Source of the DNA: Candidatus Poseidoniaceae archaeon
GTDB taxonomy: Archaea > Thermoplasmatota > Poseidoniia > Poseidoniales > Poseidoniaceae
Reading direction: 5' to 3'
NCBI GenBank assembly: GCA_028822845.1
Contig: JAPKCS010000008.1
Span: 786 to 64,785 of the forward strand
DNA: 64,000 nt
A program made the position numbers and the translations under genes. Each line of letters opens with the position of its first letter. Within the stretch, counting starts at the first letter, position 1. The notes under the pieces were generated by a model. It was not told the origin of the DNA, did not search any database, and saw only the letters and a program-made list of their open reading frames with translations. This document shows positions 1 through 64,000 of this stretch, in pieces.

Positions 1-131
1 AGAATGAGGGCTTTCTGGGTTCGAGCATTGCAACCATCTTGATCATCAGAGGGGGCGGCCCCTCGCAAAGGGCCAGAGAGAAATGCACGCCTATGGAAAA
101 GAAGCACGCTTCGAGAAAGGGAAAAAATGTT

Positions 132-455
132 TCATCCTTCGGTCCCAGCATCTGGGGTGGCCTTGAATGAGGTTGGGCAGGTATTGACTCCGAACACTCG
201 ATAGAATGGGCACCATCCAAACACAGAGGTCATGACGCTCCAGGCACCAAAGAGGAGGAAGACAACTTCCCAACCTGCGCTGGCCACGTAATCAAAGAGA
301 ACAACACCAAGTCCAGTGGACAAGCGTGTGACACGATCAAACAGACCAATGTTCATGTGTTGTTCCTCTGCATAAACTCCAATTAGGCTACTTTCCTTAT
401 TAAGACCCGTTTTTTCCCTATGTCCAAAGAAAGGGCCGCAAAAGAATGGGTTCAT
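132..455 (-). CDS. DUF2892 (YgaP C-terminal-like) small membrane protein
   Basis: 107-aa ORF with two hydrophobic helices followed by the family-typical motif GWCPFYRVFGVNTC. Confidence 0.6.
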   Translation of the reverse strand: MNPFFCGPFFGHREKTGLNKESSLIGVYAEEQHMNIGLFDRVTRLSTGLGVVLFDYVASAGWEVVFLLFGAWSVMTSVFGWCPFYRVFGVNTCPTSFKATPDAGTEG

Positions 456-589
456 TGGTCACCTTCACAGGACGTTCTTCTTTCAAGACTGGTGTTGAAC
501 TTCATCAACAAAACGGTCAGTCTTTGGCGCTATTTCTTTCTTGACATCCGATGCCAATGATGTTCTTAAAATATCTTTTCCGAGGTAAA

Positions 590-1144
590 TTACTGAACCT
601 TAAGAGGGCCTTCAAGGGCTTCAGGCCAGGGGCGCTGATCGTCCCAATCAGCCCATTGCTCAACCCATGTTTCCATGAATGGCTGGGCATCGAAGCCAAG
701 GTCAGTCATCACTTCGATAGGGAGAGCAGTGCCACCCTTACGGCGCAAACCAGCGCGCACCAAAGCTGAGGAGCACACCGCATTACCTTGTTCCACCGTG
801 TGTTGGAAATAGAAGAATTTCTCATCAATGCCAACCAGCTGAGTTCGAATCAATGTCTTACGGAAAGGGCGAACTCGCTTTCGATAGCGAATCGTAGATC
901 CACCAACCACAAACGCCAGTTTGTGTTTCCTTGTGTAGCGCACCAAACCGATGGTGAAGGCCAGTTGGTATCGCGCCATATCGAACATTACAAAATGACG
1001 TCCATTGTTGACCTCTGGATAGACATCTAAGTCGCCGATCATTGGTCGGTAAACGGTGTGAAATTCAGCCCGCCAATCCACATCAGGTTTCTTGCGAAAA
1101 GCATGCGAAATGGCCATTCGCAACACTCGAAGGTAAGGGTACAC
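590..1144 (-). CDS. hotdog-fold acyl-CoA thioesterase-like protein (4HBT_2-like)
   Basis: 184-aa ORF. DLDVYPEVNNGRHFVMFDMARYQ matches the thioesterase-superfamily pattern D.D..g.vnN..y....e.aR. Confidence 0.5.
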   Translation of the reverse strand: MYPYLRVLRMAISHAFRKKPDVDWRAEFHTVYRPMIGDLDVYPEVNNGRHFVMFDMARYQLAFTIGLVRYTRKHKLAFVVGGSTIRYRKRVRPFRKTLIRTQLVGIDEKFFYFQHTVEQGNAVCSSALVRAGLRRKGGTALPIEVMTDLGFDAQPFMETWVEQWADWDDQRPWPEALEGPLKVQ

Positions 1145-1516
1145 AAACGGGCGTTTCGACCAGCATTGATGAATGCTCGCCCCTCATTCAACGAGGCATG
1201 TCCACATGTGCCCAGCAAACCGATCATGGCATGACCTTGATGGGCGTTGGATGAGGGTCCAAAAAACCGAACGTTCTGAGGACCAGAATTGGAAAAAAAA
1301 AGCAATTGACAAACCAGTTGCAAAAAAAACAGTCCTCATCCAGAGTCAGGAAGTGGGCATGTGCTGATCCCAAGTTCCACCAACGACTGGCCAACCTTGT
1401 TCTTCCCATGTGAGGGTGTTTTCTTCAACGAAGGCCGAGGGAAATCTATCCCTTTGCCCAACAGTATCCATGACGGAACCTCAGCCCTCATTAGAGGCCG
1501 TTCGTTGGCCCATCAC

Positions 1517-2467
1517 ATGAAGCCGACAGATGAACAAGCAGGTGCGTGGACTGAAGCCTTTGATTCAGGGAAGTTTATTCGTAAATCAAGTGAATTTCGC
1601 GACCAGATTGAACCCAATGGAACCTTTGATGTTGAAAGCAACAGATACCATCTGTATGTGTCGCATGCTTGCCCTTGGGCGCATCGAACCCTCATCGCCC
1701 GTACCCTCCTTGGTCTTGAAGATCACATCACCACAGATGTTGTGGATTGGAGGATGAAGCCAAATGGTTCATGGTCCTTCAACGAGGAAGAAGAAGGGGC
1801 AACAGCGGATTCACTCTACGGAGAGGAGAGTTTGGAAGGCGTCTATGCTCGAGCCTTTGCAGGCTGGAAGGAAAGTGGAAGGATTGGTACAGTTCCTGTC
1901 CTTTGGGACCGGAAACATTCAACCATCGTCAACAATGAAAGTCGGGAAATTATCAGGATGCTTGACACATTGGCACAGTCAGGACTTGGAAACGGCACGA
2001 GCTTGTGCCCAGAGCCCCTGAAGGAAGAAATCGATGCAATGATCGATGCGAATTACGAGGCGGTCAACAATGGCGTCTACAAGTCGGGTTTCGCTCGTAC
2101 CCAAGACGCCTATGATGAGGCAGTTACGGCTTTATTCAACCGACTTGATGAATTGGAACACCACCTGGCCAACCGTGATTGGTTGGTAGGGGAAGGAAAG
2201 GGGCAATTGACTGAAGCGGATGTGTGTTTGTTCCCAACGCTTGCTCGCTTCGATTTGGTGTATGTTGTGCATTTCAAATGCAACCTACGCAGAATCATTG
2301 ACTATCCAAATTTGCAAGCCTTCATTGAGCGAATTATTAACTTGGAAGGCATTCGAGAAACGTGCCATTGGCACCACATCAAAGCCCACTATTTCTGGTC
2401 GCATCAGAACATCAATACGTTCCGAATCATCCCTCTAGGCCCCCTTGATGGGGTCCACACAAGGTAA
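1517..2467 (+). CDS. Xi-class glutathione S-transferase / glutathionyl-hydroquinone reductase (YqjG/ECM4-like)
   Basis: The signature YHLYVSHACPWAHRTLI (CPWA active site) is followed by a GST C-terminal domain. The listed ORF (1361) was trimmed to the internal ATG at 1517 (MKPTDEQ) because the upstream 52 codons look non-homologous. Confidence 0.8.
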   Translation: MKPTDEQAGAWTEAFDSGKFIRKSSEFRDQIEPNGTFDVESNRYHLYVSHACPWAHRTLIARTLLGLEDHITTDVVDWRMKPNGSWSFNEEEEGATADSLYGEESLEGVYARAFAGWKESGRIGTVPVLWDRKHSTIVNNESREIIRMLDTLAQSGLGNGTSLCPEPLKEEIDAMIDANYEAVNNGVYKSGFARTQDAYDEAVTALFNRLDELEHHLANRDWLVGEGKGQLTEADVCLFPTLARFDLVYVVHFKCNLRRIIDYPNLQAFIERIINLEGIRETCHWHHIKAHYFWSHQNINTFRIIPLGPLDGVHTR

Positions 2468-2546
2468 GTGCTTAGCAAGCATCAGTTGAATCTCATTGCT
2501 CTTGCAAAGGTGAACCCAGGGGTCCAACGTCCTCGGTGTGCTGTGT

Positions 2547-4493
2547 TCAATCAGCGCCGAAGAACTGACGGATCATTGGGTGCATTTCCATCGCCTGTTC
2601 CTTTTGGATCTGCTCGTATGTCCTGAGAATAATACCAACAGCCAGCAACAGACCTGTTCCTGACGCGTTACCCACCGTACCGAGCAAGTCGGCACCAGCA
2701 GCTAACAGCCCGACGAATGCACCAGAGAAGTAGGTGACCGGAGGAATGTAGTTTTCGAGGATCTTCTCGAGAATTTTGGGGTTCTTACGGAACCCAGGAA
2801 TCTGCATACCGGTTCGTTCAATTTGCTTTGCAACGTCCTTAGTACCCATGTTGGTGGTATCGATCCAGAACTTCGCGAAGACCATCGAACCGACGGTCAT
2901 CAGGGCGACATAGAACACCACGTGAACCATGATTTGCGTCAGGCTATGCCCAAACACGTCCCCCTGTTGATTGAGCAATGGCAGCATCCAGTCATTGACA
3001 CCATTGACCATACTCGCATACCAGGCAAAGCCCCCAGAAGCGGTGGTTTGGCCTGCTTCATAGGTTCCTATGAAACTCGATGCCGAAGCCCAACCTTGAC
3101 GGCCGAGGATCGGTGTCTGAGAGAGCGTTGGGTGGCTCCAGAAGAGGAGTGAGAACATGTTGATGTTCGCAAGCAAAGCAGCCATCAAGATGACCGGGAT
3201 GTTCGAAGCGTAGACCAGACGAATTGGATACTTTCCACGATGACCACGGACTTTACCGTGAGTAAGGGGGAGTTCCAGTTTTGAGGATTCGGCATAAGCG
3301 ACAACTAAGAACACAACAATCGATGAGAACAAGGCGGCAATCGGATTGACGTGCGTCAGCAGCATCGTTTCGAAACCATTGTTGGAAATCATATCAGCGT
3401 TCGTCGCTTCACGGAACATGTAGAAAATCATCGGCAATGTACCTGATGGAGGGTTCTGAAGGGAGTAAGGAACGCCAGAGGTAGCTGCGAGAGGTGAGAG
3501 TGTACCGACGAAGGTCGATTGCGCCACACCAGCAGCGATGAAGAGGGAGATACCAGATCCAATACCCCACTTGCTGACCAATTCGTCAAGCAAGAACACA
3601 AGGTAGGAACCTGCGAACAGCTGGGCTACGATGACAAAGTTAGCCCAACCAAGCCCGTAGGTATCGATCAACATTTCTGTTGGGTCGAGGAAACCGTAAG
3701 TCTGTGGAATCGATTCGATTGGAATCATGATCAGGACCAGAAGTTTCTGGACACCCTGGTACATTGCTTTGTCTTCTGTGTCGCCAAGATCCAAACGGAT
3801 AATTTTCGCACCAGCAAACAATTGCATGATAATCGAACCTGTAACGATTGGACCGATTCCCAAGTGCATGATGGTACCGGAAGCACCGGCCATGATGGAA
3901 CGGAACCCACTGAACAGGTCAAGCGCTTGGCCTGACAGTCCGTAGAGCATGACGTTGGTCATGGCGAAGTAGATGATGAGAACAAAAGTTGTGGTCCACA
4001 TCTTTTCGTTGAACCGAACGTGACGTTCTGGCTTGGTAATGGTTGGGTAGACGTCTACGAAGCGTCGTAGAGCGTACAAACGGCTGCTTTTGTCGCCGCC
4101 CCACATGAAACATGTAAGGACCGCAGCAGCACCAAATCCAAGAAGCAAAATACCGACGAGGAAGAATCCTACGCCGTCTGCATAACCGCCCCATACCCCT
4201 TCAAGCCAGACTTCAGGACGGACATAAAAGACCGCTGTCCCGACCATTGCGAGCCATCCAAGGAGCTTACCATAGCGCCCGATAACAGGGACATCTTTGA
4301 GCCCCTCAATCATATCGAATTGGAAGCAAGCCATCGTGTAGCCAACATAAACCAAAGAGAAGACAATTCCGAACAATGCGGCATCGCGAGCTGCGCCAAC
4401 GCTGTTTAGATCATCTTTCGCCCAGTAGACGAGGAGACCCCAGTAGAGTACACCTGTCAAGGCAACGGCCCATGGAATTGGCTTGTGCTTCAT
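2547..4493 (-). CDS. secY: preprotein translocase SecY with an N-terminal 4-TM extension
   Basis: It is the last gene of the r-protein operon. From about residue 137 it is collinear with archaeal SecY (PERHVRFNEKMWTT, GIGPIVTGSIIMQL, KYGIGSGISLFIAAG, GKYPIRLVYASNIPVIL, FRKNPK). The 648-aa length compares with about 450-490 aa for typical SecY. The upstream 129 codons are stop-free and hydrophobic. Confidence 0.9.
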   Translation of the reverse strand: MKHKPIPWAVALTGVLYWGLLVYWAKDDLNSVGAARDAALFGIVFSLVYVGYTMACFQFDMIEGLKDVPVIGRYGKLLGWLAMVGTAVFYVRPEVWLEGVWGGYADGVGFFLVGILLLGFGAAAVLTCFMWGGDKSSRLYALRRFVDVYPTITKPERHVRFNEKMWTTTFVLIIYFAMTNVMLYGLSGQALDLFSGFRSIMAGASGTIMHLGIGPIVTGSIIMQLFAGAKIIRLDLGDTEDKAMYQGVQKLLVLIMIPIESIPQTYGFLDPTEMLIDTYGLGWANFVIVAQLFAGSYLVFLLDELVSKWGIGSGISLFIAAGVAQSTFVGTLSPLAATSGVPYSLQNPPSGTLPMIFYMFREATNADMISNNGFETMLLTHVNPIAALFSSIVVFLVVAYAESSKLELPLTHGKVRGHRGKYPIRLVYASNIPVILMAALLANINMFSLLFWSHPTLSQTPILGRQGWASASSFIGTYEAGQTTASGGFAWYASMVNGVNDWMLPLLNQQGDVFGHSLTQIMVHVVFYVALMTVGSMVFAKFWIDTTNMGTKDVAKQIERTGMQIPGFRKNPKILEKILENYIPPVTYFSGAFVGLLAAGADLLGTVGNASGTGLLLAVGIILRTYEQIQKEQAMEMHPMIRQFFGAD

Positions 4494-4560
4494 TGTTCAT
4501 CCTCCTTTATTGGTAGCGGTACGTGGTTATGAAAATTGAGGTCCATTCTGTTGTAAGAAC

Positions 4561-4977
4561 TCAGTCTTCGTTCTGTTCTTCGTCGTCGCCAAGGTCCACG
4601 GACCCACCGGCGGCTTCGATCTTTTCAACAGCCTTTGCACTTGCTTCCTCAACGATAACGGTGAGGGCAGAGTTAATTCGGCCGCTGCCAAGGATTTTGT
4701 CGATCCCTAGTTCTGTGAGGTTGATGGTGTCTTTACCATCCGCCATATCTTCGAGTTGGCTGACGTTTACGGTAATGTAAACGGTCCGGAGCGTTGGGTG
4801 ACGGTTGAAACCGTGCATGCCCCAATGGTTGGGCATGTACTTGATTCTGGTCATTACGCGGTGCTTGTTGATACCAGCGTTTCCTCGGCCACCACGCTTA
4901 CCTGCTCCACGACCAGCTTTCTTGCCACGGCCATGGTATCGGTTGCGTCCACGATGCTTGTTTGCTTTTGTTCCCAT
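4561..4977 (-). CDS. rpl15: 50S ribosomal protein uL15
   Basis: It has the Gly/Arg/Lys-rich N-terminus HRGRNRYHGRGKKAGRGAGKRGGRGNAG. It sits in the conserved position between uL30 and SecY. Confidence 0.9.
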   Translation of the reverse strand: MGTKANKHRGRNRYHGRGKKAGRGAGKRGGRGNAGINKHRVMTRIKYMPNHWGMHGFNRHPTLRTVYITVNVSQLEDMADGKDTINLTELGIDKILGSGRINSALTVIVEEASAKAVEKIEAAGGSVDLGDDEEQNED

Positions 4978-4988
4978 TCATCATCACC

Positions 4989-5459
4989 TCAAATCATTCG
5001 CTCAACGAGCGCACCAATTGCTTCGCCCCGAGGGCCGAGAGCGCCTCCAACGACAAAGGAGCGCTTGATGCCGCCCCATCCTTTCGGACCTCGTGGAGGG
5101 TGGAGTCGGAAGACTCTCTTCAAATCTGGACATGCCTTAACTGTGGTCTCGCCGGAGGCGATGGCCTTAGCGAAGGCAGCCATGTTTGAGTATTCTGTGT
5201 GCTCTGCAACGATCTCGTCGGTCAGTGGAGCGTCGCCGACCATTCGGCCACGACCGCTCAACATTTTCTCGACCAGTTCTTCGGTTGCTTCGCCCCAGGT
5301 GACGTAATCCTTGGCCTTTTGAAGCATGCCACGGTACTGTTCATTGTCTGGGATGATCACTGCGTGGTTGACCTTGGTCAGGTTCAAGTGCAACATCGTA
5401 TCTTTGATGGTGCGCTCAACGCCCACGTTACTTCGTGCTCGTACAACAATCCAACTCAT
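4989..5459 (-). CDS. rpl30: 50S ribosomal protein uL30
   Basis: 156 aa of archaeal length and motif (VVRARSNVGVERTIKDTMLHLNL). Operon position lies between uS5 and uL15. Confidence 0.9.
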   Translation of the reverse strand: MSWIVVRARSNVGVERTIKDTMLHLNLTKVNHAVIIPDNEQYRGMLQKAKDYVTWGEATEELVEKMLSGRGRMVGDAPLTDEIVAEHTEYSNMAAFAKAIASGETTVKACPDLKRVFRLHPPRGPKGWGGIKRSFVVGGALGPRGEAIGALVERMI

Positions 5460-6226
5460 TCGAGCATCCTCCCTTTATGGATGAACAGTCGTTCACGTAA
5501 TTCCTCAGGAACACGGGTGGTGTTGAGGTTATGCAAAGCGTTGAATGTAGCTGCTGCATAATTGATTGTTGTGCGGGTTTGTCCCTTGGTTCGTGAAAGA
5601 ACGTCGGTGACGCCTGCAAGGTCGAGAACACGCTTACCGGTTTGACCGATAACGAGACCTTTGCCCTTTGCGGCAGGCATCAAGGTCACACGGGTTGATG
5701 CCGAGCGACCATGAGTCTTGAAGGGAATCGAGGTACCAGGACCAGACGATGATTCCCAAGAACCGTTTCCGCGTTGAACCGCAATGAGGTTCAACTTTGC
5801 TGCGGTGATGGCCTTACGAATTGCTGTTGCAACTTCCTTTGCCTTAGCCATACCCAAGCCGACATAGCCGTCTCGGTTACCGACGCAAGCCATGACGTTG
5901 AAGCGGACACGTCGTCCACTGTCGGTCATGCGTTGAACCATGTTGACCTTGATGACATCGTCTTCGAGGTTAGGGATCAGTGCATCGACGATTTCGACTT
6001 CACGGATTGGCAGGCCAGTGGCCAATGCTTGCTCGTAGGTCAGGATTTCTCCAGCCATGACAGCGTGACCCAAGCGTGTGCGTGGGACCCACTTTCGTAG
6101 AGCAAGGATTGGATCGTCTTGGTTTCGACGTTTTGGACGGCGACCTTCGACTTTTTCCTCGGGTTCTTCAGGCGCATATGCTTGCATAAGACCTGGGGCC
6201 ATTTGTTGAACTTCTTCTTCTGTCAT
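5456..6226 (-). CDS. rps5: 30S ribosomal protein uS5
   Basis: It has the uS5 dsRBD and C-terminal domain (RVRFNVMACVGNRDGYVGLGMAKAKEV, GRSASTRVTLMPAAKGKGLV). A 4-nt overlap with rpl30 indicates translational coupling. Confidence 0.9.
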   Translation of the reverse strand: MTEEEVQQMAPGLMQAYAPEEPEEKVEGRRPKRRNQDDPILALRKWVPRTRLGHAVMAGEILTYEQALATGLPIREVEIVDALIPNLEDDVIKVNMVQRMTDSGRRVRFNVMACVGNRDGYVGLGMAKAKEVATAIRKAITAAKLNLIAVQRGNGSWESSSGPGTSIPFKTHGRSASTRVTLMPAAKGKGLVIGQTGKRVLDLAGVTDVLSRTKGQTRTTINYAAATFNALHNLNTTRVPEELRERLFIHKGRMLE

Positions 6227-6738
6227 CAGTATGCCTCCTCGATGGATTTCTTTGTGCTTGCAACGGCGTCAGCGATGTTATCGCCGATGTGTGCACCGTT
6301 AATGCGGTCTTCTTCAGGCAAGACTTGTTCCCCGTGAGGAATGTCAAGGCCTGCGTCGACCATACCCTTGAGCGCAGCGAAGACACGACCACCAACTGGG
6401 GTCGCAGCAAGGCCAACGTCAAGAACTGCTTCTTCGCAGCCATGAGCCATAGCGGCTTTGCCCATTGCAAAGCCAACAAGGTAGGATGCAGGGACAGACT
6501 TCTGAGAGAAGTCTTCTGGCCATCCGTACTTTTTGGTGAGGTCAGAACCTGTGACGGTCACCTTGACGAGGTCACCAGAGGCTTCCCAGTCCACCAGTTG
6601 GCAGGTTGTACGGGTGTTGGACACTCGAACAACAGCGCGGGACTTGCGTCCACGCAGGAGCTTCAGACGGCGACGGTAGTCGGTGAGACCGGCCTTTCGT
6701 CGGCGGAAGATGGATCGGCGTTGTGTACCTCGCATCAC
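6226..6738 (-). CDS. rpl18: 50S ribosomal protein uL18
   Basis: N-terminus RRRKAGLTDYRRRLKLLRGRKSRAVVRVSN. Operon position is as expected. Confidence 0.9.
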   Translation of the reverse strand: MMRGTQRRSIFRRRKAGLTDYRRRLKLLRGRKSRAVVRVSNTRTTCQLVDWEASGDLVKVTVTGSDLTKKYGWPEDFSQKSVPASYLVGFAMGKAAMAHGCEEAVLDVGLAATPVGGRVFAALKGMVDAGLDIPHGEQVLPEEDRINGAHIGDNIADAVASTKKSIEEAY

Positions 6739-7199
6739 TCATCACCTCCGCTTAGGGTTACGCCTTCAATGGTCATCTGAGAGCGCAGGTGGGCGATGGA
6801 ACGGTATGAACCGCCCTTGGCCTTGAGGTAGTAGCGACGGTATTGAGAAGAGAGCAGGGTGCCGTCTTCTCGCATTTCCTTGAGGACACGTCGCTGGGAG
6901 CGAATGGTGCGCATCCAACGGTTCTTACGAGGGTTACGAGCGTTGGCAGTACCTGCTCGCTTTCCTTGACCCTTGCGTCGTCCCTTGCGCTTTTGCAAAA
7001 GACGTGCACGGGCACGGACTCGGGAAGTTCCCTTGATTGGCTTGGCTTTGATCCAGCCTTCTTCGATGAATTCACGAATGTCGTCGGTCTGAACGGCCGA
7101 GGAAATTTGGTCAACATAAGATGGGTTAATCCACACACGGTGAACTCCACAGCCAAGTAGTCGTGCAGCGAGTCGCTTTTGGTTCGTGATTTGCATCAA
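6735..7199 (-). CDS. rpl19e: 50S ribosomal protein eL19
   Basis: NQKRLAARLLGCGVHRVWINP and the basic tract GRRKGQGKRAGTANAR match eL19. Confidence 0.9.
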   Translation of the reverse strand: MMQITNQKRLAARLLGCGVHRVWINPSYVDQISSAVQTDDIREFIEEGWIKAKPIKGTSRVRARARLLQKRKGRRKGQGKRAGTANARNPRKNRWMRTIRSQRRVLKEMREDGTLLSSQYRRYYLKAKGGSYRSIAHLRSQMTIEGVTLSGGDE

Positions 7200-7807
7200 A
7201 CATCCCTCCTTCGGTTGAGCACACGAATTCCGAGTTCATCGGCTCGTGAGTAAATGTGTTCTCGCTTGCGGCCACCGACGCTGCGGCCGACACGTGCGGC
7301 CTGGGTTTCGGGGTCCATTGGTTCGAGATCAGTTGTGTTCTGCACCATGACTTCATGGAAGCCAGATGGGTGCAATCCACGTGCCGTAGCGACCTTGCCG
7401 TGACCAACACGAACAAGGGAACCTCGGTACTTGTAGTTCCGTCGTTGCTTGCTGTCCATACCATGGGGAGCACGCCATCCGGAGCGAGACAATCGCTTGT
7501 ATCGGAACCATTCGGTTCGTCGGAAAGACGGAGTTAGTTTCTTTTGTTCTGCACGGAGGGAAAGCGCTGCCTTCATGTCCTCGGCGAGGACTGGCTTTTG
7601 CTTAGCGACGTGGCCTTGAACGGCCTCTTCTTCCCAGTCGGATTCATCGTCCCATGTTTCTTCTTCAGCTTCGGCCACAGGAGCGGCTTCGCTTGCTTCG
7701 ACGAGTCGAGCGATGAGATCGTTCTTCTTACCAGAGACTGGCAAGCCTGCTTCCTTGAGGAGCTCCTTGAGTTGGGCAACGGTTTTTGTTTCATAATCTT
7801 CTGCCAT
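7196..7807 (-). CDS. rpl32e: 50S ribosomal protein eL32 with an N-terminal SAP/HeH-like motif and acidic linker
   Basis: The C-terminal 130 aa match eL32 (FRRTEWFRYKRLSRSGWRAPHGMDSKQR). The N-terminus TVAQLKELLKEAGLPVSGKKNDLIARLVEA fits the SAP consensus. Confidence 0.85.
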   Translation of the reverse strand: MAEDYETKTVAQLKELLKEAGLPVSGKKNDLIARLVEASEAAPVAEAEEETWDDESDWEEEAVQGHVAKQKPVLAEDMKAALSLRAEQKKLTPSFRRTEWFRYKRLSRSGWRAPHGMDSKQRRNYKYRGSLVRVGHGKVATARGLHPSGFHEVMVQNTTDLEPMDPETQAARVGRSVGGRKREHIYSRADELGIRVLNRRRDV

Positions 7808-7812
7808 TCATA

Positions 7813-8355
7813 TCACTCCTTGTGGATGAGGTAAACCCCGTCTTGGAACACACGTCGATCACGGTTCTTGATCGTGGTGCTACGTTCGATGTTTGCTGCT
7901 GTTTGGCCAACAAGTTCCTTGTCGATACCAGTTACAGTAACTTCCACCTTGTTGCTGATTTTAACATCAACGCCATTGAGGATTGCGGATCGTCGAGGGA
8001 CACGTTCCCCGAAGTAGTTTTTGACGACGAATGTGTCGCCTTCAACTGCCATGGTCATAGGGAAGTGAGAGTAGAGGGCCTTCAACTTGTAAGTGAAGCC
8101 TGCTGTCACACCCTGAACCATGTTGTTGATGTGAGCGTTCCAGGTTCCTGCCAAAGCACGTTGCTTGCGGCGGGGCATGTCGACTCGCACGATGAATCCG
8201 GTTTCACTCTCATGGACTTTACATGAGGTGCTAACGAATGTGCGGGACAAGGTTCCTTTGGGTCCGGTTATGGAGACGACGCCATCTTCGCTGAGCGTAG
8301 CTGTGACGTCTTCAGGGATGGTTACGAAATGTTCGATTCTGTCGAGTTTTACCAT
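7813..8355 (-). CDS. rpl6: 50S ribosomal protein uL6
   Basis: uL6 two-domain pattern. The start was trimmed to the ATG at 8355 (MVKLDRIEHF), which lies 10 nt after the rps8 stop. The longer listed ORF would overlap rps8. Confidence 0.85.
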   Translation of the reverse strand: MVKLDRIEHFVTIPEDVTATLSEDGVVSITGPKGTLSRTFVSTSCKVHESETGFIVRVDMPRRKQRALAGTWNAHINNMVQGVTAGFTYKLKALYSHFPMTMAVEGDTFVVKNYFGERVPRRSAILNGVDVKISNKVEVTVTGIDKELVGQTAANIERSTTIKNRDRRVFQDGVYLIHKE

Positions 8356-8365
8356 AATATTCACC

Positions 8366-8755
8366 TCAGTATACGTAAGCCAGAAGCTTACCACCAATAC
8401 GGGCGTCTTTTGCATCGTAGTGATGCATGACGCCGGAGTTCGTTGTTAAAATCAAAAGGCCAAAGTCTTGGGCAGGCAAGTAGCGTGTTTCCCATTGGTC
8501 GTATTCTTGGCGCTGGATGCTGTGACGGGGTTTGACCGTGCCGCATCGGTTGATTGCGCCGCGAAGTTCGACGGTGTAGGTGCCACCTCGACCGTTTTCA
8601 ATTCGGTCAATGGAGCCTACGTAGCCAGACTTTTGCATGATTTCTAAGACATTGCCTAACAACTTCGAAGCTGGTGAAAGTTCGACATTGAACTTACCTG
8701 CTTGTTCAGCGTTATACATCTTAATGAGTGCGTCGTTGAGTGGATCAAATTGCAT
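8366..8755 (-). CDS. rps8: 30S ribosomal protein uS8
   Basis: 129 aa with DPLNDALIKMYNAEQAG near the N-terminus and a C-terminal GGKLLAYVY. Confidence 0.9.
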   Translation of the reverse strand: MQFDPLNDALIKMYNAEQAGKFNVELSPASKLLGNVLEIMQKSGYVGSIDRIENGRGGTYTVELRGAINRCGTVKPRHSIQRQEYDQWETRYLPAQDFGLLILTTNSGVMHHYDAKDARIGGKLLAYVY

Positions 8756-8768
8756 TTCTTTCTCCTCC

Positions 8769-8921
8769 TTAATTCATTTTCTTGAAGCCGATTGATGGCG
8801 CGATGTCGCGGAAGCATTGACGACAGACACGAAGTCCGTGTCGTCGAATCATTCCACGTCGTCGTCCACAGCGTCGGCAGCCGGTGGTTCGGCCAATTCG
8901 TTCTCCATGATCTCTTGCCAT
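8769..8921 (-). CDS. rps14: 30S ribosomal protein uS14 (zinc-binding type Z)
   Basis: Not in the ORF track because it is under 60 aa. My hand translation of the minus strand gives [50 protein letters not shown], with CxxC...CxxC. It fits exactly between rpl5 and rps8. Confidence 0.85.
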
Positions 8922-8923
8922 AT

Positions 8924-9451
8924 TCATTCCTCCATGATTGTAAGACCGTAGTTTTCAACAAACCAGGCTCGAGATTCATCGGGTGTGACACGGTGGTCCA
9001 TTCCGACTTTGCCCTTTGCACGTCGACGACGGCTGACACGGTGACCAGGTCGTTCAAGAACGACGGTGATGTCCATGCCGTAGATTCCGATATCTGGATC
9101 GTACTTTTGTCCAGGGAAGTCAGTGTAATCACTGATACCGAAGGAAAGGTTTCCTTCACGGTCAAAGTTCCAGTGTGGGATTGTGTTTTCACGGACCCAG
9201 AAAGCATCGGTCAAGAACTTCTTGATCACTTCTTCTTTGCGCATGGTTGCTTTGCAGCCAATAGGTGCGCCAAGGCGAACCTTGAGGTCACGGTTTTGAA
9301 TGCGGCCAAGGGTTCGTTGTGGCTTGACACCAGTTACGATTTCCATGACGCTCTCGGCGTTCATGAGGCGCTCTCCGCCTTCACCGACACCGATGTTGAC
9401 GCTCACTTTCGTGATGCGAGGAACAGACATTGGATTGATGGTCTCGCTCAT
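8924..9451 (-). CDS. rpl5: 50S ribosomal protein uL5
   Basis: 175 aa with [19 protein letters not shown] and [11 protein letters not shown]. Confidence 0.9.
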
Positions 9452-10149
9452 TCAACCACCTCAGTGTTTGGGAGGGTAGCATCACCGACTGCGAACACGT
9501 TCGTAGCGACGGTGCCAAACTCTTCGAATTGGACTTCATTGGGCATGCTGGATCGCTTGACATCGTACGAGGTCATGTTTGCAAAGCCGCCAACGTGAGC
9601 ACCACCGATGAGGTAGCAGCGGACGCCTTCAGAGAACTTGATGTGTTCAAGGATCTCTTGGCTTGGCAAAGCGAGTTTGAGTGAGCCTCCAGAAGAGTAC
9701 TCTGCTGCATCGTCAACGAGGATGTTTCGACCGTCGTTGAGGTTGAGTTGAGTCTTGCCACCTTTGATGGTGCTCTTGCTTTCGATTCGGCAAATCTTCC
9801 ATTCAGCCTCAGCTGCGGAAATCTGACGGTAACGAAGTCGGCCGTTGTGGTCGAGAACACATCGGTAGTGAACATCGCCAAGAGAGAGGACGTCCATCAA
9901 GCCAACACCACGGCGGGTGTCTTTGCAGATTCGTCCGTCGACCTTAGCAAGTCCATTATGGAGGATGTGTCGAACTTCACGGGTTGAGTGAGCAAGACCA
10001 AGCACGTCACGGATGACGAGGTTGATCGGCATGCACAGATCAAGTGAGTGAGCACCAGGTGCTGGGCGTGTCACCCAGATGGTGGTCTTACGTGGGAGTG
10101 GCCAGCTACGTGGCATGGCCAATCGCTTCAAGTGGTTACTGCTTCCCAT
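9448..10149 (-). CDS. rps4e: 30S ribosomal protein eS4
   Basis: HLKRLAMPRSWPLPRKTTIWVTRPAPGAH is the eS4 N-terminal signature. An S4 domain and a KOW domain follow. Confidence 0.9.
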   Translation of the reverse strand: MGSSNHLKRLAMPRSWPLPRKTTIWVTRPAPGAHSLDLCMPINLVIRDVLGLAHSTREVRHILHNGLAKVDGRICKDTRRGVGLMDVLSLGDVHYRCVLDHNGRLRYRQISAAEAEWKICRIESKSTIKGGKTQLNLNDGRNILVDDAAEYSSGGSLKLALPSQEILEHIKFSEGVRCYLIGGAHVGGFANMTSYDVKRSSMPNEVQFEEFGTVATNVFAVGDATLPNTEVVE

Positions 10150-10154
10150 ATTCT

Positions 10155-10562
10155 TCAGCTCCTGTTCCCGGTGAGTTGTTGCATACGCAACTTGTCTGTC
10201 TCATCCATACGGACGACGACGACATTGGAAGAGTGGACCGGAACCGCCTCTTCTTTGTTATCGGCCTTGGAGGCCTTGGCTCCCTCAATATAGAGGCGCC
10301 CTTTTTCTGAATCGATTCGAATCACAGTTCCAACGAGTGGATTTGCTCCTCGCTTACCGCCGTGTCGCTTTCCGCCACTGGCGAGATCGCCACGAACGAC
10401 CTTTACGGTGTCTCCGACACGAACAGTGACGGTGCGAACACCATCAAACCGCTCATCTCGGTCTTTGAGTTGGAGGCGTGCGGCTACCCGCTTGCGCTTT
10501 TCGTGTAGGGGCGCGTTAAAGTGCGCCTTGCGTTGTTTTCCTGGTTTCATACTCTTTACCAT
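10155..10562 (-). CDS. rpl24: 50S ribosomal protein uL24
   Basis: KPGKQRKAHFNAPLHEKRK plus a KOW motif (VRVGDTVKVVRGD). Confidence 0.9.
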   Translation of the reverse strand: MVKSMKPGKQRKAHFNAPLHEKRKRVAARLQLKDRDERFDGVRTVTVRVGDTVKVVRGDLASGGKRHGGKRGANPLVGTVIRIDSEKGRLYIEGAKASKADNKEEAVPVHSSNVVVVRMDETDKLRMQQLTGNRS

Positions 10563-10571
10563 GCTTTCACC

Positions 10572-10970
10572 TCAGATAATTTGTTTTGCGTTTGCTGCAA
10601 TTCTTGGCCAGCGTTCGGCGGCTTCACGGGACACAGGTCCCTTGATATCCGAACCTTGGACATCGCCTTTTTCGTTCGTGATCACGCAAGCGTTGTCTTC
10701 GAACTGAACCCAGGTTCCATCGACTCGACGGAATGGGCGGCGTTGACGAATAATGACTGCGTTGAACATTTGTCGACGAGTCTCAGGGGTACCTTTCTTG
10801 ACCGAAACCTTAGCAAGGTCACCAACGCCACCAGCAGGGTAACGTCGAATGGTGTTTCCAAGTTTGAGAATGTTAATGATTTGAACGACCTTAGCTCCGG
10901 TGTTGTCAGCCACGTGCAATCGTGCAGCGGTTGGCAAACCACGGGTTTGGCGTCCTGCAATACCACGCAT
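10572..10970 (-). CDS. rpl14: 50S ribosomal protein uL14
   Basis: 132 aa with LHVADNTGAKVVQII and IRQRRPFRRVDG. Confidence 0.9.
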   Translation of the reverse strand: MRGIAGRQTRGLPTAARLHVADNTGAKVVQIINILKLGNTIRRYPAGGVGDLAKVSVKKGTPETRRQMFNAVIIRQRRPFRRVDGTWVQFEDNACVITNEKGDVQGSDIKGPVSREAAERWPRIAANAKQII

Positions 10971-11305
10971 CAGGCTTCACCCCCGTTGATTTCGATGACA
11001 CAGAATGAAACCGTCTTTGAAAGAGGACGGCATTCCATGACCTTCACGGTGTCACCAACGGCGACTTCACCAATGCACGATGGCAGGTGAGCGGAAAGGG
11101 CGCTTGTTCGCTTTTCGAAACGTTCGTACTTTTCCATGAAGCGAACGTTGTTTCGCTCAATGGTGATCGTTTTCTGCATACCGAGGCTGGAAATCGTTCC
11201 TTCGAGCACTTGGCCACGAAGGCGCAAGCTACCATAGAAGGGGCAATTTTCATCTCCGTCCCACTCGTCGGTGGGGTTTTTCACGTCTACTCCGATGTCT
11301 CGCAT
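10970..11305 (-). CDS. rps17: 30S ribosomal protein uS17
   Basis: It carries CPFYGSLRLRGQVLEGTISS and VGDTVKVMECRPLSKT. The start was trimmed to the ATG at 11305, which lies 4 nt after the rnp1 stop. Confidence 0.85.
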   Translation of the reverse strand: MRDIGVDVKNPTDEWDGDENCPFYGSLRLRGQVLEGTISSLGMQKTITIERNNVRFMEKYERFEKRTSALSAHLPSCIGEVAVGDTVKVMECRPLSKTVSFCVIEINGGEA

Positions 11306-11309
11306 AGTA

Positions 11310-11567
11310 TCAGTCCATCCTGTATTTTCGGTTGGTTCGGTCTTCTGGGCGCTGACCAACCAGTGCGCCTTGAACGACAACATCGCTGTTGTCGAGTTTG
11401 AATGTAATGCTGGACTTGCCGATTCGGACGCAGGCGTCGTTTTCGAGCATGACCAGGGTGTTTTTGGTTTCGTCAAGGACGAGACCGGAGCGACCTACGA
11501 GGGTTGGGTCGTTGGATTCGACGACGTTCATCATCGAGCCAATCCAGGTGCTGTTGTAAATTGTCAT
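11310..11567 (-). CDS. rnp1: RNase P protein component 1 (Rpp29/Pop4)
   Basis: WIGSMMNVVESNDPTLVGRSGLVLDETKNTLVM...GQRPEDR matches the Rpp29 Sm-like fold pattern. It holds the canonical position between rpl29/SUI1 and rps17. The start at 11567 abuts the SUI1 stop. Confidence 0.8.
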   Translation of the reverse strand: MTIYNSTWIGSMMNVVESNDPTLVGRSGLVLDETKNTLVMLENDACVRIGKSSITFKLDNSDVVVQGALVGQRPEDRTNRKYRMD

Positions 11568-11568
11568 A

Positions 11569-11874
11569 TCATCGCACCTCCACATTGAATCCTTCGTTCT
11601 TGAGTACGCCAGCAGCTTTCTTTTTGTGATCGCCTTGAAGTTCGATAACTCGTCCCTTCACAGTTCCACCGGCTGCGCACTTGTTCTTGAGAATCTTAGC
11701 AAGCTTGTTGATGTCGATCGCTGAGTCATCAATCCCTTCCACCTTGGTGACGATTTTACCATACCGTCGGCGGTCGGTTGAAAGGATGGCTCGTTGTTGC
11801 TCTTTGGCAATTTCTTGGCAAATGCACAACTCATCAGGGAGTCCGCAAACGTTACAAATAGCTGCCATAATCAA
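11569..11874 (-). CDS. translation initiation factor aIF1 / SUI1
   Basis: An N-terminal CxxC..CxC knuckle (CNVCGLPDELCIC) is followed by the SUI1 core RRYGKIVTKVEGI...LKNKCAAGGTV...IELQGDH. Confidence 0.85.
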   Translation of the reverse strand: MIMAAICNVCGLPDELCICQEIAKEQQRAILSTDRRRYGKIVTKVEGIDDSAIDINKLAKILKNKCAAGGTVKGRVIELQGDHKKKAAGVLKNEGFNVEVR

Positions 11875-11892
11875 TCATCTCCTGTTGGTAGT

Positions 11893-12084
11893 TCACTGAT
11901 TCATGTGCGTCTTGAGACGAGCGATGCTCCGGCGTGTTGCCTTGTATGCACCGAGGTTGGATGGCGTACCACCCAATGCTTTCTCAGCACGAAGTTGCAA
12001 GAGTTCTTCTTGAAGTTCGAGCATGCGAGCTTCACGAGCTTCTGTGCTCATTGAAGTGATCTCTCTGTTGGATACGTAACTCAC
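11893..12084 (-). CDS. rpl29: 50S ribosomal protein uL29
   Basis: 63 aa with the coiled motif LELQEELLQLRAEKALGG and a 4-nt overlap with rps3. The exact start is uncertain; an alternative ATG lies 11 codons downstream. Confidence 0.8.
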   Translation of the reverse strand: MSYVSNREITSMSTEAREARMLELQEELLQLRAEKALGGTPSNLGAYKATRRSIARLKTHMNQ

Positions 12085-12767
12085 TTTGCAGCCTCCTTAG
12101 GAGCAGCAGCAGCGCTTGCTTGTTCAGCTTGCTCTGCTTGAATTCGCAAATCTTCATTGGAGAAGATGTTGATTTCGTGAGGTAGACGGGTGCCGGGTCG
12201 CATGATAGCGACGGTGCATCCGATGGTACCGAGCTTCTTGACGGCCACTGAGTAACCGACGTCCATGTGTTGCAATGCGGTTTCACCACAGTACTTGACG
12301 TGACCAAGAATGAATTTCTGTGTTCGGTTTCTCGAACCAGTCAACTTTCCTGCGACGGTGACGATGACACCACGGGCGCCAGCGTCCATGATGTTCTGTG
12401 CAGCGCTGTGTCCAGCACGGCGGTAATACCAGCCACGCTCGAGAGCGGAAGCGATCTTTTCTGCCATAACTTGTGCATTGAGGGTCGCCTTTTCGATTTC
12501 CTCGACCTTCAGTCGTGGGTTCTCGAGGTCGAATTCTTCATTCAAGCGCTTTTGGAGCTCGTTGATGATTTTTCCCTTTCGGCCAATGACCATTCCAGGG
12601 CGTTCTGCGTGAACGGTGACTTCGGTCCCTTGTGGGGTCCGACGAATGTCAAGAGCGCCGAATCCGGAGCGCTTGGTGTTCGCCATCAAGAATTCCTTGA
12701 CGAGGTGTCGTTCGACGTTGCGGTTAACGATGGTGCGTATAGTGCTTCTTTTTCCAGCCATAATCAA
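12081..12767 (-). CDS. rps3: 30S ribosomal protein uS3
   Basis: A KH domain (VTVHAERPGMVIGRKGKIINEL) and the uS3 C-terminal domain, ending in an Ala/Glu-rich tail. Confidence 0.9.
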   Translation of the reverse strand: MIMAGKRSTIRTIVNRNVERHLVKEFLMANTKRSGFGALDIRRTPQGTEVTVHAERPGMVIGRKGKIINELQKRLNEEFDLENPRLKVEEIEKATLNAQVMAEKIASALERGWYYRRAGHSAAQNIMDAGARGVIVTVAGKLTGSRNRTQKFILGHVKYCGETALQHMDVGYSVAVKKLGTIGCTVAIMRPGTRLPHEINIFSNEDLRIQAEQAEQASAAAAPKEAAK

Positions 12768-12772
12768 TCACC

Positions 12773-13378
12773 TCAGAAGTCGTCCTCCAACTCATCCTCT
12801 TGAACAGTGAAGTCTTCGAGGAAAATCTCGAGATTCACACGGTAATGGTTTGAAGGTGTTGCACGTCCACGGGCACGAGGAATGAATCCTCGCTTGATTT
12901 GACCACGGTGGGCAGCGATGTGAGTGATTTCCATTTCTTCTGGATCCACATCTTCGTATTGATGTCGTGCATTTTCCATAGCGCTCTGAATCAACTTGAT
13001 GATTGCTCGGGAAGCTTTCACGGGGTATCGGCCAGGACCGACGCCACCTTTGCGGTGACCGACCATGGAAGGTCCGGTTCGCTTCTTCTTCTTGTTACCG
13101 CTTCCGAGTCGGAAGGGAACAGCCACTGCCTTTCGGCGGACGTCTGCTCGGTCGGAATCAATGCGAAGGACCTCGTTGAGGAACGCAATGGCCTGACCGG
13201 CCTTCATACGCTTGAGGTGTCGGCAAATTTCGAAGCAGTGCTTAACGTGCATGTCCACGTTTGTGGAGCGTGCAGTTGCTAGGCGGCTACCTTGAAGGAG
13301 TTGCGTGTACCCTTTTTGAGGGAGTGCACGGCGCTTTGATCGGCGATCCATTTGTTGTGTCTTAACCATACATAACAC
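12773..13378 (-). CDS. rpl22: 50S ribosomal protein uL22
   Basis: uL22 core (ARSTNVDMHVKHCFEICRHLKRMKAGQAIAFL, HIAAHRGQIKRGFIPRARGRA) with an acidic C-terminal tail. The start could be one of three ATGs within the first 10 codons. Confidence 0.85.
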   Translation of the reverse strand: MLCMVKTQQMDRRSKRRALPQKGYTQLLQGSRLATARSTNVDMHVKHCFEICRHLKRMKAGQAIAFLNEVLRIDSDRADVRRKAVAVPFRLGSGNKKKKRTGPSMVGHRKGGVGPGRYPVKASRAIIKLIQSAMENARHQYEDVDPEEMEITHIAAHRGQIKRGFIPRARGRATPSNHYRVNLEIFLEDFTVQEDELEDDF

Positions 13379-13379
13379 C

Positions 13380-13874
13380 TCACTTTAGCGGTACGTGCTT
13401 TGACGACCGAGTTGCACCAACACCAGGGCCGCTGTGTGCGACGCCTCTGCGGGTAATTGCGAATTCTCCTAGGTAGTGACCAATCATTTCTGGCTTGATT
13501 TCAACAGGAACGAAAGTTTTCCCGCTGTAGACAGAGATGGTCTTACCCACGAATTCTGGAAGGATCGGCATGTCGCGTCGGTGGGTCCGAACGATGGAAC
13601 CACTGGCTCGGCGCATACGGCTGAGGAAATGTTCGTTCTCCTCAGAGAAACCTCGGGCCATCGAGCGACGTGCTCGTGATGGGAGGAGGGTGATCACCGA
13701 TGGAGCCGATGAATCTTCAACTGGCCAAAGAGACATGTTGGACAATTCTTCGACCGTGTAGCCACGGTAGGTGAATTCTCTCTTGACTCGGCCAGACGTG
13801 GTCGACAAGCGCTTACGTGCCTTTCGGCGGCTTGCTTTGGGCGTCATAAAGGACTTCTTATTCTTGCGTGCCAT
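13380..13874 (-). CDS. rps19: 30S ribosomal protein uS19
   Basis: [26 protein letters not shown] is the uS19 signature. The N-terminus is Lys-rich. Confidence 0.9.
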
Positions 13875-13885
13875 ACATAATCACC

Positions 13886-14602
13886 TCAAATTTTCTTTCC
13901 TCGTCCTCGACCAGATCGGCTTGGTGCGATCAGACCGACCTTAGCACCAGGTGGTGTACCTCGACCGACAGAGTTCGGACCGTGAACGGCTTGGTGGTTT
14001 CCACCGCCGTGAGGGTGATCGACAGGGTTCATTGCGACACCGCTGACGTGTGGGAAGAGCTTACCACGGGCCTTAGCCTTGTAGTAAGCTGCTCCTGCAG
14101 TTCGCAGAGGCATTTCATCTCGGCCGTGACCAGAGAGCACACCGATGGTAGCTCTGCAGTTGGCAGGGAGTTCACGAAGGCTTCCGGACGGCAAGCGTAC
14201 ACGGACCTTGTCACCAATACGGGCTTCGACGAAGCAAGAGTTTCCTGCTGCGCGAGCGACCTTGCCACCGTCACCTGGACGGAGTTCAAGGTTGTTGATT
14301 GCTGTACCTTCTGGGATGTTGCCCAGAGCGGTGATGTTTCCTGGACGAAGAGCAGCACTGTCACCGATAGCAACAGCGGAGCCAATGGCCAGACCTTCTG
14401 TAGCGACAACCAGAGTGGTGTCGCCGTTCGGGAGTTTCATTCGAGCGAGTGGAGCTGTATGGACCGGACTGTGAATCAATTCGGTGATCTCACCGACGAC
14501 GTCACTCACCCGAGGCATGCGGTTCGCACCTGGAAATCTATGACTCGCAACGCGATAGCGTGGCGAGGAACCCATTCGTTGTGCACGTATTCTCTTACCC
14601 AT
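13886..14602 (-). CDS. rpl2: 50S ribosomal protein uL2
   Basis: 238 aa with GVAMNPVDHPHGGG and SGRGRGKK at the C-terminus. Confidence 0.95.
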   Translation of the reverse strand: MGKRIRAQRMGSSPRYRVASHRFPGANRMPRVSDVVGEITELIHSPVHTAPLARMKLPNGDTTLVVATEGLAIGSAVAIGDSAALRPGNITALGNIPEGTAINNLELRPGDGGKVARAAGNSCFVEARIGDKVRVRLPSGSLRELPANCRATIGVLSGHGRDEMPLRTAGAAYYKAKARGKLFPHVSGVAMNPVDHPHGGGNHQAVHGPNSVGRGTPPGAKVGLIAPSRSGRGRGKKI

Positions 14603-14613
14603 GATAAATCACC

Positions 14614-14877
14614 TCAGAAAGCTCCCAAACGCATTGCTGCGTCTTCTGCGTCGTAGCCTTGGGCAAGCTTTACGGAAGCGTGCTTGCCATGCTTTGTGTT
14701 TCGTACGTTGACTTTAGCGACTTCGACTTCGAAGATCGTTTCAATCGCACGAGCGATTTGTGCCTTTGTTGCACTTCGGCGGACAATGAATTCGAGACGT
14801 TGCTCGCTTGTGCGAGCTTCCATCGATTTCTCAGTAAGCCACGGTTGGAGGATAATATCGTATGCGTTCATCATCAT
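14614..14877 (-). CDS. rpl23: 50S ribosomal protein uL23
   Basis: ILQPWLTEKSM and FIVRRSATKAQIARAIE match uL23. The start was trimmed to the ATG cluster at 14877-14871, just after the rpl4 stop. Confidence 0.85.
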   Translation of the reverse strand: MMMNAYDIILQPWLTEKSMEARTSEQRLEFIVRRSATKAQIARAIETIFEVEVAKVNVRNTKHGKHASVKLAQGYDAEDAAMRLGAF

Positions 14878-14881
14878 CACC

Positions 14882-15763
14882 TCAGTTGAGTGCCTCCACG
14901 GCATCCTTGGTAAACACGGTCAAACGACCGATGGCGCCACCTGGCGCCAAATCTTCAGCGCAAAGGTCACGGGCTGCGACCACATCGACACCAGGAAGGT
15001 TTCGAGCGGCTTGTGCAAGACCGGATTTTTCCTTAACAACCAGAAGAATGGACTTAGGGGTTTTGTGGACACGGCCACGCATTGTGGCTTTTCCAGCACG
15101 AATGTTTCGACCATTTCGGGCTCGGTTCAAATCATCACCAAGACCAATTTCGTTGAAGATTGCGAGGACCTTACGAGTGGCAGAGCCATGGTTGAAGGAT
15201 TCAATGCTGAACTCTTCCGTCTTACCGTCTCGAACCTCGGAGTAGTTACCGAGGATGATTGGAAGCGTAGAGATCTCTTCAGAGAAGCGGTGGCCTCGTG
15301 CGCTTACAGTTGTCACAGAGGTTGTGGCTGTAAGAGCGGAGTTACGAGCAAGTCGGCGTTCCTTGAGGTTGAGTTTTCGACCCCAGTTCTTTTCGACCTT
15401 TGGTCCGTGAGCACGTCGTCCACCCTTGGTGTGAGGATTTTGAGCTGCTCGGCTTTGACCTGTGCGACGCATAATACGTGACACACCACGGCCCTTCCCC
15501 CACCATTCGACGGAGTGCTTCATACCAGCCATTGGCGCTCGCTTTCCGACGTGTGCTCGGGAACCGTACTTTTGGCGGCGGTTTGCACGACTTGATGCAA
15601 TAGCGAGTTTGACGAGATCCAAACGGATCTCTGACTCGAAGGCTGCTGGAAGAGCGACCTTCTTGCCGTCTGAAACCGAGATTTCGAAGACATCTGGAAG
15701 TCGACCTGCGTCGAGTTCTGTTTGAGAAATTGTATTGGTAATATCGAGAACATTCACCTTCAT
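14882..15763 (-). CDS. rpl4: 50S ribosomal protein uL4
   Basis: 293 aa with SVEWWGKGRGVSRIMRRTG and QNPHTKGGRRAHGPK. Confidence 0.9.
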   Translation of the reverse strand: MKVNVLDITNTISQTELDAGRLPDVFEISVSDGKKVALPAAFESEIRLDLVKLAIASSRANRRQKYGSRAHVGKRAPMAGMKHSVEWWGKGRGVSRIMRRTGQSRAAQNPHTKGGRRAHGPKVEKNWGRKLNLKERRLARNSALTATTSVTTVSARGHRFSEEISTLPIILGNYSEVRDGKTEEFSIESFNHGSATRKVLAIFNEIGLGDDLNRARNGRNIRAGKATMRGRVHKTPKSILLVVKEKSGLAQAARNLPGVDVVAARDLCAEDLAPGGAIGRLTVFTKDAVEALN

Positions 15764-15765
15764 CT

Positions 15766-16785
15766 TCAGACCCCCTGCTTGGATGCTGTACTAACGTACG
15801 TAATTTCGATTGGATGAAGCGTTTTGTCGCTGCCACGGGTGGCATCACGGAAACGAATCAAGCGCTTGGCTGGTCCAGGGACGCTGCCTTTCACGAGAAT
15901 GTAGTCGGAGTTCACTTCACCGTAGTGGAGGAAACCGCCAGCTGGTGTGATCGAATGATCTTCCGTGCTGGCAATGCGCAGAATGCGCTTGTTGTACTCA
16001 GTGCGTTGGTGGTATCCGGTTTGTCCACCTTGTCGGATGGACTTTCGAACGTATCCGTCACCGAAAGCACCCATGTTACCGTGTTGACGGCGTTTCTTTG
16101 AGTTCTTGTGAGATTGCAACTTTCCACCGAATCGCTTGATGACACCTTGCCATCCGTAGCCCTTGGTGATAGCGACAATGTCTGTGAGTGCGCCTTCTTC
16201 GAAAGCGTCAGCAAAGGAATACTCTTCACCGAGTTTTTCCTTAGCATAGGCGAGTTGTTCGCCCATGTTGCCACCATCAAGACCGACTTCCATCACATCT
16301 GGGACCTTGGTAGGTACGCCAGTGACGGAGTTAGGCTGGGTTGCGCAAATAAGACGAACTTCGACCAGATCAGCATCCATGAGGTTCTCAAAGTGCTTTT
16401 CTGCATCGTGTTCCTTGCGCACAGGTAGGCGCTTGAAGAGTTCAGCGAAAGCTTCGGCGATAAGTGCTGCGTCAGCCCAAACTTCGCCAGCGGCTTGCTT
16501 ACCGTAAGGAGTCATTGCGTAGCCACGAACGCCGAGAATGCGCATCTTTGGGCATTCTACAACGGTGACTGGTACTCGAATTTCTTGTCCAGCGGATGGG
16601 CTGCTAGGGTTCAAATCACGGGAGAGAACGTGGGTCATGCCTGCTTTCCAGCCGGCAAATCCTTGCATTCTAACTTCGCTCGCATCGGTTGTGGGCCACG
16701 ACTTCACATGTCCAAATGGTCGGTTCGCACGCTTTCGCGGGCTGAACGCCATTGATCCTCGTCGTGGGTGACTTTTCTTTGCCAT
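15766..16785 (-). CDS. rpl3: 50S ribosomal protein uL3
   Basis: PRRGSMAFSPRKRA N-terminus, FAGWKAGMTHV and GYGWQGVIKRFG. A GGAGG sits 8 nt upstream of the ATG. It is the first gene of the operon. Confidence 0.95.
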   Translation of the reverse strand: MAKKSHPRRGSMAFSPRKRANRPFGHVKSWPTTDASEVRMQGFAGWKAGMTHVLSRDLNPSSPSAGQEIRVPVTVVECPKMRILGVRGYAMTPYGKQAAGEVWADAALIAEAFAELFKRLPVRKEHDAEKHFENLMDADLVEVRLICATQPNSVTGVPTKVPDVMEVGLDGGNMGEQLAYAKEKLGEEYSFADAFEEGALTDIVAITKGYGWQGVIKRFGGKLQSHKNSKKRRQHGNMGAFGDGYVRKSIRQGGQTGYHQRTEYNKRILRIASTEDHSITPAGGFLHYGEVNSDYILVKGSVPGPAKRLIRFRDATRGSDKTLHPIEITYVSTASKQGV

Positions 16786-16817
16786 GTGGGATTCCTCCAG
16801 GGTTTATACAGCGCATT

Positions 16818-16977
16818 GGCCCCACCGTAGGGGGGCGTACGAGGGCCCTCAGGTTGGGAGAAGCCGTGACACTGCGTTCCATTTCCACGAATGGGAAACG
16901 AGACTGTTGGGGTCCTCGGGGGATGGCCCAGTGTGTCTGGCTGCTCACCTTTGAGCAACCTTCCGACTTACCTCCCG
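16818..16977 (-). promoter_or_regulatory. candidate structured RNA element (5' leader of the rpl3 operon or an independent ncRNA)
   Basis: Hand-folded helices on the minus strand. The closing helix is GGGAG-GU-AAGUCG (16964-16976) paired with CGGCUUCUCCC (16856-16866). It encloses a perfect 9-bp hairpin GGUUGCUCA/AAGG/UGAGCAGCC (16939-16960), whose G-U pair favours the minus strand, and a UUCG-capped hairpin. A 10-bp GC hairpin lies at 16818-16847. Confidence 0.35.
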
Positions 16978-17204
16978 TATATGAGTGGTTCGGTCCTCAA
17001 TTGCCGACCTGTACCGTGAATCGCCTCAGTATGGGCGGTCTTGAAACCTTTCGATGTGGATGACCATCGGTGCTTGTTGGAAGAAGAAGAGAAAGAAAGC
17101 CCTTGGAAAAGTCTGAGAAATGCAATGCGTCAATGCCTCATTGAATCAGATTCAATTGATTCCTCCTCAGTATGCTTTAGAACCCTCGACCAAATAGGAA
17201 AGCC

Positions 17205-19871
17205 ATGGCAACCGTCGTTCATCCGTTTCTCACGGACGGCGTCGAGGCTCGTGCCTACCAAATGAGAGCCCTGCGCTCTGCCCTCACCTCATCAACACTC
17301 ATGGTGATGCCCACTGGCTTTGGGAAAACAGCCGTCGAATGGATGGCCATGGCAGAGGCCCTCAGGCTCAAACGTGGCAAGGTCCTGCTCATCGCCCCAA
17401 CAACTGGTCTTGTCGATCAACAGCGGCGTATGGCAATTGAAATGCTCGCGATTGACAAGGATTCAATCATCACCTACACTGGAGAAGTCAGTCCAGCAAA
17501 ACGCCCCCCGCTCTGGGCAAAGGGAAGCGTCATCATGGCCACATCACAAGTCATCCGCAACGATGCAACAACCGGCACCATCGATCTCAGTGAAGTTGGC
17601 TTGTTGATTGTCGATGAGGCCCATCACAGCACCGGCAACCATGCCTATGCACAGGTTGGCGACCTTTACCTCACCGCCAACCCTGAGGCGCTTGTTCTTG
17701 GCGCCACGGCAAGTCCTGGCTCGACGGAGCCTCACATTCTTGAGGTGGCTCGAAGGCTCGGTATCGAACGCCTTGATGTTTGCAAGAAGGAAGATCCATT
17801 GCTGGGCCCTTACACTGTGAAGCTGGACAACATCCCTCATCGGTTGGCCTTACCGCCTGAACTCAATGCCCTGCTCCATCCTCTGCAAGCCCATCAAGAC
17901 GAAGAAGCGGAACACCTGCGTCGGCTGGGCTTCCTTGCACCAACTGGTCACCTCTCATCCAAATTGATCGAAGAAGCTCAACGAAGAGCAAGTACGGCGA
18001 TTCAACGCAGGGACCGACGCGGGTATGATGCTGCTCGGCGCATTGGCGATTTGAGACGCACTCATTTGTTGCTGGACCTGTTGCGCACTCAAGGGACCAC
18101 TTCCGCATTGTCTTTTTTACAACGAGCGGAGGACGATGGGCGAACTGGTGAACGAACCACCAATCGGTTTGTCGGTCTTCCTGCCATCCATGCCTTTCGA
18201 ACCGCTGGAAAGGATGTTGGCGAGTTGCATCCAAAACCTGCCTATGTACAAGCATTGGTTGAAAAACAGCGGTTCGAAAACCCCGACAGTAAAATCCTCA
18301 TCTTTACCGAATACAGAGACACTGTTGAGCATCTTGTCAAAAGATTAAGCGGCATTGAAGGAATCAATGTTGACAAGTTTATTGGCCAGTCAGGCAAAGG
18401 CAAGCGGAAAGGAATGACTCAGAAGGAACAACTCGCCCAGTTAAACCGTTTTCGAGAAGGCGACCTCAACATCCTTGTCGCTACATCCGTAGGCGAGGAA
18501 GGCCTCGATGTCCCCGCTGCTGATCTGGTGATCCTCTACGAACCAGTAGCAAGTGCCATCCGAGCGATTCAACGGCGTGGACGTACCGCACGCCAACGAG
18601 CTGGAAGCGTCCATACCCTCATCGCCGCCGATACCAGGGACGAATACGTCAACATTGCAGCAGAACGGAGAGAGGCGAAAATGTACACATTGTTGCAGCG
18701 TATCCATGACCGAGGACGCTTACCTCGACGTCCACCGCCTCCACAAGATGTGCTTCAGGCGTTCACGGTGGTGCACGAAGGCATCGAGCAGACACCACAG
18801 GCCTTTATCGAAGCGGAAACCGAGCGTTTAACCCCCGAACCAGAAGCGAATGCACCGCCTGAAGATTCTATAGAGCGAGTCGTAAAGAAGAAGCAAGCAC
18901 CTGTACTCAGTCCAATCGACCAGCGCCCTCGCCAACAGATGGGTCTTGATCAATTCACAACCCCGCAGGAACAAAAACCAACACAGTCACCATCGATTGA
19001 ACCAACGCCAACATCACAAGACCCACAGTCAGGGCCAATTCTTGATGGGAAAGCGCACAGGGAACGTGAACAACTCGCCGCTGCCGCTGCTGCTGCCAGC
19101 ATCACAGCGATGCAGGTTGGAACCGTACCAGGATCGAGCATCATCCTCGATCACCGAGAAGCGAACTCCAGTTTGGCCCCCCACCTCAAGAGCATGGGGG
19201 CACATGTAGCCTTCAAGCACCTTACAAGCGGTGATATCCAGCTCTCCGAAAGAGTGCTGATCGAAAGAAAAACCGCACGGGATCTCGTGACATCATTGAC
19301 CGACGGTCGGCTTCTTCATCAGTGTCGCCGACTGAATGCTGCCGCTTTACGTCCCCTCTTATTGGTCGAAATCGGTGACGGGCACGGCCAAGCGGTTCAC
19401 CCTGATGCGGTGCATGGCGCTCTTGCCTACATCAGCCTCGACCTCGGCATGCCTGTTATGATGACAAAGAATCCAGAGGAAACCGCTCGTTTCCTGATTG
19501 CTGCAGCACGGCGAGAACATGACGTCATGGAGCGTTGGGCCTTTGAAAGTCTGCAGCGAGCACCCGATCTGGACGATGAACGGGCCATTGAACGAGCCAC
19601 ATCTGCCGCTGCAGCAGAAATCAAAGCGATTGAACTTGGTGAAGATGGCACGACACCGCTTGGCCAGCGTTGGCCAAGTCATGCCAAGGAAGAACAGACC
19701 GCAGTGCTCGCCTCCATTGACGGAGTTGGACCCACCAGGGCTGCGGCTTTGATCGATGCTTTTGGAAACATTGCTGGAGTCTTCGCAGCAAGTAAGGAAG
19801 CGTTGCTCGGTGCAAAAAACATAGGTGCTACGACAGCGATGAGTGTCTACCAAATTCTTCACGAAGGCTGA
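17205..19871 (+). CDS. hef: Hef (helicase-associated endonuclease for fork-structured DNA; XPF/FANCM family)
   Basis: An SF2 helicase (MPTGFGKT, DEAHH, ATSVGEEGLDVP, QRRGRTAR) is followed by a long P/Q/E-rich linker. Then come the ERCC4 nuclease (ILDHRE...GDIQLSERVLIERKTARDL) and a C-terminal HhH2 (IDGVGPTRAAALIDAFG). Confidence 0.9.
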   Translation: MATVVHPFLTDGVEARAYQMRALRSALTSSTLMVMPTGFGKTAVEWMAMAEALRLKRGKVLLIAPTTGLVDQQRRMAIEMLAIDKDSIITYTGEVSPAKRPPLWAKGSVIMATSQVIRNDATTGTIDLSEVGLLIVDEAHHSTGNHAYAQVGDLYLTANPEALVLGATASPGSTEPHILEVARRLGIERLDVCKKEDPLLGPYTVKLDNIPHRLALPPELNALLHPLQAHQDEEAEHLRRLGFLAPTGHLSSKLIEEAQRRASTAIQRRDRRGYDAARRIGDLRRTHLLLDLLRTQGTTSALSFLQRAEDDGRTGERTTNRFVGLPAIHAFRTAGKDVGELHPKPAYVQALVEKQRFENPDSKILIFTEYRDTVEHLVKRLSGIEGINVDKFIGQSGKGKRKGMTQKEQLAQLNRFREGDLNILVATSVGEEGLDVPAADLVILYEPVASAIRAIQRRGRTARQRAGSVHTLIAADTRDEYVNIAAERREAKMYTLLQRIHDRGRLPRRPPPPQDVLQAFTVVHEGIEQTPQAFIEAETERLTPEPEANAPPEDSIERVVKKKQAPVLSPIDQRPRQQMGLDQFTTPQEQKPTQSPSIEPTPTSQDPQSGPILDGKAHREREQLAAAAAAASITAMQVGTVPGSSIILDHREANSSLAPHLKSMGAHVAFKHLTSGDIQLSERVLIERKTARDLVTSLTDGRLLHQCRRLNAAALRPLLLVEIGDGHGQAVHPDAVHGALAYISLDLGMPVMMTKNPEETARFLIAAARREHDVMERWAFESLQRAPDLDDERAIERATSAAAAEIKAIELGEDGTTPLGQRWPSHAKEEQTAVLASIDGVGPTRAAALIDAFGNIAGVFAASKEALLGAKNIGATTAMSVYQILHEG

Positions 19872-19872
19872 A

Positions 19873-20733
19873 TCAGCCGCCGATGACAAGTGCGCGAACT
19901 CGGAGTTGTGCGAAGCGATCTGGGAAGTGCCCCAATGCAAACGCAATGAGTTCAGCAAGATGGACGATTGGCATTGAGGTGTCCTTTCCACTTACCTTTC
20001 CTGCTTTGGACTGATACGAATCAAGGTTGGAGTGGGAGATTGTGCAAGCGCTCACCATCATGTCTGCTCCGCTGCTTTTTGCATCGGCCAACACAGAGGC
20101 TGTCATCTTCATCACTGGCTTGGTGATGGTCAACAAGGCAGGTGCACCGACGCTTTGGCACTTTGAGTCGTAATCGACGGGTGTGCCACCAAGGGCCATG
20201 ATCAGCTGTTCGAGGTACGACGGCATGAACGGGTCGTCGCCTGCGGTTGCACCTTGGCGTTGCATGTTTGGCCCATAGTAAGGGGCGACATTCAAACGAA
20301 TAGGATTGATGACGGCATCTCGAATTTTATCGAGTCCGACTTCTTCGACCAGCAAATGCAACAAATGGCGTGGTTGAGATTCGCCTTTGTATTCGATGCC
20401 GGTGGTTCGAGCGATGAGGTTGTTGATGGTGTTTGCAAACCCAGCGTCGGATGAAAATTCATCGACGGTGTCGCACATGATTCCGTAACTGGTGGCGCAG
20501 GTGGTCATGACATCAACGCCTTTGGTTTCAGCGAGTGCAAGGTTGCGAGCAACCAAAGCATGTTGCAATTTAGGAGAAGATTGCTTGATGATGTTCCCAC
20601 CATCGCTGGATGCTTTTGGAATTTCAATCAATTGAATCCCAAGAGTTTTGCACAGTGGTTGAAGACAGTCTTCAACTTCAGAAGAGGCTGCACGAGCGGT
20701 GTTTCCGGGGTAATATGCAATTTTCAAAGCCAT
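19873..20733 (-). CDS. HdrB-like (CCG-domain) protein lacking most cluster-ligand cysteines
   Basis: It is collinear with heterodisulfide reductase subunit B as I recall it (IAYYPG.., ARNLALAETKGVDVMTTC, TGIEYKGESQPRHLL..VGLDK, LNVAPYYG, SGADMMVSAC.ISH, MPIVHLAELIAFALG). The CCG-motif positions read SSDGG and CQSVG, and GC reads GN/GP. A GAGGTG lies 9 nt after the stop of the upstream gene. Confidence 0.75.
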   Translation of the reverse strand: MALKIAYYPGNTARAASSEVEDCLQPLCKTLGIQLIEIPKASSDGGNIIKQSSPKLQHALVARNLALAETKGVDVMTTCATSYGIMCDTVDEFSSDAGFANTINNLIARTTGIEYKGESQPRHLLHLLVEEVGLDKIRDAVINPIRLNVAPYYGPNMQRQGATAGDDPFMPSYLEQLIMALGGTPVDYDSKCQSVGAPALLTITKPVMKMTASVLADAKSSGADMMVSACTISHSNLDSYQSKAGKVSGKDTSMPIVHLAELIAFALGHFPDRFAQLRVRALVIGG

Positions 20734-20742
20734 AGAAACACC

Positions 20743-22908
20743 TCAGAACCTCTGGTCGATTTCGTTGAACAGGCTAATCACTTCATGATGCGCTTCGATT
20801 TTCCTGTTGATCATGTTCGGAATCTTCCCGACACCAGCTGGAGGGGCGACAAGAGCCTGTAGGCTTCGAATTGGAGGTGCACCGGTTCGTGTGAATCCGA
20901 GGAACATACGGGCAGATACACCATCGAAGATGTTGCTGATCAGCCCGACAGGTCCGAGGACTTGGCGGTAAAGTGTGGTTTCATTGACGTTGCCACTCCA
21001 CTTGACACTGCGCCCGTACCACTTGACGAGGCGTCCGTGTGGGCCGGTGTAGTTGGTGACGTTGAGCAGGTGACTTCGTGCCGCATTCAGGGCTTTAGAA
21101 GCGGTGCGACCTTCAGAACCATACCGAGCAATTGATGCCATGTCTGCTTCTGACCAGAGGCCATGTTCTGCATCCAGCAATCCCGCAAGGGAGGCTTTCT
21201 GTGCCTCGCCTGTCCGAGGGTCAAGGGTTCGAGTCCAATGCTGAAGAAGCACTGCTGGACCCTTGTAGGATTCATCGAAGGGAACGGTGTCCGACATTGC
21301 ATGAAGCAATTGGTAGGACGTCACGTCGGTCATGGCGTGAAGGGTTGAGGCGGTTTCAGAGTCCATGGTACCCATGGCACTTCCGTTGATCAGCGTTGCA
21401 CCTTCGCGCGGATCTGCTCGTAGCCAAGGCTTGCTTTGGCTGCGGTTTGCTTCAAAGCCAGAATAGTCCACCATCAAATCACGAATGACTGGGTAACCTG
21501 GCAGTGGTTCAATCTTGAGTTCGCCACTTTCGCCAACCAAATCGCTGATGCAAGCCATGTCGGCTAACACAACTCGTCCATTGACGCGAACACCACTCGT
21601 TGGGGACCCGTTTCCATTTCCACGTCGGAAGGAAAAGCTGCCGTCAACATCTTGTTGAATGGCAGTGAGAAGGTCTTCGAGTGTTGCATGACCTGGAACT
21701 GCACAAGCGATGGTGTCCCATCCCGATTCATTGGCTGTGGGGCAGTAACGGAACAAGGAGAGGGTAATGGAAAGGTCTGCTTGGACGATCATGCCAGGTG
21801 CGAAGTCGCCGTCATCAACTTCAGCCGAGGTTCCTGAACCATAGGTGATCATCTCATCGAGGAGAACTTCTTGAAGGGTTCCCGATTCATCGACGCATGC
21901 GAGCATAGGGAGCGCTTGAGAGACCCATTGTGACCAAGGTGTGTCGAAGTCAACATCGCAAAGTTGGATGTCTTGGACACGCTTTGCGCCAAGTTCGACG
22001 TACTTGTCATCCCAGTCGGTTCCTGCTTTACAGAATTCATCATAGGATGAATCGCCAATTGCACAGATGCTGAAGTGAACATTCGAGAGCGATGGTTTTC
22101 CGCTGCTGACGGTGTTCCACAATGTCTCGGCATTGTCTGGCATTTCGCCTTCGCCCCATGTGGAAGTGATGATGAGGGTGCGGGAATGGGCATTGAGTTT
22201 CCCTGCATCGAACCCGTCCATGTCGTAAATCGTTGGAATAAGGCCGTAATCTGCGGCGAGTTTTGCTGTTTTGTCAGCAAGTCCAGCAGCGTTACCGGTT
22301 TGAGAACCAAACAAGATAGCAAGGCTTCTGTCCCCGCCCATCAAGGCTTGGAACGCCTCGCTTCCACCTGTTGCCATCGCTGCAGCAGGAACTGCTGTAG
22401 ATTCTGAAGCGGATTCTATGTTTGCAGATTCATCGTAAGCGCCGCCGTCAACTTCAGCCATTTTAGGGAGCACTGAGTTCGCCCATTCTTGCCACGGGGC
22501 TTCGTATTCTACATCGCAAAGTTGAGTGTTGTGCACTCTTTTGGCACCAAGTGAAGTGAACTTCTCGTCCCAGTCAGTACCGGCTTTACAAAATTCAGGG
22601 TACGAACTGTCTCCTATCGCGCATATGGAGAAATTGACGTTCGCAAGGGGGGGGTTTGATTCGTTTGTTGCAGCCCACAAATCCTCTGCGTTGTCTGGCA
22701 TTTCGCCATCGCCCCAAGTGGATGTGATGATCAAAATGCGCTTGTGATCAGGGAACTTGGCCGGATCGAAGCCATGCATGTCGATGACCTTTGGATGAAA
22801 TCCCATCTTCTTAGCCATTTTTGCCGTATTACCTGCCAATTCTTCTGCGTTCCCTGTTTGGGAACCAAAGAAAATTGCCAGCTCTGGATTACCTGTGATG
22901 GAAGTCAT
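20743..22908 (-). CDS. fusion protein: two tandem flavodoxin (FMN-binding) modules plus a cysteine-depleted SdhB/FrdB-like domain plus a ~110-aa C-terminal extension
   Basis: Residues about 10-150 and 196-335 are paralogous flavodoxin modules (FGSQTGNA, ITSTWG[DE]GEMPDNAE, FSICAIGDSSY.EFCKAGTDWD). Residues about 378-615 are collinear with the succinate dehydrogenase Fe-S subunit (LFRY.P, FSFRR, VNG, KIEPLPGYPVIRDLMVDYSGF, YKGPAVLLQHW) with the cluster cysteines replaced. Confidence 0.75.
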   Translation of the reverse strand: MTSITGNPELAIFFGSQTGNAEELAGNTAKMAKKMGFHPKVIDMHGFDPAKFPDHKRILIITSTWGDGEMPDNAEDLWAATNESNPPLANVNFSICAIGDSSYPEFCKAGTDWDEKFTSLGAKRVHNTQLCDVEYEAPWQEWANSVLPKMAEVDGGAYDESANIESASESTAVPAAAMATGGSEAFQALMGGDRSLAILFGSQTGNAAGLADKTAKLAADYGLIPTIYDMDGFDAGKLNAHSRTLIITSTWGEGEMPDNAETLWNTVSSGKPSLSNVHFSICAIGDSSYDEFCKAGTDWDDKYVELGAKRVQDIQLCDVDFDTPWSQWVSQALPMLACVDESGTLQEVLLDEMITYGSGTSAEVDDGDFAPGMIVQADLSITLSLFRYCPTANESGWDTIACAVPGHATLEDLLTAIQQDVDGSFSFRRGNGNGSPTSGVRVNGRVVLADMACISDLVGESGELKIEPLPGYPVIRDLMVDYSGFEANRSQSKPWLRADPREGATLINGSAMGTMDSETASTLHAMTDVTSYQLLHAMSDTVPFDESYKGPAVLLQHWTRTLDPRTGEAQKASLAGLLDAEHGLWSEADMASIARYGSEGRTASKALNAARSHLLNVTNYTGPHGRLVKWYGRSVKWSGNVNETTLYRQVLGPVGLISNIFDGVSARMFLGFTRTGAPPIRSLQALVAPPAGVGKIPNMINRKIEAHHEVISLFNEIDQRF

Positions 22909-22925
22909 GAGATGTCACTACCCTT

Positions 22926-22941
22926 GTGCAACTTGTTGCAC
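22926..22941. promoter_or_regulatory. perfect 7-2-7 inverted repeat GTGCAAC-TT-GTTGCAC upstream of the flavodoxin-fusion gene
   Basis: Read directly from the sequence. It lies 18-33 nt upstream of the ATG at 22908, in the 125-nt gap after the thermosome gene. Confidence 0.3.
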
Positions 22942-23033
22942 ACCGCAGTGGTCTTTGAAGGTTATCATTTGCAATGATGATTTTTTGGCTCTGTTGTTTG
23001 TTTTGAGGGAGGGGGGCAAGATCTTGCCAAACA

Positions 23034-24656
23034 TCACATTTGGAAGTCGCCCATGCCACCCATGTCATCGCCCATCGACACGCCTTTCGAAGAAATGACG
23101 TCGTCAATTCGCAAGATCATGATTGCAGTTTCGGTAGCAGACTGAATCGCTTGTTCAACAACACGCATTGGCTCGACAACGTTGGCTTCCTTCATGTCAA
23201 CAACGCCACCTTCGTAGACATTGATTCCAGCGTGGGAATGACCATCAGCATGTGCTTTGCGCAATTCGATGAGGGTCGTCACGGGGTCCAGTCCTGCGTT
23301 TTCTGCGAGGGTGCGAGGAATGATTTCGAGGGCAGAAGCAAAGGCTTCGATTGCCATTTGTTCACGGCCGCCGACACCTTCTGCATAGGTCCGAAGATCA
23401 CGAGAGAGAGCTGCGAGCACACTGCCGCCCCCGGTAAGGACTGCGCCATCTTCCCAAGCCACTGAAACAACACCAACAGCATCGTCAAACGCTCGGCGGA
23501 TTTCATCGACCACGTGTTCGGTACCGCCACGGAGCAGCACAGAAACAGACTTTGCTTCTGGGCAGCCGGTGATGAAGGTCATATCGGATTCGCCGATCTT
23601 GCGCTCTTCTACCTTAGCGGCGTGGCCCAAATCATCAGGGGACAAATCGTCTAAGTTGGTGACAATACGGCCACTGGTCGCCTTGGAAAGGGCTTCCATA
23701 TCGGATTTCTTAGCTCGGCGGATTGCGAATATTCCAGCTTTGGCCATGTAATGCTGAGCCAATTCATCGATGCCTTTCTGGCAGACGAGAACTGTTGCTC
23801 CTGCGGCTTGGATTTTCTCGACAAGTCCACGGATGTAATTCTCTTCTTCTTCAAGGAAAAGAGCAAGTTGGCTTGGGTCAGTGATTTGGATTTTAGCGTC
23901 GACTTCAGTCTTCTTGACTTCAATCGCTGAGTTCACAAGCGCTATCTTAGCATCTGCGATGGTGCGAGGCATGCCTGCGTGGACGCGCTCTTTGTCGAGC
24001 AGAATACCGTCGATGAGGGATGAATCCTTGATGGACCCACCTTGTCGCTTTTCAACCTTGATATCGCTCAAATCAACGATGCGTTCATCGCCTTCAATAA
24101 CACCAACAGCGTTCACTGCTCGGACACAAATGTCTGCCATGAAGCTCTTGACTGCGCCAGCGGACTTACCCGTCAAGGCCGTCTTTGCAACTTCGGTGAG
24201 GACAGCGTCATCATTGTGCGTTGCAATCCCGTGGTTTTGAAGCAATTCAACTGCTTTTTCTGCAGCAAGTCGGAAGCCTTCGCAAATCACAGTCGGATGC
24301 ACGTTTTGTTCGATCAGGTCTTCACTGCGCTTGAGTAACTCGCCAGAAAGAACGACCGCTGAGGTGGTTCCGTCATAGCAGTGCTGTTCTTGCGTTTTTG
24401 CAACTTCGATGATCATCTTGGCAGCAGGGTGGTCGATGTCCATTTCCTTGAGGATGGTTGCGCCATCATTGGTGATGACGACGTCGCCCATCGAATCGAC
24501 GAGCATCTTGTCCATGCCCTTTGGTCCAAGGGTTGAGCGCACTGCATCTGCAACTGCTTTCGCTGCTGCGATGTTGTTTGATTGGGCACTTCGTCCACGC
24601 GTTCGTTGGGTGCCATCTTTGAGGATGAAGATTGGGGCTTGGCCGTTTCCGTACAT
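23034..24656 (-). CDS. ths: thermosome subunit (group II chaperonin)
   Basis: 540 aa with [36 protein letters not shown] and [11 protein letters not shown], ending in a GGMG-type tail. Confidence 0.95.
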
Positions 24657-24739
24657 GATGAATCGCTCCTTGCAATCTCAGCGGAGGTCGAGACAGTCTT
24701 GAACCCTACGCTTGTTCAGCAACGAAGCAAAACAGGGCA

Positions 24740-27700
24740 TCAAGCCATTCCGTTCTGCTCCAGCCACTTTTGGCCGTAGACTTCCCATTGCTCCATGGTC
24801 CAGCCTTCAGGAAGGCCGGCAGCTGGGATTGGAGGGGTCTTTGAGACGGGTGCTGCAGCGGCCGGAGCGGGCGCTGCAGGGGCGGGCGCCATAGCCGGTT
24901 GAGCAGCGGCGGGAGGCAGTGAAGAGGGTAAAGCCCCAGGCACTGGCACTGTTGGAGCAGAAGCAACGGCTCCGTAGGTCGCTTCCAGACTGTTTTCATA
25001 GCCTTCTTCGCCCCATCCACCGTATTCATCTTCCTCTTCTTCTGTGCGTAAGATGTTCAAAATCACATACACGCCGACACCCATCATTGCAGCAAATCCG
25101 ACCCACATCAAGATGCTTCCAACTGGTAAGCCGTCATCTGCGCCTGCTACGCCATCAGCATCGTTTGATTTCTTGATCAGAATAACTTGGAGGTTGCTGT
25201 TTGCGGCATCGCTGACAGTCTCTGAGCGGGCCCAGAGGGTCAAGTTGGTCGATAAGGAATCCGAGCCGAGGTTCAAGAGCGTTGTTTCCGAGACTTCGAA
25301 GTACACGGTCACTTCACGTTCTTCCTCAACGGCAAGGACGAACGAACGGTCGTTGCTTGCGATTCGTGTTTGAACATAGGCTGATGATTCACCGTTGTCC
25401 AAGTCGATGGTCACTGATTGGGCGGTTGTGTATTGGTTTCGTACCTTCACCGTCATGCTCCATTCTTCAGCAGGTTCTGCTTCATCAATGGTGATGGGTG
25501 CTGCCGGGAGGATCTTCAGCCAGTTTTGAGAACCAACAAGGTAAGTTGCTGAACCTTGAGCGTTAATCAAAGCATCATTGACGCTCGTAGCGATGATGTC
25601 GAGGGTGAGTTGGCCAGAGGTTCCCGATTCGAATGAGAAACGGACGGTCACGTTGTAGCTCGCTGCGGTTTCAATTTCAGGGGTTGCCCCGTCAAACAAA
25701 TTGGTGAATTCAATGGTCATGCCATCTGGGACATTCGCCGTCATGGTGAATCGGTCTGGGCTGTTGCCATCGTTGCGAACTTCGAACGCCATCGTTTGCG
25801 CAGGATCGCCAGGAATGTAGGATTGGTCTGCATCTTCATCAGAGACATCGACGGCTGCAGTGTCCAGGATCTCAACGCTGAGAGCGACCGATTTTCTGAC
25901 CAAGGGGTCATCGACGCTGGTGGCTGTAACCGTAACACCGTAGAGGCCGGGAGTGAGACCAACAGGCATTGGGAGGTTCAACTGGATGATGCCTTCGCCG
26001 TCCCATGCATCAAGCACGGAGGTTTGAGCACCGGCGAGGTTTGCCCCAAGAAGCCAGTTTTGCTGAGTGAGTGAAAGGTCGTACTGCTCATCGTCATTGC
26101 CTGTGTTAAACACGGTAATGTAGACTTTCTTGGCAATGCCATTCGCTGGGGCTTGGATGTTCAGTTCTTCAGCCTCGAGGCTCAGTTCACGGTACACGGG
26201 CACCATGATGTTGCGGACGAGGACATCGTTGCCTGCAAGAGAAGTTCCACAGGACGGGCATGTTGCACGTAAATTGAAACTCACATAGGGACTGTTTTCG
26301 GTCCCAAGCGCTGGCATGGCCATTGAATCAGCCGTGACGTTGAGGTTGAAGTTCGTTGCTTGACCCCTGAGGAGGACAATCGGGTTCTGGACAATGGCGC
26401 CTTGATCATCCATGACAAGCCCAATCCAACCTGGCTTGGAAAAGGTTGTAGCGAGGTTAAACGCTGCGTCTTTATTGCCTGAGTTGAGCAAACGGAACGG
26501 GATCAGTCCGGATTCACCCGGTGCAAGGGTCTGAGCGAGGATACCAACCGTACTGGTCAGCGCAACACCGTATTGCTCAGTGACTGCAACAGGCATGGAT
26601 AAACGGGACTTTTCGCCACCGTTTTGGTTGCTGGCATCGGTGAACCATAGGGACCAAGATTGTTGTTGAACATCTGCACCTGGAGGGATCGAAAGGTTGA
26701 CCCACACTTCAACGGTCTCGCCGGCTTTAATGCCAGGCATGAGCACATTTGTGTCATGATCGTTGCTGTTTGGAACATCGATTCGAATCATCTGCATGGC
26801 GGGATCCATCCATGTCAAATTCGAGACATTCGATTGAACACGTACCGAGGCGGTGGAGTAACCATTGTTGGTGACTTGACAACGCAAAATCAGCAGGTCA
26901 TTTGGTGGGGCTGTGTAACCGTTGGTAGGGTTGTCACAATCCACGCCAAGGGTGTAATCTTGGACCTTACTGATACCGAATTGAATGAAGTCGTCAACGT
27001 GGAACCCTTGAGAGGCGCCACCTGAATCGGAGTGAAGAAGCAGGCCCATGCTCCATGAGTTGCCACCGAGGAACAAATCCGGGTTGGAAAGCGTGGATAT
27101 TTGCGACCAGTCGGCCTGTGGATCCCAACTGAGGTTGGTCCACTGACCAGGGGCCTGACTTGGATTTCCGTTGCTCAAATCCCAGTGAAGCGATTCCATG
27201 GCATTGCTGTAATTTCCGGAACTGCGCCACAATTCGATGCTCACGCTGTCACCAGATTGTACACTGCCCCATGCTTGGAGATGGAATTGTGATGAAATAT
27301 AATCACCCGCAAAGAAGGAATTTCGACAAATCCAGGTTTGGTACGACTTCACAAGTTCATTGTCAATTTGGCCACCAGAGCCACATTGGCTGTTTGGATT
27401 GAGGTAAGCGTAGACAAGGCGATCATGGGCACCCGATGGGTAGTTGCTGTCCGAATCAGGGGAATTCGCCCAATGATCGGACCCCACCGCTCCACCAGAG
27501 TTTGTTTGCCACGACCCTTGACCATAGGTCTCCCCTTGAGAACTTCCAGTTCCATCAGCCATGTACCGGGCAGGGAAAAACGATGGTTGACCCGTGAAGG
27601 ATGTGCCGTCAAAAGAATCGCTCATGATCGCGACAGGGACGGACGTTTCTTTGATGTCGTTGTCGTTTCGGTCATCGCCGTTTGAGTCCTTGTCTGTCAT

Positions 27701-28162
27701 TGCTCTGATGATCATACCGCCCGATAGTTCGTTGGTGGTGGTGTCGAGGATGGAGTGGGCTGCAATAGCCGTCCAAGCAAAAGAGGCAGAATCACCTTGA
27801 CCGCCGATGAGATCGTTGGATGTCCAAGTAAAGGTCTCGACAACAAAACCGATTGGGTGGACGATTTGAATCATGGCGTCGGTGCTCTTTCCGGAGAATG
27901 AGGAACCGCCACGGGCAATGGTCATGGTGATCTCGATGGTTTGACCTTGGAAGATGTAATCAGTGGTTGTCCCGTTTGGTTGAACCCATGTATCAGCGCT
28001 TGTGCTTGCGTTCCCTAACGAAATTCCAGTCACTCGGAAATCGTCGTTCGCACCAGCACGTGCTGACGCAGCGCTCGCAGGAGCGGCGATGCCAACAGCA
28101 AGGGTTTGCAACAACAAAAGGGCAACGAGGGTTAACGGAGACAAGCGACGCATAAACACCAA
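24740..28162 (-). CDS. large secreted, membrane-anchored surface protein (S-layer/adhesin-like)
   Basis: 1140 aa. It has an N-terminal signal peptide (LVALLLLQTLAVGIAAPASAASA), a long Thr/Ser/Asn/Asp-rich ectodomain and a single C-terminal TM (ILMWVGFAAMMGVGVYVILNI). An acidic and then Pro/Ala-rich cytoplasmic tail ends in GWTMEQWEVYGQKWL. Confidence 0.7.
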   Translation of the reverse strand: MVFMRRLSPLTLVALLLLQTLAVGIAAPASAASARAGANDDFRVTGISLGNASTSADTWVQPNGTTTDYIFQGQTIEITMTIARGGSSFSGKSTDAMIQIVHPIGFVVETFTWTSNDLIGGQGDSASFAWTAIAAHSILDTTTNELSGGMIIRAMTDKDSNGDDRNDNDIKETSVPVAIMSDSFDGTSFTGQPSFFPARYMADGTGSSQGETYGQGSWQTNSGGAVGSDHWANSPDSDSNYPSGAHDRLVYAYLNPNSQCGSGGQIDNELVKSYQTWICRNSFFAGDYISSQFHLQAWGSVQSGDSVSIELWRSSGNYSNAMESLHWDLSNGNPSQAPGQWTNLSWDPQADWSQISTLSNPDLFLGGNSWSMGLLLHSDSGGASQGFHVDDFIQFGISKVQDYTLGVDCDNPTNGYTAPPNDLLILRCQVTNNGYSTASVRVQSNVSNLTWMDPAMQMIRIDVPNSNDHDTNVLMPGIKAGETVEVWVNLSIPPGADVQQQSWSLWFTDASNQNGGEKSRLSMPVAVTEQYGVALTSTVGILAQTLAPGESGLIPFRLLNSGNKDAAFNLATTFSKPGWIGLVMDDQGAIVQNPIVLLRGQATNFNLNVTADSMAMPALGTENSPYVSFNLRATCPSCGTSLAGNDVLVRNIMVPVYRELSLEAEELNIQAPANGIAKKVYITVFNTGNDDEQYDLSLTQQNWLLGANLAGAQTSVLDAWDGEGIIQLNLPMPVGLTPGLYGVTVTATSVDDPLVRKSVALSVEILDTAAVDVSDEDADQSYIPGDPAQTMAFEVRNDGNSPDRFTMTANVPDGMTIEFTNLFDGATPEIETAASYNVTVRFSFESGTSGQLTLDIIATSVNDALINAQGSATYLVGSQNWLKILPAAPITIDEAEPAEEWSMTVKVRNQYTTAQSVTIDLDNGESSAYVQTRIASNDRSFVLAVEEEREVTVYFEVSETTLLNLGSDSLSTNLTLWARSETVSDAANSNLQVILIKKSNDADGVAGADDGLPVGSILMWVGFAAMMGVGVYVILNILRTEEEEDEYGGWGEEGYENSLEATYGAVASAPTVPVPGALPSSLPPAAAQPAMAPAPAAPAPAAAAPVSKTPPIPAAGLPEGWTMEQWEVYGQKWLEQNGMA

Positions 28163-28256
28163 CGAATCATGGGAGCATTGTGTTGCATATAGTCATGGCC
28201 GTCTGATGACCCCGAAGGGGCCAGAGAGAAACGCCAGTATTTCCAACAGTTGAAAT

Positions 28257-29606
28257 TCAGTCGAGTTTACGCAATCCAGTTATCGAAGGTTGGTCAAACG
28301 AAGGCGAACTGGTGCTTTCAATCGCCTGGTTGACTGCATCCATCTGCGGGGAAGAAGCGATCTCTGAAACCTGCTCGAACGCATCAACTGATCGGCCAAG
28401 GTCGTCGAGTGAAGTGCGTTCATTTATCGCCTCAAATGGAATTGAATCGATGGTTGATCGAGCCTGTTGAATCGCACCTGGCGCTTGGGTTAACGGAGCG
28501 GACCCTCCGATGCCAGAAAGCCCTTGGAGAGCGGTGGAGGTTTGTGCGGCAACGGAAACGGCTGCAACGGTTGCAGCGGTGGTGAGGGCCCCCACGGCCA
28601 TGGTCGCACCTTTGCCAACCAGCGAGGGCGATGAGGGTTCTTTGGTTGCAGAGTTTATTTCCTTGACCGGGATGTGATCATAAATCCATTCTGGCGGTTC
28701 AGCGCCCGCCCCAAGAGCTGCAAGGGTGGTGAAAGCAGCAAGAGGCATGACGGCTAAAGCGGTGAGGAGGTCGACGAATGAGGTCTCAGGGATAGAGCGA
28801 ATCGAAAAGGAAGATTCAAACAACTCTTTCTCGACTTGTATGCTCAAACTGATGTCTTCACCCATTGAACCAAGCACAGCCACATTGGCAATCCGACCAA
28901 GGATCCAGAGCACCAAAAATGGCGTCAAGCTGGACACCGTGCCCATCGAACCGAGCCATCGACGGGTCACCGTTGCCAGTCCAATGTACCGGCGGGCGAT
29001 GAGAGGGAACACTTTCATGGCCAAAATGAAGCAAGCCAAGTACACCAACATGGCCATTTCCAATCGGCGATCTTCTCGCATGATGGTGTCTGGGACGGCG
29101 AGCACGAACGCCAACGGTACCGTGGCCAGCAAAACTTGCAGCGGTATGGCCAACAGAACCAGACCGCCGTGCGTAGCTGTGATTCGATGCCCGGACAAAT
29201 GACGTTGATGGACCAACAGGGACAAGCGTCCATGGGCAGAAGTTGCGTAACGTTGGCGGGCTTCTCGCCGAAGCGATGCATCGCCTTGCCGGCGGGTCAA
29301 ACGGAGAACTGAAAGCCATCCACCGCGCTCAATAACGCTCAGAGGCCGGAATCCACCTCCGAATGTCAGCGCCAACACCAGCGCCATCATGGCATAAACC
29401 AAAGAGGCCGTGAAAATCCAAGGAAGCATTTCCTTCCGGAAATCCAAATCGAGGCCTGAGCCACTGATTTGTATGTCGAAGAAATACGTAAAAAGAAACG
29501 CCAAAAACGGAGTGATGAGCACTTGGCCAACCACCCGAAAGGTCAGCCATAACAAACCAGAGAGCGATTTTCTCGACGCGCCCCCCATGGCCCTTCCAGA
29601 ATCCAC
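28257..29606 (-). CDS. polytopic membrane protein, unknown function
   Basis: 449 aa with about 8 predicted hydrophobic helices, then an Ala/Thr/Ser-rich C-terminal region. I recognised no motif. Confidence 0.5.
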   Translation of the reverse strand: MDSGRAMGGASRKSLSGLLWLTFRVVGQVLITPFLAFLFTYFFDIQISGSGLDLDFRKEMLPWIFTASLVYAMMALVLALTFGGGFRPLSVIERGGWLSVLRLTRRQGDASLRREARQRYATSAHGRLSLLVHQRHLSGHRITATHGGLVLLAIPLQVLLATVPLAFVLAVPDTIMREDRRLEMAMLVYLACFILAMKVFPLIARRYIGLATVTRRWLGSMGTVSSLTPFLVLWILGRIANVAVLGSMGEDISLSIQVEKELFESSFSIRSIPETSFVDLLTALAVMPLAAFTTLAALGAGAEPPEWIYDHIPVKEINSATKEPSSPSLVGKGATMAVGALTTAATVAAVSVAAQTSTALQGLSGIGGSAPLTQAPGAIQQARSTIDSIPFEAINERTSLDDLGRSVDAFEQVSEIASSPQMDAVNQAIESTSSPSFDQPSITGLRKLD

Positions 29607-29677
29607 TTAGACCTCAAAGATTCCCCTTCGAGCGATGTTGCGATGAGGGTTTGAATGCCTTGGATAAAACGCCAGAA

Positions 29678-30268
29678 TTACTCTTCTTCTGATTGTGCGA
29701 TCAGCGGATAGCCATCGCTGATCAGCAGCCGGAGGTAGCCGACAAGCCGTCCATCCATTCTCTTTCTTCCAAGATCGGGACGGGCCATCATCAGCAAACG
29801 TTTGCCACAATTGGAGCATCGAACATTCGTCACACCCCACACAGGAGTCGACCAAGCACAACAGGAGTTCTCGCTGCTGCTCAGGTTGATGACACCTTGC
29901 AGTTCTTCAGCCATCGCCCTTGTCCATGGTGGTTTAGCACCACCGATGAGGGACTGCAAACGGTTGAGGACAAGCCATCCTGATGCGAGCCAAAGACCGA
30001 ATCCAAACGCTGGATTGCCCCACCGAACGGAAGCAAGACCAACCGTCATTGGCACAAGCACAACAACAAGACTCAACCAGTAAAACATTCTCAGATGAAG
30101 GACCCTTTGATTCAGATGAGGTCCAAGAGGGACCGGTTCGGGATGGGGTGGGAAATGAAGATTGAAACCTCGTCCTCGGCTCATCAGGAGCACTGGGAAA
30201 CGGGGGAGGAAATGACCGAGGAACACACCAAAAAGAAACAGCAGGAACTGACTGAGCATGGCCATCAA
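29678..30268 (-). CDS. membrane protein with a C-terminal Cys cluster (zinc-ribbon-like), unknown function
   Basis: 196 aa with 3-4 hydrophobic helices followed by CCAWSTPVWGVTNVRCSNCGKRL. It is co-directional with its neighbours. Confidence 0.45.
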   Translation of the reverse strand: MMAMLSQFLLFLFGVFLGHFLPRFPVLLMSRGRGFNLHFPPHPEPVPLGPHLNQRVLHLRMFYWLSLVVVLVPMTVGLASVRWGNPAFGFGLWLASGWLVLNRLQSLIGGAKPPWTRAMAEELQGVINLSSSENSCCAWSTPVWGVTNVRCSNCGKRLLMMARPDLGRKRMDGRLVGYLRLLISDGYPLIAQSEEE

Positions 30269-30274
30269 AACACC

Positions 30275-31426
30275 TCAACTTGGGTTGAGCAAACGTGCCA
30301 AGGTTGATTCAACCTTATCCATTCCTCGAGCGATGTCATCTTGACTGATGGTGTAAGCGAAACGGAGGTGACCTTCTCCTGATGGCCCAAAGGCAGACCC
30401 GGGCGAACACAACACACCATCTTTCAAGAATTCAAGGGCCAAGTCCTGTGAGTTCATCCCCGGCACGGTGATTTTTGGGAACACGTAAATTGCCCCTTGC
30501 GGTTTGTGGCATTCCACACCGGGCATTGCATTGAGCCGATCCACAATTAAATCGCGACGTTGCTTGAATTCAGCAGCGACCATGTCCGGATAGTCGCTGG
30601 CGTGCACCATCGTTGCCAAAATTGCATGCTGCATTGCGTCGTTGGAGCATGCTGCGATGTAATACTGCATTTTGGTGACCTGTTCCATCGCCTCAAGGTT
30701 GGGCGAAATGATGTAGCCCATGCGCCAACCAGTCATAGCGAACGTTTTCGAGAAGGAATTGACAACAAGGACCCGATCATAGCCAGCCCCCATGAAAGAA
30801 ACATGGGGTCCATCGAAAACAATGCGGTCATAGACTTCATCGCTGATGATCCAAAGGTTGTGTTTCTTGGCGAATTCAAGCAAGTCATTGCGTTGAGGTA
30901 CGTCAAGCGTACCACCGGTCGGGTTGCTTGGGAAATTATAGAGAATGGCGACGGTGTGTTCATCGACCAGTGCTTCAAGATCGCTCACTTGAGGGATAAA
31001 TTCGTTTTCAAACAGGCACGGATAGAACTTTGATTCGCCACCTGCAATGGACACGTCTGGACCATAGAGAGGAAAGTATGGCTCGGGTAAAAGCACATTA
31101 TCACCTGGATTGACGAGGGTCAGGAACAGGTTCAGCAAGGCATTGGTACCGGACATGGTGATGCACACATTGGCTTCATCCAAACCTGATTGATAGGAGT
31201 CCCAAGATTCCGCTATTTTGGCACGGAGCGCTGGTAAACCCGCTGTGGTCGTGTACTTGTTCTTTCCATCCAACATCGCTTGATAAAAAGCCTCGATGGC
31301 AATGGCAGGAGGTTGGAAGTCTGGCTCCCCCAAACCGAAGGAGATGACATCATCGCCGGCCAAGTCGAACATTTTGCGAACGCCAGTAGGTTGTATTCTC
31401 AACGCTCGGTCACTGAAGTCGCCCAT
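30275..31426 (-). CDS. class I/II PLP-dependent aminotransferase (aspartate/aromatic type)
   Basis: 383 aa with NFPSNPTGGT and the PLP-lysine motif SFSKTFAMTGWRMGY. Confidence 0.85.
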   Translation of the reverse strand: MGDFSDRALRIQPTGVRKMFDLAGDDVISFGLGEPDFQPPAIAIEAFYQAMLDGKNKYTTTAGLPALRAKIAESWDSYQSGLDEANVCITMSGTNALLNLFLTLVNPGDNVLLPEPYFPLYGPDVSIAGGESKFYPCLFENEFIPQVSDLEALVDEHTVAILYNFPSNPTGGTLDVPQRNDLLEFAKKHNLWIISDEVYDRIVFDGPHVSFMGAGYDRVLVVNSFSKTFAMTGWRMGYIISPNLEAMEQVTKMQYYIAACSNDAMQHAILATMVHASDYPDMVAAEFKQRRDLIVDRLNAMPGVECHKPQGAIYVFPKITVPGMNSQDLALEFLKDGVLCSPGSAFGPSGEGHLRFAYTISQDDIARGMDKVESTLARLLNPS

Positions 31427-31498
31427 GCGTTACCGTTTCGTTGTTGGCTTTTGAAGGCGAGGGTGGATGACCTCGGTGTCAGTGATTTCTTTGGAGCC

Positions 31499-33697
31499 TT
31501 AATTGCCGCCGTTGAAATCCTTCAGTTCATCTTCGACGAGCACAGCGTCAACCACGGAAGCGATATCTGCATCTGCGGCGAGCACAGCATCGATTGAATC
31601 GTTGGCATCCATCGAGGCGATGGAAAGAGGAGGGTCGATTCGAGCACCTCGTGCAATACCAAGAAGGGAAACCAAAACCAGAACACCGGCAAGAGCAAGG
31701 TACTGTGAGGTTGACCAGCCAAAGCTTGAGCCATCCATTGCAGCACCTGTGCCTTCCACGGTTGCAAACACCGGCAACGATTGTACATCCTGATCGTTAA
31801 GGGCGCGAACTTCGATGGTGTTGTCGCCTTTGGCCATGGCATCGTGGTCAAGAGCCACGGTCCATGTGAAACGTTCAAGCGCGCTGAGTTCGCCTGTTGA
31901 TTGATTGAACGAAGCTTGTTGCCATGCCCCATCACCAATTCGGAATTCAACAGCACTAACGGAGCCGGATTGGCCCCATGCTTCACCAGAAATGATGTGG
32001 AGGCCAGAGGTGTTGTCCATGGCTTCGCTGAGGATGTGAACTTGAGTCCCGACATCGACTTGACCGGTGAGGCCACTGTCGTGGAGGTGGAACGACAATT
32101 CTGTGGCCGCAAGAGCATCGGCCATACCCCAGCCGAAATCACGGTTCCAGAAGGGGTCGACGTCCGGTTGAGTTGGCTCCCCACGGCGCTCTGCGGTCAA
32201 TTTGAGAATCTCTTTGACTTCTGCTGGAGAAAGATCAGGGTTGGCTTCCAACATCAAAGCAATGATGCCTGTAACTGAGGGGGTGGCGTAAGAGGTACCA
32301 GATCCACGACCAGTGTAGCCGTTCTGTGAAGCATCGCCACCAAGGAAGTTAATGCAGGTGCCAGAAGTAACGCAGCCTTCTGCCTGAATGATGTTGGTCC
32401 CAGGTGCCGAGAGTTCTGGTTTGAGTTCGTTCAATGGGTTTCCATCGGCGTTGTCGCGGCGAGGACCTCGGGAAGAGTAGGAAGCAACGGTATCATCGGA
32501 GCGGTCCACGGTGTTGATATCATCAGTTGCACCAATGGTGATGGCTAAGTTGGAAGAGCCCATACCGGAAAGGCCGTCGTTGTCAGGACCGTCGTTTCCA
32601 GCTGCGACGCTGACCACAATACCAGCCTCCATTGCCTCGTTAAGGATTCGACTGTGCATGTCTTCACCGTCAGAACCGCCGCCTTCATGAGAAGTGATGC
32701 CCCAAGAAAGCGAGATGATATCAATACCGTAATTTGTTTCGTTGGCTCCTTCCCAAGCCGTGTCTTTGTTGTCGATGATCCATTGAATTCCATTCATGGC
32801 AGATTCGTAGAATTCTTGCTCGAGGACATAGTTCTCAAACGGTCCTGCACCAGCGTCTGTGCCGATGCGCACATCGACCAGAGCAGCGTCAGGTGCTGAG
32901 CCATAGAAACCAGTTTGTTCACCGTTGGCGTCAATGCCTGTGGCCGAGGCCATGCCCATGCAGGCTGTACCGTGTTGGTTGCCATCATCGGGGTCAAAGG
33001 ATCCGTCGGTTTCTCGGTTGGTGAACAAACAGGTTGGATCTGTGACTGAGAGGTAGCAGACTGCATCGTAACCAGAAACGAACTTCTCGTTCAATCCAGG
33101 GTGCTCATTATCGACACCAGTGTCGACCATGGCGATGTTGATCCCAGCACCGCTGACACCCAAATCCCAGGCACCAATTGGATACACTGAGGAATTGCTT
33201 GCTTTGACTGCAGGCGTTTGAACATCGCCGTAAAACACAACGCTGCCATAGTGTTCAACCATCACGACATCAGCCAGAGCGGCCAAGGTCGGAGCAAGAG
33301 TCACTTCAATTTGACCCAGGAGAACTGCGTTCACTGATTCAATGACATCGGTCACGCTTAGGTTCAGCGCCTCAAGGGCTGAGAGATGGACGTCGGTCAC
33401 TGGGACCCCGTATGAAAGTCCGATGCCGGTCGTGCCTTGCAACGGTTCAAGGCTATCGTGGATGTTGTTTCGGTTGTCATCCAGCACGGTGCGTTGCCAC
33501 CATGGCGTTGTGTCCTCAAGCCAATCTGCAGTGGTTTGCTGTGGAACGACAAAGGTTGAATCGATTGGCATCCAAACCATTCCATCCTGATCCATAGCCA
33601 TCCATTGAGAACGGCTTTCGTCGGTATGAAGTGTTAACGATCCCGTCACAGGACCCATTAGCAATGCGAACATGATGAATGCAATGATGCGTCGCAT
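31499..33697 (-). CDS. secreted subtilisin-like serine protease (peptidase S8), C-terminally membrane-anchored
   Basis: A signal peptide, the catalytic triad motifs IAMVDTGVD / HGTACMGMA / GTSYATPSVTG, a C-terminal beta-rich domain and a TM (YLALAGVLVLVSLLGIA). Confidence 0.85.
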   Translation of the reverse strand: MRRIIAFIMFALLMGPVTGSLTLHTDESRSQWMAMDQDGMVWMPIDSTFVVPQQTTADWLEDTTPWWQRTVLDDNRNNIHDSLEPLQGTTGIGLSYGVPVTDVHLSALEALNLSVTDVIESVNAVLLGQIEVTLAPTLAALADVVMVEHYGSVVFYGDVQTPAVKASNSSVYPIGAWDLGVSGAGINIAMVDTGVDNEHPGLNEKFVSGYDAVCYLSVTDPTCLFTNRETDGSFDPDDGNQHGTACMGMASATGIDANGEQTGFYGSAPDAALVDVRIGTDAGAGPFENYVLEQEFYESAMNGIQWIIDNKDTAWEGANETNYGIDIISLSWGITSHEGGGSDGEDMHSRILNEAMEAGIVVSVAAGNDGPDNDGLSGMGSSNLAITIGATDDINTVDRSDDTVASYSSRGPRRDNADGNPLNELKPELSAPGTNIIQAEGCVTSGTCINFLGGDASQNGYTGRGSGTSYATPSVTGIIALMLEANPDLSPAEVKEILKLTAERRGEPTQPDVDPFWNRDFGWGMADALAATELSFHLHDSGLTGQVDVGTQVHILSEAMDNTSGLHIISGEAWGQSGSVSAVEFRIGDGAWQQASFNQSTGELSALERFTWTVALDHDAMAKGDNTIEVRALNDQDVQSLPVFATVEGTGAAMDGSSFGWSTSQYLALAGVLVLVSLLGIARGARIDPPLSIASMDANDSIDAVLAADADIASVVDAVLVEDELKDFNGGN

Positions 33698-33798
33698 GTG
33701 ATTCCCTCTGTTGTCGGGTGGCGCCCATGCATTAACAAGATATGGTATGAGTGAGATGTTGGTAAAAGCAACGCTGAGGTCTAGTTGAGAGTTGAGAG

Positions 33799-33871
33799 TG
33801 GGGGCAGAGGGATTTGAACCCCCCCCAGCTGGTTTGGAGCCAGCGATACTACCAAGCTATACTATACCCCC
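33799..33871 (-). tRNA. tRNA-Trp (anticodon CCA)
   Basis: Hand-folded cloverleaf: acceptor GGGGGUA/UGCCCCC, anticodon arm GCUGG-CUCCAAA-CCAGC, T arm GGGGG-UUCAAAU-CCCUC. 73 nt, no intron, no encoded CCA. Confidence 0.85.
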
Positions 33872-33893
33872 AATGGGTAATTCACTGCGAAGA

Positions 33894-34001
33894 TCAAGAC
33901 TTAGCTTGTCGGCGAGCACGCTTTCGACGGCGCAACTTCTTCTTACGCCACTTCCACCGTTGATTCCCGGTTTTCTTCCAAGCACGTGAGCCTCGCTTCA
34001 T
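33894..34001 (-). CDS. rpl41e: 50S ribosomal protein eL41
   Basis: The 35-aa product MKRGSRAWKKTGNQRWKWRKKKLRRRKRARRQAKS resembles archaeal L41e as I recall it (RRWKKKGRMRWKW.KKRLRRLKR). The listed 69-aa ORF was trimmed to the internal ATG at 34001. Confidence 0.65.
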   Translation of the reverse strand: MKRGSRAWKKTGNQRWKWRKKKLRRRKRARRQAKS

Positions 34002-34196
34002 GGTGAACGAGCCTCCGACCGTCCTTCCATATATGAGAGCATCGGGTTGAACAACTGATGATGTATTGGGCGATTCCCGAGGATTACTGATGAGGGATGC
34101 CATGAAGACACCCGCCGTTTACCAACGCCAGGGCATAAAACGGGACTTCCCTCGGAAGTGAAAGGATACATATAGTCGAGTATCGGAGTTTCATTT

Positions 34197-34670
34197 ATGC
34201 AGAAAATCAGCGACGACGGAAAATGGCTCTGGAACGGGACCGAATGGATCCCTAACGAAGAACCACAAGCGCCCGTTGCTGCAACACCCATGCCAGTCCC
34301 TGCAATGGCCAGCCCAGTTGCTTCAGCACCCATGCAACCCATGGCACAGAATCACATGAGCGCCGGTGGTGTTTGGGCAATCCGAACAGCTGATTACGGT
34401 CTTTTCTTCACCAAACTTATCGCTTTCTTCATCAAGGTGTTTTCGATTGGTTTTGCAATGCCGTGGGGTGCGTGCATGGTCATCAACAAGTGGTGCAGCA
34501 ATGTTCGCATTGATGGACGTGCCATTAAATTCACAGGCACCCCAATGGGTCTGTTTGGAATCTGGCTGAAAGTCTGTGCCCTTAGCGTCGTCACCCTCAC
34601 ATTGTACTATTGGATTGCTGGCAAGAAGCAAGTTGACAAGTACATCGATGGCCACCTCGAGTGGGCTTAA
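34197..34670 (+). CDS. small membrane protein, unknown function
   Basis: 157 aa. The N-terminus has DGKWLWNGTEWIP followed by a Pro/Ala-rich linker, then 3 hydrophobic helices. It possibly resembles DUF898; this is not verified. Confidence 0.45.
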   Translation: MQKISDDGKWLWNGTEWIPNEEPQAPVAATPMPVPAMASPVASAPMQPMAQNHMSAGGVWAIRTADYGLFFTKLIAFFIKVFSIGFAMPWGACMVINKWCSNVRIDGRAIKFTGTPMGLFGIWLKVCALSVVTLTLYYWIAGKKQVDKYIDGHLEWA

Positions 34671-34684
34671 TGTTGGTGACTTCG

Positions 34685-35293
34685 ATGAACAAAATAATTC
34701 CTTTTGGGCTTGCCCTTTTATTTTCTTTTAGCAGCTTAGCAGGGTGCATCGAACCTGAGATGGAGATGATGGCAGAAGAAATAGAAATCTGCAGTGAAGA
34801 CAACATCCCTGAATGGCATGTCGGTTGTCAATTCCCAAGTTTTGAATTTGAAGACCAAAACGGTACTCAATGGAATGAATCGTCTGCAAATGGAACGGGC
34901 CGCTGGGTTGCGTATTTTTCGGCCTCCTGGTGCACGCACTGCAAACCTACAATCGACGCTCTTGATCAATCCATTATGCCGGATCATTTGCTCATTTTTA
35001 ACAAGCAAGCAGGCAATGACAGTTCAAACATGACAGAATGGCACCTGATGATTGAGGATGAACTTAATCGCTCGGTCGACCGGCCATTCTTGCACAGCCC
35101 AATGTTGTCAGAAAACCTATCGGTTGCTTCGATCCCTCACGTGTTGCTGATCGAGAACAACACCATTCTCTCTGCTCGAATTGGATTGTGGGACAGCGCA
35201 CACGAAATGAGCATGTGGTTCAACGCTACTGCTCCCAAAACAGGATACACTCAAGCCATGGACTCAGACATGTCTGGCATGGACATGGAGTGA
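34685..35293 (+). CDS. TlpA/ResA-like thioredoxin-fold lipoprotein
   Basis: A lipobox-type signal (MNKIIPFGLALLFSFSSLAGC) and the CxxC active site WVAYFSASWCTHCKP. The start was chosen at the third ATG (34685) of the ORF listed from 34661. Confidence 0.7.
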   Translation: MNKIIPFGLALLFSFSSLAGCIEPEMEMMAEEIEICSEDNIPEWHVGCQFPSFEFEDQNGTQWNESSANGTGRWVAYFSASWCTHCKPTIDALDQSIMPDHLLIFNKQAGNDSSNMTEWHLMIEDELNRSVDRPFLHSPMLSENLSVASIPHVLLIENNTILSARIGLWDSAHEMSMWFNATAPKTGYTQAMDSDMSGMDME

Positions 35294-35394
35294 CCAACCA
35301 ACACTGGTGTTGTTTGCCGTGGTCGGATTTCAATTTTGATTCCGAGCGCATCTGACTGACCTCAATCCATCCGGATCATCGCGTCCCTGTCTGA

Positions 35395-37173
35395 TCAGGA
35401 ACGATGGGGTTGCATCAGATGCTCAATGCAGGACAGGATTTGTTTATTTTCATCCTCCATGCGCACTGCGAACCGCACGAATTTCGAGTCGATGGTCACG
35501 CCCATGTTTTCTGCATCCCTCACATACACTCCACGTTCACGGCACGATTGAACAAATGCCCCTGATGAGGCAGCGATGTTCGTTGGCAGTTCAGTAAGGA
35601 TGTAATTTGCGACACCAGGATAGACCTTGAACCCTAAGGCGGTAAGGGATTGGGACAAATGAGTTCGATTGCGATGAATCATCTCGTATTGCTTTGCGTA
35701 ATATTCCGGTTGGTCAAGTGCCGTGATCGCTGCCAATTGTGCGGGGAGACTCACGGCCCACGGTGGTATGAAACGACGTAGGAAAGAGGCCTGTGAGGTC
35801 ACGGCGTACGCCACGCGCAGCCCTGATAGTGCGTAGCATTTACTCATGCTCTTACAGATGATGAGTTCTTCAATTTGGCCCGTGAGGCTTTCCAGTGAGT
35901 CACCGTCGTGGAGGTACTCGATGTATGTCTCATCAATCCAAATGGTCTTGCATTGGGAATCACCTTCGACTATTTCCTGAACGATGCCCCTCATTTCATG
36001 AGAATAAACCCCCGTAGGACTGTTTGGATTAACCAAGATCACAGCATCGTGTTTTCTTGATTCAGCGATCAGCCCTGCACGATCAATTTCGAAACCATCC
36101 TCGGGGTACAAGGGGAAGTGGGTGACGTTGCATCCAATCACATGGGAGAGGATGTGTAAGTATTCACCATACATCGGGGAAAGGATGAGAACACTCGAAT
36201 GTTCGTGAATTAATTTTGGCAAAAGAGAAAACATCAGCGAAGATGATCCTGATGAAACCAAGACATGCTCAGAAGGGACGCGACGCACTTGCGATATTTT
36301 TTCAATAAGTTCTTCGCATTGGGTCGGTGGTGATTCTTGACAACATGATTCAATGTTTTGAGAAATGACCTCGATCACTTCTGGACATGGCGGGAATGGG
36401 CTGTCCAGTACATCCGCAACAACGAGTTTGTTTCTAAGATTAAAATCAAAGCCTGAGGCGCCCCATGATGCACCTCCATGGTAACATGCATCATCTTCAT
36501 TGATGTGATCTTCAATCTCGATGGCATTGGTAAGTGCTCCACTGTAGGCAAGGGCTTGGGCTATTGAAAGATGCATTGGATGGAAAATGATTTCTCCGGC
36601 ACTTACGTGATGTTGTTCAAGAACCTTCATTCCAAATTTCTTGTACATTTCGAGCACACCGGTGTGACCCATTGCAATAAGGTCGGTGGCTCCCTCGGCG
36701 ATTGAGAAACGAAGAGCTGCCTGCATGAGGGTGAAAGCGTGGCCTTGGCCTCTGAATTGATCTTTGATTGTTAGCGCTCTGATCTCAAACGTCTTGGAGT
36801 CAACAGAGGTCGATAAATGTAACAATTCATTCATCACTTCCTCTGAGTAATACTTGGCCAGCCGAAATCCTTCAGCCCGTTCCGGAGCATTGATGCTCAC
36901 ATAACCAAGTAGGGTCTCATCCGAGAGTAAAGCAATAAAATACTGACCTGGGTCTTCTAACTGACCACTGAGTTCGACTTCATATTGGTTGAGCTCAATC
37001 GAATACACATCATGGCGAAGTGTCGAAATCTCACCCCATATGGATGCCAGTGGGCCATCTGCGCCATGCACGGTTTGGTTCAATCGGCCAAATTGTACAA
37101 GTCGTTGCATGCCTGATGCATCCCAATTCAGTTCTTCAATGATGGCTTTCCATAAAACCAAGCAAAGGCCCAA
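35395..37173 (-). CDS. fusion of an N-terminal GNAT-fold (N-acyl-amino-acid-synthase-like) domain and a C-terminal HisC/CobD-like PLP enzyme
   Basis: N-terminal ~215 aa: FEIRALTIKDQFRGQGHAFTLMQAAL...EMYKKFGM. C-terminal ~370 aa: ILVNPNSPTG and the PLP-lysine motif KSMSKCYALSGLRVAY. The true start may be the ATG at 37110 (MQRLVQF). Confidence 0.7.
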   Translation of the reverse strand: MGLCLVLWKAIIEELNWDASGMQRLVQFGRLNQTVHGADGPLASIWGEISTLRHDVYSIELNQYEVELSGQLEDPGQYFIALLSDETLLGYVSINAPERAEGFRLAKYYSEEVMNELLHLSTSVDSKTFEIRALTIKDQFRGQGHAFTLMQAALRFSIAEGATDLIAMGHTGVLEMYKKFGMKVLEQHHVSAGEIIFHPMHLSIAQALAYSGALTNAIEIEDHINEDDACYHGGASWGASGFDFNLRNKLVVADVLDSPFPPCPEVIEVISQNIESCCQESPPTQCEELIEKISQVRRVPSEHVLVSSGSSSLMFSLLPKLIHEHSSVLILSPMYGEYLHILSHVIGCNVTHFPLYPEDGFEIDRAGLIAESRKHDAVILVNPNSPTGVYSHEMRGIVQEIVEGDSQCKTIWIDETYIEYLHDGDSLESLTGQIEELIICKSMSKCYALSGLRVAYAVTSQASFLRRFIPPWAVSLPAQLAAITALDQPEYYAKQYEMIHRNRTHLSQSLTALGFKVYPGVANYILTELPTNIAASSGAFVQSCRERGVYVRDAENMGVTIDSKFVRFAVRMEDENKQILSCIEHLMQPHRS

Positions 37174-37260
37174 AACCGCTCATTTAGATGATTTTTCCGA
37201 TTCTCGGTTCCATTGTTGGGGAGCCGAGTCACTTAAGAGACGACCCAGAGTGGACCATCC

Positions 37261-39018
37261 ATGTCCATTGCACCAACAGATTATGACTTCGGCGACGCAG
37301 CGAATTATTCCTTCGCAACGACAGTATCATGCGACAATGAAGAAGCCCGAAAAATGTATGTTCTCGCTTTTGGCCACATGCTGAACTACAACCACGAAGA
37401 AGCCATTGCATGCTTTAGCAAGTGCACCGAACTTGATCCAACTTGCGCTATGGCATGGTGGGGCATCGCATACTGTGTATCTTCCAACTACAATTGGAGC
37501 CCAGGGCTTGGATCTGGTCACGATTCAATTCAGCAAGCGGTTTCTCTCAAAGCAGGCTGCACAGAACTTGAGCGAGACCTCATCGATGCATTGGCACAGC
37601 GCCACTCTGCAGAAGCACGTGATGCTGCAGACCCTTCAGTCCTCAACATGGGGAACGACCCTGAACTGAACGTTGCATTCGCAGCAGCAATGGAACCACT
37701 TTACCGAAAATACAGTGGAAACTTGGATGTTACTGCAATTTACGTCGAGGCTCTCATGAACCTGAAAGCCTGGCAACTGTGGAACAAGAACACCACAACC
37801 GGTGAAATCACTCCCGCTGACGACAACACATTGCTGTTGGTGAAGGTCATGGAAGATGCCTTTGAGAACGTTGAAGAGGCAAAGACGCACGTGGCATTGT
37901 GCCATTTGTACTGCCACGCTTTGGAATTGTCACCCTTCCCAGAACGTGCTCTTCCTGCCGCTGATATGCTTCGCACCATCATGCCAGGCATGGGCCACCT
38001 CGTCCACATGCCTTCCCACATCGATGCGTGGGTTGGACAATGGAAAGAAGCAATGGAATGCAACATTGAAGCTGTTGAAGCTGACGACAGGTACGTTGAA
38101 CTCACGGGCAATGAATCCCAGTTTTACAAGTTCTACCGAATGCACAACCACCACTTTGTGGTTTGGTGCGCTATGTTTGAAGGCCAATACGAAACGGCAC
38201 TCAAGTACGCACGAAAGGCAGTGGACACGCTTCCTGCCGGTGACGAGAACTCTGGAGTTCAATTCATGCTTGCTGGCATCATCCCAATGGGTGCTATCTT
38301 CCTCGAATCCTATGTGACCATGCCTTGGCACGTCATGATCCGATTCGGAAAGTGGGACGAAATCATCGCAGAACCAATGTACTCTGACAGGGATGTCTTC
38401 CCCTCCACCATCGCAACCCAACACTACGCTCGTGGTGTCGCCTATGCCTCCAAAGGTATGGTTGCTGAAGCTGAAGCAGAACAGATGCTCTTCGATGAAG
38501 CACTCAACAACCCAGCGCTTGCTGGCCGAGTGCTGCACAACAACCTGATGTATCAAGATCCAAGCGATGGACCATGTATTCTCTTGGTCAATTCAGCCGT
38601 CTTGGCTGGCGAAATCGAATACCGCAGGCAGTTCCAGGCCAAGGCCCGAGGCGAAGCATCTGACTTCACCGCAGCCTTTGACCACCTGCGCCGTGGTGTC
38701 GATCTCTCACTCAACCTTGCCTACAACGAACCTTGGGGCCAGATGCAACCTGTGCGTCACATCCTCGGAGCACTTCTCCATGAACAAGGTGAAATCGAAG
38801 AAGCAGAAGCCGTTTACCGTGCTGACATCGAACTCTGGAAGGACAACATGTGGGGCCTCCTCGGTCTCAAACTTTGCCTTGAAGCTCGAGGCGATGCTCC
38901 TGAAGAACTTGCTGAAGTCACTGCTCTGTTCAATGAACGCAGTTCCCGAGCCGACATCGTACCTGCAAAGACCTGCTTCTGTGCTCAAGACAGCATCGAG
39001 AAGAGTTGCTGCGACTGA
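37261..39018 (+). CDS. TPR-like helical repeat protein, unknown function
   Basis: 585 aa and all-helical in character, with TPR-like units (EEAIACFSKCTELDPTCAMAWWGIAY). The C-terminus is cysteine-rich (CFCAQDSIEKSCCD). Confidence 0.55.
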   Translation: MSIAPTDYDFGDAANYSFATTVSCDNEEARKMYVLAFGHMLNYNHEEAIACFSKCTELDPTCAMAWWGIAYCVSSNYNWSPGLGSGHDSIQQAVSLKAGCTELERDLIDALAQRHSAEARDAADPSVLNMGNDPELNVAFAAAMEPLYRKYSGNLDVTAIYVEALMNLKAWQLWNKNTTTGEITPADDNTLLLVKVMEDAFENVEEAKTHVALCHLYCHALELSPFPERALPAADMLRTIMPGMGHLVHMPSHIDAWVGQWKEAMECNIEAVEADDRYVELTGNESQFYKFYRMHNHHFVVWCAMFEGQYETALKYARKAVDTLPAGDENSGVQFMLAGIIPMGAIFLESYVTMPWHVMIRFGKWDEIIAEPMYSDRDVFPSTIATQHYARGVAYASKGMVAEAEAEQMLFDEALNNPALAGRVLHNNLMYQDPSDGPCILLVNSAVLAGEIEYRRQFQAKARGEASDFTAAFDHLRRGVDLSLNLAYNEPWGQMQPVRHILGALLHEQGEIEEAEAVYRADIELWKDNMWGLLGLKLCLEARGDAPEELAEVTALFNERSSRADIVPAKTCFCAQDSIEKSCCD

Positions 39019-39060
39019 GCATTGTGCAATCTTAACCAGATCGCAGCCCTTGAGGGTAGA

Positions 39061-39136
39061 TGGCGGACGTACCAGGATTTGAACCCGGGTTTTCGGCTTA
39101 GAAGGCCAAAGTGATATCCAACTACACTATACGTCC
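39061..39136 (-). tRNA. tRNA-Arg (anticodon UCU), CCA encoded
   Basis: Hand-folded: acceptor GGACGUA/UACGUCC, anticodon arm UUGGC-CUUCUAA-GCCGA, T arm CCGGG-UUCAAAU-CCUGG, 3' GCCA. Confidence 0.85.
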
Positions 39137-39189
39137 TTGTTCCAATGGCAGGGCTAACCCTTGATGAAGGTTCAGCATGAGGATGCCCT

Positions 39190-39771
39190 TCACAAAGGCC
39201 TTGCACACTTGTGGCAACGGGTTGGTCGACGAACGGTTGTTCGCTTCCATTCATAGCCACATGAGCCACAGGTCCACTGTTGCTTTGAGGCCTTACCAAG
39301 AACACCGTCCCTCATCCGTTGAAGCAACGGTGATTCCTTGAACGATGGGGCGGGGGCAACTGAATGAGTGAGAGCATCGTGGTCTGCAGAATGGGCCGTG
39401 AGCCCGGCTGCATGAAGGAATTCATGGACAAGGGTGTGGGCATACATGCGTTCGTCTTCCAAGAGAATTGGATGCAAACCAATCGTGACTTCACCCGGAT
39501 CGAGGCGAAGACGACGACGGCGAGCCAGTTCGTTCGGACCTTCTTCAAAGCGAGTCATACCGAGACGCTTTTCTTCACCTTCGAGCCAAATCACAGTGAT
39601 TCTATCTTCGATCCACGGGCGAAACACAGCCTCAGTGGTTCCAGAAAGGGCGGCAATAGCGGCCTCAAACAAGCCATCAGGTCGGTGCGGGGGCGTCGAA
39701 GGCGTCGGGACCGAACCAAGTGAGAGACCCCCTGCACCCTTACGCTCCATGAAGGGGCCACCAACACTCAC
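39190..39771 (-). CDS. SprT-like zinc metalloprotease with a C-terminal zinc ribbon
   Basis: HExxH motif (HTLVHEFLHAAG) and a C-terminal CGSCGYEW...CHKC. Confidence 0.6.
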   Translation of the reverse strand: MSVGGPFMERKGAGGLSLGSVPTPSTPPHRPDGLFEAAIAALSGTTEAVFRPWIEDRITVIWLEGEEKRLGMTRFEEGPNELARRRRLRLDPGEVTIGLHPILLEDERMYAHTLVHEFLHAAGLTAHSADHDALTHSVAPAPSFKESPLLQRMRDGVLGKASKQQWTCGSCGYEWKRTTVRRPTRCHKCARPL

Positions 39772-39799
39772 CTCAAGAAGTCAACGAAGGCGTTCTCAA

Positions 39800-40666
39800 T
39801 CAATGTTCAAGCCGAGCACGAACCCAGTCGTCTTCTCTCCAGGGTTCGGTTCGCTGTATTTGACGAACTTCAAGCGTTTGAAGGTCGAGTGCTGAGAGCA
39901 GGGCTGGTTGGTTTTGTTTGTGGAACACGCAGGTGTCCATACCAATGGAAGAAGCTCGCCCATCAGGCAATAGAACTGGGGAATACCAGACCTCGCCCCA
40001 GCGGGCTTCATGCTTGGGATGAAGACCCATTGTCGGGGTATGACCGAACACAACCGTCCGCAGTGCATCGATTGGTTCTTTTGCTTTATGGAACGCATCA
40101 CGAATCCATAACAAATCCTCTTCACCCTGGTGATCGTTGGATCGCCGAGGGTGATACCCTGCATGAACAAGCCTCCATTTGGCAAGAACGAGATGTGCAG
40201 GTAACTCGTCCATCCATTGTATGTCACTTTCTATAGTATTTTTTAAGTGCACCTGACCATGCAATCCATCTGCGAGGGCGAAAGCCCGGAGGTACGAAGC
40301 TGCGGTTTCTAGCCCGCCGTGGTAGAACCACATGCGTGCGTCTTCATCCGGCCGTTCAATTTTCTCGAGGCTGAAGTTTTTGACCATCATGGATTCGTGG
40401 TTCCCCTTGACGCAATGGATGCGCGGATCGCTTCTTGCCAGTCGAATCACGTCAAAACTGCTTGGACCTCGATCGATAAGGTCGCCCAGTAAGACCACTC
40501 TGTCTTCGCTGGAAAGATGGAGGTTTTGCAACAGAAGGTGCAAGGAATCACCAAATCCGTGCACATCCCCAACCGCCCACACCCGATGGCCTGCATCAAG
40601 GCAGTTCTGTAGGTCCTTTTCCACAGTTTCATCACGTAATTCTTTCATCAGAAAAAGACCATTCAA
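39800..40666 (-). CDS. calcineurin-like metallophosphoesterase (PPP-family Ser/Thr phosphatase / ApaH-like)
   Basis: The motifs GDVHG, GDLIDRG and GNHE appear in canonical order. Confidence 0.8.
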   Translation of the reverse strand: MNGLFLMKELRDETVEKDLQNCLDAGHRVWAVGDVHGFGDSLHLLLQNLHLSSEDRVVLLGDLIDRGPSSFDVIRLARSDPRIHCVKGNHESMMVKNFSLEKIERPDEDARMWFYHGGLETAASYLRAFALADGLHGQVHLKNTIESDIQWMDELPAHLVLAKWRLVHAGYHPRRSNDHQGEEDLLWIRDAFHKAKEPIDALRTVVFGHTPTMGLHPKHEARWGEVWYSPVLLPDGRASSIGMDTCVFHKQNQPALLSALDLQTLEVRQIQRTEPWREDDWVRARLEH

Positions 40667-40789
40667 GGGTACTTAAAGCATTCATTCCAACCGAAAAAAG
40701 CCGACATGGGGCTCGTTTTATGCAGAGGGCAGTGTGAACAATCCTTATGATGGGAGGGCAGGTCGCAGGGATGCGAAAGCACCCTTTAT

Positions 40790-40862
40790 GGGCGTGTAGA
40801 TCAGTTGGAAGATCGCTACCTTGGCATGGTAGAGGCCCCGAGTTCAAATCTCGGCACGTCCA
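40790..40862 (+). tRNA. tRNA-Ala (anticodon GGC)
   Basis: Hand-folded: acceptor GGGCGUG/CACGUCC with the G3:U70 Ala identity pair, anticodon arm CUACC-UUGGCAU-GGUAG, T arm CCGAG-UUCAAAU-CUCGG. A T-run follows. Confidence 0.9.
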
Positions 40863-41037
40863 CTTTTACGAACAGTGTACCAGTTTCGTTTTTTGGCTCG
40901 AAAAAAAACAAGAGTTCCTTTCACCGATTTGGAATTGCTAACGAATCAAGCCTCAAAAACGGTTACCTCGGATGAAGTTCTTTTCCCTCGTGGTGTGAAA
41001 TCCCACACTTAATTTCCTTCGCCAAACTAAGAGTTTT

Positions 41038-42222
41038 ATGCATCACCAAGTAGGCACCCTCAAAAGGGTCCATCGTGGCCCTTTTTCCATGGAGACCTCA
41101 ACAGGCGAGTCACGCGAGTGGAAACTCGACATCGTCAATGCCTCGTTCTTGACGGGAATTCCAGTGTTAGCCGTCATCGGTTTGGTATGGTACAGCATGA
41201 ACCACGGCGTGTCTTCCGTGGAATTGACCATCTTTGGATTCATGTACATTGCAACCGGGCTTTCCATCACGGCAGGCTATCACCGTTTGTTTTCACATCG
41301 AACCCACAAGGGTGCATGGCCTCTTCGATTATTCTATGCTCTGTTTGGAGCTGCTGCGTTCCAGAACTCAGCGATCAAGTGGTGCAGTGACCACCGCCGC
41401 CACCATCTGGTCACAGATACTGATGATGACCCATACACCGTCCTAAGGGGCTTTTTCTGGGCTCACATTGGCTGGGTCATGGTGACCCAAGAGGATGAAG
41501 CAGCGGTCGAAAAGGTGAGCGATTTAGAAAATGATCCAATCTTGGCGTTCCAAGGCCGACATATTTTCTTGCTCGGTTTCCTTATGGGAATGGTCTTCCC
41601 TGGTGTCCTTGGATGGCTCTTCCTTGGTGGCTTTGCTGGATTCCTTGGCGGCTTCATTTGGGGCGGTTTAGTCCGAGTGGTCATCGTTCACCATGCTACG
41701 TTTTTGATCAACTCTGCTGCCCACACTTGGGGTACGCAACCTTACTCGACTGCAAACACTTCTCGAGATTCACCATTGCTCTCTCTCTTCACCTACGGAG
41801 AAGGCTACCACAACTTCCACCACACCTTCCAAGCCGATTATCGAAACGGACACAAGTGGCATCATTGGGACCCTACCAAGTGGTGGATTGGTGCATGCTC
41901 ATTGATCAAATTGACCAGCAGTTTGCACAAGATTCCTGACAAAACCATCGAAAGCCGCAAGATGAAGACAGCCTATGAAAAGTCAATGCAACTCGGTGAC
42001 GAGGAACACAAAAAGGACGCTCAAAGTTTCGTTGAACAACTTCGAAGAGGCTACACCCAGCTGGACACTCATCGAAAGGAACTGAAGCAAGCCAAACAGA
42101 ACAAGGAAGGAAAGTCCCGCTACATTGACCTCAAGAAAGAGATCAAGCAAACAAAGGTCGCTATTTCTCAAATCCGTGATGAATTCAATCTATGGATGAA
42201 CGGTCTGCCTACCGCAGCCTGA
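41038..42222 (+). CDS. membrane acyl-CoA/acyl-lipid delta-9-type fatty-acid desaturase
   Basis: Three histidine boxes in stearoyl-CoA-desaturase order (HRLFSH, HRRHH, HNFHH) and 4 TM helices. There is a Lys-rich coiled C-terminal extension. The start may be the ATG at 41089 (METSTG). Confidence 0.8.
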   Translation: MHHQVGTLKRVHRGPFSMETSTGESREWKLDIVNASFLTGIPVLAVIGLVWYSMNHGVSSVELTIFGFMYIATGLSITAGYHRLFSHRTHKGAWPLRLFYALFGAAAFQNSAIKWCSDHRRHHLVTDTDDDPYTVLRGFFWAHIGWVMVTQEDEAAVEKVSDLENDPILAFQGRHIFLLGFLMGMVFPGVLGWLFLGGFAGFLGGFIWGGLVRVVIVHHATFLINSAAHTWGTQPYSTANTSRDSPLLSLFTYGEGYHNFHHTFQADYRNGHKWHHWDPTKWWIGACSLIKLTSSLHKIPDKTIESRKMKTAYEKSMQLGDEEHKKDAQSFVEQLRRGYTQLDTHRKELKQAKQNKEGKSRYIDLKKEIKQTKVAISQIRDEFNLWMNGLPTAA

Positions 42223-42255
42223 GCATTCACCTCGTCTCCAACGTCCATTCCGGGC

Positions 42256-43338
42256 TCAGATGACGAAGTTCTTCCATCGGCGCATGTAGTCGATGAACAC
42301 TGGTGAAAGACCTGCTTCAGCGAGATGCTGTGCGGAAAATGGCGGACGTTGCGGATGATACGAACCATCTCCTAATCGGACTGGCCAATCTGGATGCGCA
42401 ATGGCAACACGCCCAACGCCAACGAGTTGAGCACCCTCATCAAGGACAAATTGAGCGTCTGAAGATGACCATACGGCACCAGTCGAAATGAGTGGGAAGT
42501 CAGCGGGTAACACTTCTGAGAACCTTCGAGTTAAGCGTCGTTCGTCACCATCTTCGACGCTTTGGAACACATCCCAGCACGAAACGTGAAGTCCATCGAT
42601 CCCAGTCTTCGAGAGTTTTTTTGCCAATTCGAGGGTGTCTTCAAGCTCGAGCCCTATTTTTTCAATCGTTGGTGAGATGCGCACAAAGATCAGGAAGTCG
42701 GGCGAAGTGAGTGCACGAACGGCTTCAATAATCGCAAACAAAAAACGACAGCGCTTGTCAAAGGTACCGCCCCAGTCATCCTCTCGCCGATTGGTTTTCG
42801 CACCCAGGAATTGACAAATGAGGTATGAATGTGCACCATGAAGTTCGACACCGTCAAATCCAGCTGCTTGACATCGAAGCGCTGCTTGAGCAAAGTCATC
42901 AACCAGTGAGAGGACTTCAGCGTCTGAAAGAGCCCGTGTTGAACCTTCCATCCCTGCTTCGGTGTTGATGCTCGCTGAAACGGGTTGTACGCCATTGATC
43001 GATTCTGGAGAGCGCATACCGCCGTGAAAGAGTTGTACCAAGCCAATCGCTCCATGCTGAGAGATTTGGTTTGCCATTGCCGTCAAACCTGGAATTTGAT
43101 GATCGCCCCAAACCCCCATTTCTCCGTCCCAACCACGGCTGGTTTCAGTCACGTTGGCTGCCGCTGTGGTCACAATGCCAAATCCACCCTCGGCACGCCT
43201 TGTCAGCCAATGAATCTCTTCGGCAGAAAGGGTTCCGTCCAGATTGCTTTGTTTGTTGGTCATCGCTGCAAGAACGCTGCGATTGCGGAGGAGGCGCCCT
43301 GTCCGTGGCAAAACAAAGGCATCGTTTGGGGCCGCCAT
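42256..43338 (-). CDS. NADH:flavin oxidoreductase (Old Yellow Enzyme family)
   Basis: GFDGVELHGAHSYLICQFLGAKTNRREDDWGGTFDKRCRF is the OYE TIM-barrel signature. Confidence 0.8.
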   Translation of the reverse strand: MAAPNDAFVLPRTGRLLRNRSVLAAMTNKQSNLDGTLSAEEIHWLTRRAEGGFGIVTTAAANVTETSRGWDGEMGVWGDHQIPGLTAMANQISQHGAIGLVQLFHGGMRSPESINGVQPVSASINTEAGMEGSTRALSDAEVLSLVDDFAQAALRCQAAGFDGVELHGAHSYLICQFLGAKTNRREDDWGGTFDKRCRFLFAIIEAVRALTSPDFLIFVRISPTIEKIGLELEDTLELAKKLSKTGIDGLHVSCWDVFQSVEDGDERRLTRRFSEVLPADFPLISTGAVWSSSDAQFVLDEGAQLVGVGRVAIAHPDWPVRLGDGSYHPQRPPFSAQHLAEAGLSPVFIDYMRRWKNFVI

Positions 43339-43350
43339 GGTTCAATCACG

Positions 43351-45720
43351 CTATTCCGATTCTTGACCGTTGTCATGTTCCGGCTTGGCCGGTGATGGGA
43401 ACAGGTTGTTCAACCACTTCGGAGACCACCAATTCCATTTGCCCATCAGGCGCATGGTGGACGGTACAACAAGCGCTCTTACGAGGGTAGCATCGATGAA
43501 GATCGCCAAAGCCAGTCCCAAACCAATTTGTTTGAGAATGATTACCGAGGAGAGGCCAAAGGCACCAAACACAACCACCATGATCGCAGCAGCGCCAGTG
43601 ATCAGCCCGCCGGTCTTCTGTAGACCATTGGCAACAGCGAGGGTGTTGTCACCCGTGCGTTCCCATTCTTCATGGATTCGTGAAAGCATCAGTACTTCGT
43701 AATCCATTGATAATCCGAAGACAATACAGAACATAATCACGGGATTCCCCGAATCGATGGGTTGTGGTGTGAAGTTCAACAATTCGGCACCGTAGCCCCA
43801 CTGAAACACCCAAACCAGCATACCAAACGACGCCGAGATGGAGAGGATGTTCATTGCAATGGCCTTGAGTGGAATCACGACCGACCTGACTTGCATGAAA
43901 ATCAGGATGCTGGTGGCGATGAGGATGAAAGCAAGCGCCCTCGGGAGGTTGTCTGCAATCGCTTGAAGATTGTCAGCGTTGTATGCTGCGAACCCAGCGA
44001 CGAGAAGACGGTCCTCGTCACCGCTCATTTCAGCCAAGAAGGAATCACGGTCGGAGCGAATGTCCTCGACGGCTTCCCTCGATGCGACGTCGGTTTGTGA
44101 ACCAATGAGTTGAACGGAAATCAAGGTGGCGTTTTCACCAACGAAAGCATTGCGCAAACTTTCACGAACAGCGAGTTGTTCAGCCGGCATCAAGTCATCC
44201 GGCGTTGCCCAAAAGTCGAGGACTTGTTGAACGCTCATGTCTGGGCTTGGCAGGCCCACACCTATGCCACCGGCAACCCTTGAATCAGCCAAGAGGTCAA
44301 CGATGTAGGCGTGCTGTGCTCTCAGATTGGCTTCACTCAACGGATCTGCACCATCAGTATCGATCACAATTGCAATCGAGTTTGCAGCCTGGTCTGGCCA
44401 TTGCTCATCGATTAATTCCATGCCTTGACGGGTTTCATCATCGGGTGGCAAGGCAGCCCAGGAGGACAAGGAAAACTCAGCATAGGCAAAGGGCACACCC
44501 GCACCGATCAGCAAAATCAGAACTGGAATCAAAACAGCCCAAGGCCGATCCATCACGCGCTTGGCCACAGTGGCCCAGAGACCATCGTCTTTAGCTCGCA
44601 TGTCAAGGGCGAACGGGACCTTCCACTTGTTGACATTTGGACCAAGCATGGCCATCACAGCAGGGAGCACAATCGTTGAATAAACCATTGCGATGAACAC
44701 TGCAATCGTCCCACCGATGCCCAATGAAGGCAGTGAGGTGTTGGTGAAAAACAGCATGCCCATCAAACCAATGGCAACGGTGATTCCAGAATAGAACACG
44801 GCTTTTCCTGCCGTAGCACTGCTCATGGCAGTGGCTGTGCGAACATCATGACCCCGTTCAAGTTCTTCTCTGAACCGATTGACGAGGAACAGCGAATAAT
44901 CTATAGAGACACCAATTCCGATGAGGGAAATGATGTTTGTAGCATAAACGGTTACATCTGTGATGTTGGAAAGCCAGATTGTCATTCCAATTGCGGCAAG
45001 CACTGTTCCTACCCCAACGCCGACCGGCAGAAGCGCAGCCATGATCGATCCAAAGACGATACCCAGAATCATCAACGACAAAGGCCCAGAGACCAATTCA
45101 GCCTTGACGAGATCGTTCTTGATGCGCTCATCGAACATCCAATCAATGGCGATGCCGTCGGTGGCCCACCCTTGGAAATCGCCGCCAATGGTGAGGCTCT
45201 CATGCAATTCGGTCATCACAATCTTCGATTCTTTTCGGTCCAGATCGAAGTGGATGGTGTTGATGCTGTAAAAGCCGTCATCGTCGTATGAAATCACATC
45301 CTTGCGGTCGACCTCGTCGACTGTCCATGAATAGGTAATGTTGACATCCTCATGCGCCTCAAATTTCGATAGGGTTTTCATCACGGCGTTTTGCCATGCT
45401 TCATCGCTGTCATTGTAGGTTGGATGGAACACGACGTAGCGAAACATTGGACCGCCCTGGTCGTTGCCGCTATCGAAGCGGTTGCTGATCAGCTTGCTTG
45501 CGTTGATTGACTCGACATCGTCTTCGCCGAACCCTTCTGCCCAATCTGCGCCAAGACCGATCAAACCGGTCATCAATATACAGGAAATAAGACCCATTGC
45601 GACCATCGTTTTACGACGGTCGTGGATGAGGAGACCGAGTTTGTAGAAAGCACGGTCTTTCAGCATCTGTGGGTCAGTCGCACCTTCCATGTTCCGGCGG
45701 GCCAAACTATACCATATCAA
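43351..45720 (-). CDS. MMPL/RND-superfamily membrane transporter
   Basis: 789 aa in a two-fold repeat of 1 TM + loop + 5 TM. MMPL-type motifs GIGVSIDYSLFLVNRFREE and GLSMDYEVLMLSRIHEE. Confidence 0.8.
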   Translation of the reverse strand: MIWYSLARRNMEGATDPQMLKDRAFYKLGLLIHDRRKTMVAMGLISCILMTGLIGLGADWAEGFGEDDVESINASKLISNRFDSGNDQGGPMFRYVVFHPTYNDSDEAWQNAVMKTLSKFEAHEDVNITYSWTVDEVDRKDVISYDDDGFYSINTIHFDLDRKESKIVMTELHESLTIGGDFQGWATDGIAIDWMFDERIKNDLVKAELVSGPLSLMILGIVFGSIMAALLPVGVGVGTVLAAIGMTIWLSNITDVTVYATNIISLIGIGVSIDYSLFLVNRFREELERGHDVRTATAMSSATAGKAVFYSGITVAIGLMGMLFFTNTSLPSLGIGGTIAVFIAMVYSTIVLPAVMAMLGPNVNKWKVPFALDMRAKDDGLWATVAKRVMDRPWAVLIPVLILLIGAGVPFAYAEFSLSSWAALPPDDETRQGMELIDEQWPDQAANSIAIVIDTDGADPLSEANLRAQHAYIVDLLADSRVAGGIGVGLPSPDMSVQQVLDFWATPDDLMPAEQLAVRESLRNAFVGENATLISVQLIGSQTDVASREAVEDIRSDRDSFLAEMSGDEDRLLVAGFAAYNADNLQAIADNLPRALAFILIATSILIFMQVRSVVIPLKAIAMNILSISASFGMLVWVFQWGYGAELLNFTPQPIDSGNPVIMFCIVFGLSMDYEVLMLSRIHEEWERTGDNTLAVANGLQKTGGLITGAAAIMVVVFGAFGLSSVIILKQIGLGLALAIFIDATLVRALVVPSTMRLMGKWNWWSPKWLNNLFPSPAKPEHDNGQESE

Positions 45721-45813
45721 TGAATGTTTGAGTTGGGTTTACTTTTGGAAACAAGGAAAGGAAAAACCAAGCGAATACGAGGCTTCTTAATCCTCGGGTT
45801 CTGCCTTAGACCC

Positions 45814-46338
45814 ATGGAGAGAGCCTTGCTTGGTGGCGGATGTTTTTGGTGCACAGAAGGCGCCTTCAAAGGATTGTATGGTGTTGATACAGCGCTTCCT
45901 GCCTACGCAGGTGGCCACGACCCAAATCCACAATATGGACCGGTTTGCTCTGGCACCACTGGCCATGCTGAAATCGTCGAAGTGGTGTTTGACCCTGAAC
46001 TGATTTCGTTCGAGACCTTGCTTGAAGTGTTCTTCACCGTGCACGACCCAACTCAAATGAACCGTCAAGGCAACGACATCGGCACCCAGTACCGAAGTTG
46101 CATCATGCCCACGAACGAGGCGCAAGAAGAAAAAGCAAGGAACGTCATCCAAACCATGCAGGACATCTTTGATGCACCAATCGTCACCAGCATCGAAGCA
46201 GCCTCCTACTTCACCATTGCAGAAATTGAACACCATGACTACTATGCTCGCAACCCCGCACAAGGCTACTGCATGGCAGTTGTTGGACCAAAGATCAGTA
46301 AAGTACGCGCCAAGCACGCTCATCTCTACATAGCGTGA
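45814..46338 (+). CDS. msrA: peptide methionine-S-sulfoxide reductase MsrA
   Basis: GGGCFWCTEGAF active site, plus GHAEIVEVVFDP and HDPTQMNRQGND. The start was trimmed to the ATG at 45814. Confidence 0.9.
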   Translation: MERALLGGGCFWCTEGAFKGLYGVDTALPAYAGGHDPNPQYGPVCSGTTGHAEIVEVVFDPELISFETLLEVFFTVHDPTQMNRQGNDIGTQYRSCIMPTNEAQEEKARNVIQTMQDIFDAPIVTSIEAASYFTIAEIEHHDYYARNPAQGYCMAVVGPKISKVRAKHAHLYIA

Positions 46339-46369
46339 TGTTGAAAGGGCGGCTTCCACACCCCGGTCC

Positions 46370-48004
46370 ATGGTGAACAATGTTCCTCGCCCACCGACGC
46401 CTCTGAACGAACCTGTCCTCGGCTACCTACCAGGCAGCCCTGAACGCGCTGCACTGCAGAAGGAACTCGACCGACAGTCCTCTGAAATCATCGAAATTCC
46501 ATGCATCATTAACGGTGAAGAAATCTTCACTGGCGATGTTGTTGAACAAGTGATGCCTCACGATCACGGCCACGTCATTGCCCGTGTTCACATGGCAACC
46601 AAAGCCAACGTAGAGGAGGCCATTCAAGCCTCCCTCGACGCCCACGACATGTGGTCAACCATGCCATGGGAAGCACGCTCTGCTATCTTTTTGAAAGCAA
46701 GTGAATTGTTGCGAGGCGAATACCGAGCGCAAATCAATGCGAGCACCATGCTCAATCAGTCCAAGACCTGCCATCAAGCAGAAATCGACTCGGCCTGTGA
46801 ACTGATTGACTTTTGGCGGTTCAACCCCTATTATGCTCGAGCGATCTACGAAGATTTGCAACCACCAATCTCGCCTTCGAGCATGTGGAACTCAAGCGAA
46901 GTCCGCCCTCTGGAAGGCTTTGTGTTCTCCGTCACCCCGTTCAACTTCTCCAGCATCGCTGCGAACCTGCCATCGAGTGCAGCCATTATGGGCAACACTG
47001 GTGTTTGGAAGCCAAGCAGAAACTCGTATGTTTCAAACTACTTGCTTATGCGCTTGATGATGGATGCCGGCCTTCCAGCTGGTGTCATCAACTTCGTACC
47101 AGGAAAGGCAAGCATGGTCGGCGATACGGTGCTCGCACACCCAATGCTCGCTGGAATCCACTTCACCGGTTCAACCAATGTGTTCCGTAAAATGTGGCGA
47201 GATGTTGCGAACAACTTGGAGAACTACCGCTCCTACCCTCGTGTCGTCGGTGAAACCGGTGGCAAGGACTTCATCGTCGCCCACCCTGATTGTGATGAAC
47301 GGGCCTTGCTCGTCGCTATGCTCCGAGGTTCGTTTGAGTTCCAAGGTCAGAAGTGCAGTGCAGCCAGCAGAGCCTATGTCCCTGCATCGGTTTGGTCGCG
47401 CATCAAAGACGATTACTGTGCTGAAGTCGGTAAGATTACCATCGGCGATCCACGTGACTTCACCAAGTTCATGACCGCCGTGATCGATAAGAAGTCCTTC
47501 GACAACATCTGTGGCTACATCGATCGAGCAAAGGCCGATGCTGGCTGTGAAATTGTCACCGGAGGTGGCTATGATGGTTCGAAGGGTTACTTCGTCGAAC
47601 CAACCACAATCGTGTGCAGTGATCCTCATTATGAATCGATGTCCGAGGAAATCTTCGGTCCTGTTCTGTCAGTTCACGTCTACCCCGACGACCAGTTTGA
47701 AGAAATTTTGGCAACCTGTGATGGAACGTCAGAATATGCGCTCACTGGTTCAATCTTCGCAACCAAGCGAGAAGATGTGCTCACGGCAATGAAGGCCTTG
47801 CGCTATGCATCTGGAAACTTCTACATCAACGACAAGCCAACGGGAGCGGTCGTTGGACAGCAACCGTTCGGTGGTGCCCGTGGAAGCGGAACCAACGACA
47901 AAGCCGGTTCTCCACTCAACCTGTTGCGTTGGGTCTCCCCTCGTTCGATCAAGGAAACCTTTGCTCCTGACCATGAATGGACGTACGGCTTCCTTAGCGA
48001 GTGA
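46370..48004 (+). CDS. L-glutamate gamma-semialdehyde (1-pyrroline-5-carboxylate) dehydrogenase, ALDH4-type
   Basis: 544 aa of the aldehyde dehydrogenase family with catalytic VGETGGKDF and FQGQKCSAASR. The N-terminus NEPVLGYLPGSPER is typical of P5CDH. Confidence 0.8.
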   Translation: MVNNVPRPPTPLNEPVLGYLPGSPERAALQKELDRQSSEIIEIPCIINGEEIFTGDVVEQVMPHDHGHVIARVHMATKANVEEAIQASLDAHDMWSTMPWEARSAIFLKASELLRGEYRAQINASTMLNQSKTCHQAEIDSACELIDFWRFNPYYARAIYEDLQPPISPSSMWNSSEVRPLEGFVFSVTPFNFSSIAANLPSSAAIMGNTGVWKPSRNSYVSNYLLMRLMMDAGLPAGVINFVPGKASMVGDTVLAHPMLAGIHFTGSTNVFRKMWRDVANNLENYRSYPRVVGETGGKDFIVAHPDCDERALLVAMLRGSFEFQGQKCSAASRAYVPASVWSRIKDDYCAEVGKITIGDPRDFTKFMTAVIDKKSFDNICGYIDRAKADAGCEIVTGGGYDGSKGYFVEPTTIVCSDPHYESMSEEIFGPVLSVHVYPDDQFEEILATCDGTSEYALTGSIFATKREDVLTAMKALRYASGNFYINDKPTGAVVGQQPFGGARGSGTNDKAGSPLNLLRWVSPRSIKETFAPDHEWTYGFLSE

Positions 48005-48008
48005 ATGC

Positions 48009-48287
48009 TCACTTACGCTTCTGGACGTTGTTAACAGCCTCGGTAAGAACCCGAGGCGTGTAGCGCACACTGATCAAAGAAATCAGCCACCAGCCAACGC
48101 TAAGCACTGGCGTAGCAACCAAACAGGTCAAACCGAACCACATGGCAAGGTTGCCAGTTGTTTTTCCCCAAGCCCAAACGGCAACACAGACAAGTGTGAT
48201 CAGAAAGAACAAGCGGGCAGCCTCGCTGGGCGTCGACCAGCCACGATGATCGGTACGCGGTGCAAAGAAGGATTCCACCAACGACAT
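48009..48287 (-). CDS. small 2-TM membrane protein, unknown function
   Basis: 92-aa ORF with two clear hydrophobic helices, convergent with the P5CDH gene. I recognised no motif. Confidence 0.35.
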   Translation of the reverse strand: MSLVESFFAPRTDHRGWSTPSEAARLFFLITLVCVAVWAWGKTTGNLAMWFGLTCLVATPVLSVGWWLISLISVRYTPRVLTEAVNNVQKRK

Positions 48288-48420
48288 ATCTTCGGCTCGA
48301 TGATTTCATTGATGAAGGCATGTTTTTTTTCAGGAGCGCCGGCCGGTGGTTTCTTGTGTGGGGGATTGGAGCATCAACCCCGCAATGATGACTGTTTAGA
48401 GCCGACTGCTGAATATCTTA

Positions 48421-49929
48421 GTGACGAGTGATGGGCGAACTGAGCGGGACCTTCGTAGGGTAAGCATTGAAAGCATGGCCCCATATCCTTGGGTGATGCA
48501 AGGGGTTCCGGTCATTCCGCTTTCCCCAGCACCCACGAATCTCACTTTGGCCCACACCTCCAAGCCATGGAAAACCGTTCGTTCGATGCTCGGCTTAGTC
48601 GGGCTGTTGTTTCTGATCACCAACATGGCCCCTTTGTTCCTTGCTGGGCTGATCGATGCCGACTTCAACGGAACCTTGGGTCCGACAAATCCTTGGATGA
48701 TCGCCATCACTTCGCTATGCTCAATCCCCGTGCTGGCGCTGCTGGCGTATCTTAGGCGTCCCCATCTGACCCATCTGGTTCGCGCTGCTCCGGACCCGAA
48801 CGGCCACATGTTGGCGCAAATGGGGTCAAAGGATTTGATACAATCAACGCAGCCAATACAGGCCGTTCACCATCTTGTTCACGATTCAGCACCATTGGAA
48901 ATGCCTTCGCGACGAGCGCTTTGGGCTCTGTTCTTTGGCGGAGTGCTGGTTTCAAGCGTCACCCTGTTCCCACTTCTCATTCTTGGTTTCACACCTTTGA
49001 CGGTGACTCTGTTCATCGTCATCCTTCTTCCAGCGTTTTTGATTGGTTTTTCCACCCCAGTCTTTGCTTGGTGGGCCACACTCACCCACTATTTTGGATT
49101 AGAAACCTCACGCAGGCTCGCTGAATGGATGCTGATTGCAGGCATGGTATCGACCGTTCCCGCCATCATGATCAATTCGAACATTGCCCCTCTGTTCCTC
49201 GAGAGCATCGGATTGAGCATGGCTAAGGAGACATCGCTTGGCTATGGATTGGTGTTGATGGTGGCTGCGCCCATCGGTGAAGAATTATGCAAAGCAGCGG
49301 CCGTGTTGGCGCTGGCTCGGTTCATCGATTCACCGCGCAGAGGGTTCCAAATTGGATTTACGGTCGGTCTTGGTTTCGCTTTGCTTGAGAACATGACGTA
49401 TATTTTGAGCAGTTTTACTGCTTTGGAGGCGAGTTCCATAACGTTCGGATTAACTTCGATCATTCGAGGCATTGGCAGCATTCCAGGCCATGGCGTTTGG
49501 ACCGGTATTTCGGGCTACGCCATCGGTTGCCATCTGATGTCGAGAAAGCAGGCAACTCCCGTTCAATTTGGCACATCACCACAACCACTTTCGGAGATCA
49601 AGCAATGGATGTTGGTCGACAAAAAAACAGGTCAAGTGTTGTCGGATTCCAATGCAGAAAAAAAACCCATCCAAATCCCTCGATGGTTGTGTAGCTCACC
49701 GGAACAGGGATTGCACTTGCCAACAACGCCTTTGATGGGCATCGCAATTGCCATCTTGGGCCATGCCCTTTGGAACGGAAGTTCGTGGGCTGTCGGGGTC
49801 ATCGGGGCTGAATTAGACTTGTTATCACAGGTGATAATGACGTTGATTTGGATCGCTTTTTTAATCTTGGCTCTCTGGCAAATATCGAGGCGGATTTTGG
49901 CCTCCGTCCTCCTCACTGGCGAACAATAG
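48421..49929 (+). CDS. PrsW-family intramembrane protease-like protein
   Basis: Polytopic, with PrsW motifs EELCKAAAV, ALLENMTY, GHGVWTGISGY and GHALWN. The start codon is uncertain; several in-frame ATGs lie within the first 30 codons. Confidence 0.65.
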   Translation: MTSDGRTERDLRRVSIESMAPYPWVMQGVPVIPLSPAPTNLTLAHTSKPWKTVRSMLGLVGLLFLITNMAPLFLAGLIDADFNGTLGPTNPWMIAITSLCSIPVLALLAYLRRPHLTHLVRAAPDPNGHMLAQMGSKDLIQSTQPIQAVHHLVHDSAPLEMPSRRALWALFFGGVLVSSVTLFPLLILGFTPLTVTLFIVILLPAFLIGFSTPVFAWWATLTHYFGLETSRRLAEWMLIAGMVSTVPAIMINSNIAPLFLESIGLSMAKETSLGYGLVLMVAAPIGEELCKAAAVLALARFIDSPRRGFQIGFTVGLGFALLENMTYILSSFTALEASSITFGLTSIIRGIGSIPGHGVWTGISGYAIGCHLMSRKQATPVQFGTSPQPLSEIKQWMLVDKKTGQVLSDSNAEKKPIQIPRWLCSSPEQGLHLPTTPLMGIAIAILGHALWNGSSWAVGVIGAELDLLSQVIMTLIWIAFLILALWQISRRILASVLLTGEQ

Positions 49930-50017
49930 TTAGGTCTAGAAAACCCCATTTTGTACTCGATTTTTATGCGAAGCACCTTTGAGGGGAGTGTAGCCCCGTG
50001 AAAGGAGAGGGAACGCT

Positions 50018-50782
50018 ATGGACGTACTCACGGGCGGCTTGAATCAAGGCAACCTCATCGTTACGTCCATCATCATCCTCGGACTAATTACCGTTTCTTC
50101 AAAGGCCAAGATGCTCGATAAAGCAGGCGTCATTGCCGCTGCTATTCTCGGTTTGACGGTTGGCGGACTCGGTCATTGGTCTTGGCTGATTATTTTGCTC
50201 GGATTTTTGCTCTCTGCCCACAAAGCAACAAAATGGCGATTTGAAGAAAAACTTCAGCGTGGAATGTCAGAATCCGAAGACGGCCATCGCAGTTATGGCA
50301 ACGTGATTGCCAATGGAGGCTTGCCCGGTCTTGTGGCCATCTTTGCTTGGGCGACTGGCGATTGGGAAAATGGATTGTGGATGTTCAGCGCAGCCGTTGC
50401 TGTTGCTGCATCGGATACCTTTGCCAGTGAAATCGGTTGCCTTGACGATAATGTTCGCATGATCACGACCTTCAAAAAGTGCAAAGCCGGGTTGAATGGA
50501 GGCTTTTCTCCAAGCGGTCAAAAAGCAGCCTTCGCCGGCTCAGCCCTGATTGGGGTCCTTAGTTTACCTGCGTGGTACCTCACCACTTCCGATCTGGTGA
50601 TGCAAACCGGGCTCATTCTCAGCTTGGCAGTCATTGTCATCGGTTGGCTCGGATGCCAAATGGACAGCCTCCTCGGCGCAGTGCTTGAGAACCGTGGGTT
50701 CTTGACCAAAGGAGGCGTCAACGGCATCGCTATCACCTTCGGCTTCATGTTGATGAGTTTCTTCATCAAATACGCCCTGTGA
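50018..50782 (+). CDS. DUF92/TMEM19-family integral membrane protein
   Basis: 254 aa with about 7 TM and the family motifs SAHKATKWR, NVIANGG and ASDTFASEIG. Confidence 0.6.
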   Translation: MDVLTGGLNQGNLIVTSIIILGLITVSSKAKMLDKAGVIAAAILGLTVGGLGHWSWLIILLGFLLSAHKATKWRFEEKLQRGMSESEDGHRSYGNVIANGGLPGLVAIFAWATGDWENGLWMFSAAVAVAASDTFASEIGCLDDNVRMITTFKKCKAGLNGGFSPSGQKAAFAGSALIGVLSLPAWYLTTSDLVMQTGLILSLAVIVIGWLGCQMDSLLGAVLENRGFLTKGGVNGIAITFGFMLMSFFIKYAL

Positions 50783-50845
50783 TGGCATCGAAGGCCACTC
50801 ACATGTGGCCATCGTCTTCATGAACCAAAACCGGTTGGTCCCATC

Positions 50846-53161
50846 ATGCGCAAGCGCTTGGCAGCCATGGCTTTGCTTGCGCTGCTCGTCTGCGTGACCC
50901 TCGGCGGTTACGTCAGCGCTGCTGATGACCCTGTGTACGAACCAGGCTTCATTGAATGGGAAATCGACGAAATGGAACGGTTGTTTGTTGAAGGACTCGA
51001 TGCAGAAGAAGCCGTGCTTCAGCGGGGCAGAACCGACAATGCAGTGGGTGGATTCTCTGTCAACTCCAACGCTGGACCTGTTCCAGTCTTTACCATTTCA
51101 AGCCCTCCAGTGTTGACCCCGATCAACGCAACCGTCAACATGAGTGTGTTCTTTTCCGCCTACATCGAAACTGGTCCTTTGTCCCATGACTCATGCACAC
51201 GGCAACCAGCGAATGTTGGTGACAGAACCACCACATTGACCTATTCTGTTGACGCTGGCGGTGTTCCAGTCTATGATGCGTCAGTCACTCAAACCATCGA
51301 CACTGCAATCTCCAACGCTGCAATGAATTTCAGCGGAGAATCTCAAGAAGCCTTCATCAGCATGCAAATTGGTGATGTGTTCACCCTTTCTTTGACGGCT
51401 GAAAACAACTGCCAAGGAACCGTCATTCGAGTCCAGTGGGGTGCTTTTGAACAAAACAGCGGTGGAATCATCATCGAAGGCAAACTCTACGAACCAACAG
51501 CATCGATCAAGGTGGACGATGAACGAAGAGCCCACATTGAGGTTCAGCCCCTTTTCCCTTGGGGCGTGGATGATGTAAAAACCATCAAGTGGGAACTTTG
51601 GGGGCCACTTCGCAGCGATGAGAAGGAAGTCAAGAGCCCTGAATACATGATGGAAGATTCAACCGGTCGAAACAGAATTGATCGCCCAATGGCAGGAAAC
51701 CAAACCAGTTGGGCGTGGTCCGGTACTGAGCAACTTGGCATCGGTGATGCGAATCTGCAAGTATGCATCCAAACCATTGGCGGGGACTTGAACAGCGATT
51801 GTCATGCCTTTGGTATTGTTCGGTTTGAAGTTCTGCCTGCTGACAAAGGCTTTGCCAATGCAGCAATTTTCCTATCCATTAGCACATTTGGCGCACTGAT
51901 TGGTTACGTCGTGACCCTTGTTCGAAACGATAACCTTCCACCGTTGCCCATTCTTGGAGCACTTGTGCTGCTTGCTATCTTCGTCATCCCTACCGCATGG
52001 GGCCAAGCCAACCTTGGCTCTGATGCGAGCATCGGGGAAAACGCCAGGGCGTACGATGGGGAATTGTACGATGAGATGCTCAATCCAGTGTACATCTCTG
52101 ATTACCTCGAGGGGAACAAAGCGATTGTCGTAGCAGTGACCCTCCCCGGTTCTGAAAACGCCTTCCAACAAGCCTTGGAATTGAATAAAACTCTTGACAC
52201 AAGGGCTGATGAAATCGCGGTGATTCAGGTGATTGCAGGCATGGAAGCCAATCAAGCAGATGTCCAATCCTTGATCAACAATCTAAACGTTTCATGGCCG
52301 ATCTTGCTTGATTCCAATGGATATTTTACCAACAGCCTGCCAACCGGTGTAGCAGATGCCGTGCTCGTGATTGATCCGAGCATGCGAGTCACCCATGCTG
52401 AAGGGCCATATGCACCCCGAGAACACATTGACAACGCCATCGAGAGTGTGTCGGTTGGTGGTGGACAATCCTTCACACAGTACTTCGGACTCTTGTTTGG
52501 TCCAGGCTTGTTCTTGCTGTTCATGGCCCTACCTCGTGAAGGTTGGGTTGAACCTGAGACCCCGCTTCCTCCAGGCACCCTCTGGGCCTCGATTGCTGTT
52601 GCCGGTGGCGTTGGTGTCCTTTTGGTCAACCTACCTGCCCTCCTCGCAACCGTAGCCCCCATCGACAGCACGGTGCTGTTCTGGATCGATATCGCTATGC
52701 TTCTTTGGATGATTGAAATGTGCGTCGTCACCGCCAAGAAGGGCGCGCCAATCGAAGCACAAGTCGCAGGGAAGTTCCTTCACCGTATGTGCCCCAAGGC
52801 CTTCCGGGATTGGAGGGAACTCGAGGACATGCAACGGGATGTCTTGCTTGGTGTTTGGTTGGGCTGGTTCGGCTGGCTTTCCTTCCCAGCACTGTTCCCA
52901 CAAGGCGTGGGTGCAACGATGTTAAGCGGTGCCTTGGGTCTTGGTTTCGGTCTGTTCTACATGATTTGGATCGCCCTTTTCGCAGGCATCGTGGTGCTGT
53001 TCATCCGTTTCATCGCCTCTTGGGGTGGATCGATCTCCCGGTTGTTTGGAGAGTTTGGAGCAGAAGTGTTTGCCCAATTCATCGGATGGTGTTTGCTTCC
53101 AATCGCAATTTGGGTCACCATCGATGCGACCATGACCGCAATGGACCTCGGCTTGTTTTGA
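50846..53161 (+). CDS. large membrane glycoprotein-like protein with a redox-dead thioredoxin-fold module
   Basis: 771 aa. It has a signal peptide, a ~330-aa ectodomain, a TM and a TlpA-like segment lacking CxxC (AIVVAVTLPGSENAF...WPILLDSNGYF...AVLVIDP). About 6 C-terminal TM helices follow. Confidence 0.5.
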   Translation: MRKRLAAMALLALLVCVTLGGYVSAADDPVYEPGFIEWEIDEMERLFVEGLDAEEAVLQRGRTDNAVGGFSVNSNAGPVPVFTISSPPVLTPINATVNMSVFFSAYIETGPLSHDSCTRQPANVGDRTTTLTYSVDAGGVPVYDASVTQTIDTAISNAAMNFSGESQEAFISMQIGDVFTLSLTAENNCQGTVIRVQWGAFEQNSGGIIIEGKLYEPTASIKVDDERRAHIEVQPLFPWGVDDVKTIKWELWGPLRSDEKEVKSPEYMMEDSTGRNRIDRPMAGNQTSWAWSGTEQLGIGDANLQVCIQTIGGDLNSDCHAFGIVRFEVLPADKGFANAAIFLSISTFGALIGYVVTLVRNDNLPPLPILGALVLLAIFVIPTAWGQANLGSDASIGENARAYDGELYDEMLNPVYISDYLEGNKAIVVAVTLPGSENAFQQALELNKTLDTRADEIAVIQVIAGMEANQADVQSLINNLNVSWPILLDSNGYFTNSLPTGVADAVLVIDPSMRVTHAEGPYAPREHIDNAIESVSVGGGQSFTQYFGLLFGPGLFLLFMALPREGWVEPETPLPPGTLWASIAVAGGVGVLLVNLPALLATVAPIDSTVLFWIDIAMLLWMIEMCVVTAKKGAPIEAQVAGKFLHRMCPKAFRDWRELEDMQRDVLLGVWLGWFGWLSFPALFPQGVGATMLSGALGLGFGLFYMIWIALFAGIVVLFIRFIASWGGSISRLFGEFGAEVFAQFIGWCLLPIAIWVTIDATMTAMDLGLF

Positions 53162-53200
53162 CCGTAGGTTTGACAACCATAGACGCTTCTTTCGTCGTTT

Positions 53201-54076
53201 ATGCATCGCTATTGCCCGAGTTGGAGCCGCACTCAACGAGACTTATTTTTCAAATGCCCAACCGCTTGGGCAATGACCTATGGCCTTCGGAATGAAGGTT
53301 CTCTTGGTGGGAAAAACACCTGCACCGCAACATGGGATTTGATGTTAAGATCGCTCAAAGCCACCGTGGTCGAACAACTTGATGCACTTCGTTCAGGTGT
53401 TGAATGGACTCAGTCTGTCGCTCGCATAGCTTTACGTCAGCGCCTCAAAGAAGCCTTAGCGGATCATCATCGAACAATCGAACACCCAAGGTTCGAAGCG
53501 CTGTTGCTTTTTGCCAACCATCGAATGCAATTGCTTTGGAGAAGTGATATCTTTGTCGAATTAACGCAAGGAAAACACACACAGTGGTCCGTTCTCAACC
53601 GTTTGGAATCTGAACGCGTCGAAGGGTTTGATCTGTTTGCTTCACCCGACGTCGTGTTTCGAATACAGACCAAATGGCATCTTGTACGGCTCGACATGCA
53701 AGCACGAAAAATGAATCAATCTGAACGACTTGAGGCATATGCCATGGTGCTGTGGTCAATGAACCGGGATGGTTTGCCCAGCGTTGCTGACCAGTTCCAC
53801 ATCCAAACCCTGGGTTGGCGCAAAGGGGGCTGGCGGGTCCATTCACTGGGCGTTAGCAGCGAAGAAGTGGCTGTTGCCCGAACCATGATTGAATCTGATG
53901 TCGCCGCCATGACCGCATGTGCAAATGCGGTACGCTACGCTCCGTTGAGCCTTCCACTTGCAGCCAATGAGTCGACGTGCACAACCTGCAGAATGAAACC
54001 AACATGCTTGGAAGAAAGCACCCTCGAAGAAAAAAAACGAGAACGCATCAGCGCTCTGACGCTTGAAATTCAGTGA
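53201..54076 (+). CDS. PD-(D/E)XK nuclease, Cas4/RecB-like with a 4Fe-4S cysteine signature
   Basis: An N-terminal Cys (FFKCPTAW) plus a C-terminal CTTCRMKPTC fits the Cas4/AddB pattern C...CxxCxxxxxC. A QxxxY-like motif (QSERLEAYAMVL) follows a putative nuclease core. The call rests on motifs only. Confidence 0.5.
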   Translation: MHRYCPSWSRTQRDLFFKCPTAWAMTYGLRNEGSLGGKNTCTATWDLMLRSLKATVVEQLDALRSGVEWTQSVARIALRQRLKEALADHHRTIEHPRFEALLLFANHRMQLLWRSDIFVELTQGKHTQWSVLNRLESERVEGFDLFASPDVVFRIQTKWHLVRLDMQARKMNQSERLEAYAMVLWSMNRDGLPSVADQFHIQTLGWRKGGWRVHSLGVSSEEVAVARTMIESDVAAMTACANAVRYAPLSLPLAANESTCTTCRMKPTCLEESTLEEKKRERISALTLEIQ

Positions 54077-54738
54077 AGCAGCGACACAAGATCGTCAAGC
54101 ACGGTTGCAACATCGCTGGCTTTGGTAACACCGCTGGCCAAGAGAACACCCTCGGCACCAAGTTGAATCGCAGTTGCCACATCTTGCCCGTTCTTGACAC
54201 CCGCACCGCACAGCACGCGCACATTCGGATTGGTGGCTTTTACCAGATCAACGGTATCGCTGACGATTGAAGGGTCGGCACTGGTCACCGATACATCTCC
54301 ACCGATCAATTGGGGGGGTTCCACTGCAATGAATGTTGGACCAAGGGCTGCGAGACTCTTTGCTTCCTCGAGGTTTGCAGCACAACCGCAAATTGGGAAT
54401 CCTTCAGGGAGCATGCCCATCAATGTTTCAACATGCTTCATCTCAACTTTATGCTCGGCATGATTGATGATGGTTCCTTGAGCACCGCGATGAATCGCTG
54501 TACCCGGCTCCATCCACCCCGTGAATCCTCCTTGGCCAACCGGGTCAAGGTGCTGGCACCAGACTTCAAGCGCTGGAGCAGCCTTGCGCACTGCTTGTAA
54601 ATCAAAGGCTGAAACGACCGCAACCATCCGAGCAGGACCGTTGCTGTGCTTTTCCATGGCCACTGCAAGGTGTTCTGCAGAGGAACCACTCGCTGTTGCG
54701 TATGTCTTGAAGTTGACAACAATCAGTGGTTTGGTCAT
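54070..54738 (-). CDS. tpiA: triosephosphate isomerase (archaeal short type)
   Basis: LIVVNFKTY, GTIINHAEHK and FIAVEPPQLIGG. The start was trimmed to the ATG at 54738 (MTKPLIV), giving 222 aa, the archaeal TIM length. Confidence 0.85.
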   Translation of the reverse strand: MTKPLIVVNFKTYATASGSSAEHLAVAMEKHSNGPARMVAVVSAFDLQAVRKAAPALEVWCQHLDPVGQGGFTGWMEPGTAIHRGAQGTIINHAEHKVEMKHVETLMGMLPEGFPICGCAANLEEAKSLAALGPTFIAVEPPQLIGGDVSVTSADPSIVSDTVDLVKATNPNVRVLCGAGVKNGQDVATAIQLGAEGVLLASGVTKASDVATVLDDLVSLLH

Positions 54739-54781
54739 ACCTCGCCCAGCGGCGAACACCATTTGACATCTTCCGTTCTGT

Positions 54782-55789
54782 CTAAGCAGATGGTTCGACT
54801 TTCGGCCATTGACCGCCAACTTGGGAGGTACCATCGGGCACCGTGCTGCCGTGATCGACAACAACCCCTTCCATCGAGACATTCGAACCAACCGTGGCCC
54901 CACGTCCAACCAGGCAATTACGCAAATGTGATTTGGAGCCGACATCAACGCCTGAAAGCAGCGTAGAACGCTCGATATGACAGCCTTGCAACTTCACATC
55001 GGCTTCGATCATGCATCCTTGCACGTGTGCAGTGTCAAACACCTTTGGTTTGGCATGCCAGCTGCCATCGACAACAGCGCCGGTGGAGAAACGCTTTTCT
55101 TCGATGCAGCGTAAAACGCCATCCATCCAAGCATCTGGAGTTCCAGCGTCGATGAAGTAACCTTCGAACTCTGTCCCATTGAGGAGGTTTGCCTCCGCCA
55201 ACTTAGGAAATACATCTCGTTCTATAGAATGGCGGCCTTTTGGCATCCAATCAAATATGTCATCTTCAAAGATGTAAGAACCTGCGTTAATCAAGTTGGA
55301 AAAGACTTCCTCAGGCTTTGGTTTCTCTTTGAATTGAGTGATTCGCTGATCCTCATTGACACCGACAATTCCGAACCTTGTAGGATCTTCGACTTCCCAG
55401 AGTGCCAAGGTACCCACACCGCCGTTTTTACGATGCAAATCAAGCATTGGTTCGATGCTTAACGAGGACACAATGTCACCGTTGAAGCAAGCAAAGGTTC
55501 CGCTGACAACATCTCGGCAATTTCCAAGCGCACCGCCTGTTCCAAGAGGTTCGGCTTCTGGAACGATTCGAACATCAAAATCGACGTCCTTTGAACGGAA
55601 GTAAGATTCGATCAAATCAACTTTGTAGCCACCAGCAACGATCACTTCGTCGACCATGCCAACAGGGACCGCTTCAACCACGCGTTCCAACAATGTCAGG
55701 TCCAGCATAGGCAACAGAGGTTTGGGTATGCCAGCGGTCCATGGCCGGAGCCGAGAGCCGATTCCGCCTGCGAGGACCACAACTTGCAT
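54782..55789 (-). CDS. sugar-1-phosphate nucleotidyltransferase with a C-terminal left-handed beta-helix
   Basis: N-terminal [25 protein letters not shown] (NTP_transferase G-loop). Hexapeptide-like repeats occur in the last ~100 aa. Confidence 0.8.
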
Positions 55790-55927
55790 GGTACCGCCAA
55801 CGAATGCCTACCTATCAATAAATCTCTTCTTGTCCATGCAACTGACCCTTCGCTTTGCTTCAAAACCTCTAACGAGGTGAACAAAGTGTTCAAAGACGGT
55901 GTTTCAGTGGGAGGTTTGGAGAGACCC

Positions 55928-57136
55928 ATGAACATCCACGAATACCAAGGAAAAATGTTGCTACGAGCTGCGGGTGTTACCGTGCTTGAAGGCGTCCACT
56001 GCACCACTGTTGAACAAGCATTGAGCGCTTATGATAAACTTGGCAGCAAAGTTGTCGCTGTCAAATCTCAGATCCACGCTGGTGGCCGAGGCAAAGGCAC
56101 CGTCATGAACCCCGCAACACGGGATGTTGTGATGGAAGGCGGCGTGAAGATTGCCTTCTCGAGGGAAGAAGTCGACACATACTCCACCAACATCCTCGGG
56201 AACCTTCTCGTAACGATTCAAACCGGAGATGAGGGGAAACTTGTCAAAAACCTCTACATCGAGGCTGGCTGTGACATCGCACACGAATACTACCTCGCTT
56301 TGCTCGTTGACCGGGACAACAAATCAGTCCTGATCATGGCTTCCACTGAAGGCGGAATGGACATTGAAGAAGTGGCTGAACACACACCAGAATTAATTCA
56401 CAAGGTAACCGTTGATGCTAACAGCGGCCTTCTTGGTTTCCAGAAGCGAGACCTCGGCATGGCGCTTGGCTTGAGCGGTTCTGCTCTGAAATCCTTTGGA
56501 AAGATGCTTTCATCCATGTACACAATGTTCTGTAACGAAGATTGCGCCATGGTCGAAATCAACCCACTTGTCCGAACAGGTGCCGATGAAATTGTCGCTT
56601 TGGACGCAAAGATTTCCTTTGATGAGAATGCTGAATTCCGTCACAAGAACTGGGATGACCTCCGGGACCTCTCAGAAGAAGAAGACACCGAAATCCGTGC
56701 AAAGGAAACCGGTTTGTCTTACGTCAAACTCGATGGAAACATCGGGTGTTTGGTCAACGGAGCCGGTTTGGCAATGGCGACCATGGACGTCATCAAACTC
56801 TACGGTGGCGAACCTGCAAACTTCCTCGACGTCGGCGGTGGCGCTGATGAGGAACAAGTCAAAACTGCGTTCTCAATCATCCTTGAAGATCCAAACGTCA
56901 AGGGTATTCTTGTCAACATCTTCGGTGGAATCATGCGCTGTGACATCATTGCACGAGGCGTGATCGCTGCAACTGAGGCTTTGTCGCTCCAGGTACCCCT
57001 CGTGGTACGATTGGCTGGAACAAACGTCGATGAAGGCAAGGCAATCCTTGCGGCATCGACCCTTAACATCCATTCTGCTGACGATTTAGCAGAAGGTGCT
57101 CAAAAGATTGTAGCACTTATTGGAGGTGAACAGTAA
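55928..57136 (+). CDS. sucC: succinyl-CoA synthetase beta subunit
   Basis: [17 protein letters not shown], the ATP-grasp domain and [18 protein letters not shown]. The start was trimmed to 55928. Confidence 0.9.
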
Positions 57137-58059
57137 TGGCGATTTGGATTGAAGAAGACGCAAAGGTGCTCGTTCAAGGCATCACTGGAAAGCAAGGCAT
57201 GTTCCATGCTGATAAAATGGTTGAATACGGCACCAACATCGTCGGTGGCTGCACGCCTGGAAAGGGTGGTCAAACGGTTGATTTGCAAGGCATGGACTTC
57301 CCGGTGTGGGACAGCATGACCGAAGCAATCATCGCAACTGATGCTGATGCCACCGTTATCTACGTGCCACCACCGTTTGCTGCTGAAGCAATCATGGAAG
57401 CCGCTGACGCATTTGATTCGATCAAAGGCGAAGGTGTCGTGGTTTGCATCACTGAAGGTATCCCAACCCTTGACATGGTCAAGGCAGTTGCTTACGTCAA
57501 CAACCGCCCAGGTGTTCGTCTCATCGGACCAAACTGCCCTGGAATCATCACTCCTGGTGACACAGGTGGAGCAAAGATCGGTATCATGCCAGGACATATC
57601 CACGCCAAGGGACGCATTGGTATCGTTTCGAAGTCGGGTACCTTAACCTACGAAGCTGTTGCTCAAACCATGAGCATCAATGAAGGACAATCCACCTGCA
57701 TTGGTATCGGTGGCGATCCAGTCAATGGAACTGGATTCATCGAATGCCTCGCTGCGTTCGAAAAAGATCCTCACACAGAGGCGATCATTATGATTGGCGA
57801 AATCGGAGGAAACGCTGAGCAAGAAGCTGCGGCGTGGGCTGCGACCAATGTCACAAAACCAATCGTTGGTTTCGTGGCAGGAGCAACCGCACCACCAGGA
57901 AAGCGAATGGGCCACGCTGGCGCAATCATCTCCGGTGGGAAAGGCACGGCAGAAGAGAAATTCGAAGCATTCCGAGCGGCTGGCATTGCATGTGCAATGG
58001 ACCCGTCTGAACTTGGTAAGGTGCTCTTGGAATCACTCAAGTCTGCTGGCTTGCGATGA
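57136..58059 (+). CDS. sucD: succinyl-CoA synthetase alpha subunit
   Basis: [23 protein letters not shown] and the phosphohistidine loop MGHAGAII. Its start overlaps the sucC stop. Confidence 0.95.
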
Positions 58060-58089
58060 AGCCAATAACCTGCACTCAAAAGGTGAAGC

Positions 58090-59385
58090 ATGCGCACCGT
58101 GCGGACCTTCGATACCGAAGTTCTGCTGGCACACCATCAGGACGCTCCACCTTTGGATTTGAGTTGGCTCTCAAAACCTTCTCGCCACCAATTCCGCTGG
58201 CGCTGCACCCGCAACAGATGGCACACTTCGAGGCGACAGATCCGCAGTGGAGAAGTGTTGTCGAAGAACACCAAACGAAACACACCGCGGGACATGTATG
58301 TCTCGACAAGTGCGTGGCTCAATCCGGTCAGTCTACCGAAAATCAAGGACACAAAAGTTCCGCACCCCGTGATGATTGACCACTTGATCGTGTTTGATAT
58401 CGACATCCCACCTTTCTCTCGCACAACCATGGAGCGAGCAAGGCAAGCCACGGTCAACCTCCTCGATTGGATTGAAAGCCGTTATGATTTTGAACGCGTG
58501 CACATTGTTTTTTCAGGCAGCAAAGGATTCCATTTGGTCTATCGAGAGAAAGACCGCACAATGTTCGGCATCCCAGACCCTCGCAAACGAGAGCATGCCG
58601 TGCGTGAAGCGCGCAAAACCTTGCTCAAAGAAGTCATGGATGCCGGCCATCCTGTCGATTCTGGGATCACTGCTGACACACGTCGTATCATTCGACTGCC
58701 GGGGTCAATACATGGATCTACGGGCTGGTATTGTTCAACTGTGACAGAAGATCGCCTCCGGAAACCCTTCAAAAAATGGATGAAAGAAATACCACGCCAT
58801 GCACAAGCCATCAAAATGCCACGAAAAGGCAAAAAGAAATCAATCCAAAAGAGACAGAAAACGAGGGATGATGTTGACCCCCCGAGCTTTGCATCAATCG
58901 AATTAAGCACCCATGTCCCAGGGACAAAAGACCGCAACGCAGTGGTTGCCTGGTTGCCACGTTCATGGGGTTCAATTGAGAAAACAGTGGACAAGGCAGG
59001 GTCGATGATCAAAGAGGAAGCACTTGGCCCGGCGCTGTTTTGGACTGATGGTGAAGCGGTGTTGATGATGCTCCCCCGGGCCTTCCCTCGGCAACAAGCG
59101 AGCAAAATAAACCGCCGACTCGGACTGCTTCGAACGGCATTGGCCCTTGAAGCAAACGATCACAACTGGGTGCGTGCATCACCTCGACGATGGGAAGACA
59201 CGGGTTGGGAAAGCGATTTTGAACCAGTTGGGATTTTGGCCCAAGAAAACGAAAGTGAGCACCACTCCCCTTGGTCAAAGGCCCATATTGAAATGGCAAG
59301 GCGCCTCAATCAACCGCTGGACATCGGAAATCAAGCCTCCTCTGGAACCGAAGAACCCTCAATCCGTATCGTCACCAGAAAGTGA
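58090..59385 (+). CDS. archaeo-eukaryotic primase (AEP) superfamily protein, PriS-like catalytic core with an uncharacterised C-terminal half
   Basis: AEP motifs appear in order: I LIVFDIDI, II FSGSKGFHLVY, III DSGITADTRRIIRLPGSIHGSTG. No Cys/His zinc knuckle lies between motifs I and II. A Lys-rich linker and ~190 aa of unknown sequence follow. Confidence 0.65.
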   Translation: MRTVRTFDTEVLLAHHQDAPPLDLSWLSKPSRHQFRWRCTRNRWHTSRRQIRSGEVLSKNTKRNTPRDMYVSTSAWLNPVSLPKIKDTKVPHPVMIDHLIVFDIDIPPFSRTTMERARQATVNLLDWIESRYDFERVHIVFSGSKGFHLVYREKDRTMFGIPDPRKREHAVREARKTLLKEVMDAGHPVDSGITADTRRIIRLPGSIHGSTGWYCSTVTEDRLRKPFKKWMKEIPRHAQAIKMPRKGKKKSIQKRQKTRDDVDPPSFASIELSTHVPGTKDRNAVVAWLPRSWGSIEKTVDKAGSMIKEEALGPALFWTDGEAVLMMLPRAFPRQQASKINRRLGLLRTALALEANDHNWVRASPRRWEDTGWESDFEPVGILAQENESEHHSPWSKAHIEMARRLNQPLDIGNQASSGTEEPSIRIVTRK

Positions 59386-59401
59386 CTGGTGAAGATTATA
59401 T

Positions 59402-59426
59402 GCTTGGGTCTCAAGCATTCTTTGTT
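59402..59426 (+). terminator. hairpin plus T-rich tract after the AEP gene
   Basis: GCUUG-GGUCU-CAAGC is followed by AUUCUUUGUU, 17 nt after the stop codon. Confidence 0.3.
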
Positions 59427-59662
59427 CCCGAGAGAGCCGAAAGGCGATGACCAAACATCGTAGATGACCAGAACTTACACCGGACCGTGGCGCATGGGAA
59501 CAGCGCCACGTCCAATCTCAACTCCCATTTTAGCAACCTATGGTCACCCATATGGCTGAAAGATTATGTGCTAAGGACTCAACATCTGAGCATGGTTCTT
59601 TTCCAGTGGGCAACACTTCAGCCTCACCCGCCTCTTGAAATGAACAACAGTGAGGGGATTGA

Positions 59663-60994
59663 ATGAACGTCTATGGCGTGATTTTGGTCCTCATTTTCGG
59701 AGGTGCTTCCGGTGTTTTTGGAATTCTTGCCATGATGGACGATGTCACTTCCATGACGACTTCTGGAACGGTCCTTGAAGGCACAGAATGGTACGAATCC
59801 GAGGGAAGCAGAGAAGAATGTGCTGAAATGGGATATTATTATGACGAATACGGCGATGAGTATGAAGAATGTGATCGCTATAGAACGATTACTTACTTTA
59901 AGTGCCATTCAGATGTTGATTTTACTTATGCGCTCGCAGATGATCAAAGTGGCTTCCTTTACGACGGACAAGATCGAGTGACTTGGGATGAAAGCCAAAG
60001 TTCATGTTTGAGCCAGATTCAAGACACCTATGCCGTCAACAAATCTGTTTCAGTTTACTACCTTTCAGATGCTCCAGAAGATGGCAAATTGTCCCAACAA
60101 TTCCCCCCAGGCGCCTTGTACGTGTGTTGTTCGCTCTGCTTTGGACTGCTGACCATTCCTGCAATGATCTTGATCTTCACCAACAGGTCTGAGAATGTCA
60201 ACATCAAAACCGGTGGATTCATGGGGAAGTTAAGGCCAAAACGCATTCCACTCTCAAATCCAACACAGCAGACGATGAGCAATCAAGGCCAACCAAATTA
60301 TTCACAAGCAAATCCACAGATGCCACAGTCAAGCAGCACCATTCAGACAAGCAGTGGTGGAGGAGCGTTTGGCGCAGGTGGCATGATGGTCGTACCCCTG
60401 GCCGGCGGAGCTGCAAACCCAACACCATCGAATCAACAACCCTCACAGGTCCAGCAAAGCCGAGTCCGAAGTCAATCAAACGGAACACAATCGAGCAATT
60501 GGAGGGCACCTTCTCGAATCGCAGGATACCAACGTGTTTTGTCAAAAATGAACATGGGTTCCGGCCAGTTTGGCTCTGCCCAGGAATATGAACAAATCCT
60601 TCAAAACTCAGGAATGATGGATCGATCAATGGCGTCAGGATTCATGTCAAATCCGTTTGTTCTTCAAACTCTTGGCATTGCCGCTGTGGCAGGTGGAGCA
60701 ACCGCAGCTATGAGTTCCGCCTCACAAGCACAAACAAGTCTCCGACCAGCACAATCAGGCGACGCCCGATTGAAGAGCATGCAAAAGGAAGCGGAGGACT
60801 TTTTCAAATCCTCAAAACCAAAGGTCAACACCGCAACAAGCCGCCCCGTTGCCAAGGGTGAACCAAATCAATGCGCGCACAACAACTGCACAACAAGAGT
60901 CTCATCCTTTGATTTCCGTTGTTTTGATTGCCGCAGAAGATACTGCACTGCGCATAAAGGTACAACCTTTCAGTGCGAAGAATGCGCTAACTAG
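59663..60994 (+). CDS. membrane-anchored protein with a Q/S/G-rich low-complexity region and a C-terminal AN1-type zinc finger
   Basis: It has an N-terminal TM, a DUF3592-like beta region, a second TM and a long low-complexity tract. The C-terminus CAHNNC...CFDCRRRYCTAHKGTTFQCEEC fits the AN1 spacing C-x2-C-x10-C-x2-C-x4-C-x2-H. Confidence 0.55.
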   Translation: MNVYGVILVLIFGGASGVFGILAMMDDVTSMTTSGTVLEGTEWYESEGSREECAEMGYYYDEYGDEYEECDRYRTITYFKCHSDVDFTYALADDQSGFLYDGQDRVTWDESQSSCLSQIQDTYAVNKSVSVYYLSDAPEDGKLSQQFPPGALYVCCSLCFGLLTIPAMILIFTNRSENVNIKTGGFMGKLRPKRIPLSNPTQQTMSNQGQPNYSQANPQMPQSSSTIQTSSGGGAFGAGGMMVVPLAGGAANPTPSNQQPSQVQQSRVRSQSNGTQSSNWRAPSRIAGYQRVLSKMNMGSGQFGSAQEYEQILQNSGMMDRSMASGFMSNPFVLQTLGIAAVAGGATAAMSSASQAQTSLRPAQSGDARLKSMQKEAEDFFKSSKPKVNTATSRPVAKGEPNQCAHNNCTTRVSSFDFRCFDCRRRYCTAHKGTTFQCEECAN

Positions 60995-60996
60995 GC

Positions 60997-63783
60997 TCAC
61001 TCATACACCGACTTCTGATGAAGGCCAACACGTGGTACCAGTCCATCCAGTTGGGCTTGGTTGACGATCTCTCGCCCTTCCCCACTCCGAACATAGGTTG
61101 CCACACCAGGGCTGACATGATGATTCCAGTGACGCTGGTACACCTGTGCTCGTTCTTTGCTTGTTGCTAAGCACGAAGGGACTGCATGATACATCATCAC
61201 TGAGATACGTTGCTTTCTCAAGAACACCGCCAAAACTTCTGGCATTAATTTTGAAAGCCAAGTTTCATCAAAAAAGCGTGACGAACGCTCGATGACATAG
61301 CGGGGTTTCTCAAGAGGACCCAATGCCTCGGTCAAGGCATCACTGAAGAGTTTAGCTTCATCTGGAGTGGAATTGTGGAGGTGATAACGAATCCATCCAC
61401 CACCACGGTCGCCGCCTTTCGGAGTGGCATGGCGGGTCATATCGCCAAGTTCGCACAATGAATCGACAATGGCATTGGCAATCGCCTGAGTCAGAGAGGC
61501 ATCCGTCCAGACCTGCTTCTCCTCACCAAATTGGAAACCCGATGAAAATCCACTGCGAGCCTTGGCTTCAACCGCTGGTTTTGCTTCTGTACCAAAGGGT
61601 TGGCCAACACCCCATAATTCACGGGTATGGCCCCGAGTCATCGCACGCCGGACCATTTCTTCATTGAACAGACTCATGCCTTCGCTGATTCCTTCTGGGC
61701 GGACATCATTGAACGCAGCATGGACATGCCCAACGCCCTTTTCGATGGTTCCATCATCGCAAACTCCGTACAATTGCTTGTGTTTTTGCTTGAAGCGTTC
61801 ATAGTCGTCGAAACCTTTGGTAAATTCATCAGCGATGCAAACAATATCCCAATTGTTTGCAACCTTCTCTTTCCATTCTTTATCCAAACGTATGGATCGT
61901 CCTCGCAGTTGATTGATGCTCATGCTTGTGGTAACGGTGGTCATGTCAACCAAGACATTGATGCGGGAAGCATCCCAGCCTTCACCAAGCAAGCCCCGGG
62001 TCCCAACGATGCACCGTGTGAAACCCTCTTGGAAGAGTTCTGTGATCATCAATGAATAATACCTCGGCACCCAATGCTTTCCACGCCCATGAATTTCATG
62101 ATAGCCATCATGTGCCTTATCTGAGAAAGTAACTTCCAATTGCCGTTCCTTCATCCATTCAGTTGCGCGCTCGAGGAAGCGCTCAGCGAGGTCATCGTCC
62201 ACAAGAACGGTGCTTCCTGTCATCAAGATTGGATCGAGATAATCACCTGCTTGGTGCTTTACGAGGGAACGCAAGACCGCGATAGCGCCACCTGCCTCTT
62301 TGTCGAGCACGCCATCAACCAAAGCAGTGGCTGAAGTTTTCTCAAAGTCAGTCACCACAACTGCGCGAATTGAAGGGCCCAATGCTTGCATCTCGATGGT
62401 GATGATTTCGTTCAATGCATCGACTTTTGAAGAAGCGTAAGCCATCACTCGCCCAACAGGCGAGGCACATGGTCGTGAACCTGTTTCAGTGATTTGAACA
62501 CCGAGCATTCGAAGGCGTGAAATCACTGATTTGGCCAGTTCATGATCTTCTTTATTCTTCGACAAGCGAAGGCCATAGCGAACATAACGGTCGAGCACAG
62601 AACGCAACATGCTCATTTGAGTCCATGATTCATCGTTTGCTTCCATTGGGACAGGTGGCACATCGTTCGGCAGTGCTCGCTGATGAAGGTGCAAGTACCT
62701 GCGGGCGTTGTCGGCATAGACTTGATTTTTATTTTGAAACTTTGACCATGTAAGCGTTTCACCGCGATGATTCTTTCGATCTTTCAAACTCGTAAGCACC
62801 CACTCATCAAGCGGTGCAATACGTTTCGATTCTTTTTTCCCAGGAGACTTACGTAAATCTGACAGGAGGTCCTCAAATTGTTTGTCGACATTGGCGATGT
62901 ACTGAAGTTCATGGGCTGCGGGGCGGACAAAGTAACACAAATCTTGGTACGGCGCCAGGTTTCCATTGCGTACGAGAGCTGGAATGGGTACTTCGTAATC
63001 GACTGGACCAAAGAAGGCCTCATAGCGTTCAGAGTCAGCATTGCTAATTGAGTCAGTGTCAGGTGGTGTCGCTGTCAACCCAAGCACAACAGGGTCACCA
63101 AAGTACTCCTTAACTTCTGAAAGAATCCGTCCCCAGTGATGCATCAAGTGGTGGCATTCATCGAGGATAATCAGGCCAATACCGACCTCCTTGAGCCTCA
63201 TTAGATTCGCTTTAGCGCTCTCATGAAGGGTCCACATCGCATTGCCGTTTTTGGCGAAATCATCCCTCACTTTTTTTCGATAGATGCTTAATCTTGAACC
63301 GTAGTATTTGGCGTTCGAGGTCTCAAGGCTTTGTTGCCAGGCATGTGCCGACTCTCTGTCATCAGCTTGCCCGTCTTCGATCAATTTCTCAGCCCACAAC
63401 TCAAGAGCAACAAGGTCGAGGTCTTCACCACCCTTCTTGGGCATGGTGATCGATTGGTAGGTCAAGGAAGTTAACAAGCCAGGATTCTTTGGGTCAGTGC
63501 TGATGAATTCCTCCTTCCCATCGAGGTCGAAAAGAGAGGTTCGAGCAGCCCATTGTGCCTGGATTGCAGAATTAGGAGAAAGCACCAATGCTGGCTTGCG
63601 TATCATGTCAGACCAGACATAAAGCCCCAAGATGGTTTTTCCTGAACCAGGTGGTGCCACAACGTGAAGACGCTTTTCACCCCGCTCCAGTTGCGGAAGA
63701 ATGATTGAACGCGCTGCATCTTGAGAAGGTCGGAGTGTTCCGTCGAACCGTATTGCCCCGAAGTCAGGAAGTGGCTGGAGCAT
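60997..63783 (-). CDS. large SF2 (ResIII/DEAH-type) helicase with a ~250-aa uncharacterised C-terminal region
   Basis: 928 aa with Walker A VVAPPGSGKT, motif II ILDECHH, motif III LGLTATPP and helicase-C motifs (GLLGEGWDA, QLRGRSIR). A GAGGGGTGA lies 8 nt upstream of the ATG. Confidence 0.8.
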   Translation of the reverse strand: MLQPLPDFGAIRFDGTLRPSQDAARSIILPQLERGEKRLHVVAPPGSGKTILGLYVWSDMIRKPALVLSPNSAIQAQWAARTSLFDLDGKEEFISTDPKNPGLLTSLTYQSITMPKKGGEDLDLVALELWAEKLIEDGQADDRESAHAWQQSLETSNAKYYGSRLSIYRKKVRDDFAKNGNAMWTLHESAKANLMRLKEVGIGLIILDECHHLMHHWGRILSEVKEYFGDPVVLGLTATPPDTDSISNADSERYEAFFGPVDYEVPIPALVRNGNLAPYQDLCYFVRPAAHELQYIANVDKQFEDLLSDLRKSPGKKESKRIAPLDEWVLTSLKDRKNHRGETLTWSKFQNKNQVYADNARRYLHLHQRALPNDVPPVPMEANDESWTQMSMLRSVLDRYVRYGLRLSKNKEDHELAKSVISRLRMLGVQITETGSRPCASPVGRVMAYASSKVDALNEIITIEMQALGPSIRAVVVTDFEKTSATALVDGVLDKEAGGAIAVLRSLVKHQAGDYLDPILMTGSTVLVDDDLAERFLERATEWMKERQLEVTFSDKAHDGYHEIHGRGKHWVPRYYSLMITELFQEGFTRCIVGTRGLLGEGWDASRINVLVDMTTVTTSMSINQLRGRSIRLDKEWKEKVANNWDIVCIADEFTKGFDDYERFKQKHKQLYGVCDDGTIEKGVGHVHAAFNDVRPEGISEGMSLFNEEMVRRAMTRGHTRELWGVGQPFGTEAKPAVEAKARSGFSSGFQFGEEKQVWTDASLTQAIANAIVDSLCELGDMTRHATPKGGDRGGGWIRYHLHNSTPDEAKLFSDALTEALGPLEKPRYVIERSSRFFDETWLSKLMPEVLAVFLRKQRISVMMYHAVPSCLATSKERAQVYQRHWNHHVSPGVATYVRSGEGREIVNQAQLDGLVPRVGLHQKSVYE

Positions 63784-63806
63784 TCGAGTTCACCCCTCGA
63801 ATCGAA

Positions 63807-64000
63807 TCAACGAGGGCCACGTTTTGGGCCAGATGGGCCGCCGGGGCCACCCTTGGGTGGGCCGCCAGATCGCTTAGGAGGACCACCGGACTTGCTTGGA
63901 CCAGGAGGACCGCCGCTCTTCTTTGGTGGGCCGCCGGACTTGCTTGGACCAGGAGGGCCGCCGCTCTTCTTTGGTGGGCCGCCGGACTTGCTTGGACCAG
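63807..64000 (-). CDS. 3' end of a gene encoding a Gly/Pro/Lys/Ser repeat protein (partial; continues beyond the window)
   Basis: My hand translation of the minus strand gives ...KKSGGPPGPSKSGGPPKKSGGPPGPSKSGGPPKRSGGPPKGGPGGPSGPKRGPR*. The stop is at 63807-63809, 23 nt upstream of the helicase ATG. Confidence 0.6.
   Translation of the reverse strand, partial: GPSKSGGPPKKSGGPPGPSKSGGPPKKSGGPPGPSKSGGPPKRSGGPPKGGPGGPSGPKRGPR
63895..64000. repeat. 48-bp tandem repeat (at least 2.2 copies, truncated by the window end)
   Basis: The unit cttggaccaggagg[a/g]ccgccgctcttctttggtgggccgccggacttg recurs at 63895, 63943 and 63991. The only difference I saw is A at 63909 versus G at 63957. It codes for a 16-aa repeat. 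Confidence 0.85.

What the first reader, a model, noticed from the sequence alone, without database searches (positions are those of the whole stretch)
19873..22908. Operon of Fe-S-ligand-stripped SdhB-like and HdrB-like proteins, the former fused to two tandem flavodoxins
Seen in sequence:
- The 721-aa protein starts with two paralogous flavodoxin modules. Both carry FGSQTGNA, ITSTWG(D/E)GEMPDNAE and FSICAIGDSSY.EFCKAGTDWD.
- Residues about 378-615 run collinear with the succinate dehydrogenase / fumarate reductase Fe-S subunit (LFRY.P, FSFRR...VNG, KIEPLPGYPVIRDLMVDYSGF, YKGPAVLLQHW).
- The places where SdhB carries its three cysteine clusters read otherwise. The clusters are 2Fe-2S (RRSCxxxxCGSC...C), 4Fe-4S (CxxCxxCxxxCP) and 3Fe-4S (CxxxxxCxxxCP). 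Here they read RRGNGNGSPTSGVRVNG, TDVTSYQLLHAMSD and GLWSEADMASIARYGSEG.
- The gene 9 nt downstream is collinear with HdrB, and its two CCG motifs read SSDGG and CQSVG. GC reads GN/GP, and CPxCH reads CTISH.
- Both ORFs are long and intact, so they do not look like decaying pseudogenes.

Established knowledge: an SdhB-like module paired with an HdrB-like CCG module is the architecture of thiol:fumarate reductase TfrB and of type-E succinate dehydrogenase (SdhB+SdhE). In those enzymes electron transfer depends on exactly these cysteines.

Inference: this could be an iron-free relay in which FMN replaces the Fe-S chain, which would be attractive in iron-poor seawater. It could also be a non-redox scaffold derived from a TfrB-like ancestor. 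I know of no described system with this architecture.
Basis: partly seen in the sequence, partly recalled or inferred. Interest (0 to 1): 0.8.

Follow-up and report, generated by a model that had tools for sequence, protein, structure and literature searches.

The report
Cluster-less SdhB/SdhE pair with swappable carriers
A two-gene operon found in Marine Group II archaea encodes copies of two succinate-dehydrogenase subunits that have lost their iron-sulfur wiring and instead carry fused flavodoxin or ferredoxin modules, which close relatives swap like cassettes; its function is unknown.

Summary
On the minus strand, 20743-22908 encodes Fld-Fld-SdhB-like (721 aa). Nine nt downstream, 19873-20733 encodes an HdrB/SdhE-like protein (286 aa). 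Profile, PDB-sequence and Foldseek comparisons all confirm the homologies. The protein keeps 0 of 12 SdhB cysteine ligands and 2 of 10 CCG ligands.

These are not pseudogenes. dN/dS is about 0.05. The pair lies at one syntenic position (thermosome, A, B, convergent Hef, rpl3 operon) in every related locus examined. A genome scan found relatives in 387 stretches of species-representative genomes.

Further findings:
- **Ancestry.** The pair derives from the sdhB-sdhE genes of non-classical (type E) sdhA-sdhB-sdhE operons, not from TfrB.
- **Order of losses.** The SdhB wire was already gone in deep-branching members that carry only a ferredoxin. The last SdhE cluster was lost later. So FMN did not simply replace the wire.
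- **Cassette swapping.** The N-terminal module alternates between a [4Fe-4S] ferredoxin and a flavodoxin among very close relatives. A genome with 92-93% identical flanking DNA and a 96.7% identical backbone carries the ferredoxin form, with sharp breakpoints.

Best reading: a redox-inert SdhB*/SdhE* core tethers mobile electron carriers, and this window holds the fully iron-free version. The partners and the reaction are unknown.

The parts
20743..22908 (-). Gene A (721 aa): Fld1, linker, Fld2, SdhB-like core, C-terminal extension
   Evidence: ORF; Pfam and NCBIfam; family alignment A1
22459..22887 (-). Flavodoxin module 1 (about aa 8-150). This is the swappable position. Sister genomes carry a [4Fe-4S] ferredoxin here instead.
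   Evidence: Pfam Flavodoxin_1 stretch 12-132. CysJ FMN domain 1ykg_A, E 3e-19. Ferredoxin forms.
22390..23029 (-). Swapped segment relative to the closest genome (L007): the intergenic region plus codons 1-173. BLASTN finds no alignment of this segment to the corresponding L007 segment, while both flanks are 92-93% identical.
   Evidence: BLASTN breakpoints; protein alignment; best nucleotide match of the cassette among fetched loci is 70%
22333..22458 (-). Ala/Ser/Glu-rich linker of variable sequence and length (about aa 151-192). It ends in the conserved GGSEAFQALMGGDRS junction, where the recombination breakpoint lies.
   Evidence: Low conservation in A1 columns about 175-225; breakpoint
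21889..22332 (-). Flavodoxin module 2 (about aa 193-340). This is the fixed module. Its FMN motifs are invariant across the family: FGSQTGNA, ITSTWGEGEMPDNA, CAIGD..YDE.CKAG.
   Evidence: Invariant columns in A1; CysJ 6efv_A, E 3.9e-19
21064..21777 (-). SdhB-like core (about aa 378-615) with 0 of 12 cluster cysteines. Most former ligand positions of the two cubane-type clusters are now hydrophobic residues. S539 and E587 are invariant across the family.
20746..21063 (-). Highly conserved C-terminal extension (about aa 616-721, motif VNETTLYRQVLGP). It is shared with long-form SdhB proteins of sdhA-sdhB-sdhE operons.
   Evidence: Invariant block in A1. P0280 aligns through query position 316 of 352 and carries INETTL. 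NCBIfam PRK12576 and PRK12577 match P0280.
19873..20733 (-). Gene B (286 aa): SdhE/HdrB-like protein with two CCG domains that keeps 2 of 10 cluster cysteines (C79, C230)
22953..22963 (-). Conserved upstream element AACCTTCAAAG, 45-55 nt before the gene A start codon. It, or a close AACCTT[C/G]AAAG variant, lies upstream of most related loci inspected, whichever cassette they carry.
   Evidence: upstream regions of 74 loci; this is the only match in the 64 kb window at up to 1 mismatch.

Best explanation
**What it is.** The two genes encode a conserved, selected complex of Poseidoniales (Marine Group II). It descends from the SdhB and SdhE subunits of a non-classical (type E) succinate:quinone oxidoreductase.

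**The core.** The core (the SdhB-like part of gene A plus gene B) keeps its fold but no longer binds its five Fe-S clusters. I read it as a redox-inert docking scaffold.

**The carriers.** All redox capacity sits in carrier modules fused to the N-terminus of the SdhB-like protein.
- A fixed FMN flavodoxin (Fld2) sits next to the core.
- In front of it, on a flexible Ala/Ser/Glu-rich tether, sits a second carrier. It is either a [4Fe-4S] ferredoxin or another flavodoxin (Fld1).
- The outer carrier picks up or delivers single electrons from partner enzymes and passes them to Fld2.

**Interchangeability.** Ferredoxin and flavodoxin are functionally interchangeable at the outer position. This window carries the Fld-Fld form, so the whole complex is predicted to contain no iron.

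**Shown:** homologies, ligand loss, purifying selection, conserved synteny and wide occurrence, intact FMN motifs, the cassette swap, and the order of losses.

**Inferred:** that A and B form a heterodimer (from their homologues and the operon arrangement), that the carriers move electrons, and that the core is only a scaffold. The donor, the acceptor and the reaction are unknown.
For: **Homology and fold:**

**No Fe-S ligands remain in the core.**
- 0 of 12 SdhB cysteines. Former cubane-cluster positions now read V, Y, L and M, I.
- 2 of 10 CCG cysteines.

**Function is maintained.**
- dN/dS against the closest genome is 0.053 for the gene A backbone and 0.045 for gene B.
- 387 stretches in a collection of one genome per species encode a relative. 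The best 80 are almost all labelled Poseidoniales, Poseidoniaceae, Poseidonia or uncultured euryarchaeote.
- The same synteny holds even in members only 38-39% identical.

**The carriers look functional.**
- FMN-binding motifs of Fld2 are invariant and those of Fld1 are conserved.
- The closest solved relatives are the FMN domains of CysJ and cytochrome P450 reductase, which are shuttle domains.

**The outer module is interchangeable.**
- Architectures found: Fd; Fd-Fd; Fd-Fld; Fld-Fld.
- The Fd-Fld and Fld-Fld forms interleave on the backbone tree.
- L007 has 92-93% identical flanking DNA and a 96.7% identical backbone, but carries Fd where this window has Fld1.

**Ancestry.**
- The nearest Cys-bearing relatives lie in sdhA-sdhB-sdhE operons.
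- Gene B is 37% identical to such an SdhE.

**Stepwise iron loss.** Deep forms keep a full N-terminal CCG motif (5 of 5 Cys). The Thalassarchaeaceae member L087 and the unnamed deep member L089 keep 2 of 5. The window, L001 and L002 keep 1 of 5.
Against: - No partner, substrate or activity is known.
- No experiment or multimer model shows that A and B bind each other.
- A purely passive scaffold would not obviously need the very high conservation seen in the C-terminal extension. It would also not obviously need family-invariant polar residues at former ligand positions (S539 and E587 in A; D44, S194 and H234 in B). These hint at a remodelled site with a job of its own.
- Neighbouring genes (thermosome, Hef, ribosomal proteins) give no functional clue.
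- Interchangeability of Fd and Fld is inferred from the evolutionary pattern, not measured.
Confidence: 0.5

Rival explanations
1. Iron-free complex II. The SdhB-like core still docks an SdhA-type flavoprotein encoded elsewhere. The tethered FMN domains carry electrons from its FAD to quinone or another acceptor in place of the Fe-S chain.
For: The N-terminal 2Fe-2S-type domain, which contacts SdhA in solved complexes (established knowledge), keeps its fold at pLDDT above 90. FMN domains of the CysJ/CPR type are known swinging shuttles. The ancestors were SdhA partners.
Against: No sdhA-like gene sits near the pair in any locus whose gene list I read. One genomic survey reports canonical complex II in both MGII families (PMC6336850). 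That report may itself be confounded, because JGI names gene B a succinate dehydrogenase cytochrome b subunit. The Fe-S wire was lost in forms that have only a ferredoxin and no FMN. Conservation of the SdhA-contact surface was not tested.
Confidence: 0.13
2. Carrier-dependent oxidoreductase with a remodelled active site. Fld2 FMN, fed by the outer Fd or Fld, directly reduces a quinone, disulfide or other small substrate. The substrate binds in the former cluster pocket at the SdhB*/SdhE* interface.
For: Family-invariant polar residues sit at former ligand positions near the predicted interface: S539 and E587 in A; D44, S194, C230, S233 and H234 in B. Deep-branching members keep one complete CCG site, the catalytic cluster type of HdrB and SdhE (PMC2754724). 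Flavodoxin-fold FMN proteins such as WrbA reduce quinones directly (own knowledge).
Against: The catalytic cluster is gone in Poseidoniaceae while the proteins stay equally constrained. The chemistry would therefore have had to move to FMN. No substrate pocket has been shown. No membrane anchor is evident: the highest 19-residue hydropathy is 1.2-1.3.
Confidence: 0.2
3. Non-electron-transfer pseudoenzyme. The complex is a structural or regulatory protein. Its flavodoxin or ferredoxin modules sense redox state or cofactor status rather than relay electrons.
For: All ancestral catalytic cofactors of the core are lost. There is no functional neighbourhood. An operon-specific conserved upstream element suggests dedicated regulation.
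Against: A sensor would not be expected to tolerate repeated exchange of a [4Fe-4S] domain for an FMN domain with different chemistry. Two carriers in series on a tether look like a relay. The FMN motifs are invariant.
Confidence: 0.15
4. Decaying pseudogenes or an assembly artefact.
For: Loss of almost all cofactor ligands in both proteins. NCBIfam scores are far below the family cut-offs.
Against: dN/dS is about 0.05. ORFs are intact across the homologous protein clusters and genomes found. The replacement residues are themselves invariant. Both models fold confidently.
Confidence: 0.01

Closest known systems
SdhB and SdhE subunits of non-classical (type E) succinate:quinone oxidoreductase and of methylmenaquinol:fumarate reductase (sdhA-sdhB-sdhE operons; Sulfolobus, Campylobacter, Wolinella)
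   Same: A long-form SdhB with the same C-terminal extension, followed directly by an HdrB-like CCG protein of about 285 aa. Gene B is 37% identical to a Nitrospirota SdhE. NCBIfam MFR SdhE matches at E 1e-35.
   Different: There is no sdhA in the operon. 0 of 12 SdhB ligands and 2 of 10 SdhE ligands remain. Ferredoxin or flavodoxin modules are fused to the N-terminus. Scores are far below the family cut-offs.
HdrB of HdrABC heterodisulfide reductase (5odc_B, 8rvu_B)
   Same: The same fold, with TM 0.85-0.88. Sequence match E 3.7e-33.
   Different: Both non-cubane [4Fe-4S] sites are missing. Identity is lower (25-29%) than to SdhE. There is no HdrA or HdrC in the context.
Thiol:fumarate reductase TfrB
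   Same: It combines SdhB-like and HdrB-like modules. NCBIfam TfrB matches weakly at E 1.5e-6.
   Different: TfrB fuses the two modules in one chain and keeps its clusters. Here they are two proteins. Their nearest relatives are SdhB/SdhE operons, not TfrB.
FMN domains of CysJ, cytochrome P450 reductase, NOS and MioC
   Same: Best matches for both flavodoxin modules, with the same FMN-binding motifs.
   Different: No FAD/NADPH domain is present. The modules are in tandem and fused to an SdhB-like protein.
Ferredoxin/flavodoxin substitution under iron limitation (petF versus isiB/fldA in marine phototrophs and bacteria)
   Same: An iron-free flavodoxin and an Fe-S ferredoxin occupy the same functional slot (general background in PMC10287166 and PMC7039249, listed).
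   Different: Here the alternatives are fused N-terminal cassettes of one gene. They are fixed genetically between sister lineages, not two regulated genes in one genome. A link to iron supply was not tested.

Membership tests
SdhB / FrdB iron-sulfur subunit | SdhB fold (an N-terminal 2Fe-2S-type domain plus a helical ferredoxin domain) | tested here: met
   Foldseek 6lum_B: E 1.7e-14, TM 0.84 normalised to the target. Pfam Fer2_3 scores 41.7 bits against a cut-off of 27.
SdhB / FrdB iron-sulfur subunit | Twelve (or eleven) cysteine ligands for the 2Fe-2S, 4Fe-4S and 3Fe/4Fe-4S clusters | tested here: not met
   0 of 12 in this protein and 0-1 of 12 in the 38 family members aligned. The four nearest Cys-bearing relatives tabulated keep 11-12.
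SdhB / FrdB iron-sulfur subunit | Curated whole-protein score cut-off of an SdhB model | tested here: not met
   NCBIfam PRK05950 scores 60.4 bits against a cut-off of 228. TIGR00384 scores 54.2 against 88.
Type E succinate:quinone oxidoreductase (SdhABE(F)) | sdhA flavoprotein gene in the same operon | tested here: not met
   Absent from every locus whose gene list I read. Present next to the nearest Cys-bearing relatives.
Type E succinate:quinone oxidoreductase (SdhABE(F)) | Long-form SdhB directly followed by a CCG-domain SdhE | tested here: met
   The gene order and sizes match. The C-terminal extension motif is shared.
HdrB / SdhE CCG-domain proteins | Two CX(n)CCGX(m)CXXC motifs that bind [4Fe-4S] clusters and/or Zn | tested here: not met
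   The ten positions read N, S, D, C, S and P, S, V, C, S. That is 2 of 10 cysteines. The motif definition comes from PMC2754724.
HdrB / SdhE CCG-domain proteins | HdrB fold | tested here: met
   Model pLDDT 88.4 and pTM 0.89. Foldseek 8rvu_B: E 3.4e-20, TM 0.87-0.88.
HdrB / SdhE CCG-domain proteins | Curated score cut-offs | tested here: inconclusive
   Pfam CCG scores 21.4 bits against 20.6, so it just passes. NCBIfam TIGR03288 scores 134.7 against 345 and MFR SdhE scores 123.7 against 500, so both fail.
Flavodoxin_1 (FMN domains of the flavodoxin / CysJ type) | Pfam model match and the FMN-binding motifs: the phosphate loop GSQTGNA plus the aromatic residues W in TSTWGEG and Y in GD.SY | tested here: met
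   195.6 bits over two copies. The motifs are conserved in both modules and invariant in Fld2. Actual FMN binding was not measured.
Assimilatory sulfite reductase flavoprotein CysJ (the name some sources give gene A) | FAD/NADPH-binding ferredoxin-reductase domain; curated cut-off | tested here: not met
   Only profile positions about 58-202 of 597 are matched. The score is 245 bits against a cut-off of 668.
Pseudogene | Frameshifts, premature stops or relaxed selection | tested here: not met
   The ORFs are intact. dN/dS is 0.045-0.053.

The most novel reading that the evidence does not exclude
The pair is a previously unrecognised oxidoreductase that is nearly or completely iron-free. Low-potential electrons enter through the swappable outer ferredoxin or flavodoxin, for example from 2-oxoacid:ferredoxin oxidoreductases. 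They pass to the fixed FMN. They are then delivered to quinone or a disulfide at a remodelled, cluster-less SdhB*/SdhE* pocket. The choice between the Fd and Fld cassettes would follow the iron regime of the water mass. This would make it a genetic marker of iron stress in one of the ocean's most abundant archaeal groups.
Probability: 0.15. Interest if true: 0.85.

Novelty: new variant of a known kind. Interest (0 to 1): 0.7.

Why it matters
- **Ecological weight.** Poseidoniales are among the most abundant planktonic archaea and have no cultured representative. This operon appears in every related genome region I examined, is under strong selection, and has only been mis-named in passing as "sulfite reductase flavoprotein" and "succinate dehydrogenase cytochrome b".
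- **A rare evolutionary series.** Living intermediates document how an Fe-S electron wire was dismantled step by step while the protein scaffold was kept. Electron carriage moved to tethered modules.
- **A novel form of a classic swap.** The classic ferredoxin/flavodoxin substitution occurs here as a recombining cassette inside one gene.
- **Annotation risk.** Pathway calls of "complex II" in MGII genomes based on KEGG or Pfam may be partly contaminated by these paralogues.
- **Possible use.** If the cassette choice follows iron supply, it would be a simple metagenomic marker of iron stress in heterotrophic archaea.

Tried and rejected
- **Pseudogene or artefact.** Rejected: dN/dS is about 0.05, the replacement residues are invariant, and hundreds of intact copies exist.
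- **TfrB ancestry.** Rejected in favour of sdhB-sdhE of sdhA-sdhB-sdhE operons.
- **"FMN replaced the Fe-S chain" as a sequence of events.** Rejected: forms with only ferredoxin already lack the wire.
- **New metal site at the old cubane clusters.** Unlikely, because most replacements there are hydrophobic. S539 and E587 remain unexplained.
- **Transmembrane anchoring.** No segment reaches the usual hydropathy threshold. Peripheral binding is not excluded.
- **Upstream word AACCTTSAAAG as a generic promoter.** Rejected: it occurs once in 64 kb.
- **Donor of the Fld1 cassette.** Not found. The best nucleotide match among 86 loci is 70%. The closest Fld1 proteins are 76-77% identical.
- **SdhA or other redox partner in the window.** None was found among the 20 larger ORFs scanned. 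Succinyl-CoA synthetase lies at 55784-58059, but far from the pair.
- **Literature.** Five searches found no description of this protein pair.
- **PDB entry 3KWL.** It matches both models but is only listed as uncharacterised.

Full report
**1. What is there**

Both genes lie on the minus strand.
- Gene A, 20743..22908, encodes 721 aa.
- Gene B, 19873..20733, encodes 286 aa and starts 9 nt after the stop of A.
- A thermosome gene (23034..24656) lies upstream on the same strand.
- A Hef-type helicase/nuclease gene (17205..19871, plus strand) converges on gene B. Only one nucleotide separates the two ORF ends.
- Beyond Hef lie rpl3, rpl4 and the rest of the ribosomal-protein operon (gene lists of orthologous loci).
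- The closest public genomes are Poseidoniales (Marine Group II).

**2. Homology checks**

| Region | Test | Result |
|---|---|---|
| Gene A | Pfam Flavodoxin_1 | two copies, E 5.6e-58 |
| Gene A | Pfam Fer2_3 | E 1.3e-10, above the gathering score |
| Gene A | NCBIfam SdhB PRK05950 | E 1.4e-16, nearly the whole profile (5-233 of 238) |
| Gene A | Best solved relative by sequence | E. coli SdhB, E 4e-10 |
| Gene A, aa 356-721 | AlphaFold model | pLDDT 82; about 90 or more over most of the SdhB-like part |
| Gene A, aa 356-721 | Foldseek | SdhB chains, E about 1e-14, TM up to 0.84 |
| Gene B | NCBIfam HdrB TIGR03288 | E 3.7e-39 |
| Gene B | NCBIfam MFR SdhE | E 1e-35 |
| Gene B | Solved HdrB by sequence | E 3.7e-33 |
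| Gene B | AlphaFold model | pLDDT 88, pTM 0.89 |
| Gene B | Foldseek | HdrB, TM 0.85-0.88 |
| Both flavodoxin modules | Best solved relatives | FMN domains of CysJ, cytochrome P450 reductase and NOS |

**3. Ligand audit**

I aligned the SdhB-like region with 37 family members and 27 Cys-bearing SdhB proteins. Twelve columns are cysteine in 21-27 of the 27 canonical sequences.

| SdhB cluster | Residues in this protein |
|---|---|
| 2Fe-2S | N431, S435, S438, D450 |
| 4Fe-4S | V529, Y532, L535, G597 |
| Third cluster | S539, E587, M590, I593 |

- No cysteine is kept.
- The two cubane sites are largely filled with hydrophobic side chains. That looks like cavity filling rather than a new metal site.
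- S539 and E587 are invariant in all 38 family members and remain unexplained.

In gene B the ten CCG ligands read N11, S43, D44, C79, S82 and P155, S194, V195, C230, S233. The same pattern occurs in 110 of 112 sequences aligned, with variation only at positions 43, 82 and 155. Most of the replacement residues are themselves invariant.

**4. Not pseudogenes**

- Against the closest genome (L007), dN/dS is 0.053 for the gene A backbone and 0.045 for gene B. Against a more distant one (L009) it is 0.043 and 0.045.
- The protein family appears in many 90%-identity clusters.
- A scan of one genome per species found 387 stretches encoding a relative. The best 80 are labelled Poseidoniales, Poseidoniaceae, Poseidonia, euryarchaeote, Methanobacteriota or Thermoplasmatota, plus one "Verrucomicrobiales" contig that is probably mis-binned.
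- The gene order thermosome, A, B, convergent Hef, rpl3 holds even in members only 38-39% identical.
- One published survey noticed this gene order. It recorded the genes as "succinate dehydrogenase cytochrome b subunit" and "sulfite reductase NADPH flavoprotein" (PMC6741140).

**5. Ancestry**

- A search of 1.84 billion representative proteins with aa 370-721 found a compact family: 23 representatives below E 1e-30. After a wide gap come ordinary Cys-bearing SdhB proteins.
- The nearest of these are long-form SdhB proteins of 316-327 aa. NCBIfam PRK12576 and PRK12577 fit them best.
- They share the C-terminal extension. P0280 reads INETTLPLRV where gene A reads VNETTLYRQV.
- Two of them were looked up. 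Both sit in sdhA-sdhB-CCG-protein operons.
- Gene B is 37% identical (E 3e-61) to the CCG protein of the Nitrospirota operon. It is only 25-29% identical to HdrB structures.
- The pair therefore descends from sdhB-sdhE of a non-classical (type E) enzyme, not from TfrB.

**6. Modular N-terminus**

Family members carry one of four N-terminal arrangements:
- one ferredoxin (P0253, 446 aa);
- two ferredoxins (P0250);
- ferredoxin plus flavodoxin (about 653 aa);
- two flavodoxins (about 720 aa).

The ferredoxin has a CxxCxxC...CP motif typical of a single [4Fe-4S] cluster. Among the 133 proteins classified, 60 are Fd-Fld and 58 are Fld-Fld. Among the 80 closest species genomes, 59 are Fd-Fld and 13 are Fld-Fld.

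On a neighbour-joining tree of the shared backbone, the two forms interleave down to the tips.

A tree of the flavodoxin domains shows two things:
- Most Fld1 modules form an old clade separate from Fld2.
- The Fld1 modules of P0002 and P0003 are a recent duplicate of Fld2, so the two-flavodoxin state arose at least twice.

**7. A cassette swap between near-identical genomes**

- L007 (isolate FRAM18_bin109) matches this window at 93.1% nucleotide identity from 27952 to 23030. That stretch covers most of the large upstream ORF and the thermosome gene.
- It matches at 91.9% from 22389 to 14743. That stretch covers the rest of gene A, gene B, Hef, rpl3 and the 3' part of rpl4.
- BLASTN finds no alignment between the two genomes' cassette segments.
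- In L007 the gap holds a ferredoxin. Here it holds Fld1 and its linker.
- From aa 175 to the end the two proteins are 96.7% identical. The breakpoint falls in the conserved junction GGS(E/D)AFQALMGGDRS.
- The donor of this Fld1 was not found. The best nucleotide match is 70%. The closest Fld1 proteins are 76-77% identical.

**8. Order of losses**

- All family members have 0-1 of the 12 SdhB cysteines. This includes the forms with only ferredoxin.
- The C-terminal CCG site of the partner is degenerate in all eight partners compared.
- The N-terminal CCG site is complete (5 of 5 Cys) in the partners of P0253 (Fd), P0250 (Fd-Fd) and P0249 (Fd-Fld).
- It is reduced to 2 of 5 in a Thalassarchaeaceae Fd-Fld member and in the Fld-Fld member P0245.
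- It is reduced to 1 of 5 in the window, L001 and L002.
- The likely sequence is therefore: SdhB wire lost and a ferredoxin fused; then a flavodoxin added; then the last SdhE cluster lost; and finally, in some lineages, the ferredoxin exchanged for a flavodoxin.
- This window is the end state, with no predicted iron site at all.

**9. Mechanism**

The best-supported reading is a redox-inert SdhB*/SdhE* core that tethers mobile carriers.
- Fld2 is fixed, with invariant FMN motifs.
- The outer carrier is exchangeable and sits on a variable Ala/Ser/Glu-rich linker.
- The FMN domains belong to the CysJ/CPR type. By established knowledge these work as swinging shuttles.
- No transmembrane segment is predicted.
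- Heterodimer formation, electron relay and the partners are all inferred.

Three rivals are set out in the Rival explanations section with their evidence:
- an iron-free complex II with an SdhA encoded elsewhere;
- an oxidoreductase in which FMN acts at a remodelled pocket;
- a non-relay pseudoenzyme.

One survey reports canonical complex II in MGII (PMC6336850). I could not verify this. Such calls might be confused by this very pair, because JGI names gene B a succinate dehydrogenase cytochrome b subunit.

**10. Novelty**

Five full-text searches found no description of this architecture. All the folds are known. Three things are new: the cluster-less B/E core under strong selection, the fused carriers, and the Fd/Fld cassette polymorphism. 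I rate it a new variant of a known kind, with high interest for marine microbiology and for the evolution of Fe-S proteins.

Noticed in passing
window 22953-22963 (minus strand), and about 22930-22947: A conserved element, AACCTT[C/G]AAAG, lies 40-87 nt upstream of gene A in most related loci, whichever N-terminal cassette they carry. It occurs only once in the 64 kb window at up to 1 mismatch. In the window an inverted repeat (TGTGCAAC-AA-GTTGCACA) follows it. It may be an operon-specific promoter or regulator site.
   Followed up: partly
PDB entry 3KWL (Helicobacter pylori, uncharacterised protein): This structure matches both the SdhB-like model (E 5e-6) and the HdrB-like model (E 4.8e-10, TM 0.73). 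It may therefore be a fused relative of both halves. It is listed only as 'unknown function'. Its cysteine content was not checked.
   Followed up: partly
window 19871-19875: The Hef-type helicase/nuclease ORF (17205..19871, plus strand) and gene B (ending at 19873, minus strand) converge with a single nucleotide between them. This leaves no room for separate terminators. In Thalassarchaeaceae locus L087 the helicase is shorter (578 aa) and shows no ERCC4 nuclease hit.
   Followed up: no
L082 (NZEQ01000037.1): This contig is labelled 'Verrucomicrobiales bacterium' but carries a typical Poseidoniales Fd-Fld gene A, 64% identical over the backbone. The contig is probably mis-binned.
   Followed up: no
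P0269 (352 aa, from the representative-protein search): This family member starts inside Fld2 and loses similarity after the SdhB-like N-domain, where it runs into low-complexity sequence. It looks like a frameshifted or mis-assembled copy, the only such case noticed.
   Followed up: no
window 24740-28162 (minus strand): A 1140-aa ORF with a hydrophobic N-terminus, many Asn-x-Ser/Thr sites, and a C-terminal hydrophobic stretch followed by a Pro/Ala-rich tail. Its syntenic counterparts carry no recorded Pfam hit. It keeps its position upstream of the thermosome gene in all related loci and is probably a surface protein.
   Followed up: no
window 55784-58059 (plus strand): Succinyl-CoA synthetase beta and alpha subunits (ATP-grasp_2/Ligase_CoA and CoA_binding/Ligase_CoA). 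They lie 33 kb from the pair. This is the only TCA-cycle function seen among the 20 ORFs scanned, and no sdhA was found among them.
   Followed up: partly
P0002 / P0003 and loci L020, L021, L028, L039: In this sub-lineage the first flavodoxin is a recent duplicate of Fld2. It includes the pre-domain segment LL.GDRS and is 71% identical to its own Fld2. It is not a member of the old Fld1 clade, so the two-flavodoxin architecture arose independently here.
   Followed up: partly
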